A stretch of DNA of 64,000 bases from an uncultured delta proteobacterium. Its GTDB lineage: Bacteria > Desulfobacterota > Syntrophia > Syntrophales > UBA2185. The notes below the pieces were generated by a model. It was not told where the DNA came from and did no database searches. It saw nothing but the letters and a program-made list of their open reading frames with translations. The position numbers were made by a program, and so were the translations under genes. This document shows positions 1 to 64,000 of the stretch, piece after piece (position 1 is the first letter of the stretch; each line of letters starts with the position of its first letter). Location of the stretch: positions 320,001 to 384,000 of the forward strand of contig CAVOID010000003.1 of assembly GCA_963695875.1 (NCBI GenBank). Direction: 5' to 3'.

Positions 1-660
1 CTGCCTGAAATTCCACTTGAATGTATCCGCAACTGGTCCGATCTGGTTCGCGTGGCTTAATAATCCGTAACCGATGAGCAGAATGTGGGTTACCACGAAG
101 GTGATAAAAATAGGCGTGAGGACTGTTACAGACTCTTTCATTCCCCTCAAGTTCATGACAACAAGGAGGAGGATTAAAGAGACCACGAAGATCAGTTTGT
201 ATTTGAGATAGACAGGGGGTAGAAAACTAAAGAGGGCATCGCCACAGGAAGCAAGAGATACTGTGATAGTCAATACATAATCGACGAGAAGGGCGCATCC
301 GGATATAACGCCTGCATTTTTACCGATCATATGGGTGGAGACAATATATCCACCGCCTCCGTGGGGAAAATGCTCAATGATGCGGGTATAGGCGTAGGAG
401 ATGATAAAGACTGTGAAAGCGGTTGCCAAGGCCAGGAAGACAGCAAGATAGCTGTGGGGACCCAGGGCCTTAAATGCCTCTTCCGGACCGTATGAGGAAG
501 AAGACAGGCCGTCGGCTCCGAGGCCGATCCATGCGAGGACGGGGATGAGAGATATCTTGTGAAATATTGAAGGTTCGTGGATATCTCGAGGCGGGCCGAT
601 TAATCTACGGCGGAACTTCGCAAAGATGTTTAATCTGTGCTCCGAATCATCAGAGTTCAT
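1..660 (-). CDS. APC-superfamily transporter, KimA/YdaO-like (5' part; runs off window)
   Basis: Manual translation from ATG 660: MNSDDSEHRL...WIGLGADGLSSSSYGPEEAF...HFPHGGGGYIV...LLVDYVLTITVS...MNLRGMKES; motifs typical of KimA/YdaO-type permeases. Confidence 0.8.
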   Translation of the reverse strand, partial: MNSDDSEHRLNIFAKFRRRLIGPPRDIHEPSIFHKISLIPVLAWIGLGADGLSSSSYGPEEAFKALGPHSYLAVFLALATAFTVFIISYAYTRIIEHFPHGGGGYIVSTHMIGKNAGVISGCALLVDYVLTITVSLASCGDALFSFLPPVYLKYKLIFVVSLILLLVVMNLRGMKESVTVLTPIFITFVVTHILLIGYGLLSHANQIGPVADTFKWNFRQ

Positions 661-725
661 AAAGTTAGATACGTGCCGTAGGTTTATTTCCTCAGGTTTA
701 TAATCCTGGTATAGGGTAAAACTCT

Positions 726-1013
726 TTACGCTATAGGGTTTTCTATATGAATACCCTCACCGACCTGGCCGCAAAGGAAACCGTGCTTTCCATTGAGGTG
801 TGTACCCTGTTCATCATATATTCTGATTGAAAAATCTTCGGTGAGTACCTTGAGATTAAGTGTTTTGCCATCTGCGATTGTTATCTGTATCGGCTTGCAA
901 TGCGTGGGAAGATTATCAGTATCACTGTCCTTAAAGGACAGTTCGATGTTTTCCGGGTTCAATTGTTAGTGTGGCGGTTTGCAGTGAAAATACCCCTCCA
1001 CTTTCATTTCCAT
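726..1013 (-). CDS. Small hypothetical protein (start uncertain)
   Basis: ORF 726..962; upstream ATG at 1013 is in frame but separated by a TAA, possibly compensating indels; lies below promoter 1083-1111. Confidence 0.4.
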
Positions 1014-1082
1014 TGAAAAGAATAGTGTAGTTAAAATGCCGGCTGATATTTGTTATCGTTAATTTGGAAGCCATTGGTGAGT

Positions 1083-1111
1083 ATTATAAAATGGGCCGCA
1101 GATGGTGTCAA
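1083..1111 (-). promoter_or_regulatory. Consensus sigma70 promoter
   Basis: Minus strand TTGACA-17 bp-TATAAT. Confidence 0.8.
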
Positions 1112-1189
1112 ATGAAAATGGGGTGAGTATGCCATCCAATCGGTATGTTTGCACTTTGTCAGTTATCAGAATGATCCTGGATATCAGAT

Positions 1190-1562
1190 TCAATATCCCA
1201 GAAGCACCTGCCGTACCATCTTTAGCAGATCTTCACCTTTGAAAGGTTTGGCAAGGAAATATTGACCACCGACAATGTGGCTTGCAGGCACCTCGCTTGA
1301 CTTAACGGCACCTGTAAGAAAAATGATGGGAATCTTACATGTAACAGGGTCATCTTTTATTTCCTCCGCAACGCTGGACCCGTCCATGTCCGGCATTATT
1401 ATGTCCAGTATGACGGCGTCGGGTTTCAGCAGTTTACATTTTTGCAATCCTTCCTTGCCAGTGTGAGCAGTATAAACTTCATAACCACTTAGTCTTGAGC
1501 CAAGATTCCACTATTTCAACTACGTCAGGATCGTCATCAACAACAAGAATTCTTTTTTCCAT
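1190..1562 (-). CDS. Single-domain response regulator (receiver), one apparent frameshift
   Basis: GAGGAGG RBS; MEKRILVVDDDPD...PDAVILDIIMPDMDG...PIIFLTG...AKPF; frame break near 1490. Confidence 0.9.
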
Positions 1563-1591
1563 AACGCCTCCTCATTGATATTTAATGACCA

Positions 1592-1709
1592 TGAATCCTG
1601 TAACGAACGCACTCCTCGTGGCTTACTGTGTGGTAAATGGGCTAACGTTTAATGTTAATATCCTTTAAGGATCGTATTTTCTCCGCACTTTACTACGGAG
1701 ATCTTCAAT
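1592..1709 (-). repeat. Degenerate copy of two-hairpin miniature element family A
   Basis: Reverse complement ATTGAAGATCTCCGTAGTAAAGTGCGGAGAA...TTACCACACAGTAAGCCACGAGGAGTGCGTTCGTTACAGGATTCA aligns end to end with 53272-53389. Confidence 0.8.
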
Positions 1710-1759
1710 ATCAGATTAGGTATTATTGGAATCTCTAACTTCTTAAAATGGTTAAAATG

Positions 1760-1787
1760 ATTATATGAGATTGCAGAGTGTTGTCAA
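1760..1787 (-). promoter_or_regulatory. Sigma70 promoter for the response regulator
   Basis: Minus strand TTGACA-16 bp-TATAAT. Confidence 0.7.
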
Positions 1788-2281
1788 GTTTATATTTACA
1801 TTGACAGATTCCGTTTTTATGAACTCAGAAAGAAATGATAAAAATATTGACAAAGCATAATAGGCCATGTTAACTCGCATCGAATATTATTGGCTTGGAT
1901 TCTTTTTGGATTGTTGGCGGTTATTATTTGTGCAAGATAAAATGATGGATTGTGTAAAGATGATTTTAAATGAAAAGGGAATCCTGAATGCCAGTAATAC
2001 CCTATAGAGCCGGATTTTGTAATACTGAAGCTTGGCCAGTTTAGCTGGAAAAGCATAGTAAGTTTTTACGTTTGATTTTATGCCAGCCTGTGGTTCAATA
2101 CTGAATCGCATTGAACATATTTGGAACATTTTTATTGTTTCTGAACCTGAAATCAATACTTTGAAACGCTTGACGACTAGCGAAAGACCGTAATGTCAGA
2201 GATTTCTTAATGTGTGGTTCTAGTCATGACCATTACGAGGTTCTTCGCAATTATATAATGTCATATATTAAAGGAGAAGAG

Positions 2282-4691
2282 ATGATGTGTAAAAAAAATG
2301 TGTTTCTCAAAGCAGGCATTTTAGCGTTCCTTTCCATTTTGTTTGCAACCCCTATTTTTGCAAGCGAAGCGGAGCTGAACATTCCTGTATTAAGCGCACA
2401 GCAGAATCATCTGGTTGATGATCGGATTTCTGATTTGCTTCGCCGGAATGGTGTTTGGCCTTTATCAATATTCCAAGGTCAAGAAACTCCCGGCCCACAA
2501 ATCCATGCTGGATATATCTGAGATCATTTTCCAGACCTGCAAGACCTATCTGATTCAGCAGGGCAAGCTGCTGATCGTTCTTGAAGTATTCATCGGTGCC
2601 TGTATCGTTTACTATTTCGGCGTCCTTCAGCACATGGGCATGAACGGCGTCCTTATTATTCTGGCCTGGTCCGTCGTGGGTATATTAGGTTCATACGGAG
2701 TCGCCTGGTTCGGTATCCGGATGAATACTCTGGCCAATAGCCGGATGGCCTTTGCTTCCCTGGAAGGCAAACCGATAAAGCTGCTCAATATTCCTCTTAC
2801 CGCCGGCATGAGCATCGGGGTCCTCCTGGTTTGTGTGGAACTCATCATGATGCTCGTCATTCTGGTCTTTATGCCCCGTGACGTGGCCGGCGCATCCTTT
2901 ATCGGATTCGCGATCGGAGAGTCGCTTGGCGCGAGCGCGCTGCGTATCTGCGGCGGTATCTTTACGAAGATCGCCGACATCGGTTCTGACCTCATGAAAA
3001 TCGTCTTCACCATCAAAGAGGATGACCCGAGAAACCCGGGCGTCATCGCCGACTGTACCGGAGACAATGCAGGTGACAGTGTCGGACCGACTGCCGACGG
3101 TTTTGAAACCTACGGCGTTACCGGAGTCGCCCTGATCAGCTTCATAGTCCTCGCCGCATTTCCGCAATATCAGGCGGAACTGCTTGTGTGGATCTTCGTT
3201 ATGCGTATCCTGATGATTATTACCTCGATCGGCTCCTACTTCATCAACAAGGTCGTCTCAACCGCGGTCATGGGGGACAAAGAGAAGGTTAACTTCGAGG
3301 CCTCTCTGACATCGCTCGTCTGGATTACATCGATTATTTCGATCATTGTGACCTTCGCCATCAGCAAATGGCAGCTCGGTCATTACCCGGATAACCTGTG
3401 GTTCAAGCTTTCGATTATCATCAGCTGCGGTACACTCGCGGCGGCGCTGATCCCGGAACTCGTCAAGGTATTCACGAGTTCGAAATCCAAGCACTGCGCC
3501 GAAGTGGTCACGGCGGCACGTGAAGGCGGCCCTTCTCTCGATATCCTTTCCGGCTTCGTCGCCGGTAACTTCAGCGCCTTCTGGCTCGGCATTTCCATAG
3601 CCGCACTGATGTTCGTTGCTTACTATACCAGCACATTCGGGCTCTCCAACTTTATGGAATATTCGTCCGTCTTCGCGTTCGGTCTTGTGGCCTTCGGTTT
3701 CCTCGGAATGGGCCCTGTCACGATTGCAGTCGACAGCTATGGTCCGGTTACGGACAATGCCCAGTCCATTTATGAGCTGTCTCTGATTGAGACTATCCCG
3801 AATGTTGAAAAGGAAATTGAAAAAGAGTTCGGATTCAAACCCCGTATGGATGTAGCCAAGCACTATCTGGAAGAGAATGACAGTTGCGGAAACACCTTCA
3901 AGGCGACAGCCAAGCCGGTTCTCATCGGTACGGCCGTCGTGGGGGCCACGACCATGATTTTCTCCCTGATTCTTCTGCTCCGAAAGGCCCTCGGAATCCA
4001 GCCGGAAATGATCTTGAACCTGCTGAATCCCTACACACTGCTCGGATTCCTCTGCGGCGGAGCCGTTATTTACTGGTTTACCGGTGCATCCACCCAGGCT
4101 GTCACAACCGGTGCTTACAGAGCCGTCCAGTATATCAAGAAGAACATCAAGCTTGACGATGCAGCCAGCCTCAGTGCTTCCACGGAGAGCTCCAAGGAAG
4201 TCGTCAAGATCTGCACCCAGTATGCGCAGAAGGGTATGTTCAATATCTTCATCGCGATATTCTCCTTCGCCCTGGCCTTCGCATTCTTCTCCGCACCTGT
4301 TTCCGGACCCGAGGCCGCTTCCTTCTTTATCAGCTACCTGATCTCGATTGCCGTATTCGGTCTCTTCCAGGCGATTTTCATGGCCAATGCCGGCGGATGC
4401 TGGGACAATGCCAAGAAGGTCGTTGAAGTTGATCTGAAACAAAAGGGAACACCCTTGCACGCTGCTGCCGTTATTGGCGACACCGTCGGCGATCCCTTCA
4501 AGGATACATCTTCGGTCGCTTTGAACCCTATCATCAAATTCACAACACTGTTCGGACTTCTGGCAATGGAAATGGCCATCGCTCCGGGGATGAGAGAGAG
4601 CGCCGGAATCGTGGGCATCGTATTCTTCCTTATTGCACTGATCTTTGTCTGGAGATCCTTCTATGCGATGCGAATTCCACTCGATCAATAA
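2282..4691 (+). CDS. hppA: Membrane-integral pyrophosphatase, K+-independent signature
   Basis: GGIFTKIADIGSDL, EDDPRNPGVIADCTGDNAGD, DSYGPVTDNA, GNTFKAT, GDTVGDPFKD; signal-like N-terminus from 2282 joined by a frameshift near 2415. Confidence 0.95.
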
Positions 4692-4755
4692 ATAGGAATT
4701 GTGACTGCTTAAAAGAAAAAGGCTGCATTAAAATATTTAATTTTAACTTTAACCA

Positions 4756-4786
4756 GAGGGGGCTCGTAACACCGGGCCCCTTTTTT
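4756..4786 (+). terminator. Intrinsic terminator after hppA
   Basis: GGGGCTCG...CGGGCCCC stem followed by TTTTTT. Confidence 0.85.
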
Positions 4787-4807
4787 AATTCTGAGACTTG
4801 CTCTTTT

Positions 4808-4914
4808 TGAAAGCTCCTCACCCACGGGGCGAGGCTTCCCGGAAAGGAAGATATGCTAACATTTACTCCTCATCCCGCCTGCAAAGTGGGGCTTGCGGGA
4901 TGGGTTCCCGGTCC
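4808..4914 (+). repeat. Degenerate copy of miniature element family B
   Basis: AAGCTCCTCACCCACGGGGCGAGGCTTCCCGGAAAGGAA...GGGGCTTGCGGGATGGGTTCCCGGTC is collinear with 53453-53561. Confidence 0.8.
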
Positions 4915-5174
4915 ATGCTGAGCTGAAGAAAAAATCGTGGTCGAATAAACCCGAGCAAGCGAGGTGGGTCTAAGAGTCTCAGGTTTAATTCCCCGTAACT
5001 TACAGCGGGAATGTGAAAACAAACTGATTCGCTTTGTTGGGTATTAAAGTGTTTGCTTTTGCCGAGGAAAAGAAGAAAGTTTTTGATAAAAGTGCGAGGC
5101 TCCTTATAATTGAGCAATCAATTATCAATAACTGAAAAAAATGGAATTTAAACCGAATTACTTCTCCGCATCTT

Positions 5175-5474
5175 TTATACTCTCTTCCTTGATTCTTCCT
5201 TCAGCTTTTCGAGTTCTTCCCTGTATTGTTCAGCCTGGGCCTTGACCATTTCAATTTCTTCCTTAGCCTTTGCCAGACTTTCCTCTTGCCTTTGCCTTTC
5301 TTCCCTGAGTTTATCCTGGATCTCATCGAGGCCGATATAGACGGCAAGGATTCCACCAAGTATAAAAACAATAGGGAGTCCACCCTTCAGCATGGTAATA
5401 AAATCAGCAAACCAGAAAATTAGACCTAAGAGTCCGATAATTACTGAAACACCGCCGCCAATAAGCAACGTCAT
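5175..5474 (-). CDS. Small membrane protein, two TM helices plus coiled-coil tail
   Basis: AGGAGG RBS; hydrophobic N-half, E/K/R-rich C-half. Confidence 0.8.
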   Translation of the reverse strand: MTLLIGGGVSVIIGLLGLIFWFADFITMLKGGLPIVFILGGILAVYIGLDEIQDKLREERQRQEESLAKAKEEIEMVKAQAEQYREELEKLKEESRKRV

Positions 5475-5863
5475 GGCTTAACCTCCTTTTTCATAATTAA
5501 TTCATAATTTAGTGCGTTTGCAATAAATTGTCATAAGGTACTAATATACAGGAATATTTGGTTGCTGCATAGCATAAAAAGTATGTTCAAGCAAGATGAA
5601 AGTCCAAAAAAAACAAGGGAATATATAGATAAATAAAGAAAAAAGAATATCGGAAATCGGGAAAATATCCCTTGACATTATTATTGATGATCTCGTAAGA
5701 AGTCGCAAATATGGTAGATAGGCAGCTTTGTAAAAATCAAGAATATAAACATAAATTTTGAAATGTCATTCCCGTCCCCGCCTCTGCGGGGATAAGTTTC
5801 ATGCTTTGTAGTGCTAAAAAACGGGTCTGAGTATTTATGATGAAATTTATTAGGAGGGACTAA

Positions 5864-7011
5864 ATGGTGAAAACAATTTTTAAGACAATTTGTGTGCTAT
5901 GCTTTGTTTTTATTGTTGCAGGAAATTCCTGGGCGGCGGAGCCGATCAGGATAGGGGCCCTGTTTGCGGTAACCGGTCCTCCCTCATTTTTGGGTGAGCC
6001 GGAGCGTAACACGGCCAACATGATGGTCGATCAAATTAACAGCAGGCCGGCGGCATCAAAGGGCGCATGCTGCGACTGGTGGTCTACGATACACAGGGCG
6101 ATGCTACCAAGGCGGTACAAGCGGCCAATCGACTCATCAAAGAGGACAAGGTAATCGCCATTATCGGTCCCAGCACGACCGGTGAGACAATGGCCGTTAT
6201 TCCCGTTGTCGGAGGCGGCGGGTATCCCGTTGATTTCCTGCGCTGCTGGAATCAAGATTACAGATCCGTTAAAGAAATGGGTCTTCAAAACCGCCCAGAA
6301 CGACTCTCTTGCTGTGGAGCGTATTTATGAGCATCTTAAAAAACGGAAGATGAATAATGTTGCCATCCTGACGGTTTCCGACGGTTTTGGCTCGTCAGGA
6401 AGGGAACAGTTGAAGCTCCGTGCTAAAGATTTTGGTATTACCATCGTATCTGATGAAACTTACGGTCCAAAAGATACAGACATGACTGCCCAACTGGTTA
6501 AGATACGCGGCGGCAAGGCACAGGTGTTAATCTGCTGGGGAACAAATCCGGGCCCTGCCATCGTTGCGAGAAATGCCAAGCAGTTGGGACTTAATATGCC
6601 GCTATACATGAGCCATGGCGTCTCTTCCAAGAAATTTATAGAGCTGGCCGGGGATGCATCCGAAGGGATTACTCCTTCCTTCGGGCGGGTGATTGTTGCA
6701 AATCTGATTCCGAAATCTGACCAGCAAAAAAAGTCGCTTCTTGCTTATGTAAATGATTACAAGGAGCATTTTAAGGTGGAGGGGGATCATTTTGGCGGTC
6801 ACGCGTGGGATGCTGTTATGCTACTTAAAAGATGTCATTGAACGTGCCGGGAGATTCTCCGGACGCCATTCGTAAGGAACTGGAAAACACCCGCAATTTT
6901 AAAGGCATCGGTGGTATATTCAGCTATTCTCCTCAAGACCATGCTGGGTTGACAAAGGATGCCTTTGTTCTTGTGACGATTAAGAATAAGAATTGGATGT
7001 TGGTAAAGTAG
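5864..7011 (+). CDS. Branched-chain amino acid type ABC substrate-binding protein (LivK-like), apparent frameshifts
   Basis: Signal peptide, IRIGALFAVTGP, YDTQGD, IIGPSTTG across ORFs 5864, 6067, 6182; C-terminus to TAG 7011. Confidence 0.9.
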
Positions 7012-7046
7012 TGTTTAAAATTTGGTAGATTGTTTCCTGAATAAAT

Positions 7047-7990
7047 TAGTGAAACTGTCATTTTGGGTATAAATATAGGTAAGGTGTTGCTGGAAAGGAG
7101 AAATAATTATTGAAAGCTTAATATATTTGATAGGTTATTATTGAGACTAAAGAATAATATTAAAGTGGTTCAATATTATGAAAAAAAAGTTGTTTAAGGT
7201 GCGGTTCTTTTGATGTCAAATTATATGGGCGTACGCGCAGCGGCTATCAGAGATTTAGATGCAAGAGATGTAATTACACTTACACATTTCATAATCACAA
7301 GAACAAGCTGCACAGAGAGAAGAAGAATTTTTTATTATGGGTCACAGAAGGATATTCGGTCAGGCAATTAGTCTCGATAAGCAGTCACGGGATCTGGAAA
7401 ATAAACCAAATAAAGAAGTATTGGTTGGCAAGATCTCCGGCTAGACGTGCTTTTGATTTAAGCGCGATCAGGTATTTGCAGTTTGATGGCACGTATTTCA
7501 AGCATGAAAACTGTCTAATGCTCTTAATGGATAATGCGACAAGCAAGGTCATCGCACATAAATACCATCATCGAGAGAACTATGAATCTGCATACCAAAT
7601 GTTTAAAGAGATGAACGATGGTGACCTTAATCCGGAAGCAATTACAATCGACGGCAACACCAGTGTAATTCGGGCATTGAAAGCTGTCTGGCCGGATATA
7701 ATTATTCAGAGGTGCATAACGCATATACAGAGACAAGGGTTGGCGTGGCTGAGGAGATATCCAAAGATTCAAGCGTCAAAAGATTTAAGAAGGATACTGT
7801 TAACTATAACCGAAGTTAAAGACAGAAGAAGGAGAGACATATTCATCACGGAATTTTGAGGAATGGGAAAAGCATTACGGCCAGATTGTGCAAGCTCTTC
7901 CATCAACTCATAAAGTGTATGGCGATTTACAAAGGACCAGGAGCTTAGTTCTGCATGCTTTGCCGAACATGTTTCATTATCTTGATAACA
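7047..7990 (+). mobile_element. Truncated IS256-family-like transposase remnant inside the liv operon; boundaries approximate
   Basis: Zn-finger-like start from ATG 7178 (CGSFDVK...QRFRCKRC), FDGTYF, ITIDG, QRCITHIQR; frameshifts and loss of C-terminus near 7990. Confidence 0.7.
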
Positions 7991-8142
7991 AACAAAGAGG
8001 GAATCTTATTAATTGAGATTTGCTATCAAGATTTTTCCTTCCGAAGAGATGATATCTTTTGCCTCAGAGGACATGCAATACAGAAAATGATCTACCAATA
8101 GTTCATATTAATGTCTTTTTCTACTTGTCACTCTATATTCCC

Positions 8143-9028
8143 ATGGAAGTTTTTGAGCAGATCCTGCAATACACTCTCTCCGGCCTCTCCACCGGCGCTA
8201 TCTATGCCCTTATAGGGCTGGGCTTTGCCATCATTTACAATTCCACCAGCATAATCAACTTTGCCCAGGGGGAATTTGTAATGCTAGGAGGAATGCTCAC
8301 CTTATTCTTCCATGTCACTTTGCAGATTTACTCTGCCTTTTGCCGTTATTCTTGCTATTCTGGTTTCTACAGCTGTAGGTGCCCTATTCGAACGACTTGC
8401 CATCAGTCCCCTCAAGGATGCTGAACCAATTATTCTTGTTATTATTACCATAGGCGGAAGCATCCTCATACGTGGGATTGCCATGCTCCTTTGGGGAAAA
8501 GATACATATGCCCTGCCCATGTTTTCCGGAAACGAGCCGATCGTTTTGTGGGGAGCCACGATTATGCCGCAAAATCTCTGGATTTTCGGTATCACGCTAA
8601 TAATTATCATGGCCAACCGGCTTTTTTTCTACCACAGTATAATCGGTAAAGCGATGCGTGCCTGTTCTTTCAATCGTGTGGCATCAAGCCTTGTTGGGAT
8701 TGATGTTAAGCACATGGTGTTTTTTTCTTTTGCAGTCAGCTCGGCCATGGGAGCTGTGGCTGGGATCATTATTGCACCGCTTACTATGACTTCATACGAT
8801 GTCGGCATCATGCTCGGACTGAAGGGATTTTGCGCTGCCATCATCGGGGGTATGAGCACCGGTATCGGAACTGTCGCCGGCGGGTTGATTGTGGGCATTC
8901 TGGAATCTCTGGGAGCAGGCTTAATATCCTCAGGTTATAAAGATGCCATCGCCTTTATCATTCTCCTCCTTATTCTATTTATCAGGCCTCAGGGATTGTT
9001 CGTAAAGGGGGAGACGGAAAGAGTATGA
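8143..9028 (+). CDS. livH: Branched-chain amino acid ABC permease
   Basis: GAIYALIGLGFAIIY...INFAQGEF...GKAMRA...GLKGFCAAIIGG; frameshift near 8320. Confidence 0.9.
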
Positions 9029-9044
9029 AACTTACGACGGATGT

Positions 9045-10014
9045 ATGAAACACGAACTGCTTAAATTTTTTATATTTACCGCTGTCATCCTTATCGCACC
9101 GGTGTTTCTCAGCGGCGGTTATCTGATGAATGTGCTCATATTCGTCGGTATCTATACTATTTTAGCCGTGGCGCTGAACCTGTTGCTGGGACTTGCCGGT
9201 CAAATTTCTCTGGGACAGGCGGCTTTTTTCGGCCTCGGCGCATATATCTCCGGTGTATTGACGGCAACACACGCCGTTAATCCGTGGTTCAGTATGGTCA
9301 TCGCCATCGTTGCCGTGGGCATGATTGCCTTTATTGTCGGTTTTCCCATCCTTAAACTCAAAGGACATTACCTCGCCATGGCGACCCTCGGCATGGGAAT
9401 CATCGTGTACATAATATTTAACGAGACTGTCGATTTGACGGGCGGCCCTTCAGGTCTGCCGGGAATTCCCCACCTTTCTTTCGGCGGGATTATTTTTGAC
9501 AGCGACTTGAAGAATTATTATCTAATTTGGTTTTTTACCATTGTGGTCATTCTTCTGTCCGTCAATCTGGCAGCATCAAGGATCGGGAGGGCTCTTCGGG
9601 CTATTCATGACTCTGAGGTGGCTGCCCGTATCATGGGTGTTAATGCAAGACTGCTCAAGGTGCAGATTTTTACCATTTCCGGTATGTTTTCTGCCCTGGC
9701 GGGAAGTCTTTACGCCCATACAGTGACCTTTATATCGCCGACGTCTTTCGGATTTAATGTCTCCATAGAACTGCTTACCATGGTAATCATCGGAGGCCTG
9801 GGCAGTATATACGGGTCTTTCCTGGGTGCGGCCATATCTGACCTTGTTGCCGGAATTTTTCAGGACATTTCAGGACTACGATATTATCGTTTATGGCATC
9901 ACTCTGATCGTGATAACCATGTTTATGCCGGGTGGTCTGGTGCGGGGTGTACCGCTTCTGGTCAGATCCCTGTTTAGGAGGAGGCGACATCTGCCCCTTC
10001 CGAAAAAAGGGTAG
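9045..10014 (+). CDS. livM: Branched-chain amino acid ABC permease
   Basis: GQISLGQAAFFGLGAY, LKGHYLAMATLG, SRIGRALRAIHDSE; frameshift near 9836. Confidence 0.9.
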
Positions 10015-10033
10015 GGATAGAGAGGATTTCAGG

Positions 10034-10787
10034 ATGCTAAAAATAGAGCGCATGACCAAAATCTTCGGTGGTCTTAAAGCGTTAGATGATGTCTCTTTTT
10101 CTATTTCAGCGGGCGAGATTACGGGTATTATCGGTCCCAACGGAGCCGGCAAAACAACCCTGTTCAACATTATAACGGGTATCTATAGCCCCACATCGGG
10201 CAGGGTCTTTTATGAAGGGAAAGATATAACCGGCTTTCCGCCGGAAAAGCTTGCCAGACTCAGCATGGTGCGCACATTTCAGGGTATTGAATTGTTCGGC
10301 CAGATGACCGTTCTCGAAAACGTCATGGTTGGTCTCCATACAAAGTCGCGAAGCGGCATCATTGCATCGGCTTTTAAATTGCCCGGACATTTGCGGGAGG
10401 AACGCCGCATCAGGGAACAGAGCCGCTTCCTGGCTTGAATTTGCCGGTATCACAGATCTGGCACATACGGAAGCGGCTAATTTACCCTTCGGCAAGGGGA
10501 GACTGCTGGAGATTGCCCGTGCCATGGCGATGGAGCCGCACATTATCCTCATGGATGAACCGGCGGCAGGTCTCAACAGCAGGGAGACTTCCGACCTTGC
10601 CGAGCTGATTAAAAAAATAAAGGATTCAGGGGTCACGGTGGCGCTTGTCGAACATGACATGGAACTGGTTATGGAAATCTGCAGCCGGATTGTTGTTCTC
10701 AATCTCGGGCACAAGCTTGCGGAAGGGACACCGCGGGAGATTCAGGAAGATGAGAAAGTGATCACCGCTTATCTGGGAGAGGATTGA
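10034..10787 (+). CDS. livG: ABC ATP-binding protein
   Basis: GPNGAGKTT, RTFQ, DEPAAG, EHDM, AYLG; frameshift near 10420. Confidence 0.9.
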
Positions 10788-11531
10788 TGCTGAAAGTTAA
10801 AAACATCAACACATATTATGGGAAACTGCATGCCCTGAAAAATATCTCCCTGCATGTCAGTGCCGGGGAGATCGTTGCCCTGATCGGAGCCAACGGCGCC
10901 GGCAAGACAACAATTCTGAATACCATCTCGGCTGTTATCCCTCCTGCGAACGGCGAAATACATTTTGACGGTGCTGTAATCAACAACCTGTCTCCGGATA
11001 GCATAGTCAGGCTCGGCATCTCCCAGGTTCCCGAAGGCAGGCAGATTTTCAAACCCCTTTCCGTTGAGGATAATCTTGAACTTGGCGCGTATCTCCGCTA
11101 TCGGGCCGGAGAAAAAAGAAAAGAAATCATGCAGGATAAGGAAACAGTCTACGCGCTTTTCCCGCAGCTTCAGGAAAGACGGAAACAGCTTGCGGGGACC
11201 CTGTCGGGAGGCGAGCAGCAGATGCTGGCCATAGGCCGGGCTCTCATGGCAAAACCGAAGTTACTCCTGCTGGATGAACCGGCCATGGGACTTGCTCCCA
11301 TTTTGGTTCAGGAGATATTTCGGGTGATCGAGGAACTCCGCAGGCAGCAGGGGACTTCCGTGCTTCTTGTGGAGCAGAATGCGCGGGTAGCGCTGAAGGT
11401 CTGCTGATCGGGGATATGTCCTGGAGACGGGTAAGGTGATTCTTGAAGAGACCGCATCCGAGCTTCTGGCGAATAAGGATGTGCAAAGGGCATATCTCGG
11501 CAAGGATAAGAAGGAAATCTGGGAACGTTAG
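10787..11531 (+). CDS. livF: ABC ATP-binding protein
   Basis: GANGAGKTT, VPEGR, LSGGEQQMLAIGRAL, VEQNA; frameshift near 11400. Confidence 0.9.
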
Positions 11532-11577
11532 AAGAAGAAGCTTTGCAATTTTTCAAAGGTTATGAATATAACCGGAG

Positions 11578-12885
11578 GTGGTTATGAAAATCTGGGACGC
11601 CAAATATGAATGTATGCCGCGGGAAGAGCTGGAACAGCTTCAACTGGAAAGGCTGCAGGCAACTCTCAACAGGGTTTATAAAAATGTGACCTTCTACCGC
11701 AAGATGTTTAACGAATCGACGATAGTACCCGAGGATATGCAGGCCCTTTCCGGTCTGGCAAAGATACCTTTTACCACCAAGGAAGACCTGAGGATGAACT
11801 ATCCCTACGGTATGTTTGCCGTGCCCCTTAGAGAGGTTGTCCGGGTACATTCATCATCAGGGACAACGGAAAAACCTGTCGTCATCGGCTATACAAAAAA
11901 TGACATCAAAGCCTGGACGAACCTGGTAGCCCGCGTTATGACGGCGGCCGGGGTCACCCGCGACGATATGGTGCAGATTACGTTCAGTTACGGCCTTTAT
12001 ACGGGAGCCTTCGGGTTTCATTACGGGGCAGAGGCAATCGGCGCAAGCGTGATACCTACAGGCACGGGCAATACGGAAAAACAGATAATGATCATGCAGG
12101 ATTACAAAACAACGGCCCTCGTCTCCACGCCGACTTACGCCATAACCCTGGCGGAGAGGATGGAGAAGCTTGGTGTTAACCCGAAGGGACTATCGTTGAG
12201 AGTGGGACTTTTCGGGGGAGAACCGCTGTCGGAAGCCATGCGCGGGGAGATTGAAGCGAGGCTCGGCATCACTGCCACGGATAATTACGGCCTGTCGGAA
12301 ATTATCGGCCCGGGAGTGGCGGGGGAATGTGAATATAAATGCGGCATGCATATCTTTGAAGACGCCTTTATCCCGGAGATTATCGACCCGCTGACGGGTA
12401 AACAGTTGCCAGCCGGCAGTGTGGGAGAGCTTGTTTTGACCACCCTCACGAAAGAGGCCTTTCCCTTGATCCGTTATCGTACCGGAGATCTTACTTCTCT
12501 TGAGTATGACCAGTGCAAATGCGGGAGAAGTATTATCCGGATGAATAAGACTGTGGGACGTTCTGATGATATGCTCATCATCAAGGGCGTTAACGTGTTC
12601 CCTTCACAGATAGAGACTGTATTGATTGCAATTGTGGGAACAGAACCGCATTATCAGATCGTGGTTGACCGGAAGGGCGCTCAGGATTTATTGGAAGTAC
12701 ATGTTGAGGCCGCGGAAGGTACGTTCTTCGATGAAATGAAGAGGCAAAAAGCTTTTTTAGAGATGGTCGAAAAAAAGATAAGATCGGTGATCGGAGTAAC
12801 TGCCACAGTGAAACTGGTTGGGCCTAATACGATTTCCCGTCATGAAGGTAAGACGGGAAGGGTTGTGGATAGGCGTAAGATTTAA
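11578..12885 (+). CDS. paaK: Phenylacetate-CoA ligase family protein
   Basis: HSSSGTT, YGLSEIIGPGV, RYRTGD, GRSDDMLIIKGVNVFPSQIE. Confidence 0.9.
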   Translation: MVMKIWDAKYECMPREELEQLQLERLQATLNRVYKNVTFYRKMFNESTIVPEDMQALSGLAKIPFTTKEDLRMNYPYGMFAVPLREVVRVHSSSGTTEKPVVIGYTKNDIKAWTNLVARVMTAAGVTRDDMVQITFSYGLYTGAFGFHYGAEAIGASVIPTGTGNTEKQIMIMQDYKTTALVSTPTYAITLAERMEKLGVNPKGLSLRVGLFGGEPLSEAMRGEIEARLGITATDNYGLSEIIGPGVAGECEYKCGMHIFEDAFIPEIIDPLTGKQLPAGSVGELVLTTLTKEAFPLIRYRTGDLTSLEYDQCKCGRSIIRMNKTVGRSDDMLIIKGVNVFPSQIETVLIAIVGTEPHYQIVVDRKGAQDLLEVHVEAAEGTFFDEMKRQKAFLEMVEKKIRSVIGVTATVKLVGPNTISRHEGKTGRVVDRRKI

Positions 12886-13211
12886 TCCCTTCGGAATCCA
12901 GTAAACTGTCTGGATTGATCCGGAATCCAGACGCCTTCCCCGCGAAAGCGTGAACCATTAAAACTCCTGGACTTCTTCTTAAGCCCTGTCTGATCCTCAC
13001 TTTCAGCTACTTATCTACGCCCATTGTTTTACTAAGAACTTATTAATAATTCATTGAAAGCATCAAGCGTGACCGATTCGTTTATGTAGCACTTTTCACC
13101 CCGTTATGCTCAAGAGCGAGCAATGAAAAAATGAAATACGCCGCTTATTGGCAACACCTACAACTGCTCAGTGGTGGGCAATCTCAGAATTGATGATTAT
13201 GGATTGAAAGA

Positions 13212-13268
13212 GAGTAACGCCATGATGAGCCGCGACTGTAAGGAGTCTGCTCCATCATGTGGTTAGCA
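13212..13268 (-). other. Integron attC site 1
   Basis: Minus strand TGCTAAC-CA-CATGATGGAGC...GCTCATCATG-GC-GTTACTC; 57-bp imperfect palindrome with one extra base, 13 bp after the HNH stop. Confidence 0.85.
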
Positions 13269-13281
13269 GGTCCTCTATCAT

Positions 13282-14301
13282 TCAATCAAGATTCCGGTAC
13301 CATTCCAAAAAGTCCGGATCTTCTGTGTTGATGCCAACCCCAAAACAGAAATTTCTTTTCTTGCGAATCCTCTTGAATTCTTCCAACCCCGGATATGGGA
13401 TTCTAACCCGTTCCTCCCCCTTGTATTCAACACGATGAGTTCTCCACGACATATCCATGTAGGGACCAGACTGGACAACAAGCAAGCCTTCATCTAGACG
13501 AAAGCTTCGGTCTACGAATTGCCGCACTCTGTCGCATATGAAATTGGCCGCTCGCGTCAGTTCCAATACCAGGTCTTCTACAAGCTTGACGTGGAAGATG
13601 AATTCTCTGAACAGAGTTTCATACCTTTCCTCGTCCCACTCAGGAATATGGTAGAACTTTCTTGTCCAATATACGTCGTTGGTCTTTTCCGAGTATCTGT
13701 GGAAGGTATTCTGAAAGTCCTGCAAAACACGTCTGAAGTTTTCAAAGGAGTCTTCAAGCTCCGGGTATCGTTTCGGCCAGATTCTTGAGAAAATCCATTC
13801 TCTGAGGGATGACAGGCTTTCATCCACATCAACCCATAAAGTGGGATGATCGCCTCCGAGGATATGGGAGGTCCATGCCTTCCACTTCGCGACGTGTGCT
13901 GATTTCAGCCACGTGTCAACGTAGGTGGCGTAACGTTCGTCGTCGTGTTGTCTTTGCTGATCATAGGTAGTTAACGACTCCCGGACCCAACCCTCATGCA
14001 AAGCCTTTATTTCCTTCAGGTACTCGATTGAGTACATATGGTACTGATCGTCAATTATCTTGTGGTGTATTCTGCACAGCAGTATAAGATTGTCGTATTT
14101 GTTAAGCTTGTCTTCTGGGATCGCCGGGTCTCCTCTTGGACCATCAGAACTCTCGGCGATAATGTGACACTCTTCTCCAATCAACGATTCGTCATCTGTT
14201 TCGGTGGCATCCATGACCAGCTCTTTGCGACAGTCAGGCATTGCACAGCGGTTGCCGGAACGCCCCCACAACATCTTGTGTGTCTTAAGCGTAATGCTCA
14301 T
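13282..14301 (-). CDS. HNH endonuclease domain protein (gene cassette)
   Basis: LWGRSGNRCAMPDC...IGEECHI...PRG...NLILLCRIHHKIID, then an unrecognised helical C-terminal region. Confidence 0.8.
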   Translation of the reverse strand: MSITLKTHKMLWGRSGNRCAMPDCRKELVMDATETDDESLIGEECHIIAESSDGPRGDPAIPEDKLNKYDNLILLCRIHHKIIDDQYHMYSIEYLKEIKALHEGWVRESLTTYDQQRQHDDERYATYVDTWLKSAHVAKWKAWTSHILGGDHPTLWVDVDESLSSLREWIFSRIWPKRYPELEDSFENFRRVLQDFQNTFHRYSEKTNDVYWTRKFYHIPEWDEERYETLFREFIFHVKLVEDLVLELTRAANFICDRVRQFVDRSFRLDEGLLVVQSGPYMDMSWRTHRVEYKGEERVRIPYPGLEEFKRIRKKRNFCFGVGINTEDPDFLEWYRNLD

Positions 14302-14353
14302 ATATCTTCAGTCCTTGTCTGCTAACATTTAATATACCAAACTGGTCGAAGGA

Positions 14354-14409
14354 GAGTAACAACGGGGTCAGCCGGGTGTTTGCGCATCGGCTGCACTGAC
14401 CCATTGGGC
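14354..14409 (-). other. Integron attC site 2 (variant left core)
   Basis: Minus strand GCCCAAT-GGGTCAGTGCAGCCGA...CGGCTGACCCCGTT-GTTACTC; 56 bp. Confidence 0.75.
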
Positions 14410-14462
14410 TATCATCTTTTTTGCTACATCTCCTTCTTTTGGACTTGGTCACGCATCAATAT

Positions 14463-14834
14463 TTAGTGGTTCTCAAAGGCTGTTTTCAATTCGGTTTCTG
14501 AGGGAGGGTATATGTTGTACCAATCGTGCTTATAGACTCGCTCCCTTTCCTTGTCAATCACCGAACGATCAAGAGGGATGTCATGACCGGGGGTTCCTCG
14601 CTTTTTCCCCACCACAATAGAGGTGAGAGCAGGAAGCTTGTTGTCAAGACAGTAATAGGCAATATGTCCCAGAATTTTGTCGAGTACTCCTTGAGCTTTC
14701 TTCTTGTACATAAGTACCGAAAGTTCTTCATATGTAGTTGTCTGTCTTTTTATGGCCATTCCAACAAGGATTTGCCATGCCTGAACGGCTCTTGCCGCAT
14801 GTTGTGAAGACGGGTTAAATAACTTCATGTTCAA
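14463..14834 (-). CDS. Hypothetical protein (gene cassette), possible winged helix
   Basis: 123-aa ORF with GAGGGG RBS, between attC sites 2 and 3. Confidence 0.7.
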   Translation of the reverse strand: MNMKLFNPSSQHAARAVQAWQILVGMAIKRQTTTYEELSVLMYKKKAQGVLDKILGHIAYYCLDNKLPALTSIVVGKKRGTPGHDIPLDRSVIDKERERVYKHDWYNIYPPSETELKTAFENH

Positions 14835-14887
14835 TCCCCCTCAGATTAAACTCGTAATCTTTAAGCCACTCCCAATTCCTCACTTGA

Positions 14888-14945
14888 GTACAACAAAAAG
14901 ATCACCGGCCCGAGGAACGAGGACAGGTGGATTTATTGGTTATGT
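14888..14945 (-). other. Integron attC site 3
   Basis: Minus strand ACATAAC-CAATAAATCCACC...GGTGATCTTTTT-GTTGTAC; the stop codon of the upstream ORF lies inside the left core. Confidence 0.85.
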
Positions 14946-15814
14946 GCTATCTTTCCTCACCAAACGCTTGGCGTCACAGATCAGTGCCACCGCCGCATCA
15001 GGACCGCGCTTAATATCTTGCATCTCAATCATTCGCTCAGCAACCCACACCGACGCTCTGCCAACTGTGAATAGTGTTCCAGTGAGAGCAGACCAGACAG
15101 GCCCGCCGAGAGTGCACCGATGCATACGCCGGCCCCCACGGATATTAATCCTTCCCAGCTAAAGATCGAACTCAATGCTCCCGTCGTTGTCTTGAGCCCA
15201 TGTTTGCGAATCGACCACTCATAGTCTTCAATCCTGCGCGCGATAAGATCCCTTGCATGTTCAACAGACTGTGCCGACAAACTGTATTCAAGCCAGAGCC
15301 TAAGCTCCCGGTACTTTCTTATAGCTTCCTCGTCGCTACGAAACTCGAGTATTTGTTCCCAGGATACGTGGTCTTCGATGATTTCGGGCAGATTTTCCAG
15401 CGCGGCTTGGTAGACCAAGGTGTTGCCGGATGGATAATCTAACAAGTAACGTTCCTGCCTTTCGTAGACCGGCGTGACGGAATACCCAGATAGCCTATAG
15501 CACTCCACTCTAACTCGAACGAAAACCTCATCGAAAATGTTGGACATATCATCCGCCGTAAACGCCGAAATAGGCCTTTTTAATTTAGGGCTGTTAAAAA
15601 GGAGTTGTTTTTTTATTGTCTCAAATTGCGCTTCAAAATATTCGTCGATTTTGGGGAAATCGAATTTAACCCATGATGGGATATTGTCGCGACGGTCCCA
15701 CCAAGGCGGAACATAGATACGGTCAAACATTAAGGCTGCTCTCTTGGTGACTCGCGGTTGTGGATATGCGTATCTCTCGCCTGGCACCTGTATGCTATAT
15801 TTTGGGTCGCTCAT
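14940..15814 (-). CDS. Hypothetical protein (gene cassette), one apparent frameshift
   Basis: ORF 15029..15814 joined to ORF 14940..15125 near 15120; ends on the TAA of attC site 3. Confidence 0.7.
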
Positions 15815-16312
15815 ATGATCACACTTAATATACGAACTTCGTAAAACATGTAAATTTGTTTAATACTGCTCTGCAGGAGTTGCTTCCAGAGTTTCCAGAA
15901 GGCATTTTTGAACAAGGACAGCTAATGAACACTCGCCAGTTACGCTTGTTCATTTCAACGTGAAATCTACATCAATCATTCTTGATATGTCTATTATTTC
16001 TTTCAGGAAGGATGGCGCGTCCTTTAAGCAGAAAAAACAAATCTTCAAGATTTGCACGTTTCAACCCGCATTCAATGACATCGTCTGGTGGTCCCTCTTA
16101 CTGCTTTGTATTTTGAATTTGTTTACCCTTTCTTTGTCGTTGGTTATCTCTTATTAGGAAGAAGTTAGGCCTTATGCAGCTTTAGTTATTAAGTGATAAT
16201 AGGAAAAATAATGCTTGATTAAAATAAAATCTTCAATTAGTTAAAAACATTATGCAAAAAATCATACCATACTGTATATATGTATAACTTTTAAAGGAAT
16301 GGAGAATGGCAA

Positions 16313-16687
16313 GTGGTAGAAATTGATTTTGAGAAAGGCAAAGGACTTTTACCGGTTATCGTTCAGGATTATGAGACAGGAGAAGTTCTGATGCTTGCCT
16401 ATATGAATCGCAAGGCATGGCTGGAAACACTGGAGACAGGGAAAGCTACATACTGGAGTAGGTCGAGAAATGAGCTGTGGGTTAAGGGAGAAACTTCAGG
16501 TCATGTCCAGATTGTCAAAGAAATCTTAGTCGACTGCGATTCTGATACCCTTTTGCTGAAAGTCCAGCAGGTAGGCGGTGCTGCTTGCCATACAGGGTAT
16601 AAGTCATGCTTTTATAGAAAAGTTACGAATGGAAAGACGGAGATCATAGGAAAACCTGTTTTTAAGCCGGAGGATGTATATAAATGA
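16313..16687 (+). CDS. hisI: Phosphoribosyl-AMP cyclohydrolase
   Basis: [32 protein letters not shown]. Confidence 0.95.
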
Positions 16688-17556
16688 AGAAATTGAAGCT
16701 GGGAATACCGAAGGGAAGCCTGGAAGCCAAGACGGTGGACCTTTTCAAAATGGCCGGCTGGCGTATTTCATACGATGAGAGGAGTTATTTCCCTGATATT
16801 GATGATGAGGAGATCTCTTGCACGCTTGTGCGTGCGCAGGAGATGTCAAGATATGTGGAGGATGGGACTCTGGATCTGGGTCTTACGGGGAAAGACTGGA
16901 TTATCGAGAATGACTCAAATGTCGTCGAAGTCCAGGATCTGATTTACTCGAAGGCATCGGTAAGACAGGCACGGTGGGTTCTGGTAGTCAGAGAAGATTC
17001 CCCTATCCGGGCTCTCGAAGACATGGAAGGAAAGAGAATTTCGACGGAGCTGGTCAAATTTACGGAAAGGTATTTCAGGGAAAGGAATATCAATGTTCAT
17101 GTCGAATTTTCCTGGGGTGCAACGGAGGCAAAGGTTGTTGAGGGCCTCGTAGATGCCATTGTGGAGGTTACTGAAACAGGAAGCACGATTAAGGCCAACA
17201 AATTAAGGATAGTTCATGAACTGATGAAGACCAATACGAAGCTCATTGCCAATACCGATGCATGGGATGATCCCTGGAAACGAAAAAAGATAGAGCAGAT
17301 CAGGACACTGCTGAATGGTTCATTGCTGGCCATGGGTAAGGTAGGTTTGAAGCTGAATGTGTCCAAGGAGAATCTCGGGCGGGTTGTTATCCTCCTGCCA
17401 TCTCTGAAGGCGCCCACGATATCCGGGTTATACTCGAATGACTGGTATGCGGTTGAGACAATAGTGAGCGCGAACATCGTGCGGGATTTAATCCCCCTGC
17501 TTCAGGAGGCTGGAGCCGAAGGTATTATTGAATATCCCCTGAATAAAGTTATCTGA
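16684..17556 (+). CDS. hisG: ATP phosphoribosyltransferase, long form
   Basis: [28 protein letters not shown]. Confidence 0.95.
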
Positions 17557-17570
17557 AAGGCGTGAAAATA

Positions 17571-18158
17571 ATGGCGCGTAAAGCAAAGATACACAGGAAA
17601 ACAACGGAAACAGACGTATCGATAGAGATTAATCTCGATGGCGCCGGTAATGGAAAAATATCCACCACAATCAGCTTTATGGATCATATGCTTAATCTCT
17701 TTGCCCGGCACGGTCTCATTGATCTGGCTGTAAACAGCAGGGGTGATACGCATATTGATGACCATCATTTGGTTGAGGATATCGGCATATGCCTTGGCGA
17801 CGCCGTTAAGAAAGCTATCGGTGATAAAAAAGGAATAGCCCGTTACGGATCGGCAACCGTTCCCATGGATGAAAGCTTGTGCAGTGCGGTACTGGATATT
17901 TCAGGAAGACCTTATCTGATTTACAATGTGGATTTTAAGAGCAAAAAAATCGACAAATTTGATTACTCTCTGTTAAGGGAATTCTTTAAATCTTTTTCAG
18001 ACCATAGCGGAATGACCTTGCATATTAATCTTATTTATGGTAAGAACAACCACCATATAGCAGAGGCGATTTTTAAGGCCTTTGCACTTGCCTTGAGTAA
18101 AGCAGTGACCATTCACGGCCGTATAGAAGGCATCTTATCCACTAAGGGAAGCCTGTGA
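17571..18158 (+). CDS. hisB: Imidazoleglycerol-phosphate dehydratase
   Basis: RKTTET, FMDHML, DDHHLVED, PMDE, NNHHIAEAIFKA. Confidence 0.95.
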   Translation: MARKAKIHRKTTETDVSIEINLDGAGNGKISTTISFMDHMLNLFARHGLIDLAVNSRGDTHIDDHHLVEDIGICLGDAVKKAIGDKKGIARYGSATVPMDESLCSAVLDISGRPYLIYNVDFKSKKIDKFDYSLLREFFKSFSDHSGMTLHINLIYGKNNHHIAEAIFKAFALALSKAVTIHGRIEGILSTKGSL

Positions 18159-18179
18159 TCAGCATTCTCCAAAAAGGAG

Positions 18180-18985
18180 GTGGCAATATCCGGAGAGAAT
18201 CATCCAGGTATTTTAAATCGGTTTAGCCATCTCTTTCTTTTATGTTTCATTCTTATTATAGTTTCCGGTTGCCATTACGCAAGTGGTGTATCTACTACTC
18301 TTAAAGATGACGGGAAGGTTGTCTTTAAGCGTATTGCCGTAGTCCCTTTCCAGCGAATCAGTCCGGAAGAAGCAGACATCAAGACAGTGCGCTGTCCTGT
18401 GTGCGGCCTGATCCTTAGGACCGAAAAATTTCCCCAGGGTTCAGAGAAAGTTGTTGAAGATATCTTTTTTGAACGTCTCACAGAGATGAAGGTATTTACT
18501 CTCATACCACCGGAGAGAGTCGGGGGTATTTACGAGAGAATTACCGGCGGTCTTTCTAAGGCGGATTCATAGAAATTTTGAAGAAGGTCGGCGATGAACT
18601 GGAAGCAGACGGGATTATGTTAGGTTATGTATACCGCTACAGGGAAAGAAAGGGATACGCATACTCAGCTGAGAAACCGGCATCGGTTGCCTTTGAAATC
18701 CATCTGATCAGGGTTAGCGATGGAGCCGTTGTGTGGAAGGGTATCTTCGATAAGACACAAACGTCGTTGATGGAGGATATGCTTCAGATTTCTTCTTTTT
18801 TAAAAGAACGGGGAAGGTGGGTTACTGCGAAGGAATTGACAGCAGAAGGTATGGATGAGGTATTGAGAGAAATTCCCCAGGTCGCGGAAGAATTGACCCA
18901 GATACGATCAAGGGTATTCGTATGGAGTACTGTAATGGAATTTTCTGTGAGCCGGAAGATCAAGAATGTTCGTGTTGGGAGTTAA
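18180..18985 (+). CDS. Putative lipoprotein, frameshifted; 3' end uncertain
   Basis: Hydrophobic stretch plus VSGC lipobox, RIAVVPF, CPVCG; continues in ORF 18578. Confidence 0.65.
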
Positions 18986-18988
18986 ACA

Positions 18989-19722
18989 GTGATCATTATA
19001 CCGGCAATCGATTTAAAAGATGGCCGGTGTGTGACGGCTTGCGCAGGGAGATTTCCGTCGTGTTACGGTATATTCAGAAATCCTGTTGAGATAGCAAAAA
19101 GTGGCAGGAAAATGGAGCAGACGCGTATACATGTCGTTGATCTTGACGGTTCACTTGCCGGTTCACCGCAGAACAGGGATGTAATCCGGAAGATCGTCGA
19201 AGAAATCGAGGTGCCGATCCAGGTGGGCGGTGGAATAAGGGAGATAAAAACCATCGATGACCTATATAGGCAATAGGCGTCCATTGGGTAATCCTGGGAA
19301 CAATGGCCCTGAGAAAATGAGACTTCGTAAGGGAAGCATGTGATGCTTACGCGGCAGGATTATTCTTGGTATTGATGCGAATGACGGAAAGGTAGCAGTT
19401 CAGGGGTGGACGGAACAGACGTCGGAAACTGTTATTGATATCGCGACGACGCTTACGAAGGGTATGGTGCTGGACGCGATAGTCTATACGGACATTAAAA
19501 GAGATGGCATGGAGACGGGCCGAATGTAGAGGCGACCAGAAACCTTGCCCAGCTCTGTTAAATATACCGGTGATTGCATCAGGGGGCGTCTCAAGCATGC
19601 AGGATATTGAGGAGACTTCTTGACGTGGAGAATGTTCGGGGTAAGTGGGGTTATTATCGGTAAAGCCTTCTACTCAGGTGCCGTATCTTTGAGAGGAAGC
19701 GATAGAACTTTCGAAGTATTAA
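18989..19722 (+). CDS. hisA: ProFAR isomerase, several apparent frameshifts
   Basis: IIPAIDLKDGRCV, HVVDLDG, QVGGGIR, YTDIKRDG, IASGGVS, IIGKAFY. Confidence 0.9.
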
Positions 19723-19797
19723 ATTTCTGTGAAAACACATTCTTAAAGCGCCACCGTTCAGGTGGAGAGGCTTCACATAAAAAAGGGAGGAGCAGTA

Positions 19798-20141
19798 ATG
19801 GAAAGACTGTATTTTTTGCAAAATTGTAAATGGTACAATACCGAGCAGCAAAGTTTATGAGAATGACGAGGTATGGCCTTTGATGATATACATCCTATGG
19901 CTCCCGTCCATGTCATTATTATTCCGAAAAAACATATCCCGACTCTCCTGGATGTGACAGCCGCAGATATTAGCTATGTGAGTTCCATGGTTACTGCTGC
20001 ACAGGAAGTAGCACGGATTAAAGGTATTGATAAAAGAGGATTTCGCATTGTTATAAATTGTAATAAAGAAGGGGGACAGGTCATTTTCCACCTGCATATG
20101 CATGTTTTGGGGGGAAAAAACTAAAGGATGAACTGGCCTGA
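19798..20141 (+). CDS. HIT family nucleotide-binding protein
   Basis: DCIFCKI, AFDDIHPMAPVH, GQVIFHLHMHVLGG; frameshifts. Confidence 0.9.
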
Positions 20142-20210
20142 TTCTGGGAATCTTGACAAATGATTGAAATGACTTAAATTAGTGTAGTTAGAAGTGATAT
20201 AGGTGATCTA

Positions 20211-20660
20211 ATGGAAATTGATGCAAAAGGTTAATGTGAAATGGTTTTAGCGGCCAAGGCAAAGGATAAGGTTAGATTGTCTGCGATACGGATGATTAAG
20301 ACAGGCATTCATAACAGGGAAATAGACCTGAAGAGAAAAATGATGAATGCAGAATTTCTGCAGTTGTTGTCACTATGGTGAAACAGAGAAAGGATTCCAT
20401 CGACCAATTTCAGAAAGGGTGGAAGAGACGGATCTGGTTGAAAAGGAAGAGGCGGAACTGAAGGTTATCCAGGAGTTCATGCCCGAGCAGATGTCGGAGG
20501 AAGACATAGATGCGGAAATTCGAAATGGTCATCAAGGAAGTCGGCGCTGTTAGTATAAAAGACATGGGGAAGGTCATGAAGGTTCTCATGCCGAAATTAA
20601 CCGGCAAGGCTGATGGAAAAATGGTCGGGGGACAAGTTAAAAGAAAAGTTGTCATCCTAA
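20211..20660 (+). CDS. GatB/YqeY domain protein
   Basis: RLSAIRMIK, EEAELKVIQEFMPEQMS, KDMGKVMK, GKADGK; several frameshifts. Confidence 0.85.
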
Positions 20661-20702
20661 AGGTACAGGGTAAGTTCCGGCAGACTAAAGAGGACGACTA
20701 TC

Positions 20703-22486
20703 TTGAAAGGACATATTTCTCCAGATAAGATAGAGGAGGTAAAGAGAAGAGCAGATATCGTTGATCTGGTTTCAGAATATGTTACCCTGAAAAAAGGGGG
20801 AAGGAATTTTCTCGGGCTCTGTCCCTTTCACAAGGAAAAAACGCCTTCTTTTACGGTAAACCGTGACAAGCAGATATTCTACTGCTTTGGATGCGGGGAA
20901 GGGGGCAATGTCCTTGACGTTTTTGATGAAAATGAACAGCATGTCATTTCCTGAGGCAGTAAGGCATTTGGCGGGAAAGACAGGCGTTGTCATACCGGAA
21001 AGAGTTTTAACCCGTGAAGAGAAGGAACGAACCAGTGCGAGGGATGAAATTAACCGGATTAATCAAATGGCGGCGAAATATTTTTCCGAGAATCTTTTTT
21101 CGCAGGCAGGAAAAGGGGCACGGGAGTATCTAAGGGACAGAGGAATACAGGATGAGGTAGTCAAAGAATTTTGCCTCGGCTTTGCCCTCGATGGATGGAG
21201 ACATCTCAAGGAATACTTTGAAAAGGCAAAAGTTTCCTTGAAACTTGTTGAACAGGCGGGTCTGATCATTCCAAAAACAAACGGAGGCGGGTCTTTTTAC
21301 GACCGGTTCCGGGGGCGATTGATTTTCCCTATTGAGGATGTCGGCGGTAATGTTATTGCGTTTGGCGGCAGGATTCTCGGTGATGGCGAACCAAAATATT
21401 TGAATACTTCCGAATCACCCGTGTATGTCAAGGGGAAAAATCTCTATGGTCTGAACCGAACGAAGGAAGACATTCGTCAGAAAGGATATGCCATCCTTGT
21501 TGAAGGGTATTTTGATTTAATTACCCTGTGGAGTGCGGGCATCAGGAACGTTAGTTGCCACCCTCGGGACAGCTTTGACGAGAGATCATGTTGATCTGAT
21601 CAGGCGATATACGAGGCAGGTGGTTGCCTGTATTCGATCCTGATATTGCGGGGAAAAAGGCTCTGGCGCGGAGTATTGAACTGTTTCTTTCCGGGAATGT
21701 ACACGCAAAGGCTGTAGTGCTTCCTGAAGGCTATGATCCGGATAAATATGTAAGGACATATGGAAGTGAAGCTCTCATGGGGATTATCGACAGCGCCCAG
21801 TCTATGGTCGATTACTATATTGAAAATTTCATCGGAAGAGTTGCTACGGTTGAGGAAAAGAGAGATGCATTGAGAGAAGCGGCCTTTTTTATTGTCAATA
21901 TTGACAATATAAGTGAGAGAGATTTATTCATAAGAAGGGTATCGGAGAAATTAGGTTTAAATCAGGAACTTTTGACAAAAGAAGTTAATCGCGCATTGAA
22001 AGTTTCGATCGGAAAAACAGCAATGCTTCAAAAGAGCGAAATATGGAAATTGACATGGTCGAGTTGAGTCTTATCCATATCATGCTGGAATATCCTCATA
22101 AGATTCCTGAAATTGCCAACGAGAATATCCTTGATTGTTTTATGAGTACGAATTTAAAATCACTTGCAGAAAAGCTGAAAGATTCTTTTGAAAAAGAGGG
22201 TCCAGAGGGTTTTGATGCATCATTGTTCATACAGAACATTGATAATGAAATTATCAGACAGAAGCTTCTTAAAAAAATGATCGATGAAAATCCCTATGAT
22301 GAAGGGATCATTGATCGTGTTATTACGGATACGATGAAACAGATTAAACGGAAGTGGTATAAAGAAAAAAGCGGGATTTTGAAAAGGGAGATTAGAAAAG
22401 CAGAGGAAAGCGGCAATCATGAATTGTGTAAAAAACTTTTAGAGGAAAAGGAAAGGTTATTAAGAGAAGAAAAAACATTATTATAA
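20703..22486 (+). CDS. dnaG: DNA primase
   Basis: [11 protein letters not shown]...CFGC zinc domain, [26 protein letters not shown]; split over four ORFs. Confidence 0.95.
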
Positions 22487-22542
22487 AAATAATCTGCGTT
22501 CCGATTTTTTTTATTTTGAAAATAACACCGGGAGAAACCAAT

Positions 22543-24292
22543 ATGGGAAAAGAAATAGAATCAGAAGAATTTAAAAAATTGGTATCATTGGGCGAATCGA
22601 AGGGTTTCTTAACCTATGATGATGTTAATGATTTGCTGCCTTCTGACATCATATCTTCCGATCAGATCGATGATATCATCATGCTCTTTGGTGAGAAAAA
22701 TATAGATATTATTGATACGGACAAAGGAGAAAAGCTCGTTGTTAAAAAAGTCACAGATGAAAGGATGGCAGTTAAAGAGGAAGATATTCTTGATCTGATG
22801 GCGACTGTAGGAAAGACCGGTGATCCGGTCAAAATGTACCTCCGCGAGATGGGACTTGTATCCTTACTCTCCAGGGAAGGAGAGGTTGAGATCGCCAAAA
22901 AGATCGAGGAGGGAGAGAAGGATGTTATGGACTCCATCTTTGGTATAGCAGCATCAGTCAAGGATGTGGTGGATATTGGAGTGAAATTAAAGAGCGGTGA
23001 TGTCCGCATAAAGAGTATTGTGGCCAATCTTGAGGATGAAGATGGTTTTGTTGAAGAGGATATGCATAAGGAACGGGTCCTGAAGCTGATCGACAGAATA
23101 ACTGCTTTAGACAGGAAAAATGACACCCTTAAGAGAAAACTTAAATCAAAAAACATTAAAAAGAAAGAAAAAAGTGTTATCGAGGAGGAACTTGCAAAAA
23201 ATACAAAAAACATTATTCGCCTATGCAGAAAAGTCAAGTTTAGCAAGAGGCAGATAGAAAGAATGGTCTCGAAGCTGAAGAATTATGTGGCGGAGGGAGA
23301 AGTAGGCAGAAAATGGAATAAGCAGGTGTAAGGAAGAAACGGGATTGCCCCTCAAGGAGATGGAAAAAGCATGGGAGCGAGTAAAAAAATTACCTGCCGG
23401 TCGCGTAATCGATAAAGACACAAGAGTATCTATTCAGAAGTTAAAAGAATGTGAAGCTATTGTCAGGGAAGCGAGAAAGAAGGCATCTATAATTACTCAA
23501 GAAACGGAACTCTCTTTTGCTGCTTTAAAGAAGGTTGTCACTTCCATAGAGAAGGGAGAAAGAAGGGCGGAGAGAGCTAAGAGGAAGCTGGTTGAGGCAA
23601 ACCTTCGGTTGGTTGTAAGTATCGCCAAAAAATATACGAGTAGAGGATTGCAGTTTCTGGATCTGATTCAGGAAGGAAATATTGGTCTGATGAAGGCTGT
23701 TGATAAATTTGAATATCAACGGGGATATAAATTTTCTACTTATGCCACATGGTGGATCAGACAGGCAATAACGAGGGCGATTGCCGATCAGGCAAGAACT
23801 ATTAGAATTCCCGTGCATATGATTGAAACAATAAACAAGCTGATTCGAACATCACGTTACCTGGTACAGGAATTGGGCAGGGAACCAAATCCTGAGGAGA
23901 TTGCAAATAAGATGGAGTATCCTTTGGAGAAAGTGAGAAAAGTTTTAAAGATTGCCAAAGAACCCATATCTCTGGAAACGCCGATAGGTGAGGAAGAGGA
24001 TAGTCATCTGGGTGATTTTATAGTTGATAAAAAGATTATCTCTCCTTCAGAAGCTACGATAAGTATGAATCTTGCGGAACAGACAAGAAAAATATTATCA
24101 ACATTAACTCCGAGAGAAGAAAAAGTGCTTAGGATGCGCTTTGGAATCAGCGAGAGAGTCGATTATTCATCAGAGAGGGAAAAAAGTCACTTGGAGATCA
24201 ACAGGGAGCGAAACAGGCAGATGGAGACAAATGCGGTTAGGAAGTTGAGAAATCCGTCAAGGAGAAAAGTATTCAGGCCTGCAGTGAAATAA
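22543..24292 (+). CDS. rpoD: Primary sigma factor with a divergent region 4.2
   Basis: [68 protein letters not shown]; follows dnaG; frameshift near 23320. Confidence 0.95.
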
Positions 24293-24295
24293 ATA

Positions 24296-24323
24296 TTGAC
24301 AAGGATTAAGTATTAAGTATAAA
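24296..24323 (+). promoter_or_regulatory. Sigma70 promoter upstream of the tRNA
   Basis: TTGACA-16 bp-TATAAA. Confidence 0.6.
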
Positions 24324-24369
24324 AATTACCTTTGTACCTAAGGCATATAGTTCAGTAAAAAATAATGAG

Positions 24370-24442
24370 GGGCCCATAGCTCAATTGGAAGAGCCACCGG
24401 CTCATAACCGGTAGGTCCCTGGTTCGAACCCAGGTGGGCCCA
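24370..24442 (+). tRNA. tRNA with CAT anticodon, probably tRNA-Ile2
   Basis: GGGCCCA/TGGGCCC acceptor stem, CCGG-CTCATAA-CCGG anticodon arm, GGTTCGAACC T arm; no initiator features; CCA not encoded (reads TCA). Confidence 0.9.
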
Positions 24443-24603
24443 TCATATAATTCGAAGGCCGGGAGGTCAAAATTTTATACTGAGTAAAAGGCATATTGTA
24501 TTATGTATTGTAGAACCTCTTGCCAAAGTAAGATTTGTATGTGTTATGGAAAGACACCCGCAGGTAATTCACTAAGGGATCAAAGGAAAAATATCCTCAA
24601 AAT

Positions 24604-24634
24604 AAAATGCACCACATGTTGGTGCATTTTTTTT
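24604..24634 (+). terminator. Intrinsic terminator
   Basis: AAAATGCACCA-catgt-TGGTGCATTTTTTTT. Confidence 0.8.
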
Positions 24635-24716
24635 ATTTTCGGTATGGAGTATGGTTTCAAAAATGTATTTATGGATATGGCCGCCGGTCAATAAATTGGG
24701 ATGAAAGGAAAGATTT

Positions 24717-25440
24717 TTGGACAAACAATTATCATATTTAATTGAGCTTCAAAAACTTGATCTGAATATAGACAAGATTAACGTTAAGAAAAGGGAATTG
24801 CCTGAAAAGATTGCGCAGATGGATGAGGAATTCAGGACATACATTGCGAACATGGATGAAAGCAAAAAGAAATTTGAAGAATTGAATAAGCGTCATGGTG
24901 AAAAGGAAGATAAGCTAAGAAGAGGAATTGATACCCTCAAGAAGACAAAAGAACGTCTGCTCGAGGTTAAGACAAATAAGGAATATCAGGCAATCTTGAA
25001 AGAAATTGAGACGATAGAAAGCAAAAACAGCCAGAACTGAGGATGAAATTATTTCCGCATTGGAGGAGTTAGATCATGTCAGGATTGAATTAAAAACAAA
25101 AGAAAAGGATTTTGATGCTTATAGATTACAGTATGAAAAGGAAAAGAAGAAGATAGCGGAAGAGATCAGTCAGCTTGATATCGATTTATCAGATTGTATG
25201 CAAATAAGTAGTGATCTCAGGAGGCAGATTCGTAAGGAACTTCTCAAAAAATACGAAACCATCAAAGGTAAAAGAAATGGCCTGGCCGTGGTATTGGTAT
25301 GGAAGGAAGTATGTGGCGGCTGCCATATGAATATTCCTCCTCAATTGTATATTGAATTACAAAGATCCACAGATTTACTGTCCTGTCCGAACTGCAACAG
25401 GATCATATACTGGTTTAATCAGGATAAAACAGATGGCTGA
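24717..25440 (+). CDS. Coiled-coil plus C4 zinc-ribbon protein (CT398-like)
   Basis: LIELQKLD...VKTNKEYQA...CGGCHMNIPPQ...CPNCNRIIY; frameshift near 25035. Confidence 0.9.
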
Positions 25441-25621
25441 AGGCTTTATGAAAAAACCGATATTCGCGTTACGATACATTCATCCCCGTATAAAGCACGG
25501 GGCAGGCTGTGCAGCATATCTCTATGTACGCCTCATTCCTCGGTGTTTGCGTGCCTTGCCTCTGGATTTTCTAAGAATCTGTCCATATTCTGTTTAATTT
25601 TCATATTTTTGCGAGGTTATA

Positions 25622-26035
25622 ATGTCTGATCTTGCTTTAAATCTCTATACTGATGGAGCATGCAGGGGAAACCCCGGTCAGGGCGGCGCAGGAGCCGTTC
25701 TGATGGATGACAGGGGTAATATTTTCGCTGCCATAAAGAATTCATTGGGGCTATGCACGAATAATATTGCTGAATATAAAGCACTGATTCTTGGTTTGGA
25801 AGAGGCGTTAAAGAGGCAATGCCGAAAGTTGCATATCTTTCTTGACTCAGAACTTCTGGTTAATCAGATCAACGGTACATATAAAGTGAAGAATGAAAAC
25901 CTGAAGGTATTGATGCTTGATGTGAGAACATTACTGTCCCGCTTTGAGAGTTATACCGTGGAACATGTAGATAGAAGTGAAAACCACGTAGCGGACAGAT
26001 TGGCCAATGAAGCCATTGATGAAGCAACAATTTAA
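25622..26035 (+). CDS. Ribonuclease HI family protein
   Basis: YTDGACRGNPG, TNNIAEY, DSEL, NHVADRLAN. Confidence 0.9.
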   Translation: MSDLALNLYTDGACRGNPGQGGAGAVLMDDRGNIFAAIKNSLGLCTNNIAEYKALILGLEEALKRQCRKLHIFLDSELLVNQINGTYKVKNENLKVLMLDVRTLLSRFESYTVEHVDRSENHVADRLANEAIDEATI

Positions 26036-26232
26036 AAACACTAAATCCTTCATTCGAAGCCTTGACCAATTACAAAATCCAAACATCCGAAATATTTATG
26101 AATTTTGATATTCTAATTTAGGACTTTGTTTAGGTCTTGGGAATTTGTGATCAGAGTTTTCCTATTTGATATTTATATTAAGATCGACTAAAATACTCTT
26201 CCAACAAGCTTCAATGGTTATTTAAAGGTGTT

Positions 26233-26601
26233 GGAGCAGATCAGATGATCGCTGGCCCGGTCTTGCGGGCTGGAGGAAAGTCCGAGCTCCACAGGGCAGG
26301 ATGGTCGCTAACGGCGACTGGGGGTGACCCTAAGGAAAGTGCCACAGAAAATATACCGCCTGCCATTGGCGGGTAAGGGTGAAAAGGCGAGGTAAGAGCT
26401 CACCAGTTTCCCGGGTGACCGGGAAAGCTTGGTAAACCCCATCCGGAGCAAGACCAAATAGGAGAACATTAAGAGCGGCCCGCTCGACGTTCTCGGGTAG
26501 TGTCGCTTGAGGCAGCAGGCAACTGTTGTCCCAGATGAATGATCATCACCGCCTTTCGGGTGACCGGAAGGCGGAACAGAACTCGGCTTATGATCTGGTC
26601 C
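26233..26601 (+). ncRNA. rnpB: RNase P RNA, bacterial type A
   Basis: GAGGAAAGTCCGAGCTCC, AGTGCCACAGAAAA, GGTAAACCCC, ACAGAACTCGGCTTA; 5' and 3' ends pair. Confidence 0.97.
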
Positions 26602-26625
26602 GACACCGATTAAATTCCAGCTACC

Positions 26626-28268
26626 ATGCGAATACAAAATCACATGATACAGTTTATTTTGCTTTTTATTCTTATTCTGGGTTCAGCAGGCGACGGTTTT
26701 GCCTATAATTCTAATCAGGCCATGGAAGAGGCGGATACATATCTCGAAAAGTGGGCAATATCTTGAAGCTGTGAAAGCCTATCAAGATATTTCAGACCTT
26801 TCCCCCGATCCTGAAATGAAAGCAGGCGCTGAACTCAAGATGGGAGATATTTACGGAGAGTTTCTGAAAAATCGTGCCCGGGCACTGGAAAAGTATACCG
26901 TCGTGATAAAGAAATACGGGAATAGCAAACATGCCGCGAATGCCTACTTTAATTCTGGAATGATCCTGTATGAGAAAGGCCGTTACAAAGAGGCCCTGAA
27001 TCAATTCAAAACATACATCAAGAGATATCCCAGTGAGTATCGAAGAGAGGCTGCGGAATTTATGATGGAAATATGTTCTAAGCCTCCTGCCGCAATAAAA
27101 GAAAAAAAGCCAGCCCTTAAAACAGCAAAAGATGGAATTATCAGGGTCTTAATTATGGCTGGTGTCCGGGAGATACGTGTGGACTCGCCTGCGTTATTTG
27201 AAGTAAGAGACGGCGATGAGAGAAGAAATCCTGATCAAGGTTCGAGCAGCTACCATAGACATTTCGGGAGGAATTATAAAGCTTAATGATAGTGAAATAT
27301 CGCACGAAAGGCTGGTTATCATTCCGTCTGATAGTAATATGCTGAGTTTAGGGAATGATTCATTCAGAGGTAAATTTAAGCTCCGTAGGGGTGTCGATGA
27401 TAGGCTGGTTGTTGTTCCGTCCAATGACAACGATCCAAATTTGAAAGGCAATCCTTACAGGGGTAAAATCAGGCTCCAAAGGAGTGCCATTGGCGGCATG
27501 GATGTGATTAATGTCCTGGATGTGGAAGCGTATCTTTACGGTGTCGTCCCAAAGGAGATGTCCCCTCAATGGCATACGGAGGCATTGAAGGCCCAGGCAA
27601 TTGCAGCGAGAACATATGCCCTCGATCAGAAGGAAAAAAACAAAGACAGAGACTATGACATTATCGCCGATACGACATTCCAGGTCTATGGAGGTGCGGG
27701 AGCAGAATCGGGGAGATCCAACCAAGCTGTGGACGAGACAAAAGGAATGGTACTCTTCTATGACGGTCAACTGGCACTTACTTATTTTCATGCGAACAGT
27801 GGTGGAATGACGGAAGATGCGAAACGTGTGTGGAGCACTGATATCCCCTATCTTAAGATGGTTCGCGATGTTTATAGTATAAAGGCCCCGAATTGTTCGT
27901 GGACACTGTCACTTAGTGTCGATAAAATCAGAAAGGCCCTAAGTAGTAAGGGCCTTGAGATTGGATTAATCGAAAGGCTTGTTCCCGTTGAAGTTAGCCC
28001 TTCCGGCAGGGTAATGAAGATCAAGATATTCCATGGTGGAAAGGAGGCCATACTAAACGGCAATGACTTCAGGAGTAAAATTGATCCCACGTTGATCAAG
28101 AGCACTTTATTTACAATAGTCAAACAAGGGGATGAAATCCGATTGGAGGGAAGGGGATATGGCCATGGTGTCGGTATGAGCCAGTGGGGTGCTAACATTA
28201 TGGCCGGCGAAGGATATTCGTACGATGATATCCTAAAACATTACTATCGAGGAGTGGAAATAAGGTGA
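26626..28268 (+). CDS. SpoIID/LytB domain protein with N-terminal TPR-like region
   Basis: YLYGVVPKEM, EALKAQAIAARTYA, QVYGG, GYGHGVGMSQWGA; two apparent frameshifts. Confidence 0.9.
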
Positions 28269-28355
28269 CTCGTTGACTTTAATTTTCATTGATCATAGTT
28301 GTAATGGATTTACCCTTCATATCTTATGAAGTATTAAGTTATGCAGTTGATGACA

Positions 28356-29039
28356 CTACTGGCTGATTTCTGAATATATTTTTTCTATCGCTTCTATAAT
28401 GTTGCCTGATTGCATGATTGGCCTGCCGATAGCTATGAAGTCCGTTTCCATTCTGACCGCTTCCTTTAAAGATGAAATTTTAACTTGATCATGTCTGTCC
28501 TGATACCATGCAGGTCTTATTCCTGAGCAGATCTTTTTTAACGGGTTATCCTGGAGATAATTTAAATCTTTGACGGAGCAGAAGATATATTCATAATTAT
28601 TCATTAGGGCGATATTTGAGAAGGCCTTCACAATGTCATCTGCAGTTCTTTCATAGATCCATTTCACTTCTAAGTCGGTGAAGGAAGTAAGTATCGTTAC
28701 ACCTGCAAGATGTTTTAAAAGGCCGGCATTCTTAGGCCTAAAGTTCGATGAACAGTGGATTGTAACAATATCTGCACCTGCATCAGTCAGTTTACTGATA
28801 CCGTTTTCCATTGTGGAAGGGATGTCATGAAGCTTCACATCAGCCATAACATTAAGTTTGTAATCAGTCCTGAGACGTGAGATGATCTTTATGACATCTC
28901 CGCTGTATAACATATCACTGACCTTAACTCCCCATATCATGCCATTTCCCATGGCTTTTGAAAGACTGCTGAATACTCCCTTTTCTTCAGCATCTTGAAA
29001 GCTTAATCCATCCACCGCCACAATGATTTTCGGAACCAT
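28356..29039 (-). CDS. pyrF: Orotidine 5'-phosphate decarboxylase family protein
   Basis: IIVAVD, DVKLHDIPST catalytic motif, GVTILTS, GIRP, IGRPI. Confidence 0.8.
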   Translation of the reverse strand: MVPKIIVAVDGLSFQDAEEKGVFSSLSKAMGNGMIWGVKVSDMLYSGDVIKIISRLRTDYKLNVMADVKLHDIPSTMENGISKLTDAGADIVTIHCSSNFRPKNAGLLKHLAGVTILTSFTDLEVKWIYERTADDIVKAFSNIALMNNYEYIFCSVKDLNYLQDNPLKKICSGIRPAWYQDRHDQVKISSLKEAVRMETDFIAIGRPIMQSGNIIEAIEKIYSEISQ

Positions 29040-29153
29040 AATCTCCCCCTATTTGGTTTGAGGAATTATAAGCATTAACAACCTTCGAGCAATTTCAGGT
29101 CTTGTATATGTATCGGTACGTTTAAGTATTGTCTTTAATTTCATAATTTATTG

Positions 29154-29182
29154 TTGACATAGAAGTATGCTTTACCTATAAT
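29154..29182 (+). promoter_or_regulatory. Perfect consensus sigma70 promoter with no nearby downstream gene
   Basis: TTGACA-17 bp-TATAAT; next credible start codon at 29908. Confidence 0.8.
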
Positions 29183-29907
29183 CCACTCGCAAAATACTTG
29201 TAAAGACCATGTATTCAAATACATAATGTTGCCCATGTTAAATTCGACTTATGCATAAATAAATTAATAACAGTATAAATCTGGCGTTCTTGAAAACACT
29301 GTAAAATCTCTTTATTCGTAAAAATCTTTTACTCTTGATACATATTTTTAAATTAATAAAAAATAACATAAAAGATTAAACGGAGGTCACTTTTTCACTA
29401 AATTCAAAAGATAAACGGCGCCAGTTCTTCTGGATTCAGATTCCACCATACAAGGAGCTGGGCGCGCTACTTGTCAACCTTCAGAGGTATTGGTGAGTCC
29501 CTCTGCAAGGGAATCATGCTGACTCCCTCCAGAATCCTTCCGATCCCAGGATCGGTCATCTCGGTTGTAAGGGGCAGAGTAATGAGGCGCAGGTTTTGGA
29601 AACATAAAGTCATAGAGGATCGAAAGTTTAGACACAGAGCATTGAATATGATCACCTATGTAAAGTTGTAATCCAAGCAAATTTAATGTCAAAGTATGCA
29701 GGATACTTGATGCCTCATAAAATAAGTTGCGACTGACCGCTTTTGGGGATTAAAGATAATAATTAAATAAGCCGATAAAAATTAAGGTATTTCTATGTTT
29801 TTTTCACTGAATGTTTCAGGCAGTTAATGTTTAATGCCTCTTTAGCTTATTGATGTAGCGGGGGCATTAGGTCATCTTTATTGAAGATGATGCCGGGGAG
29901 TCTGAAA

Positions 29908-30867
29908 ATGAAGAACATAAAATTGGTTGTGAGAAATGATTCAATATCAGAAAATATTGAAGAACTGAAGGAAGAGTCACAGATTTGGCCAATGGTTGGT
30001 TTGTCTGTAGGTAGTTTTATTCAATTAATTTCAATGGATCAGCAAACCTGTATCTTGGAAGTTTATCATAGTATAAATAAAAAGGGGACTTTTTATTTTA
30101 TTGAGGGTTCACTTTATAATGCTATTTGCGGTGAGCTTGAAGGTGAAGAAGCCGCCATGGAAATGATTTCCTGGGAGAAGGTTAGAATTAATATTAATAA
30201 TAATTTGAACACAAATGATGTTGCAAGGAAGATACACAAGGGGCTTATGTCTCTTTTGATGGAGAGTTCGAGGCGCAAGGATGAATCAGAATGGGACCGT
30301 AATCTTAAAGGGTCAGGGAAGATTGCTGAAAGAGATAAAAATGATCCCGATACCATGGCCATACTGGATGATAAGGAAAAGATTAGTGCTCAGGACAGCT
30401 TCAAAATGAAGTTGGATGAAAGTGTGGAAATCTGTAAGAGGGATATGGGGAATGCGCTAATTTCAGTGAGCGTGATATCAATGACTAATGGAAAGTCTTT
30501 AGGGGGCTATAATTCAAGTCCAGAAACAGTAATTCTCTTTAACGAGATTACGAATTTTATAAAGAAAATATTAGAGAAAAGTTCGTCCGAAACACTGGGA
30601 AGGTATTACATTGTGGATCTTCTAAAAGATAACCAAATGCTTTTTTCTCTGCTTTGCGGCAAATACGAATACCAGTTGGGCATAGTATTTGATAGCACTG
30701 AAATTCAGCTTGGTCTTTTCTTGAATGTCATTATACCAAAAATTACCAAAGTTTTTGAAGATGCAGTGTTCATACTAGGTCATGGAAGTAGTTCAGGCAA
30801 GGGATCCATAGAAGGAGCTTTTATTAGCATGCAGGGGGATTTAAATGGCCATGAATTTCGTGTGTAA
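29908..30867 (+). CDS. DUF4388 (PATAN-like) domain plus C-terminal roadblock-like domain
   Basis: GLSVGSFIQLISMDQQTCILEV...GTFYFIEG...GEEAAMEMISW...LLMESSRRKDE; C-terminal domain paralogous to the next gene. Confidence 0.75.
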   Translation: MKNIKLVVRNDSISENIEELKEESQIWPMVGLSVGSFIQLISMDQQTCILEVYHSINKKGTFYFIEGSLYNAICGELEGEEAAMEMISWEKVRININNNLNTNDVARKIHKGLMSLLMESSRRKDESEWDRNLKGSGKIAERDKNDPDTMAILDDKEKISAQDSFKMKLDESVEICKRDMGNALISVSVISMTNGKSLGGYNSSPETVILFNEITNFIKKILEKSSSETLGRYYIVDLLKDNQMLFSLLCGKYEYQLGIVFDSTEIQLGLFLNVIIPKITKVFEDAVFILGHGSSSGKGSIEGAFISMQGDLNGHEFRV

Positions 30868-31037
30868 TATTAAACTTATTTAATGACATGCGCAAAGCAA
30901 CTCAGGTTTCTTAACGCTTTTTATAATTCTGTCATAATCGGGAAGGATAAAAGAGTAATGAAGGGGGGGAGGATAAATTGGAGAAGGTTTGACATATGTT
31001 TTAAGGATGATAAAACAAAACGAAAAGGAGGAAGAAG

Positions 31038-31413
31038 GTGAACATACAGAAATTAAATGATTGTCTGGAGAACTTGAAAACGAGATTTAGGAGAGGGACT
31101 TATTGCATCTAGTATAATTTCAATGGCTGATTTTCAGACATTAGTGGCAACGGAGAAGTCGAGCCCTGTTGCTGCTTCTCTCTTTGGTGAGATTACGAAT
31201 TTTATACAGACTTCACTTGCTAAGGGACCCTATCCGCAGATTGGGAAATTTTATTACTTGGATCTTGTTGGGAATAAGGGGCTTATCTTTATTCCGCTTG
31301 GTGACTACCAGTGGGGGATATCGATTGACACTAAGAAGTGCAAACTCGGGCTTCTCCTGAATATTATTTTACCTACAATGATTACTAACTTTGAAGAGGC
31401 GGTCACATCTTAA
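31038..31413 (+). CDS. Stand-alone roadblock-like protein, paralog of the previous C-terminal domain
   Basis: AGGAGG RBS plus GTG 31038, frameshift near 31080; shares LFxEITNFI, GxxYxxDL, YQxGI, LGLxLNxIxP. Confidence 0.7.
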
Positions 31414-31431
31414 TGACCTAAGGAGGTAGCA

Positions 31432-31614
31432 ATGGGAGAGAAATTGGTACGTATATTTGAGATTGTTACAGAGCAGGCAGGTTTTAAAGGAAGGTTGGAA
31501 CTCGCTACTAAGGCGGGTATGACTATGGCTCAAGCAGCGGAGATGAAGGATACAGAAGAACTTGTAAAAAAATTGAAGGCTGCGGCAAGCGATATAATCG
31601 ATAAAGGATTATAA
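31432..31614 (+). CDS. Small helical hypothetical protein (60 aa)
   Basis: AAGGAGGT RBS; starts 18 bp after the previous gene. Confidence 0.8.
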   Translation: MGEKLVRIFEIVTEQAGFKGRLELATKAGMTMAQAAEMKDTEELVKKLKAAASDIIDKGL

Positions 31615-32036
31615 TAGAGCCTTATAGTTAAGAAAGGTCTGAAATTAAGTATAGGTGTGTTCCCCGGGACACAACCCAGGTCTTAAGCTCCAGTGATCTT
31701 GGGGAATTATACCTAAGATGGATGTGACATAATTAAGGCATGTTTTTCCTCATGTTTTTCCCATATCCTGTCTCTTGCCGCTTTATGTGTTGCAGACAGG
31801 TAGGAAGAGCCAGTAACGTATTGAGTAATAATGCTGGTTTTGTAAAAGCTAAGAGGTACGGTGTGCCAACATTAAAGATTGTGGCATGAATATCCGCCGC
31901 GTAGCTTGTCTACAGACTGGCATTGGGTAGGGTGAAGGTGCAAAGCATCAGGAGCCTTCCACTGGCAATATTTGTCACTACAGGCGCGAAGAACAGGGTT
32001 ACTATTCACGTATCACCATTGGGTAGCAAATAGAAT

Positions 32037-32441
32037 ATGAATTTAGCACTGGGTGGGGAACAACTCGACAAGATATATGATACCATGAAGTCGAGCCTGA
32101 TCGAGATTGGTGTCGAGACTGTGCTATTACTTGATACGGCTGGAAATGTGATTACATCAGTTGATGATGGTAGTGACAGGCATGATGTTTATTCGTTGGC
32201 GGCTCTCGCTGCTGCTAATTTTAGTGCAATGCGCAGTATGGCAAAAATTGCGGGAGAAGAAGAGTTCTCGCTTTTATTTCATAGAGGACAAAAGGAAAAT
32301 ATCTATTTAAGCGCAGTAAGCGATGATTTTTTATTATTCGTAATTTTCAATAATGAAATGCCTTTGGGGCTCCTAAGGCTAAAAGTTGCAAAGGTTATCG
32401 GGGAGTTGCTCGGTGTATTAATCACTGATTCCTCTCCGTAA
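32037..32441 (+). CDS. mglB: Roadblock/LC7 protein, MglB-like, without the C-terminal tail
   Basis: LLLDTAGNVI, SLAALAAANF, EFSLLFHRG, LGLLRL; directly upstream of mglA. Confidence 0.85.
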   Translation: MNLALGGEQLDKIYDTMKSSLIEIGVETVLLLDTAGNVITSVDDGSDRHDVYSLAALAAANFSAMRSMAKIAGEEEFSLLFHRGQKENIYLSAVSDDFLLFVIFNNEMPLGLLRLKVAKVIGELLGVLITDSSP

Positions 32442-32512
32442 GCATGTATACAGCGCTCTTAGACTTTAAATGGATTTAATGAAAATGTTCTGGTTAGGAG
32501 GAGGGATACGAT

Positions 32513-33118
32513 TTGGCGTTTATAAATCTGAAAGATAAGCTGATACAGGCCAAAATAGTATACTACGGTCCCGGCAAAGGTGGTAAGACAACAAATTTGG
32601 AGTACATTTACAACAAGTGTCGAGAGCAGATAAATTCTAAAATGGTTACTATAAAGACAGAAGGTGACCGGACATTATTTTTTGATTTTTTCCCTTTTGA
32701 TATAGGTAAAATAGAAGGGTATGACGTAAAAATACAGTTATATACGGTACCGGGGCAGGTGAAGTATAATTCGACGAGACGTTTGGTATTGAAGGGCGTT
32801 GACGGTATTGTGTTTGTTGCGGATTCTGCAGAGGAACGAAGAAATGCGAATATCCTCTCTCTAAAAAATTTACAAGAAAATCTGACCCTTTATAAAAAGA
32901 ACGTATTTGAAATACCCTTGATAATGCAATACAATAAAAGAGATATTGCAAAGGAGGGGATTCCTATTTTGGATTTAGAAACAATGGAGAAAGACCTCAA
33001 TGACGATTTAAAAGTGCCGTCCTTCGAAGCTAGTGCTCTGAAAGGTGATAATGTTATTCTGACCCTTAAGAAAATAATATCGGCAACGATGGCTTCTCTG
33101 GAAAAGGAACTGAAATAG
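32513..33118 (+). CDS. mglA: MglA small Ras-like GTPase
   Basis: KIVYYGPGKGGKTTNL, DRTLFFDF, LYTVPGQV, NKRD. Confidence 0.95.
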   Translation: MAFINLKDKLIQAKIVYYGPGKGGKTTNLEYIYNKCREQINSKMVTIKTEGDRTLFFDFFPFDIGKIEGYDVKIQLYTVPGQVKYNSTRRLVLKGVDGIVFVADSAEERRNANILSLKNLQENLTLYKKNVFEIPLIMQYNKRDIAKEGIPILDLETMEKDLNDDLKVPSFEASALKGDNVILTLKKIISATMASLEKELK

Positions 33119-33129
33119 GAGCGTGGAAA

Positions 33130-34813
33130 ATGGAAATAAATAAAGAATCCCCATTCATTCGCGGTATAGAAAACCGCCTTGATGCAATTTTCGAATCAGA
33201 CAAGAATCAACCTGACCAAGCAGAGGCTGATATACGTAATCTTAAAGAAGATGATCCTCTGAAAGAAGTGACCAATCGAGCGCGATGTCTCTGATACGTC
33301 TCAAGTCGCTGGCAAAAAAGATTTTAAAGTAGATGAAGCGATAGACTCAACCCAATCCTCATTTCTACGCGGCATAGAAAACCGCCTCGATGCAATTTTC
33401 GAATCAGACGACAAGCGACCTGATCAAGCAGCGGCTGATATTCGTAATCTTAAAGAAGATGATCCTCTGGAAGAGGTGGTCATCGAGCGCGACGTCTCTG
33501 ATACGTCTCAGAGTCGCTGGCAAAAAAGATTCCAAAGTCGATGAAGCGATAGACTCAGCCCAGTCCTCATTTCTACGCGGCATAGAAAACCGCCTCGATG
33601 CTATTTTCGAATCAGATGACAAGCAGACCTGATCAAGCAGCGGCTGATATACGTAATCTTAAAGAAGATGATCCTCTGAAAGAGGTGGTCATCGAGCGCG
33701 ACGTCTCTGGAGTTGACTCAAGCCGATGGCAAAAAAGATTTTAAAGTCGATGAAGCAATAGACTCAACCCCATCTCAATTGCTACAAGGAATAGATAGCC
33801 GTCTTGATGCCATTTTTGGGGCAGAAATTTCAGGGATGCATCATCTTGAAGAAGATGATGCTCTTAAGGAGGTAACCATAGAAACTGATGTTTCTGATAT
33901 GCTTCAGGACGATGAAAAAAGATTTCAAAATTGATGAGAATGTAGGCATGACCGAAAAACCCTCTTCTGGTCGTGAAAAAGAAAACCATCTTATCTTAGG
34001 GGATAGTAATATGCCTGATCATACAGAAGAAGCCGGTATTCATAATATTCCAGGGCCAGAAATTCCGAAAAAGGCTGTAGCAGAAACTGAATTGTCAAGT
34101 GAAAGGGATGACAAGGTGGAGCGCTTCGAACAACTATTCGAAGAATTAGTTACTTCCACTTCAATATGGTATTCACCTCTAAAAGACCTGAAAAGTACAG
34201 TTCTTTCGATTGAATGGGAATTGACTGATGAAAGCATGGAGAAATTCGATAAAGAGGTTAATAAATTAATTAACTTATTTGCGGAAGATAACATTGTTCT
34301 TGGCTTTCTCAGATCCTTCGCTTCTTGGGGAGATATATAAAGGCAAAGGGTATTGAAGCCCATTATGTTTCTATAAAATTACTTCTTTCCGTATATGATG
34401 ATCTTGAAAGAGTGTTATTAACCAAGGAGATGACGGAAGACAAAAAAACATGCAGTCCTGCTCGGAAATATTGGAAAATATAGAGAATGGGTGGAAACGG
34501 TGGACCTTACAGTACGCGAGGAAGATAAATGGGCAGGAGAAGAAATACCCTCAGAGGCTGCGAGAACAGACGATTCCTGATAGGCATGAGGAGGATGTCA
34601 TTACTGAGCCGATCATCGTATCAAAGATGACAGGAGAGAACCATGGAAGAAACTATACGTCCATCCAAAGATGAAGTATCGTCTTTAGACCCCATCTCCG
34701 GAATGACGCCGCATGAGGCTTTTGCTTATGCTTTGGATGAAATAAAAAAAGTAATCAGTGCTGAATTCAGTGCACTGAAGGCAGAATTAAAATTGTGGAG
34801 ACAGGGGCAATAA
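33130..34813 (+). CDS. Acidic scaffold-like protein with four 69-aa N-terminal repeats, several apparent frameshifts
   Basis: AGGAG RBS, ATG 33130; repeats, then SPLKDLKSTVLSIEWELTDE domain and EFSALKAELKLWRQGQ* end. Confidence 0.7.
33145..33935 (+). repeat. Tandem repeat, about 207 bp x 4
   Basis: GCGGYATAGAAAACCGCCTYGATGC at 33161, 33369, 33577 and a diverged copy at 33786 (spacings 208, 208, 209). Confidence 0.95.
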
Positions 34814-34935
34814 ATATGGCTAAGACCATATTTGAATTTTGCTGTCGCCACAAGGTATGGTTTCTCATTACTGAGATAAACAGTATCTAACTTTTTTAAT
34901 ATAAGGCTCAGTATATTGTATATGGAGCGGTGGAC

Positions 34936-35103
34936 ATGATTATATTTTGTGAAGAATGCGGAGAAAGATATATAATAGAACGCGATGAAATCAAAGAGAA
35001 GGTGATCACGTTCAATTGCAGGGTTTGCATGGACCCCATAAAGGTTTTATTACCGGACGCCGCAGTTATGAATCAGGCAGGTAGCGAGGGAACCAGGAAC
35101 TGA
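34936..35103 (+). CDS. Stand-alone zinc-ribbon protein (55 aa), absent from the ORF track
   Basis: GGAG RBS; MIIFCEECGERY...FNCRVCMDPI. Confidence 0.8.
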   Translation: MIIFCEECGERYIIERDEIKEKVITFNCRVCMDPIKVLLPDAAVMNQAGSEGTRN

Positions 35104-35184
35104 CTGAATAGCCCATACTCATATTCAAATTCGTCAAAATGGTAGATTGAAAATACCGATATCTCGAAGATATAAGGCGACGAT

Positions 35185-36513
35185 ATGGCCATTAAAGATA
35201 AATCATTAGATCTGTTTCATGAAAAGCAAGAGCTGGACATTTATCTGTCAAGTTTAAAGACCATCCATCAGCCTGATGACGTTGCGCAGCAGAAAGACGT
35301 GGATTCTGTGGAGGCGGAAATGCGTTCGCCGGTAATCGATCAGGATAAATCATTAAATTTGATCTATGAAAAGGAAGAGACGGAGATTTTTCTGTCAAGT
35401 ATAACAACCGTACGACCTCCTGATGAAATTATGCAGGAGAAAGCTACAGTTTCTGCGGAGACGGACGAAAAGTTGCCGGTATCCGATCATTTATCCGCGT
35501 ATAAAGAGCCGGAGATACAGATTCTGTCTGATGAAGAGGCCCGACCCGCTAAAGGCTGGATGGGGGAAAATTGTAATTGCTTCACGGTCAAAAGAAGATA
35601 TGCAAATATCCGTTGCTTTACTGAAAGAAGAAAAAGCGGCTAAGAATAGTTTATCTGATATGGAGGACACGAACGAAGAGCAGCCTCAAACAGGCGACCA
35701 AAATATAACGGATGAAGCTATGGTTGTGAAGGGGCTGCCTGGTTTTGTTCAGACGAAGGAAGTTGCCGTACAGATGTCAGATGCTGTAGCTATACCGCAA
35801 TCTGATGAGATCGGAAATGCAGAACATAACGTTGTCCTGAAATCCCAACAGCAGACTGAAATTGTACCGGAAACACCCAGTGTGAAAAAGGATGAAAAAC
35901 TGAAAAAGCTAACACCTGAACCTTCAAGAAAGAAAAGCAAACAAGTTTCTTGGGGCGCCAGTATGCGTTTGTTTGCCCTCTTCCTGGTATTTATTGTCGT
36001 GATTGAGGGTTATTTGTGGATGTATCCTGATGTGGGGTATCAAACAATTGAATGGATGCATTCTAATTTCCCCATGATGGATCAGCTTTTAGGGATTGAG
36101 AAGTCAGCAGCGGGATATCATTACTGATCAGGTCGAATTCATCAATGTGAGACAGCGATTTGTAAAGAATGAATCGTTGGGAAACCTCAGGGTCATAGAA
36201 GGGGAAGTGTGTAAATCGAGCAGATTTTCCCATTGCGAAAATAAAGGTCATGGGAGAGCTGTTTGATTCTAGCGAGGCATTGCTGGCTGCACGGATATCT
36301 TACTGCGGCAATGTTCTCCCGGATGAAACACTTGGTAGGCTCAAGGAAGAAGAAATTCGCTCGGTCCTATCTATTTCGTCTGGTGGCAACTTATCTAACA
36401 ACAAAATATTGCCCAAGGGTCAGTTACCGTTTATGATTGTGTTTACACGCGAACCAACAGGTGTCGCTAAAGCTACCGTTACAGCCGTGGGGGCTGAAAG
36501 AATCTCACCATAA
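35185..36513 (+). CDS. Membrane-anchored DUF3426-like protein, apparent frameshifts
   Basis: Acidic N-region, TM LFALFLVFIVVIEGYLW, C-terminal SYCGNVL...LPFMIVF. Confidence 0.65.
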
Positions 36514-36558
36514 ACCTGTTTATAATATATAATCGTATTCGCCTGAGCAGGGTGGAAA

Positions 36559-38997
36559 TTATTTTATACATGCCCTGAAAACCTGCTTTAAATCAGTAAG
36601 ACCTATTATAGCTTTTGATATACCATCCTGCAGCAGTGTTCTCATTCCTTCGGAAATGGCATTCTCCCTTATGGTTTCAATAGTCGCACGTTTGAGAATT
36701 AGTCTTTTGTTTGCATCTGTATTGATGAGAAGCTCATGAATACCCATCCTGCCTTTATACCCTGAGTTTTCACAACTATCACAGCCCTTGGAGCGGTAAA
36801 GGTTAAGGTTCTTTGCGCCTGGTACATTCAGTTTATCAAATAATTTTTTCCCATAAACGCGAACTATTTCTTTATATTCTTCATCCGTGGGGTGATAAGC
36901 CTCCTTACATTTCTTGCAGAGAGTCTTCACCAACCTCTGCGCCAGAATGCCCAGCAGAGAATCTGAAAAGTTAAATGGATCAATTCCCATATCAAGAAGC
37001 CTGGTAACCGTTTCAGGTGCGCTATTCGTATGTAAGGTACTGTAGACAAGATGACCGGTCAGTGACGCTTCAACCGCGATTTTGGCTGTTTCGTAATCCC
37101 TCATTTCGCCGACCATGATAACATCCGGGTCCGACCTAAGGAAGGATCGCATTGCAGCAGCAAAGTCAAATCCAATTTTAGAGTGCACCTGAACCTGTCG
37201 AAGTCCGCGCTGGGTAATCTCAATGGGGTCCTCTGCCGTCCATATTTTCCTGTCCGGCGTATTGATATAGCGCAAGGCCGCATGAAGCATCGTTGTTTTG
37301 CCGGATCCTGTTGGTCCGACCACAAGGATTATCCCGTATGGTTTTTCGCAGAGCTTCAGCAGTTCTTTATAATTCCTTTTGGTCAATCCCTGGGCTTCCA
37401 GGGGTATTAACTTCCCCGCCGTCAGTATACGCATCACCACATCTTCGAGATTCTCCTGGGTTGGCACAGTGGCTACGCGAAGTTCAATTGCCTTCCCGTC
37501 CGGGCGCTTCATTCTAATCTTGCCATCCTGTGGTATCCTCCGGACTGTTATATCGAGGGCCGACATGATTTTGATTCTGGAGACCAGAGCTGCCCTGAAA
37601 CTGTAAGGTACAGTCATGTGGGGAATGCAGGTGCCGTCAATCCTATAACGGATCCCTACGTTTCCTGCATCTGCGTCGGGTTCAATATGAATATCTGAAG
37701 CACCTTTTTCAAACGCCTCATTTATAATCTTATTCACAAGCTGAATGACTTCGTTGTCCGATTCTTTGAGGAATGCTTCCTTAATAGCAGCCTGCCTGGC
37801 CACACCGAGAGATTCCGTGATGACCTTACTTTCAAGCTCATGAGCAATCTGATCCGCCTCATCGGTCGGCTCCGCCTCAGTCACAAGCTGCATCATCTCT
37901 TCTTCTGAATCCATGATGGCTGCTGCGCCATCAACTATGATTTCATCAGTGTCATCTTTCGCCGAAATTTCAATATCATCCGGTTCAGCAACTTCGGGCT
38001 CGTATGAATGATTTACAAATCTTATAATGTCTTCAGGCAGGGCGACATCGTATTTTACCTTATCCGTATTTAAAGTGCTTTCAATGAGTTCCCGTTTCCG
38101 TAAGTCATGAGGATCTTCAACAATAACGTGGATGTATCCTCCAATTTCCTCAAAAGGGATCCAAAGGTTACGGAGAAGGTGACTTTTTTCGAGTTTTCCT
38201 AATAGATAATCGGGAATTGTGATTCTGCGATTGAACTGAATAAATCTGCATTTATAATATATTTCAAGAGACTTGCGCATGTCATCTCTCGAAATATTAT
38301 ATTTTCTCATCAGAATGACTTCAAGGGCTTCCTTCTTGGCCATTGCTTCGCTTCTGGCTTCTTCCAATTCCTCTTCATTGATTAAGTCATGACTGATGAG
38401 GTATCCGAATTTTGTCTCTTTCTTTTTTTGCGGTTCCTTTTTCTGTTGCTTATGAAGAGCGGCACCTAGAGATTCCGAAATTTCGTGAAGCATGACGGGT
38501 TCTTCCTCGGCGAAGACGCCCAAAGGTTCTTTCTTATTTAGTATCTGGATGACACCCATTAACTCCCCGCTGTATATAATAGGCACAGCCATGACCTGCT
38601 TCGTTCGAAATCCCGTTTTTTTGTCGATTACGGCATCAAATGTCAGCTCTTTGTCAATGCTTTTCAGTTCTTCTTTATTGTAGACATCGGCAATGGTGAC
38701 GGAATTTCTTGTAGCAGCGACATAACCTGGTATACTTTGTTTGTCGATAGGCAATCTTATTTCTTCTAACTTATTCCCTTCAGGAATAATGGTGTAAATA
38801 TCTTTTTTTGTCTGGTCTGCACCGAATATGTTAACCGATTCGACTTTGAAAAGATCCATAATATGATCTTTAGTATCCATTAAAATCTGGTTCAGGTTAT
38901 CTGACGCATTAATTGTCTCTGTGATATCCTGTAACAGCTCTTGTACGCGCTGGAATTCTTGAAGTTCAGCAATTTCATCAAACTCATTGACGTCCAT
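36559..38997 (-). CDS. GAF-domain PilB/GspE-family ATPase
   Basis: GAF (DKKTGFRTKQVMAVPI...IQILNK), ASDIHIEP, PQDG, GPTGSGKTT, EDPIE, GEMRD, STLHTN, CxxC pairs; GGAG RBS before ATG 38997. Confidence 0.9.
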   Translation of the reverse strand: MDVNEFDEIAELQEFQRVQELLQDITETINASDNLNQILMDTKDHIMDLFKVESVNIFGADQTKKDIYTIIPEGNKLEEIRLPIDKQSIPGYVAATRNSVTIADVYNKEELKSIDKELTFDAVIDKKTGFRTKQVMAVPIIYSGELMGVIQILNKKEPLGVFAEEEPVMLHEISESLGAALHKQQKKEPQKKKETKFGYLISHDLINEEELEEARSEAMAKKEALEVILMRKYNISRDDMRKSLEIYYKCRFIQFNRRITIPDYLLGKLEKSHLLRNLWIPFEEIGGYIHVIVEDPHDLRKRELIESTLNTDKVKYDVALPEDIIRFVNHSYEPEVAEPDDIEISAKDDTDEIIVDGAAAIMDSEEEMMQLVTEAEPTDEADQIAHELESKVITESLGVARQAAIKEAFLKESDNEVIQLVNKIINEAFEKGASDIHIEPDADAGNVGIRYRIDGTCIPHMTVPYSFRAALVSRIKIMSALDITVRRIPQDGKIRMKRPDGKAIELRVATVPTQENLEDVVMRILTAGKLIPLEAQGLTKRNYKELLKLCEKPYGIILVVGPTGSGKTTMLHAALRYINTPDRKIWTAEDPIEITQRGLRQVQVHSKIGFDFAAAMRSFLRSDPDVIMVGEMRDYETAKIAVEASLTGHLVYSTLHTNSAPETVTRLLDMGIDPFNFSDSLLGILAQRLVKTLCKKCKEAYHPTDEEYKEIVRVYGKKLFDKLNVPGAKNLNLYRSKGCDSCENSGYKGRMGIHELLINTDANKRLILKRATIETIRENAISEGMRTLLQDGISKAIIGLTDLKQVFRACIK

Positions 38998-39015
38998 TCT
39001 ATTACTCCACTTATC

Positions 39016-39125
39016 TTGATCGCAAGAGCAGCCGGCAAGCCCCGCCTTGCATGCGGGCTGAAGGGGTCCAATGCAACGAATAGTTCTCATACCGAGAAGC
39101 CCATCCTTGCAGGCTGTTAGTTTCG
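39016..39125 (-). repeat. Degenerate copy of miniature element family B
   Basis: Reverse complement CATTGGACCCCTTCAGCCCGCATGCAAGGCGGGGCTTGCCGG aligns with CATTGCACCCCTTATCCCCGCCTACAGGGCGGGGCTTGCGGG. Confidence 0.75.
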
Positions 39126-39192
39126 CTTCATAAAAATGTTATAAAATTAAAAAAATAAATAACGTGATTTAATCTTTATTGGGCTTTCCAAT

Positions 39193-39296
39193 AAAAAACC
39201 GCCAAGCAAAACCCTGTGGTCACACTTGGCGGCTTGGCTATCTATGATGAGAACCATAGCTTTCATATACCACAAATGTGGTTTAGCTTTTCAAGC
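39193..39296 (-). promoter_or_regulatory. c-di-GMP-I (GEMM-I)-like riboswitch with overlapping terminator
   Basis: Minus strand CTTGAAAAGCTAAACC...GAAAGCTATGGTTCT...AGATAGCCAAGCCGCCAAG; terminator CCGCCAAG/CTTGGCGG-TTTTTT. Confidence 0.65.
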
Positions 39297-39390
39297 TTAT
39301 GCTTTTATTATACAAGACAGCGTTCGAAGTCAAGATTTTTTATGAGCAAAGAGTTAGGAGCAGCGGTGAATGCTCTCTCGGGAAGTTAAC

Positions 39391-40338
39391 CTACTTTGTA
39401 TTCCTGCTCTTTAACTCTCGGTACCAGTCTATTGTTTTTTTCAACCCATCTCGAAGGGTCGTCTTCGCCGTGAATCCAAATTCCTGAAAGGCTCTCGTCG
39501 TATCCAGCATCCTGCGTGGCTGTCCGTCAGGTTTATCTTTATCCCAAATGATCTGACCCTGAAACTCAGTCAGTTCAGTGATCAATTCAACGAGGTCTTT
39601 AATTGATATTTCGGATCCAGCTCCAATATTAACAGGTTCATTCTTATTGTAGGATTCTGTTGCTAAAACAATGGCCTCAGCAGCATCTTCCACATAGATG
39701 AATTCGCGTGTAGCCCGCCCGCTTCCCCAGACCACGACCTCCTTCTCGTTCTTCAATTTTGCGTCAACGCACTTCTTTATGAGCGAAGGAATAACGTGGG
39801 AGGATCGAGGATCGAAATTATCGCAGGGTCCGTACAGATTGACGGGAATTAGAAAGATAGAGTTGAAGCCATACTGCTGGCGATAGGCCTGAGATTGCAC
39901 AAGCATCATTTTTTTTGCAAGACCATAAGGCGCGTTTGTTTCTTCAGGATAGCCGTTCCATAGATCATCCTCCCTGAAGGGAACCGGGGTGAATTTCGGA
40001 TAGGCACAGACAGTACCTATAGCTACAAATTTCTCAATGTTCCTCAGGTACCCTTCATGGATGAGCTGAGCGCCCATGATCAGGTTTGCATAAAACAGGG
40101 TTGCGGGATTTTCCCCGTTATAACCGATGCCTCCCACTCGGGCGGCCAAATGTATGATGATATCCGGTTTCCTGTCAGAGTACATCCGCCTTATGTCAGC
40201 CAAATCTGTCAGGTCATAATCAGATGAATTTATAGCATCTATGTGATCATACCCGCGCTCTCTGAGCTTCTTAACCAAGTGATGACCCAGGAAGCCCTTG
40301 CCGCCGGTGACGGTTATTCTCTTATTCTTTGATAGCAT
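39391..40338 (-). CDS. fcl: GDP-L-fucose synthase
   Basis: [37 protein letters not shown]. Confidence 0.95.
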
Positions 40339-40393
40339 CTATCCATTATCTCAGTTGAACTAAAGTTACGCGTGTGGGTTTGTATTCGTCATA

Positions 40394-41416
40394 TTAGCGT
40401 ATGTCACAACTTGCATAGCCTGCATCTCTCAGCGTTTTTTCTTTATTCGCTAATTCCATGTCACATTCGATCATCATATCAATTAACTGATCGAAGCTTA
40501 TCCTCGGCTTCCATCCCAGTTTCTTCCCTGCCTTGGTGGCATCTCCTAGGAGGACATCGACCTCAGTCGGCCGAAAATACTTTGGATCGATGACAACGTG
40601 TTTTTTATAATCAAGTCCAAGTCTTTGAAAGACCCTTTCAGCGAATTCGCGGACGGAATGGGTCTCTCCCGTCGCAATCACATAATCATCAGGTTCGTCC
40701 TGCTGTAGCATGAGCCACATGGCAATCACATAATCACCGGCAAACCCCCAATCTCTTTTTGCTTCTAAATTTCCAAGGTACAGTTTATCTTTGAGACCCA
40801 ATTTAATCTGTGTAGCAGCACGGGTAATTTTCCTGGTTACAAAGGTTTCACCGCGGCGGGGAGATTCATGGTTGAACAGTATGCCGTTACAGGCAAAGAT
40901 CTTATATGCCTCCCGGTAATTCTGCACCATGTGGTAGGAGTATACCTTCGCGGCTGCGTATGGACTACGTGGCTGAAGAGGGGTCGATTCATTTTGTGGC
41001 GGGGAGGCTGAACCAAACATCTCACTCGATGAAGCTTGATAGAATCTTGTCCTGATGCCGGTTTTGCGAATCGCTTCAAGCAGCCTGAGTGTACCCAGAC
41101 CGGTAACGTCACTTGTGTATTCGGGCATATCAAAGCTTACCCTGACATGGCTCTGAGCACCCAGATGATATATTTCGTCGGGTTTAATCGTATGTAACAG
41201 GTCCGTCAGTTGTCCTGATACGGAAAGGTCACCGTAATATAGGTATACGCGGGCATTAGGGTCATGGAGGTCCTTATACAGGTGGTCTATACGGTCTGTG
41301 TTGAAGGTGCTAGACCTGCGAATAAGTCCATGAACTTCATAGCCTTTATCCAGCAGTAACTCTGCCAGATAAGAGCCGTCTTGCCCTGTAATACCTGTTA
41401 TAAACGCTCTTTTCAT
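40394..41416 (-). CDS. gmd: GDP-mannose 4,6-dehydratase
   Basis: [38 protein letters not shown]. Confidence 0.97.
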
Positions 41417-41427
41417 TGCAATGATCC

Positions 41428-42438
41428 TCAGATTTTATAGTACTCTCTATACCATTCCACAAACTGTCTAATGCCATCTTCTATTGATGTCACCGGTTTG
41501 AAACCTACATCTCTCATAAGATCATCTATATCGGCAAAAGTTCTCGGTACATCACCGGGCTGAATTGGAAGCAAGTTTAATTTTGCCTTCCTGCCTAATT
41601 GTTTCTCCAGTATACGTATGAATTCAAGGAGCCCTACGGGGCTATTATTGCCTATGTTATAGATTTTGTACGGGGCGAAGCTTGTAGCAGGGTCCGGGTG
41701 GTCGCCATGCCAGTCAGGGTTAGGCGCCGGGATTTTGTCTATAGTTCTGAAGACGCCTTCCACGATATCATCGATATAGGTAAAGTCTCTTTGCATTTTC
41801 CCATTGTTATAAACGTCTATAGGCCTGTCTTCCAGGATGGCTTTTGTAAACAGAAACAGTGCCATATCCGGTCTACCCCAGGGGCCATAGACAGTGAAGA
41901 ATCTCAATCCTGTGCAGGGAAGATGGTAGAGACTCGCATATGCATGCGCCATCAGTTCATTGGACTTTTTCGTTGCTGCATAAAGGCTGACGGGATGGTC
42001 TACGTTATGGTGTACGGAAAATGGCATAAGCGTATTGGCGCCGTAGACAGAACTCGATGAGGCAAAAACCAAATGTCGGCAATTCCGGTGTCTGCACTCT
42101 TCGAGTATATTCAAAAAACCGATCAGGTTACTGTCCAGATATGCATAAGGGTTTACCAGGGAGTATCTGACTCCGGCTTGAGCTGCCAGATGGACAACGA
42201 TCTCAGGCTCATTATTTTTGAAAAGCAAGGAGGTTTGATCCCTCTGTGCAATATCTGATTTCATAAAATGGAAATCGCTGTTATCTGTAAGGAGAGCAAG
42301 TCGCGCCTTCTTCAAATTAACGTCATAGTAGTCATTTAAATTGTCTGCACCTACCACAGAATGGCCGGCCTTCAGGAGACGTTTTACTAAGTGAAACCCG
42401 ATAAAGCCGGCTGCGCCGGTGACAAGGATTTTTTTCAT
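41428..42438 (-). CDS. NAD-dependent epimerase, UDP-glucuronate 4-epimerase type
   Basis: [39 protein letters not shown]. Confidence 0.92.
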
Positions 42439-42498
42439 CTTCCCAACCTTCTTGGCTCCGGCATTAGTGCTTTAATCCTTTTCCTCAAAAAAATTTAT

Positions 42499-43785
42499 CT
42501 ACAGGGCATTGAGTGTCTCAGCACATGCATCGAGTGTTTTTTCTATATCTTCATCTGTATGGGCAAATGAGAGGAAAGAAGCCTCGAACTGGGATGGCGC
42601 CAGGTAGATACGCCGCGACAACATGTCTCTAAAATAACGGCCGAAGCGTTTCGTGTTACTTTTTGCGGCCGAACTATAATCGAAGACCTCATCTTTGGTA
42701 AAGAATGCTGTAAACATGGAGCCCGACCGGTTGATACGGACGGGGATACCCTTATAATCGAACAGCTTCTGCAATTCTTCGCACAGGGAAGATGTCAGAT
42801 GGTCCAGCATGGTGTAATTCCCCGGATTTTTCTTAAGAATGCTGAGAGTGGCGATACCTGCCGACATAGCGACAGGATTTCCCGAAAGGGTGCCCGCCTG
42901 GTAGACCGGACCTGATGGGGCCAGCTTCTCCATGATATCCTTCTTACCCCCGAAAGCACCGACGGGAAGACCGCCGCCTATGATCTTTCCCAGGCAGGTT
43001 ATATCCGGTTCAATCTCGGCCAGGTTTTGGAAACCGCCGTATGTTAACCGGAAGCCTGTGATTACCTCATCAAAGATGAGAAGTATTCCGCGTTGGCGGG
43101 TAATATCTCTGAGCATCTCCAAAAATCCTGTTCGAGGTAAAACAACACCCATATTCCCCGCTACAGGTTCCACAATAATGCAGGCCAGGTCATCTCCATG
43201 TATATCCATGGCGGATGAAACGGCCTCGATATTGTTAAAGGGTAACGTAATAGTCTTTTCCGCCAATCCTCGAGGAACACCGGGACTTCCCGGGATGCCC
43301 AGTGTAGCAACACCGGAGCCGGCTTTTACCAATAGGGAATCGGCATGGCCGTGATAACAGCCGTCAAATTTGATAATTTTCTCCCTGCCTGTATACCCGC
43401 GCGCGAGCCGGATAGCACTCATCGCCGCTTCCGTGCCGGAACTGACCATCCTTACCATGTCGATGGAGGGGAAGGCATCAACGATCAGTTTTGCCATTTC
43501 AATTTCCAATTCAGTCGGGGCGCCGTAACTGGTTCCCTTTTCCGCTGCATGCTGAATAGCATGAACGACTTGGGGATGGCTGTGACCCAAGATCATGGGT
43601 CCCCATGAAGATACGTAATCGATATACTCCTTTTCCTCGACATCATAGATCTTAGATCCGCAAGCCCTGCTGATAAATACGGGTGTCGACTCAACAGCTT
43701 TGAAGGCCCTGACCGGGCTGTTTACGCCTCCGGGAATGTATTTACCAGCCTCTTCGAAGAGGGCTTCGGAAGATTTATTCGACAT
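42499..43785 (-). CDS. hemL: Glutamate-1-semialdehyde 2,1-aminomutase
   Basis: IPGGVNSPVRAF, SGTEA, DEVITGFR, GKIIGGGLP, QAGTLSGNP. Confidence 0.97.
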   Translation of the reverse strand: MSNKSSEALFEEAGKYIPGGVNSPVRAFKAVESTPVFISRACGSKIYDVEEKEYIDYVSSWGPMILGHSHPQVVHAIQHAAEKGTSYGAPTELEIEMAKLIVDAFPSIDMVRMVSSGTEAAMSAIRLARGYTGREKIIKFDGCYHGHADSLLVKAGSGVATLGIPGSPGVPRGLAEKTITLPFNNIEAVSSAMDIHGDDLACIIVEPVAGNMGVVLPRTGFLEMLRDITRQRGILLIFDEVITGFRLTYGGFQNLAEIEPDITCLGKIIGGGLPVGAFGGKKDIMEKLAPSGPVYQAGTLSGNPVAMSAGIATLSILKKNPGNYTMLDHLTSSLCEELQKLFDYKGIPVRINRSGSMFTAFFTKDEVFDYSSAAKSNTKRFGRYFRDMLSRRIYLAPSQFEASFLSFAHTDEDIEKTLDACAETLNAL

Positions 43786-44248
43786 TTGTGAAATACTCCA
43801 TGCTGTTTTTTTTATACTCTTCCTCGCTAGCGAGGACCCTGAAGTCTTTGATTCCCGCAGCTCGCGAGAGTTTTTGAATGATGCTCTCCTGATTCTCTTT
43901 TTGAAAATGAATCATCGTAAAAATATTGTATTTCCCTTCAAAGGGGGGGACCCTTTCGTAACAGTGGGTTATTTCGGCAAAGGAGGCCAGAGTATTCCCA
44001 ACAGATTCATATCTGTCCGGTGGCACAGCCCAGATAACCATGGCATTTTGTGTAAAACCTGCTTTCTGATGTCTTAAGATGGCTCCAAATTTTCTGATGC
44101 TGCCTTTCGCCATCAATCCCTGGATAGTCGCAAGAACCTCCTCTTCGGAAGAGAAAGCTTGTTCTGCAATACTCTTGAAGGGTCTCTTTTCGAGAGGGAT
44201 GTCTTGCTGAATGAATTTAGAAACTCTTTTTTCCATTTCTGTTAGCAT
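43775..44248 (-). CDS. Siroheme decarboxylase subunit, AhbB/NirH-like
   Basis: QQDIPLEKRPF, RHQKAGF, NAMVIW, THCYER, YNIFTMIH. Confidence 0.85.
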   Translation of the reverse strand: MLTEMEKRVSKFIQQDIPLEKRPFKSIAEQAFSSEEEVLATIQGLMAKGSIRKFGAILRHQKAGFTQNAMVIWAVPPDRYESVGNTLASFAEITHCYERVPPFEGKYNIFTMIHFQKENQESIIQKLSRAAGIKDFRVLASEEEYKKNSMEYFTNVE

Positions 44249-44279
44249 CAGTGATAACCTTATATCAGTTTTATCTTCC

Positions 44280-44699
44280 TTATTCCAGTGGCAATGACGT
44301 CTTCGAACGCAGGGACTTCTTTTCCGATTGCATATGTTTGAGCTTCAAAATCTTTTCCTTGGCGCGTCTGGAGCGGCGACGTTTCTGCCGCTTTATCTTT
44401 TCTACACGATCCCTGTCCGCTCGTGCTATTCCCTGTTGTATCCTTTCAATCCTGTCCAGAAGCAAGCGCCTTGCCAGAAAGCGGTTCAATGCCTGAGACC
44501 GTGATTGCTGGCATTTAACCGACAAGCCCGACGGTACGTGGACGAGATGAACACATGAAGCCGTTTTATTGACCTTCTGCCCGCCTGGACCGGATGATCT
44601 CACGAATGTTTCCCGAAAGTCACTTTCCGCAACTCCAAGACGTTCCATGCGCTCATTTAGGGATTTTTCTTTTTCCGGGGAGATATTAAACAGGCTCAT
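44280..44699 (-). CDS. Short GGQ peptidyl-tRNA hydrolase, ArfB-like
   Basis: SSGPGGQKVNK, RSQALNR, basic C-terminal tail. Confidence 0.85.
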   Translation of the reverse strand: MSLFNISPEKEKSLNERMERLGVAESDFRETFVRSSGPGGQKVNKTASCVHLVHVPSGLSVKCQQSRSQALNRFLARRLLLDRIERIQQGIARADRDRVEKIKRQKRRRSRRAKEKILKLKHMQSEKKSLRSKTSLPLE

Positions 44700-44704
44700 A
44701 ATTC

Positions 44705-45691
44705 CTATATAACAAACTCGATTATATCACCTTCCTTAAGAACGTAATCCCTCTGAATCATCTGACCATCACGAACCGATTTACCCCACGCTTTGGCGTG
44801 TTTCAATTTGTTTACGAAATCGTTGTGGACCTTGCCGGCCAAATCATCCAGGGTGCTTCCCACGGGGATGACAAACGGGGCTTTTTTATCAGCCTCTCTG
44901 CCGGGCGGTTTAGTGTAAACCCTTATGATGCCGGAGAGTTCATAAAGCTTTTCCAATAATGTCATAATATTCCGGCCAGTGCGGGTCGAAATGCCCATGC
45001 AAGGCAATTTGATGCCGGATAGCTCTAAAAAAATATCCAGATCTTCTTTATCTTCAGGTCTATCCATTTTGTTAACGACGACAAGCATTTTTTTGATCTT
45101 AGGGGGTTTTTTCAAATCTTCGGGTATATTACAGGTTTCAGAATAAATGCGAAACGAATGGAGAATTGAAAGGGTATCCTCGAACTGCTGTATAGGGTCG
45201 GCAGAGAGGTCCAATAGTATGACGACAATATCGGCTCGACGGATCAGATCGTTTAAGCCGGGTTCTGTGTAATCCTTTGTAAGGGGGGGTGTGTCTATGA
45301 GCTGGAACTGGATGTTTTCATATTGAGCCATTCCCGGCGTAGGTTTGTGAGTCGTATGGGGAAAATTTGCCACTTCCGGAGAGGCATTTGTTATCAACTT
45401 AACTAGGGATGATTTGCCCGTATTGGGGGGACCTATGATAACTATTTGAGCAGCCCCTTCTTTTTCAATGTCATAAGCAGTTTTTTGTCTGGTAGCCCCT
45501 TTTTTCTTCTGGGCCTGGTCTTTCAGTTTTGAGATGCGTTCGCGCAGCATCGCCTTGAGCTTGTCCGTGCCCTTATGTTTCGGCATTATGGCAAGCATCT
45601 CTTCCAGGGCGTCGACTTTGTCTTCCGGTGTCTTTGCTTTGCGAAATCTCTCTTCCGCTTCGAAATATTGCGGTGGCAGATTGGCTGGCAT
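44705..45691 (-). CDS. DRG/OBG-family GTPase with TGS domain
   Basis: MPANLPP, PKHKGT, GPPNTGKSS, DTPP, NKMD, IRVYTK. Confidence 0.85.
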   Translation of the reverse strand: MPANLPPQYFEAEERFRKAKTPEDKVDALEEMLAIMPKHKGTDKLKAMLRERISKLKDQAQKKKGATRQKTAYDIEKEGAAQIVIIGPPNTGKSSLVKLITNASPEVANFPHTTHKPTPGMAQYENIQFQLIDTPPLTKDYTEPGLNDLIRRADIVVILLDLSADPIQQFEDTLSILHSFRIYSETCNIPEDLKKPPKIKKMLVVVNKMDRPEDKEDLDIFLELSGIKLPCMGISTRTGRNIMTLLEKLYELSGIIRVYTKPPGREADKKAPFVIPVGSTLDDLAGKVHNDFVNKLKHAKAWGKSVRDGQMIQRDYVLKEGDIIEFVI

Positions 45692-45882
45692 AGCCTTTTA
45701 TCTCCTCCATCTCCGGTTGAACCGTGAACAAGTATTTTCGAACTCAATAATGAAAGTCAAGTTGAATTTATTAAAAATCATGATATTCTAAACGTGTCGG
45801 ATTTGATAAGGCAGTATAGCGTATGTGGCTATTGATATACAGAAACATTGTCATAATAATTACGACGAGGCAAAAATGATAT

Positions 45883-46881
45883 ATGTTCAGCGCCCATCTG
45901 ATAAATGATCCTTTCGGTGACCCGGGGGTATATGTCGAATTCAAGTACCGGCACCAAGCGCTCCTTTTTGATTTAGGTGATGTTCATAATCTAAGTCCGA
46001 GAAAGCTTCTCAAGATCAATCACATCTTTGTTTCTCATACCCATATGGATCATTTTATAGGGTTTGATCATCTGCTCCGGGTATGTTTAGGCCGTGACTG
46101 TCACATCTCCATCTTTGGTCCTCCAGGCTTCCATCAACAGGTGGAAAATAAGATCAACGCCTATACATGGAATCTTGTAGAAAATTACACGAACGATTTT
46201 GCCATTCATGTTATGGAGGTCCATCCGGACCGTAAATTACTCAGAAGCTACCATTGCCGGAAAGCTTTTAAACCTGAAATCGATGTTATAAATGAGAGCT
46301 TTAACGGCACTCTTGTAGAAGATGGGTTCTTTTCGGTCAAAGGGGAGTTCCTTGATCATAAGGTCCCCTGTCTGGCATACAGTTTTGAAGAAAAGAACCG
46401 TATCAACATCAAGAAAAATGTTTTACAGGAAATGGGACTTCCCGTTGGGGCATGGCTGATGGACTTAAAGGATCGAATTCTTCGCGGTGATCCCGATGAC
46501 ACAGCCATACGAGTTTGGAGGAAAAAGGGGAAGGAGGAGACGGGAGAAAAGTTTATTCCTTTGGGTGAATTGAAGGAGACAATTGTAAAGGTGACACCGG
46601 GCCAGAAGGTCACGTATGTCACGGACGCTGTCTATAATGAAGATAATGCCCGAAGGATTATAGCCCTGGCTCAAGGTTCAGATTTGATGTTTATAGAAGC
46701 GACGTTCCTCCATGAAGATTCTGATAAGGCTGCACAGAAATATCATCTCACAGCTTTACAGGCTGGGACGTTGGCACGAAGGGCGGGAGCAAAGAGGATT
46801 TCACTGTTTCATATTTCACCGAAGTACAAAGGGTCTGGAGATCTCCTGTTTGCAGAAGCCATGAAGGCATTTAATGATTGA
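45883..46881 (+). CDS. Ribonuclease Z-like metallo-beta-lactamase
   Basis: SHTHMDHFIG, YVTD, IEATF, HLTA, FHISPKY. Confidence 0.85.
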   Translation: MFSAHLINDPFGDPGVYVEFKYRHQALLFDLGDVHNLSPRKLLKINHIFVSHTHMDHFIGFDHLLRVCLGRDCHISIFGPPGFHQQVENKINAYTWNLVENYTNDFAIHVMEVHPDRKLLRSYHCRKAFKPEIDVINESFNGTLVEDGFFSVKGEFLDHKVPCLAYSFEEKNRINIKKNVLQEMGLPVGAWLMDLKDRILRGDPDDTAIRVWRKKGKEETGEKFIPLGELKETIVKVTPGQKVTYVTDAVYNEDNARRIIALAQGSDLMFIEATFLHEDSDKAAQKYHLTALQAGTLARRAGAKRISLFHISPKYKGSGDLLFAEAMKAFND

Positions 46882-46923
46882 GTACTTTCTGAAGACAATT
46901 TTCAGTTTCGTGCGGTTCTAAGA

Positions 46924-47427
46924 TTAGATCTTTTTGATCTGAAACCCCTCAAGTTTTATGGCAACGGAACGCTGAAGGAGTTCTATGGATATGACGAAGA
47001 GTTCTTTACTGTAATCTGTACTGACGACTACGCCTTCAATACCGGTGAAAGGTCCGTCAACGATCATGGCCGGCTCCCCAACCTTAGGGTACTGAATTTG
47101 CTGAACCTCTACTTTGGACTGGATTATTCGCCGGATAGCCTCTATCTTGGCATCGGGAACAGCTATCGGCTCAGAGCCTGTCGGCTTTCCGAGGATTCTG
47201 ACGACCCCGAACGTTTTAAGGACATTCAGCTTAGTCTGACTGTCCAGGGAAAAAAGTTCCACAAAGAGATACCCCGGAAACATGGGGATCATAATCTTCT
47301 TTCTTCTGTCTTTTCGTTTACTCCATACCTCTATTTTGGGCAGGAAGGTATGAATCGATTTTTGTATAAGACCGGTATCGACCATGTCTTCGTGTCTGCT
47401 TCGTGTGTGTACCGCGTACCATGGCAT
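46924..47427 (-). CDS. NusG paralog (UpxY-like antiterminator)
   Basis: WYAVHTRSRHE, MFPGYLFV, GPFTGIEG (KOW). Confidence 0.85.
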   Translation of the reverse strand: MPWYAVHTRSRHEDMVDTGLIQKSIHTFLPKIEVWSKRKDRRKKIMIPMFPGYLFVELFSLDSQTKLNVLKTFGVVRILGKPTGSEPIAVPDAKIEAIRRIIQSKVEVQQIQYPKVGEPAMIVDGPFTGIEGVVVSTDYSKELFVISIELLQRSVAIKLEGFQIKKI

Positions 47428-47522
47428 GAAAGGTTCCTCATGGAAGATATTAGTTTTTTGCAGTAAGTTGTTCCAGGCTTTTTAATTTATAATAATCATT
47501 ATATTTTTTCAATGGTGAAATC

Positions 47523-49115
47523 GTGTTGAAATTGAGAATCGCCGGTATCGTGCTTTCTCTTGGTGAAAAAGAAGGGTCATTAAAGGGAAAAACGGCATTG
47601 GTCCTCGGTATTCCGGAAGAATCCATTTTTTCTCTCAGGGTGATTAGAAAATCGATCGATGCGAGGAGGAGGAGAAAGCCCCGTTTTGTTTACTCTGTGG
47701 ATGTATCCGTGCCGGATGGTATCAACTTGCCGGTCAAGGAAGGCCGGGATGTAAATATAGAGGTATTAGCAGAGGAGATAAAGCCGCCTTGCCACCCGGC
47801 AAAAATGAAGCCAGGCAGAAGGCCTGTTGTTGTCGGATGTGGCCCTGCGGGTCTCTTTGCGGCCCTCGCCATGGCAGGAAGGGGAATTCCTCCACTCCTC
47901 CTCGAAAGGGGTAAGAGGATCTCCGAGCGTATAGCTGATGTCCATGCCTTCTGGGAGAAGGGGATCTTGAATGCGGAGAGTAATGTGCATTTCGGGGAGG
48001 GTGGCGCCGGTGCGTTTTCTGACGGCAAGCTGACAAGCCGGGTCAAGAATCCTTATACGGAATGGGTTAAAAAGAGCTTCTTTGATGCGGGTGCTCCCTC
48101 TGAGATTTTGACTGATGCGAAGCCCCACATAGGGACGGACAGGTTACGGGAAGTGGTGGTCAACCTGAGGAAGAAGCTTATGGGCCTGGGCTGTGAAGTG
48201 CGGTTTGAATCAAAGGTTACAGATTTTTTGATTCATAGGGGCAAAGTAGAAGGAGTTATCGTAAATGGCAAGGAGGAGATAAAAACGGACCATCTGATTC
48301 TTGCCACCGGGCAGAGTACGGAAGATAACTACGTCAAGCTTTGCGAACTTGGTGCGCGTATCGAGCCAAAGCCCTTTGCCATTGGTCTCCGCGTAGAACA
48401 CCCCCAGTCATTGATCAATGCTGTTCAGTACGGCAAATGGCGCGGTCACCCTGATCTGCCGCCGGCGGACTACTTTTTGACGGCGAAGCTTGCTGATGTG
48501 AACCGATCAGTTTATTCATTTTGCATGTGTCCCGGCGGTTCCGTCATCGGGTGCAGTTCGGAAGAAGGCGGAGTAGTTACCAATGGTATGAGTCGCTACC
48601 TGAGAGGAAGCCCGTATGCCAACAGTGCTGTTGTGGTTACTGTTCACATCGAAGATTTTAAGGATATCGCACCCTATCCCCTTAGCGGCCTCGTATTCCG
48701 TAGGCATTGGGAAGAGAGAGCCTTTGTTCTGGGTGGTGAAAATTATTGTGCCCCCGCACAGCGGCTGATTGATTTCTTGCAGGACAAAGTCGGCGATCTT
48801 CCGGGATCGATCAGTTTTCTGCCCGGCGTAAAATCTGTGTCCCTGCGCGAAACCCTGCCGGGATTTGCAGTTGATGCCATGAAGCAGGGAATTATCCAGT
48901 TTGATCGAAAGATGCGCGGATTCATTACGGAGGAAGCAACTCTGATCGGCGTCGAAACCAGGACGTCATCACCGGTTAGAATAGTGAGAGGTCCGGATGG
49001 CCAGAGTGTAAACGTAGGCGGGCTCTATCCCTGCGGCGAAGGGGCTGGTTATGCAGGCGGGATCATTAGTTCCGCCCTGGATGGGATCAGGATTGCAGAG
49101 AAGGTTGCGATCTGA
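47523..49115 (+). CDS. FAD-dependent oxidoreductase
   Basis: VGCGPAG, FGEGGAGAFSDGKL, KPHIGTD, FCMCPGG, ETRTSSP, GEGAGYAGGI. Confidence 0.9.
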   Translation: MLKLRIAGIVLSLGEKEGSLKGKTALVLGIPEESIFSLRVIRKSIDARRRRKPRFVYSVDVSVPDGINLPVKEGRDVNIEVLAEEIKPPCHPAKMKPGRRPVVVGCGPAGLFAALAMAGRGIPPLLLERGKRISERIADVHAFWEKGILNAESNVHFGEGGAGAFSDGKLTSRVKNPYTEWVKKSFFDAGAPSEILTDAKPHIGTDRLREVVVNLRKKLMGLGCEVRFESKVTDFLIHRGKVEGVIVNGKEEIKTDHLILATGQSTEDNYVKLCELGARIEPKPFAIGLRVEHPQSLINAVQYGKWRGHPDLPPADYFLTAKLADVNRSVYSFCMCPGGSVIGCSSEEGGVVTNGMSRYLRGSPYANSAVVVTVHIEDFKDIAPYPLSGLVFRRHWEERAFVLGGENYCAPAQRLIDFLQDKVGDLPGSISFLPGVKSVSLRETLPGFAVDAMKQGIIQFDRKMRGFITEEATLIGVETRTSSPVRIVRGPDGQSVNVGGLYPCGEGAGYAGGIISSALDGIRIAEKVAI

Positions 49116-49117
49116 GA

Positions 49118-50206
49118 TCATTTCTCAATTCTTCCATCAATGATCAGGTCATCACCCTTTCTGAAGATTTTTCTGTAAGTGAGTCTGAGCGACTCATCCA
49201 TGCTTTGTATTCCCAGATTACCTACCGCCTCAACTCCTTTTCCCACGATCTTCGGCGCAATGATGATCACTACCCTGTCGGTCAGTTCTCCCTTTAAGAG
49301 AGTTGTGATGATGGCTGCTCCCCCTTCGACCAGGACGGAGGAGATGTTTCTTTTCCCCAGTTCAACGAACAGTTTTGTCAGGTCAACACGATGATCGTTA
49401 TCTTGTTCAACTACTACTGTTTCTATACCCATTTTATCCAAGAGGGTACGTTTTCTCCTGCTGGCATGACCGGTGGTGGCAATAATGGTCTTTGCCATGT
49501 TTTGATTTTTCAGGACTCGTGCATCCGGAGATATACGCAAACGGGAGTCAACAACGACTCTGAGTGGATTTCTTCCTCTGGTTAGACGTATAGTAAGTTC
49601 CGGATCATCCTTAATTGAAGTGCCGACACCGATAAGTACGGCGTCATGGTGGCTTCTTAACACATGGGCGAATCTGAGTGATTTTTCAGAACTGATCCAC
49701 CGGGAATGGCCTGCTAAAGTTGCAATTCTCCCATCAAGCGTCTGGGCAAACTTGAGTGTTATAAATGGAGTTTCTGTCCGGATGAACTTAAAAAACCTTT
49801 CATTGATCCTCTTGCATGTTTCTTCTAAGATACCCACAGTTGTCTCTATGCCTCTCCGTTTAAGGGCTTTGATGCCCCCACCGGCCACCAAGGGATTGGG
49901 ATCAGCGGTTCCTATAACTACTCTTGCAGGCTTGCAGGCGATTATTCTTTCAATACAGGGAGGCGTCTTCCCGTAATGGGTGCAGGGTTCTAGATTTACA
50001 TAGATTGTCGCGCCCTCGATTGTTTCAGTAGCATGATTGATGGCATTGATTTCGGCGTGGTTGTCTCCGAATTTTTGATGATACCCCTCTCCGATTATCC
50101 GGTTTTTCTTCACGATAACCGTGCCCACCATGGGGTTAGGACTGACCCAGGCTTCTCCTTTTCGTGCGAGTCTGAGGGCCCGTTTCATATAGAATTCATC
50201 ATTCAC
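49118..50206 (-). CDS. ribD: Riboflavin biosynthesis deaminase/reductase
   Basis: PNPMVG, HAE, LEPCTHYGKTPPC, AQTLDG, VEGG. Confidence 0.97.
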   Translation of the reverse strand: MNDEFYMKRALRLARKGEAWVSPNPMVGTVIVKKNRIIGEGYHQKFGDNHAEINAINHATETIEGATIYVNLEPCTHYGKTPPCIERIIACKPARVVIGTADPNPLVAGGGIKALKRRGIETTVGILEETCKRINERFFKFIRTETPFITLKFAQTLDGRIATLAGHSRWISSEKSLRFAHVLRSHHDAVLIGVGTSIKDDPELTIRLTRGRNPLRVVVDSRLRISPDARVLKNQNMAKTIIATTGHASRRKRTLLDKMGIETVVVEQDNDHRVDLTKLFVELGKRNISSVLVEGGAAIITTLLKGELTDRVVIIIAPKIVGKGVEAVGNLGIQSMDESLRLTYRKIFRKGDDLIIDGRIEK

Positions 50207-50309
50207 GGCACATTCGTCCTTCTATGAATTTTCCGCATTTTATATCATTCCTATGGAATATGTAAAGAAACCTCTTGCAGGAAAAAGCCAGGAGGCGCCA
50301 TTCGCCCTG

Positions 50310-51519
50310 TTAATACAACTCATACCTGAGGAGACGGCATTCAATCGGCCCATTGAATAACACAAACCGACGTGATGCCTTGAGGCCGATGTGTTTGGCC
50401 AGTTCCATATTCCCGGTCAATACAAAACCTGTCCATCCCCGGCAACGCTGCTTCATTACATCACCAATCTGACGGTAAAGATCCTTGAGCTTCTCAACAT
50501 CACCCAACCGCTTGCCGTAAGGGGGGTTCATTATCACCACTCCTTTATCACCTTCCGGCTTAAACTCATCCAGGGCCGAATGAACGAAGTGTATCTGCCC
50601 TTCAAAACCTGCTGCATCAGCGTTGCGACGTGCCAGTGTAAGCGCACGGCTATCCCGGTCATATCCCGTAATGAGCCCGACAGGCAGCTTCTGAATACCA
50701 TTTTCAGCATCAGCCAAAATCCGATACCATAATGCGGCGTCGAAATCCAGCCAGCGCTGGAAACCAAATGACCGGTTGCGCCCCGGAGCCACCCGTCCTG
50801 CAAAAAGCCCCGCTTCAATGGGAATGGTACCCGATCCACACATGGGGTCAGCCAGGGGCATTGCGCCGTCCCAGCCGGTCAGGGCAATAACGGCAGATGC
50901 CAAGGTTTCCCGCAGGGGCGCCTCAGTGCGCTCAAGACGATAGCCGCGACGATCAAGCGCATCGCCGGAACTGTCCAAAGATACCGTACAGACATTTTTT
51001 GCCAGATGAATATTTATACGAATATCCGGTGACGATGTGTTCACGCTGGGACGAGTACCACAATGCTTGCGAATACGATCGACAATGGCATCCTTGGTCT
51101 TGAGAGCGACAAATCCGGAATGGGTGATGGCCGAATCCCGCAACGTACAGTCCACTGCAAGCGTCATGGAAGGCTTTATTAAATCATGCCAGACAATGCC
51201 GTGCACACCGGCGTAGAGTTCCTCAGGCGATGCACAGGGAAACGTGGCCAGTATTTACCAATATCCGACTGGCGGTACGCAACCAGAGATTGGCACGATA
51301 CAGACCGGCATGGTCGGTGACAAATGACACACCGCCTCGTCCTGCGCTTGCTCCCTGAATATCCAGAGCCTGTAACTCGGCTGCGGCGATCTCTTCGGCT
51401 CCTCGCGGTACTGCGGCAAAGCAGTTCATTGATATTTTCCGTTCACTGGCCGGACGTGCGGGACGCCTTATCACACGCTTTTTTTCAGTCATCTCCTTTT
51501 TCATGTCTTTCTGGTACAA
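50310..51519 (-). CDS. THUMP-domain RNA methyltransferase (RlmL-like), one apparent frameshift
   Basis: ANLWLRTASRIL, RRGYR, APLRETLA, DPMCGSGT, NPPYG. Confidence 0.9.
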
Positions 51520-51629
51520 TTTCCTCCAACGGTCGCCGGAATTCCTCTACTGTTCCTCTGTTATCAATCACATTATTACATCCTGATCCTCAATGAAACC
51601 ATAAAAAACTCTCGCCTCCGGATATCGCT

Positions 51630-51690
51630 GTCATGCCGGACTTGATCCGGCATCCAGATTAGTTCTGGATTGCGCTTTCGCCGCAATGAC
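51630..51690. repeat. REP-like inverted hairpin pair
   Basis: GTCATGCCGGACTTGATCCGGCATCCAG ... CTGGATTGCGCTTTCGCCGCAATGAC. Confidence 0.7.
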
Positions 51691-52002
51691 GACCACGGCA
51701 GCCCGAGAATGATCTTACTTAAAAATAGTTGTGACAATTATCATATGGTGATATTTCATTTTTGGTTCATCCGGTTGATGCGTACTTCCTGTAGTGTTGT
51801 TTTCCTCAATTTGTCAGGTCACTCTACATTTCAACTGGAAATGAATGAGCGACAAGAATTCAATACTAATATACACAAAATGGAAGAATTCTAGACAAAC
51901 ATGTGATACATTGTCAAAGGGTAGGTCATTAACTCGATTAGGAATAAATGACAAATAATTTAGAAAAATGGTGATCAATTATTTAAAACAGAGAGACATA
52001 TT

Positions 52003-53153
52003 ATGAAAAATTCCTTTCAAGCATATTATCGACCGAGCCAAGAAGCATTCAAGGAACTTTGGAAGAGATGTTTGTTTGTTCCTGATACCAATATGCTTTT
52101 GAACATATATCGCTATTCTGAGGCTACCAGGAAAGAGTTAATTGGCATTCTTGAAAAGATATCCCCTCAACTTTGGATTCCTTACCAAGTTGGTCTTGAA
52201 TACCAAAGACTTAGACCTGGAGTAATTTTGCAGCAAGAAAAGGCCTACGATGACATAAAAAAAATACTGGAAGAAATTCAATCCTCCGTAGAGAAAAGAT
52301 TAAATCTTTCTCAGTCACATCCTTCGATAAATAAGGTTGATATCTTAAAACAGATAAAAGACTTTTTTATATCCATTCAGAGAGAACTGGATAAGCAGAA
52401 ATCAAAGCATCCTAACTTGCTTGAGAATGATACTTTACGAGATAAACTTGCGGAACTATTCGGCGGCAAAGTTGGTGATAAATTTTCATCGGAGAAATTA
52501 GACGAATTATACAAGATGGGGGAAAAAAGATACAAGAAAAGAATTCCACCTGGATACATGGATGAGAAAAAAGAAGGAGATGAAAAATATGGAGACATCG
52601 TTATTTGGTTTCAGATGATTGAAAAAGCTAAAGAATTTAAAAAGCCTATAATTTTTATTACTGATGATGACAAAGAAGATTGGTGGTTTTCGGCAAAAGA
52701 AAAAAGAATTGGACCTCGACCTGAGTTGATTGAAGAGATGCTTAAAAAAACAGGCGAAACGTTTTATATGTATGGTGTTGAGCGATTTATGGAGTATTCA
52801 AGAATATTCCTCAAACGTGGGGTTGATCAAAAAGCGATCAAAGAAGTAAGGAATATGAGAAAACAGCGTGAGGACATGGTCTCAGAGGTGGGGAAGGCAC
52901 TTGCAATAGCGAAGTCCTTTGCAATAAGGGAACAAGCACTGAAAGGTATATTGGCCTCGTCTGACGTTCCGACGCTAACAGGTATGTTGGCCTCGTCTGA
53001 TATTTCGACGCTAGCAGATATGTTGGCCTCACACAACTTTCGACGCTACAGATTTGGCCTCACGCAACTTTACCGTCAGAGAAAAAGATGACGGATAAAT
53101 TAACCAAGGAGAAGGAGAATCAAAAAGATATAGATCAAACAAAAGAAGAATGA
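52003..53153 (+). CDS. PIN-like domain protein (PIN_8/DUF4935 type)
   Basis: VPDTNMLLNIYRY, WIPYQVGLEY, PPGYMD, YGDIVIW, FITDDDKEDWW, GPRPEL; ORF track ends 53091, the likely true stop is 53153 after indels in the repeat tail. Confidence 0.8.
52945..53075 (+). repeat. 36-bp coding tandem repeat, about 4 copies
   Basis: GGTATRTTGGCCTCGTCTGA...CGACGCTA units at 52945 and 52981, more diverged at 53017 and about 53051. Confidence 0.85.
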
Positions 53154-53271
53154 CGCCAACGATGTAATCGTTTTTTCGACTATGTTTTAATCACACACAC
53201 TTTAATCAGTAATTCACAACATTTTATTAAATTCTGTATACTTGACTCGTAGGCGAAGCCAGTCAAGGCTC

Positions 53272-53389
53272 AATTGAAGTTCTCCGCAGTAAACTGCGGA
53301 GAATCTCGATCCACAAGGAATAATGATGTTCCCCATTCGCTCGCTTACCCCGCAGCAAGCTACGGGGAATGCGCTCGCTACCGGATTCA
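53272..53389 (+). repeat. Miniature element family A
   Basis: Hairpins TTCTCCGCAG-taaa-CTGCGGAGAA and CCCCGCAG-caag-CTACGGGG; close copy at 55621. Confidence 0.9.
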
Positions 53390-53433
53390 ACAGATTATCA
53401 ACTCAAAAGTATGCATGAACCGGATGAACCTCA

Positions 53434-53677
53434 TTGACGGATTCGTAAAAAGTGAAGCTCCCCGCCCACAGGGCGGGACTTCCCGGAAAGGAAACTATGC
53501 TTACATTGCACCCCTTATCCCCGCCTACAGGGCGGGGCTTGCGGGATGTGCTCCCGGTCAAAATATGCGTAATTTTGTCATTCCCGTGAAAACGGGAATC
53601 CAGTATTATTGAAGAGTTTTATCTATTCCTAGATTCCCGCCTACGCGGGAATGACAGACTTTTTACGAGTTTGTCAT
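53434..53677. repeat. REP-like composite with nested family B element (53453-53561)
   Basis: Outer arms TGACGGATTCGTAAAAAGT / GACTTTTTACGAGTTTGTCA; inner ATTCCC-N8-GGGAAT pair. Confidence 0.8.
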
Positions 53678-53727
53678 CATTTATTCATGAAGGAAAAACG
53701 GAAAAGGTCATTTACAGGCGAGATGCT

Positions 53728-64000: not shown

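Follow-up and report, generated by a model that had tools for sequence, protein, structure and literature searches.

A conserved protein encoded after mglA in tail-less mglBA operons of Thermodesulfobacteriota, a probable counterpart of the MglB C-terminal helix

Background

What becomes of the MglA-binding helix where MglB ends without a C-terminal tail? The question is raised by a locus in the window (the whole stretch of 64,000 nucleotides analysed here, from an uncultured delta proteobacterium of the Syntrophales, in an assembly of 16 contigs that is 82.6% complete). A single polypeptide of Myxococcus xanthus bears both the helix and the GAP surface, which are separable only by engineering, and the role of the helix is disputed: PMC6785124 and PMC11016934 describe an allosteric exchange factor, whereas a preprint (bioRxiv 10.1101/2024.10.31.621274) describes a clamp through which MglB is neither a GAP nor a GEF. 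According to the first two of these accounts, the helix (residues 147-157, PDB 6IZW) occupies the alpha5 / beta2-beta3 pocket of MglA. In the window, a short mglB and mglA are followed by a gene, the product of which is here called X, and an initial annotation made from the sequence proposed that the helix is supplied in trans by this protein.

MglB and MglA of the locus

The genes discussed here all lie on the plus strand. The product of mglB (32037..32441), a protein of 134 aa with the final residues ..LRLKVAKVIGELLGVLITDSSP, consists of a roadblock/LC7 domain only (Pfam Robl_LC7, E 7.4e-13). In the alignment with M. xanthus MglB (6h5b_B, E 1.2e-17), its residues 22-127 fall on residues 25-129 of the 160 in the chain; the Myxococcus tail thus has about 24-30 residues without counterpart, and the window MglB ends about five residues past the roadblock core. 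The position of this end is identical in all five relatives having MglB (ORFs of 134, 134, 139 and 143 aa, plus a match in G012), and the short end is therefore no indel artefact. The initial annotation had noted that the protein stops shortly after the roadblock core, and both the alignment and the relatives agree with it.

PMC6785124 defines a Ct-helix-bearing MglB of the Myxococcus type by a C-terminal extension that is over 15 residues long and includes a D/E-rich helix, and the window MglB, the MglB of the five relatives and all X-linked MglB examined fall outside this class. With the NCBIfam MglB model the window protein scores 64.9 bits and does not reach the cut-off of 200. Since mglA starts at 32513, next to the end of mglB at 32441 and on the same strand, this is a coupled MglB, and the same order is common to all related loci. 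S3 Table of PMC6785124 lists 66 of 343 coupled MglB with the extension and 277 of 343 without it, and X is therefore no general substitute for the tail. To lack the tail is the usual condition of MglB and represents no special loss. Like the T. thermophilus-type MglB and the DeltaCt MglB of M. xanthus, which are roadblock-only GAPs, the window MglB is a bare roadblock. Chains of T. thermophilus MglB match it with E values of 1.9e-10 to 1.3e-09, and they have no helix motif according to the preprint (bioRxiv 10.1101/2024.10.31.621274). The situation differs from that of Thermus in that a separate operon protein bears a helix-like motif here, whereas the accounts available to us report no such partner for Thermus.

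The MglA of the window (201 aa; 32513..33118) aligns over residues 1-198 with M. xanthus MglA (6hjh_A, E 1.3e-53), and the segments GDRTLFFDF, with the intrinsic Arg (Arg53), and LYTVPGQV, with the Thr of the G3 motif (Thr78) and the intrinsic Gln (Gln82), are conserved in this alignment. The pocket residues I64, I67 and K186 (K181 in M. xanthus) are kept. The position of M. xanthus K185 is S190 in the window MglA and Ser or Tyr, never Lys, across the X clade, and the MglA of this clade also differs from that of M. xanthus at positions 66, 71, 183 and 187. Within the short-form clade, Y190 is paired with the motif variant FLQGVE and S190 with FVREVE or FIRGIE; since this pattern follows the clades, co-variation between MglA and the motif was set aside as evidence.

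Upstream of mglB lie the gene of a PATAN (DUF4388) protein (29881..30867; DUF4388 E 2.9e-10), kept there in relatives, and two small genes (31123..31614) recognized by their conservation in relatives. The C-terminal part of the PATAN protein is similar to the small protein that follows it. The two small genes correspond to a protein that is 124 aa long in relatives (its 5' part is lost to an indel in the window) and one of 60 aa, neither with a Pfam match. The operon continues after the gene of X with a small zinc-ribbon protein (34936..35103; Zn_ribbon_4 E 5.6e-05, under the Pfam cut-off), also kept in relatives, and closes with a membrane protein with DUF3426 (35185..36513), which is frameshifted in this assembly too and has intact orthologues of 441 and 442 aa (DUF3426 E 1.1e-09 and 6.5e-10). 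A terminator-like site is found past this last gene (36538-36556); the counts of the promoter and terminator scan equal the shuffle level. A search of Rfam for positions 28000-40000 gave no match.

The gene after mglA

The gene of X (33130..34813) starts with an ATG at 33130, 11 nt past the TAG of mglA, and was recognized from its ORF pieces, its intact orthologues and compensating indels. Compared with the intact 551-aa orthologue P0001, it contains nine one-base frameshifts, which divide it into ten pieces, and intact ORFs exist in four relatives (551, 484, 399 and 475 aa). In short-read contigs from four runs, which represent related strains (the sampled words were contained in any one run to a fraction of 0.30 at most), compensating one-base indels were found at seven of the nine junctions (33277, 33710, 33914, 34311, 34439, 34564 and 34629/30). 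The two remaining junctions, near 33511 and 33625, lie inside the repeat, where contigs give almost no cover (33390-33710). The nine frameshifts are peculiar to this assembly.

All four copies of the amphipathic acidic motif, spaced by 69 aa, are present as the initial annotation had quoted them. The motif copies are ESPFIRGIENRLDAIFES (33145..33198; protein residues 6-23), SSFLRGIENRLDAIFES twice (33356..33406 and 33564..33614) and SQLLQGIDSRLDAIFGA (33773..33823) in translation, each in a separate reading frame, and their spacing of 208, 208 and 209 nt equals 69 codons plus indels. At the DNA level, Tandem Repeats Finder recognizes 3.2 copies of a repeat with a period of 208 (207 plus an indel) at 33146..33816 (88% matches, score 998). 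Farther downstream, the AlphaFold2 model of P0002 and the family match indicate a conserved all-helical domain (ERFEQLF..SPLKDLKSTVLSIEWE..; 34119..34508), and an invariant alignment block marks a conserved C-terminal helix (MTPHEAFAYALDEIKKVISAEFSALKAELKLWRQGQ; 34703..34810), which is helix 366-397 of P0002 (pLDDT about 90).

X is a member of an undescribed and unnamed protein family, the core of which matched 873 protein clusters. Searches of Pfam and NCBIfam with four X orthologues and the long forms assigned no family, and the ESM Atlas returned only 'hypothetical protein' clusters of Thermodesulfobacteriota. The family is characterized by an N-terminal motif of the RLDxLF type, a bundle opening with SP[LI]..LK..[VI]LS[IL][DE]WE and a gene position immediately 3' of mglA, and the window X has all of these traits. 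The N-terminus is a 15-18-residue amphipathic acidic helix with the consensus S-[SP]-F-h-x-[GE]-[VI]-E-x-R-L-D-x-[LI]-F-x-[ED]-[ED], followed by a disordered acidic linker, an all-helical bundle and a long C-terminal helix. In the AlphaFold2 model of P0002, the motif helices 8-21 (pLDDT about 84) and 70-83 (about 74) are separated by disordered linkers, and the bundle at residues 200-315 reaches a pLDDT of 93-98.

Nearly all of the 123 X members examined begin with a motif copy at residues of about 6-22. Two or more copies exist in 24 of the 123, without exception members of the group of 29 most closely related to the window. The copy number varies from 1 to 5 across the family and from 2 to 5 in the close relatives; the residues of the motif are kept throughout the repeats, while the linkers drift. 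One N-terminal copy is thus the family norm, and four copies are a genus-level amplification. The long form of X (366 loci) has two or three copies of the bundle and is more divergent; its motif in Desulfobulbales is ..VDLFEF.., without Arg. Cultured carriers of the long form include Desulfofustis glycolicus DSM 9705 (L194) and Desulfopila aestuarii DSM 18488 (L213).

As the third gene of mglB-mglA operons, X was found in 130 of 134 loci of Syntrophales, Desulfobulbales and related MAGs. Of the 54 loci with an MglA 61-97% identical to that of the window, 50 have X directly 3' of mglA or a second mglB; of the 80 long-form X loci fetched from Desulfobulbales, 78 have mglA immediately 5' of X, and 76 have an MglB. 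An exception is locus L067, with mglA and mglB and no X within 3 kb downstream. We could not find an MglB-X fusion or other trace of a gene split: a search for longer proteins with MglB2 of L058 as the query gave two matches, neither with an X domain, which is weak evidence against a fused form. A literature search for MglA with Desulfobulb* found no paper, and, judged by titles, none of the papers on MglA and Syntroph* concerned this module; in a 2014 survey of MglA neighbourhoods, the part available to us mentions PATAN alone for groups 1 and 5.

The bundle of X resembles HPt domains and CheA P1 only weakly. The X core superposes on 1i5n_A over 120 residues with an rmsd of 5.1 and a Z of 12.3, in a range that is common for helical bundles, and Foldseek gave only a weak likeness to CheA P1 (3kyi_A, E 0.12). 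Unlike HPt domains with their phospho-accepting His, X has no His among the columns conserved in at least 90% of 91 members, and a search of the X orthologues for the Pfam Hpt domain gave no match. FAT/GIT1 paxillin-LD-binding bundles and the vinculin tail are also among the weak Foldseek matches. Because the fold likeness is only weak, the assignment of X to CheA P1 or to designed repeat proteins was rejected.

Relation of the motif to the MglB helix

The initial annotation had seen a shared pattern between the motif and the MglB helix, and regarded a chance resemblance as possible. In an hhalign comparison of 150 X N-termini with 73 MglB tails, the two profiles matched over 18 ungapped columns with a probability of 91.1, P 1e-6 and a score of 20.6. 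The scores of 200 column shuffles had a mean of 6.4, an sd of 1.6 and a maximum of 15.2, none of the 200 attaining the real score, and the reversed alignment scored 8.0. Some MglB tails, for example that of L107 (..TFTRGVEAEIDNLFAE), are identical to the X consensus at 9 of 17 ungapped positions. The resemblance is therefore well above that of all shuffles. HMM-to-sequence searches were discarded as stand-alone evidence, their E values being about 1 or worse: the MglB-tail HMM ranked X N-termini top among 1187 ORFs of X-clade loci at an insignificant E of about 1-3, and the X-motif HMM found a single full-length tail among 1831 ORFs of Myxococcus-type loci, insignificant as well (E 2.5).

In this register, F(+5), L(+4), D(+2) and L(+1) of X fall on F157, L156, D154 and I153 of M. 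xanthus MglB, of which F157 and D154 contact K181 and K185 of MglA according to PMC6785124. The tail sequence that the initial annotation had given for Myxococcus agrees with that of close relatives in the Myxococcaceae: the MglB proteins of Cystobacter fuscus (L095) and Corallococcus (L145) end with GSPFAEISDDDIDNLFSE, and this sequence fits the residue numbers Asp150-152, Asp154 and Phe157 given in PMC6785124. The X motif and the M. xanthus helix are alike in length, helicity and register, both are encoded in an mglBA operon, and both have S-P-F at positions -14 to -12 and [IL]-D-x-[LI]-F at -4 to 0, with one acidic residue at -7 and another after the final Phe. They differ in that X has an invariant Arg at the position of Asp152 and Gly or Glu at that of Ile148, and in that the M. 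xanthus helix is the C-terminus of MglB, whereas the X motif is the N-terminus, with internal repeats, of another protein. Being on a separate protein, the motif cannot clamp MglB onto MglA.

RomR/RomX of M. xanthus, for which a role as a GEF or as an effector/partitioning complex has been proposed, offers a further comparison. It belongs to the polarity module without being MglB and binds MglA, as is proposed for X; in PMC6785124, the legend of S7 Fig aligns the Glu-rich C-terminus of RomR with the MglB helix, and RomX binds only MglA-GTP according to the preprint (bioRxiv 10.1101/2024.10.31.621274). X, in contrast, has its own unnamed fold family.

The distribution of tail and motif is complementary. 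The tail ..[IL]D.[LI]F ends 77 of the 78 MglB proteins in 80 Myxococcus-type loci, whereas no X-linked MglB in the X-clade loci examined has a C-terminal extension. The X profile matched nothing in the 80 Myxococcus-type loci and was found in none of five whole Myxococcus-type genomes, while it was recovered from all five X-clade genomes used as a positive control. The initial annotation had advised a test of whether tail-less mglB co-occurs with X across genomes, and across 214 mglBA loci the MglB tail and X are mutually exclusive. In the MglA tree, the X-linked (117) and Myxococcus-type (75) proteins are separated by a single bipartition (support 0.999), and the complementarity therefore amounts to one evolutionary contrast.

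A comparison of a predicted complex with the site of the MglB helix had also been advised. For MglA with residues 1-45 of X, ESMFold2 gave ipSAE values of 0.76, 0.77 and 0.77 (best of three controls, 0.00), a high score that may show likeness rather than binding, as the model could recall 6IZW, in which the helix lies in that pocket. Of 80 solved complexes, 58 attain the mark used for such models, as do 2 of 110 mismatched pairs. At least 57% of the contacts were common to the runs, with a partner pLDDT of at least 55. In the modelled interface, MglA residues 35-36, 39, 64-65, 67-68, 70, 72 and 182-197 face motif residues 7-24; K186 (K181 in M. xanthus) contacts F21 (F157 in M. xanthus), and I67 contacts F9, G12, I13 and R16. 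The site predicted for the motif is the alpha5 / beta2-beta3 pocket of MglA described for the M. xanthus helix, the contacts of 6IZW being taken from the text of PMC6785124.

Possible roles of X and alternative explanations

The proposal that an MglA-binding helix is supplied by the protein encoded after mglA is supported by the profile match, the exclusive distribution and the complex model. The best explanation, which we consider probable, is that X is a conserved third component of the tail-less mglB / mglA operon in Thermodesulfobacteriota and a helix counterpart of the MglB tail. This suggests a natural split of the two jobs of MglB. The N-terminal helix of X would be the counterpart of the Myxococcus-type C-terminal helix and would dock in the alpha5 / beta2-beta3 loop pocket of MglA, distal from the nucleotide. 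MglB of the X lineage would act via its roadblock surface only, as a GAP that frees MglA after hydrolysis like the helix-less truncation of M. xanthus MglB, and allosteric tethering and nucleotide exchange would fall to X, which might in addition recruit MglA to partners of its bundle and C-terminal helix. In PMC11016934 the exchange activity resides in the M. xanthus helix by itself, and its action in trans in an engineered construct is proposed there. The amplified four-copy X might bind several MglA molecules, or one MglA at higher avidity. We infer the binding of MglA by X, the exchange effect, the stoichiometry and a partner of the X bundle, as well as the 'GAP-only MglB' and the binding of 'up to four MglA' in the wording of the initial annotation.

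A bolder version of this explanation is somewhat doubtful. In it, X is a dedicated, stand-alone allosteric regulator of MglA whose exchange/tethering helix is fused to the GAP in Myxococcus, so that the two opposing activities would lie on separate proteins throughout a clade of phylum rank. An X with 2-5 copies of the helix would gather several MglA molecules into a multivalent polar hub, and the family would be a third core component so far missed in many Ras-like polarity modules of prokaryotes.

The motif might instead have converged on the MglB helix, being a generic acidic amphipathic helix, LD-motif-like, that binds something other than MglA: the bundle of X itself (for autoinhibition or self-assembly), MglB, the upstream PATAN/roadblock proteins or the downstream zinc-ribbon/DUF3426 proteins. 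Noise-level sequence-to-profile searches would agree with this, as would the LD-binding and vinculin-tail bundles among the fold matches, the pLDDT of the motif (84, 74), which is fairly high for isolated helices and could reflect packing on a domain, and cluster P0224, in which an X-like N-terminus is joined to DUF3426. We consider convergence unlikely, given the one ungapped register that beats every shuffle, the mutual exclusion of motif and tail in mglBA operons and the placing of the motif on MglA by a model with controls of 0.00; binding to MglA and to its own bundle would, moreover, be compatible.

If the helix of X does bind MglA, the split into GAP and GEF could still be wrong, X acting as an effector, a polar landmark or a sequestering factor without an effect on exchange. 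The preprint (bioRxiv 10.1101/2024.10.31.621274) holds that the M. xanthus helix serves mainly to retain MglA-GDP on MglB and regards the GAP/GEF view of the module as obsolete, and a large conserved bundle with a C-terminal helix, present in two or three copies in long-form X, seems needless for a mere exchange peptide. Against this, PMC6785124 and PMC11016934 describe a helix that itself drives GDP release allosterically via the MglA pocket, and such a role for X appears rather improbable to us. It is very hard to believe that the gene in the window is a decaying pseudogene whose repeats arose by slippage within a disordered region and have no meaning. The nine frameshifts within 1.7 kb and a repeat number that changes among close relatives could give this impression; however, neighbouring genes of this incomplete assembly are frameshifted too, most junctions are corrected in the contigs of related strains, the ORF is intact in four relatives, and it is the motif residues that are conserved in each repeat copy while the linkers drift.

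Conclusion

If X is the helix counterpart of the MglB tail, as we consider probable, helix and GAP would be naturally separated across a large clade (Syntrophales, Desulfobulbales and relatives), and these bacteria would offer a system in which the action of the helix can be measured alone. X would then be a new, widespread and unannotated partner of a bacterial Ras-like GTPase, and the family, with helix copy numbers from 1 to 5, would be a natural series for the study of multivalency.

MglB and the genes upstream of it

In the window, mglB (32037–32441, + strand; 134 aa; Robl_LC7, E-value = 7.4e-13) is followed by mglA (32513–33118, + strand; 201 aa), which matches M. xanthus MglA (6hjh_A) over residues 1–198 (E-value = 1.3e-53). 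In M. xanthus, the MglB core comprises residues 10–131, and residues 147–157 form the C-terminal helix that binds MglA (PMC6785124). The MglB of the window aligns with M. xanthus MglB (6h5b_B, E-value = 1.2e-17) by residues 22–127 against 25–129 of the 160-residue chain, and thus ends about five residues beyond the roadblock core. Because MglB stops at the same position in all five relatives that have one, the absence of the tail, described in the initial annotation, is real and not an assembly artefact. Three genes upstream of mglB (29881–31614), encoding a PATAN (DUF4388) protein, a 124-aa protein and a 60-aa protein, are kept in both genera of relatives. The C-terminal part of the PATAN protein resembles the product of the next gene; the 124-aa protein has no Pfam match and looks roadblock-like by eye, and the 60-aa protein is conserved. 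Another MglB homologue, P0255 (289 aa), has a helical-looking N-terminal extension of 150 residues.

The gene following mglA

The ATG of the next gene (33130–34813, + strand), a member of an unnamed family here called X, lies 11 nt past the mglA stop. The four motif copies previously described in it are all present, each in a different frame, and Tandem Repeats Finder gave a 208-nt period with 3.2 copies and 88% matches in the repeat zone. Compared with the intact orthologue P0001, the gene is broken into 10 pieces by nine one-base shifts. The nearby DUF3426 gene (35185–36513) and the 124-aa gene at 31123 are also broken; frequent one-base indels disrupt several genes of the window (for example at 31123, 33277–34630, 35165 and 35400–35640), and gene calls in the window are best read through relatives. 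The genome scores 82.6% complete in 16 contigs. Four X orthologues from relatives of two genera are uninterrupted open reading frames of 551, 484, 475 and 399 aa, with four, three, three and two motif copies, respectively. Short-read contigs of related strains (four runs, each sharing at most 0.30 of the window's words) carry a compensating one-base indel at seven of the nine junctions (33277, 33710, 33914, 34311, 34439, 34564 and 34629/30); the other two lie inside the repeat, where contig cover is almost nil. The frameshifts are a property of this assembly.

X matches nothing in Pfam or NCBIfam. A word-indexed search with its C-terminal half yielded 154 proteins, nearly all labelled hypothetical, from MAGs of Syntrophales, Syntrophaceae and Smithellaceae, and an exhaustive profile search yielded 873 clusters at E ≤ 1e-3 (732 at ≤ 1e-10). 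An AlphaFold2 model of the orthologue P0002 (91 aligned members) shows motif helices at 8–21 and 70–83 with disordered linkers, a helical bundle at 200–315 (pLDDT 93–98) and a C-terminal helix at 366–397. The bundle resembles CheA P1/HPt (Foldseek E-value = 0.12, Z = 12.3) at a level common among helical bundles, and it has no conserved histidine.

X directly follows mglA in 50 of 54 loci whose MglA is 61–97% identical to that of the window; three of the four loci lacking X are contig ends, and the fourth, L067, has mglA-mglB2 and no X within 3 kb downstream. In Desulfobacteraceae-labelled MAGs, X follows a second mglB. In these (loci L053–L060) the order is mglB1-mglA-mglB2-X', with mglA between two tail-less mglB paralogues and an X' of 270–292 aa beginning ..EVDSRLDDFFGDE. 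The Desulfobulbales have a long form of X (700–1300 aa, bundle in two or three copies, no Pfam match), with mglA directly upstream in 78 and MglB in 76 of the 80 loci kept from 366 matched. In these proteins (L193–L272, for example L194:6001-9318) an element ALQGVDVETEADDDSDEE.LP recurs and the N-terminal motif, ..DDDLT..VDLFEF.., is divergent. Among the cultured bacteria that have the long form are Desulfofustis glycolicus DSM 9705 and Desulfopila aestuarii DSM 18488.

Directly after X come a small zinc-ribbon protein (34936–35103; Zn_ribbon_4 E-value = 5.6e-05, below the cut-off) and the DUF3426 membrane protein, both kept in relatives. The zinc-finger domain of M. xanthus GltJ recruits MglB (PMC11135422), and the pair may be a membrane anchor or partner of the MglA module. 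In cluster P0224, an X-like N-terminus is joined to DUF3426. The convergent gene at 36559–39090 (− strand), which adjoins the operon in relatives too, encodes an 842-aa GAF, MshEN and T2SSE (PilB-like) ATPase, which connects type IV pili with the module.

Comparison of the X motif with the MglB tail

Almost all short X members begin with one motif copy, at about residues 6–22 (consensus ..SSFLQGVESRLDSLFAED..). Two or more copies occur in 24 proteins, every one of which belongs to the window's 29 closest relatives (maximum five units), and two copies have also arisen independently in a few distant clusters. Since one copy is the norm and multi-copy forms are concentrated in the closest relatives, the sequences indicate that a unit of motif plus linker was amplified locally to give the four copies, the ancestral state being one N-terminal helix.

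Eighty Myxococcus-type mglBA loci were fetched with a pattern derived from the M. xanthus MglA sequence, and 77 of 78 MglB have a tail of 28–38 residues (consensus ..SPFAEITD[DE]DIDNLF[SN][DE]). The tail given for Myxococcus in the initial annotation agrees with that of Cystobacter fuscus and Corallococcus, GSPFAEISDDDIDNLFSE. Aligned without gaps, the X motif and the tail both open with S, P/S and F, both have an acidic residue seven positions ahead of the final Phe, and both contain the block [IL]-D-x-[LI]-F with an acidic residue after it. Profile–profile comparison gave a probability of 91.1 (P = 1e-6, score 20.6, 18 columns); when the columns of the tail alignment were shuffled 200 times, no shuffle reached this score (mean 6.4, sd 1.6, maximum 15.2), and the reversed alignment scored 8.0. 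Against the similarity, HMM-to-sequence searches of motif against tail gave E ~1 or worse in both directions. The X motif differs in an invariant Arg at the position of Asp152 of the Myxococcus helix, and the long-form motif is further from that helix than the short-form one. Some MglB tails share 8–9 of 17 residues with the X consensus; they come from MAGs labelled Fibrobacteraceae and Krumholzibacteriia. A second tail type, ..F[TS]..VE[AS]EID[NS]LF[VA][DE], in Fibrobacteraceae-, Krumholzibacteriia- and Eisenbacteria-labelled MAGs, resembles the X motif more closely than the tail of Myxococcus does, and a third, ..ELTEADIESLFK, occurs in Deferrimicrobium-labelled MAGs (loci of both types: L088, L107, L124, L129, L131, L134, L139, L140, L146 and L147).

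No C-terminal extension was found in X-linked MglB. The X profile found nothing in the 80 Myxococcus-type loci (about 950 nt visible downstream of mglA) or in five whole Myxococcus-type genomes; the five X-clade genomes used as a positive control gave one gene each. Tail and X are complementary in distribution, as one evolutionary contrast rather than many, because one bipartition of the MglA tree separates the two sets (support 0.999). Coupled MglB without a tail is the prokaryotic majority (277 of 343; S3 Table, PMC6785124), and X is therefore no universal companion of it.

Predicted complex of MglA and X

MglA and X residues 1–45 (32-row alignments for each) were modelled together with ipSAE of 0.76, 0.77 and 0.77, against 0.00 for the best of three controls; of 80 solved complexes, 58 reach the mark of the tool, as do 2 of 110 mismatched pairs. 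At least 57% of contacts were common to the runs, and partner pLDDT was at least 55. The interface, modelled with confidence, joins motif residues 7–24 to MglA residues 35–36, 39, 64–65, 67–68, 70 and 72 (beta2–beta3 loop) and 182–197 (alpha5), with K186 contacting F21 and D18, and I67 contacting F9, G12, I13 and R16. The M. xanthus helix pocket consists of alpha5, beta2 and the beta2–beta3 loop, with contacts K181–F157 and K185–D154 and with L64 and I67 nearby (PMC6785124); K186 corresponds to K181 and, in the ungapped register, F21 to F157. The model thus places the repeat peptide in the pocket of the helix. A complex of the same kind has been solved (6IZW), however, so the score may reflect its recall; it shows that the model takes the motif for a look-alike of the helix, not that the motif binds. 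The pocket differs systematically between the X clade and the Myxococcus type at MglA positions 66 (K/Q versus E/D), 71 (D versus K/R), 187 (K versus A) and 190 (S/Y versus K), changes that could go along with the Asp-to-Arg change in the motif.

Probable supply of the helix in trans

The profile–profile match, the complementary distribution and the complex model, all computational, back the earlier proposal of a helix supplied in trans. We consider it probable that the MglA-binding helix, in cis in Myxococcus-type MglB, is provided in trans by X, that the MglB of this lineage would be a GAP by its roadblock alone, and that X would tether MglA and perhaps accelerate nucleotide exchange, its bundle and C-terminal helix linking to something else. 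The exchange role comes from published work on the M. xanthus helix (PMC6785124, PMC11016934) and is contested by a preprint that describes the helix mainly as a clamp (bioRxiv 10.1101/2024.10.31.621274). The resemblance may instead be convergent, the motif having a partner other than MglA, such as the bundle of X itself; the sequence searches at E ~1 are compatible with this, the column shuffles speak for a specific likeness, and we regard it as unlikely. Still less likely is that X is an effector or landmark leaving nucleotide exchange unaffected. That the gene of the window is a pseudogene, as its ten pieces might suggest, is scarcely credible beside its intact orthologues.

In the literature searched, judged mainly by titles, no report of a helix-bearing X was found, the MglA papers retrieved being on Myxococcus or eukaryotic systems; none paired MglA with Desulfobulb*, and by title none pairing it with Syntroph* concerned the mglBA-X module. 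A 2014 survey of MglA neighbourhoods mentions PATAN for these MglA groups, and its table S2 may list more neighbours. The helix and its MglA pocket are already known; what is new is the move of the helix, as we read it, to a different protein family that is widespread and has no annotation, the kept place as third gene of the operon, and the amplification. The four copies would confer multivalency or avidity, and simultaneous MglA binding by several of them is sterically plausible because the disordered linkers are about 50 residues long.
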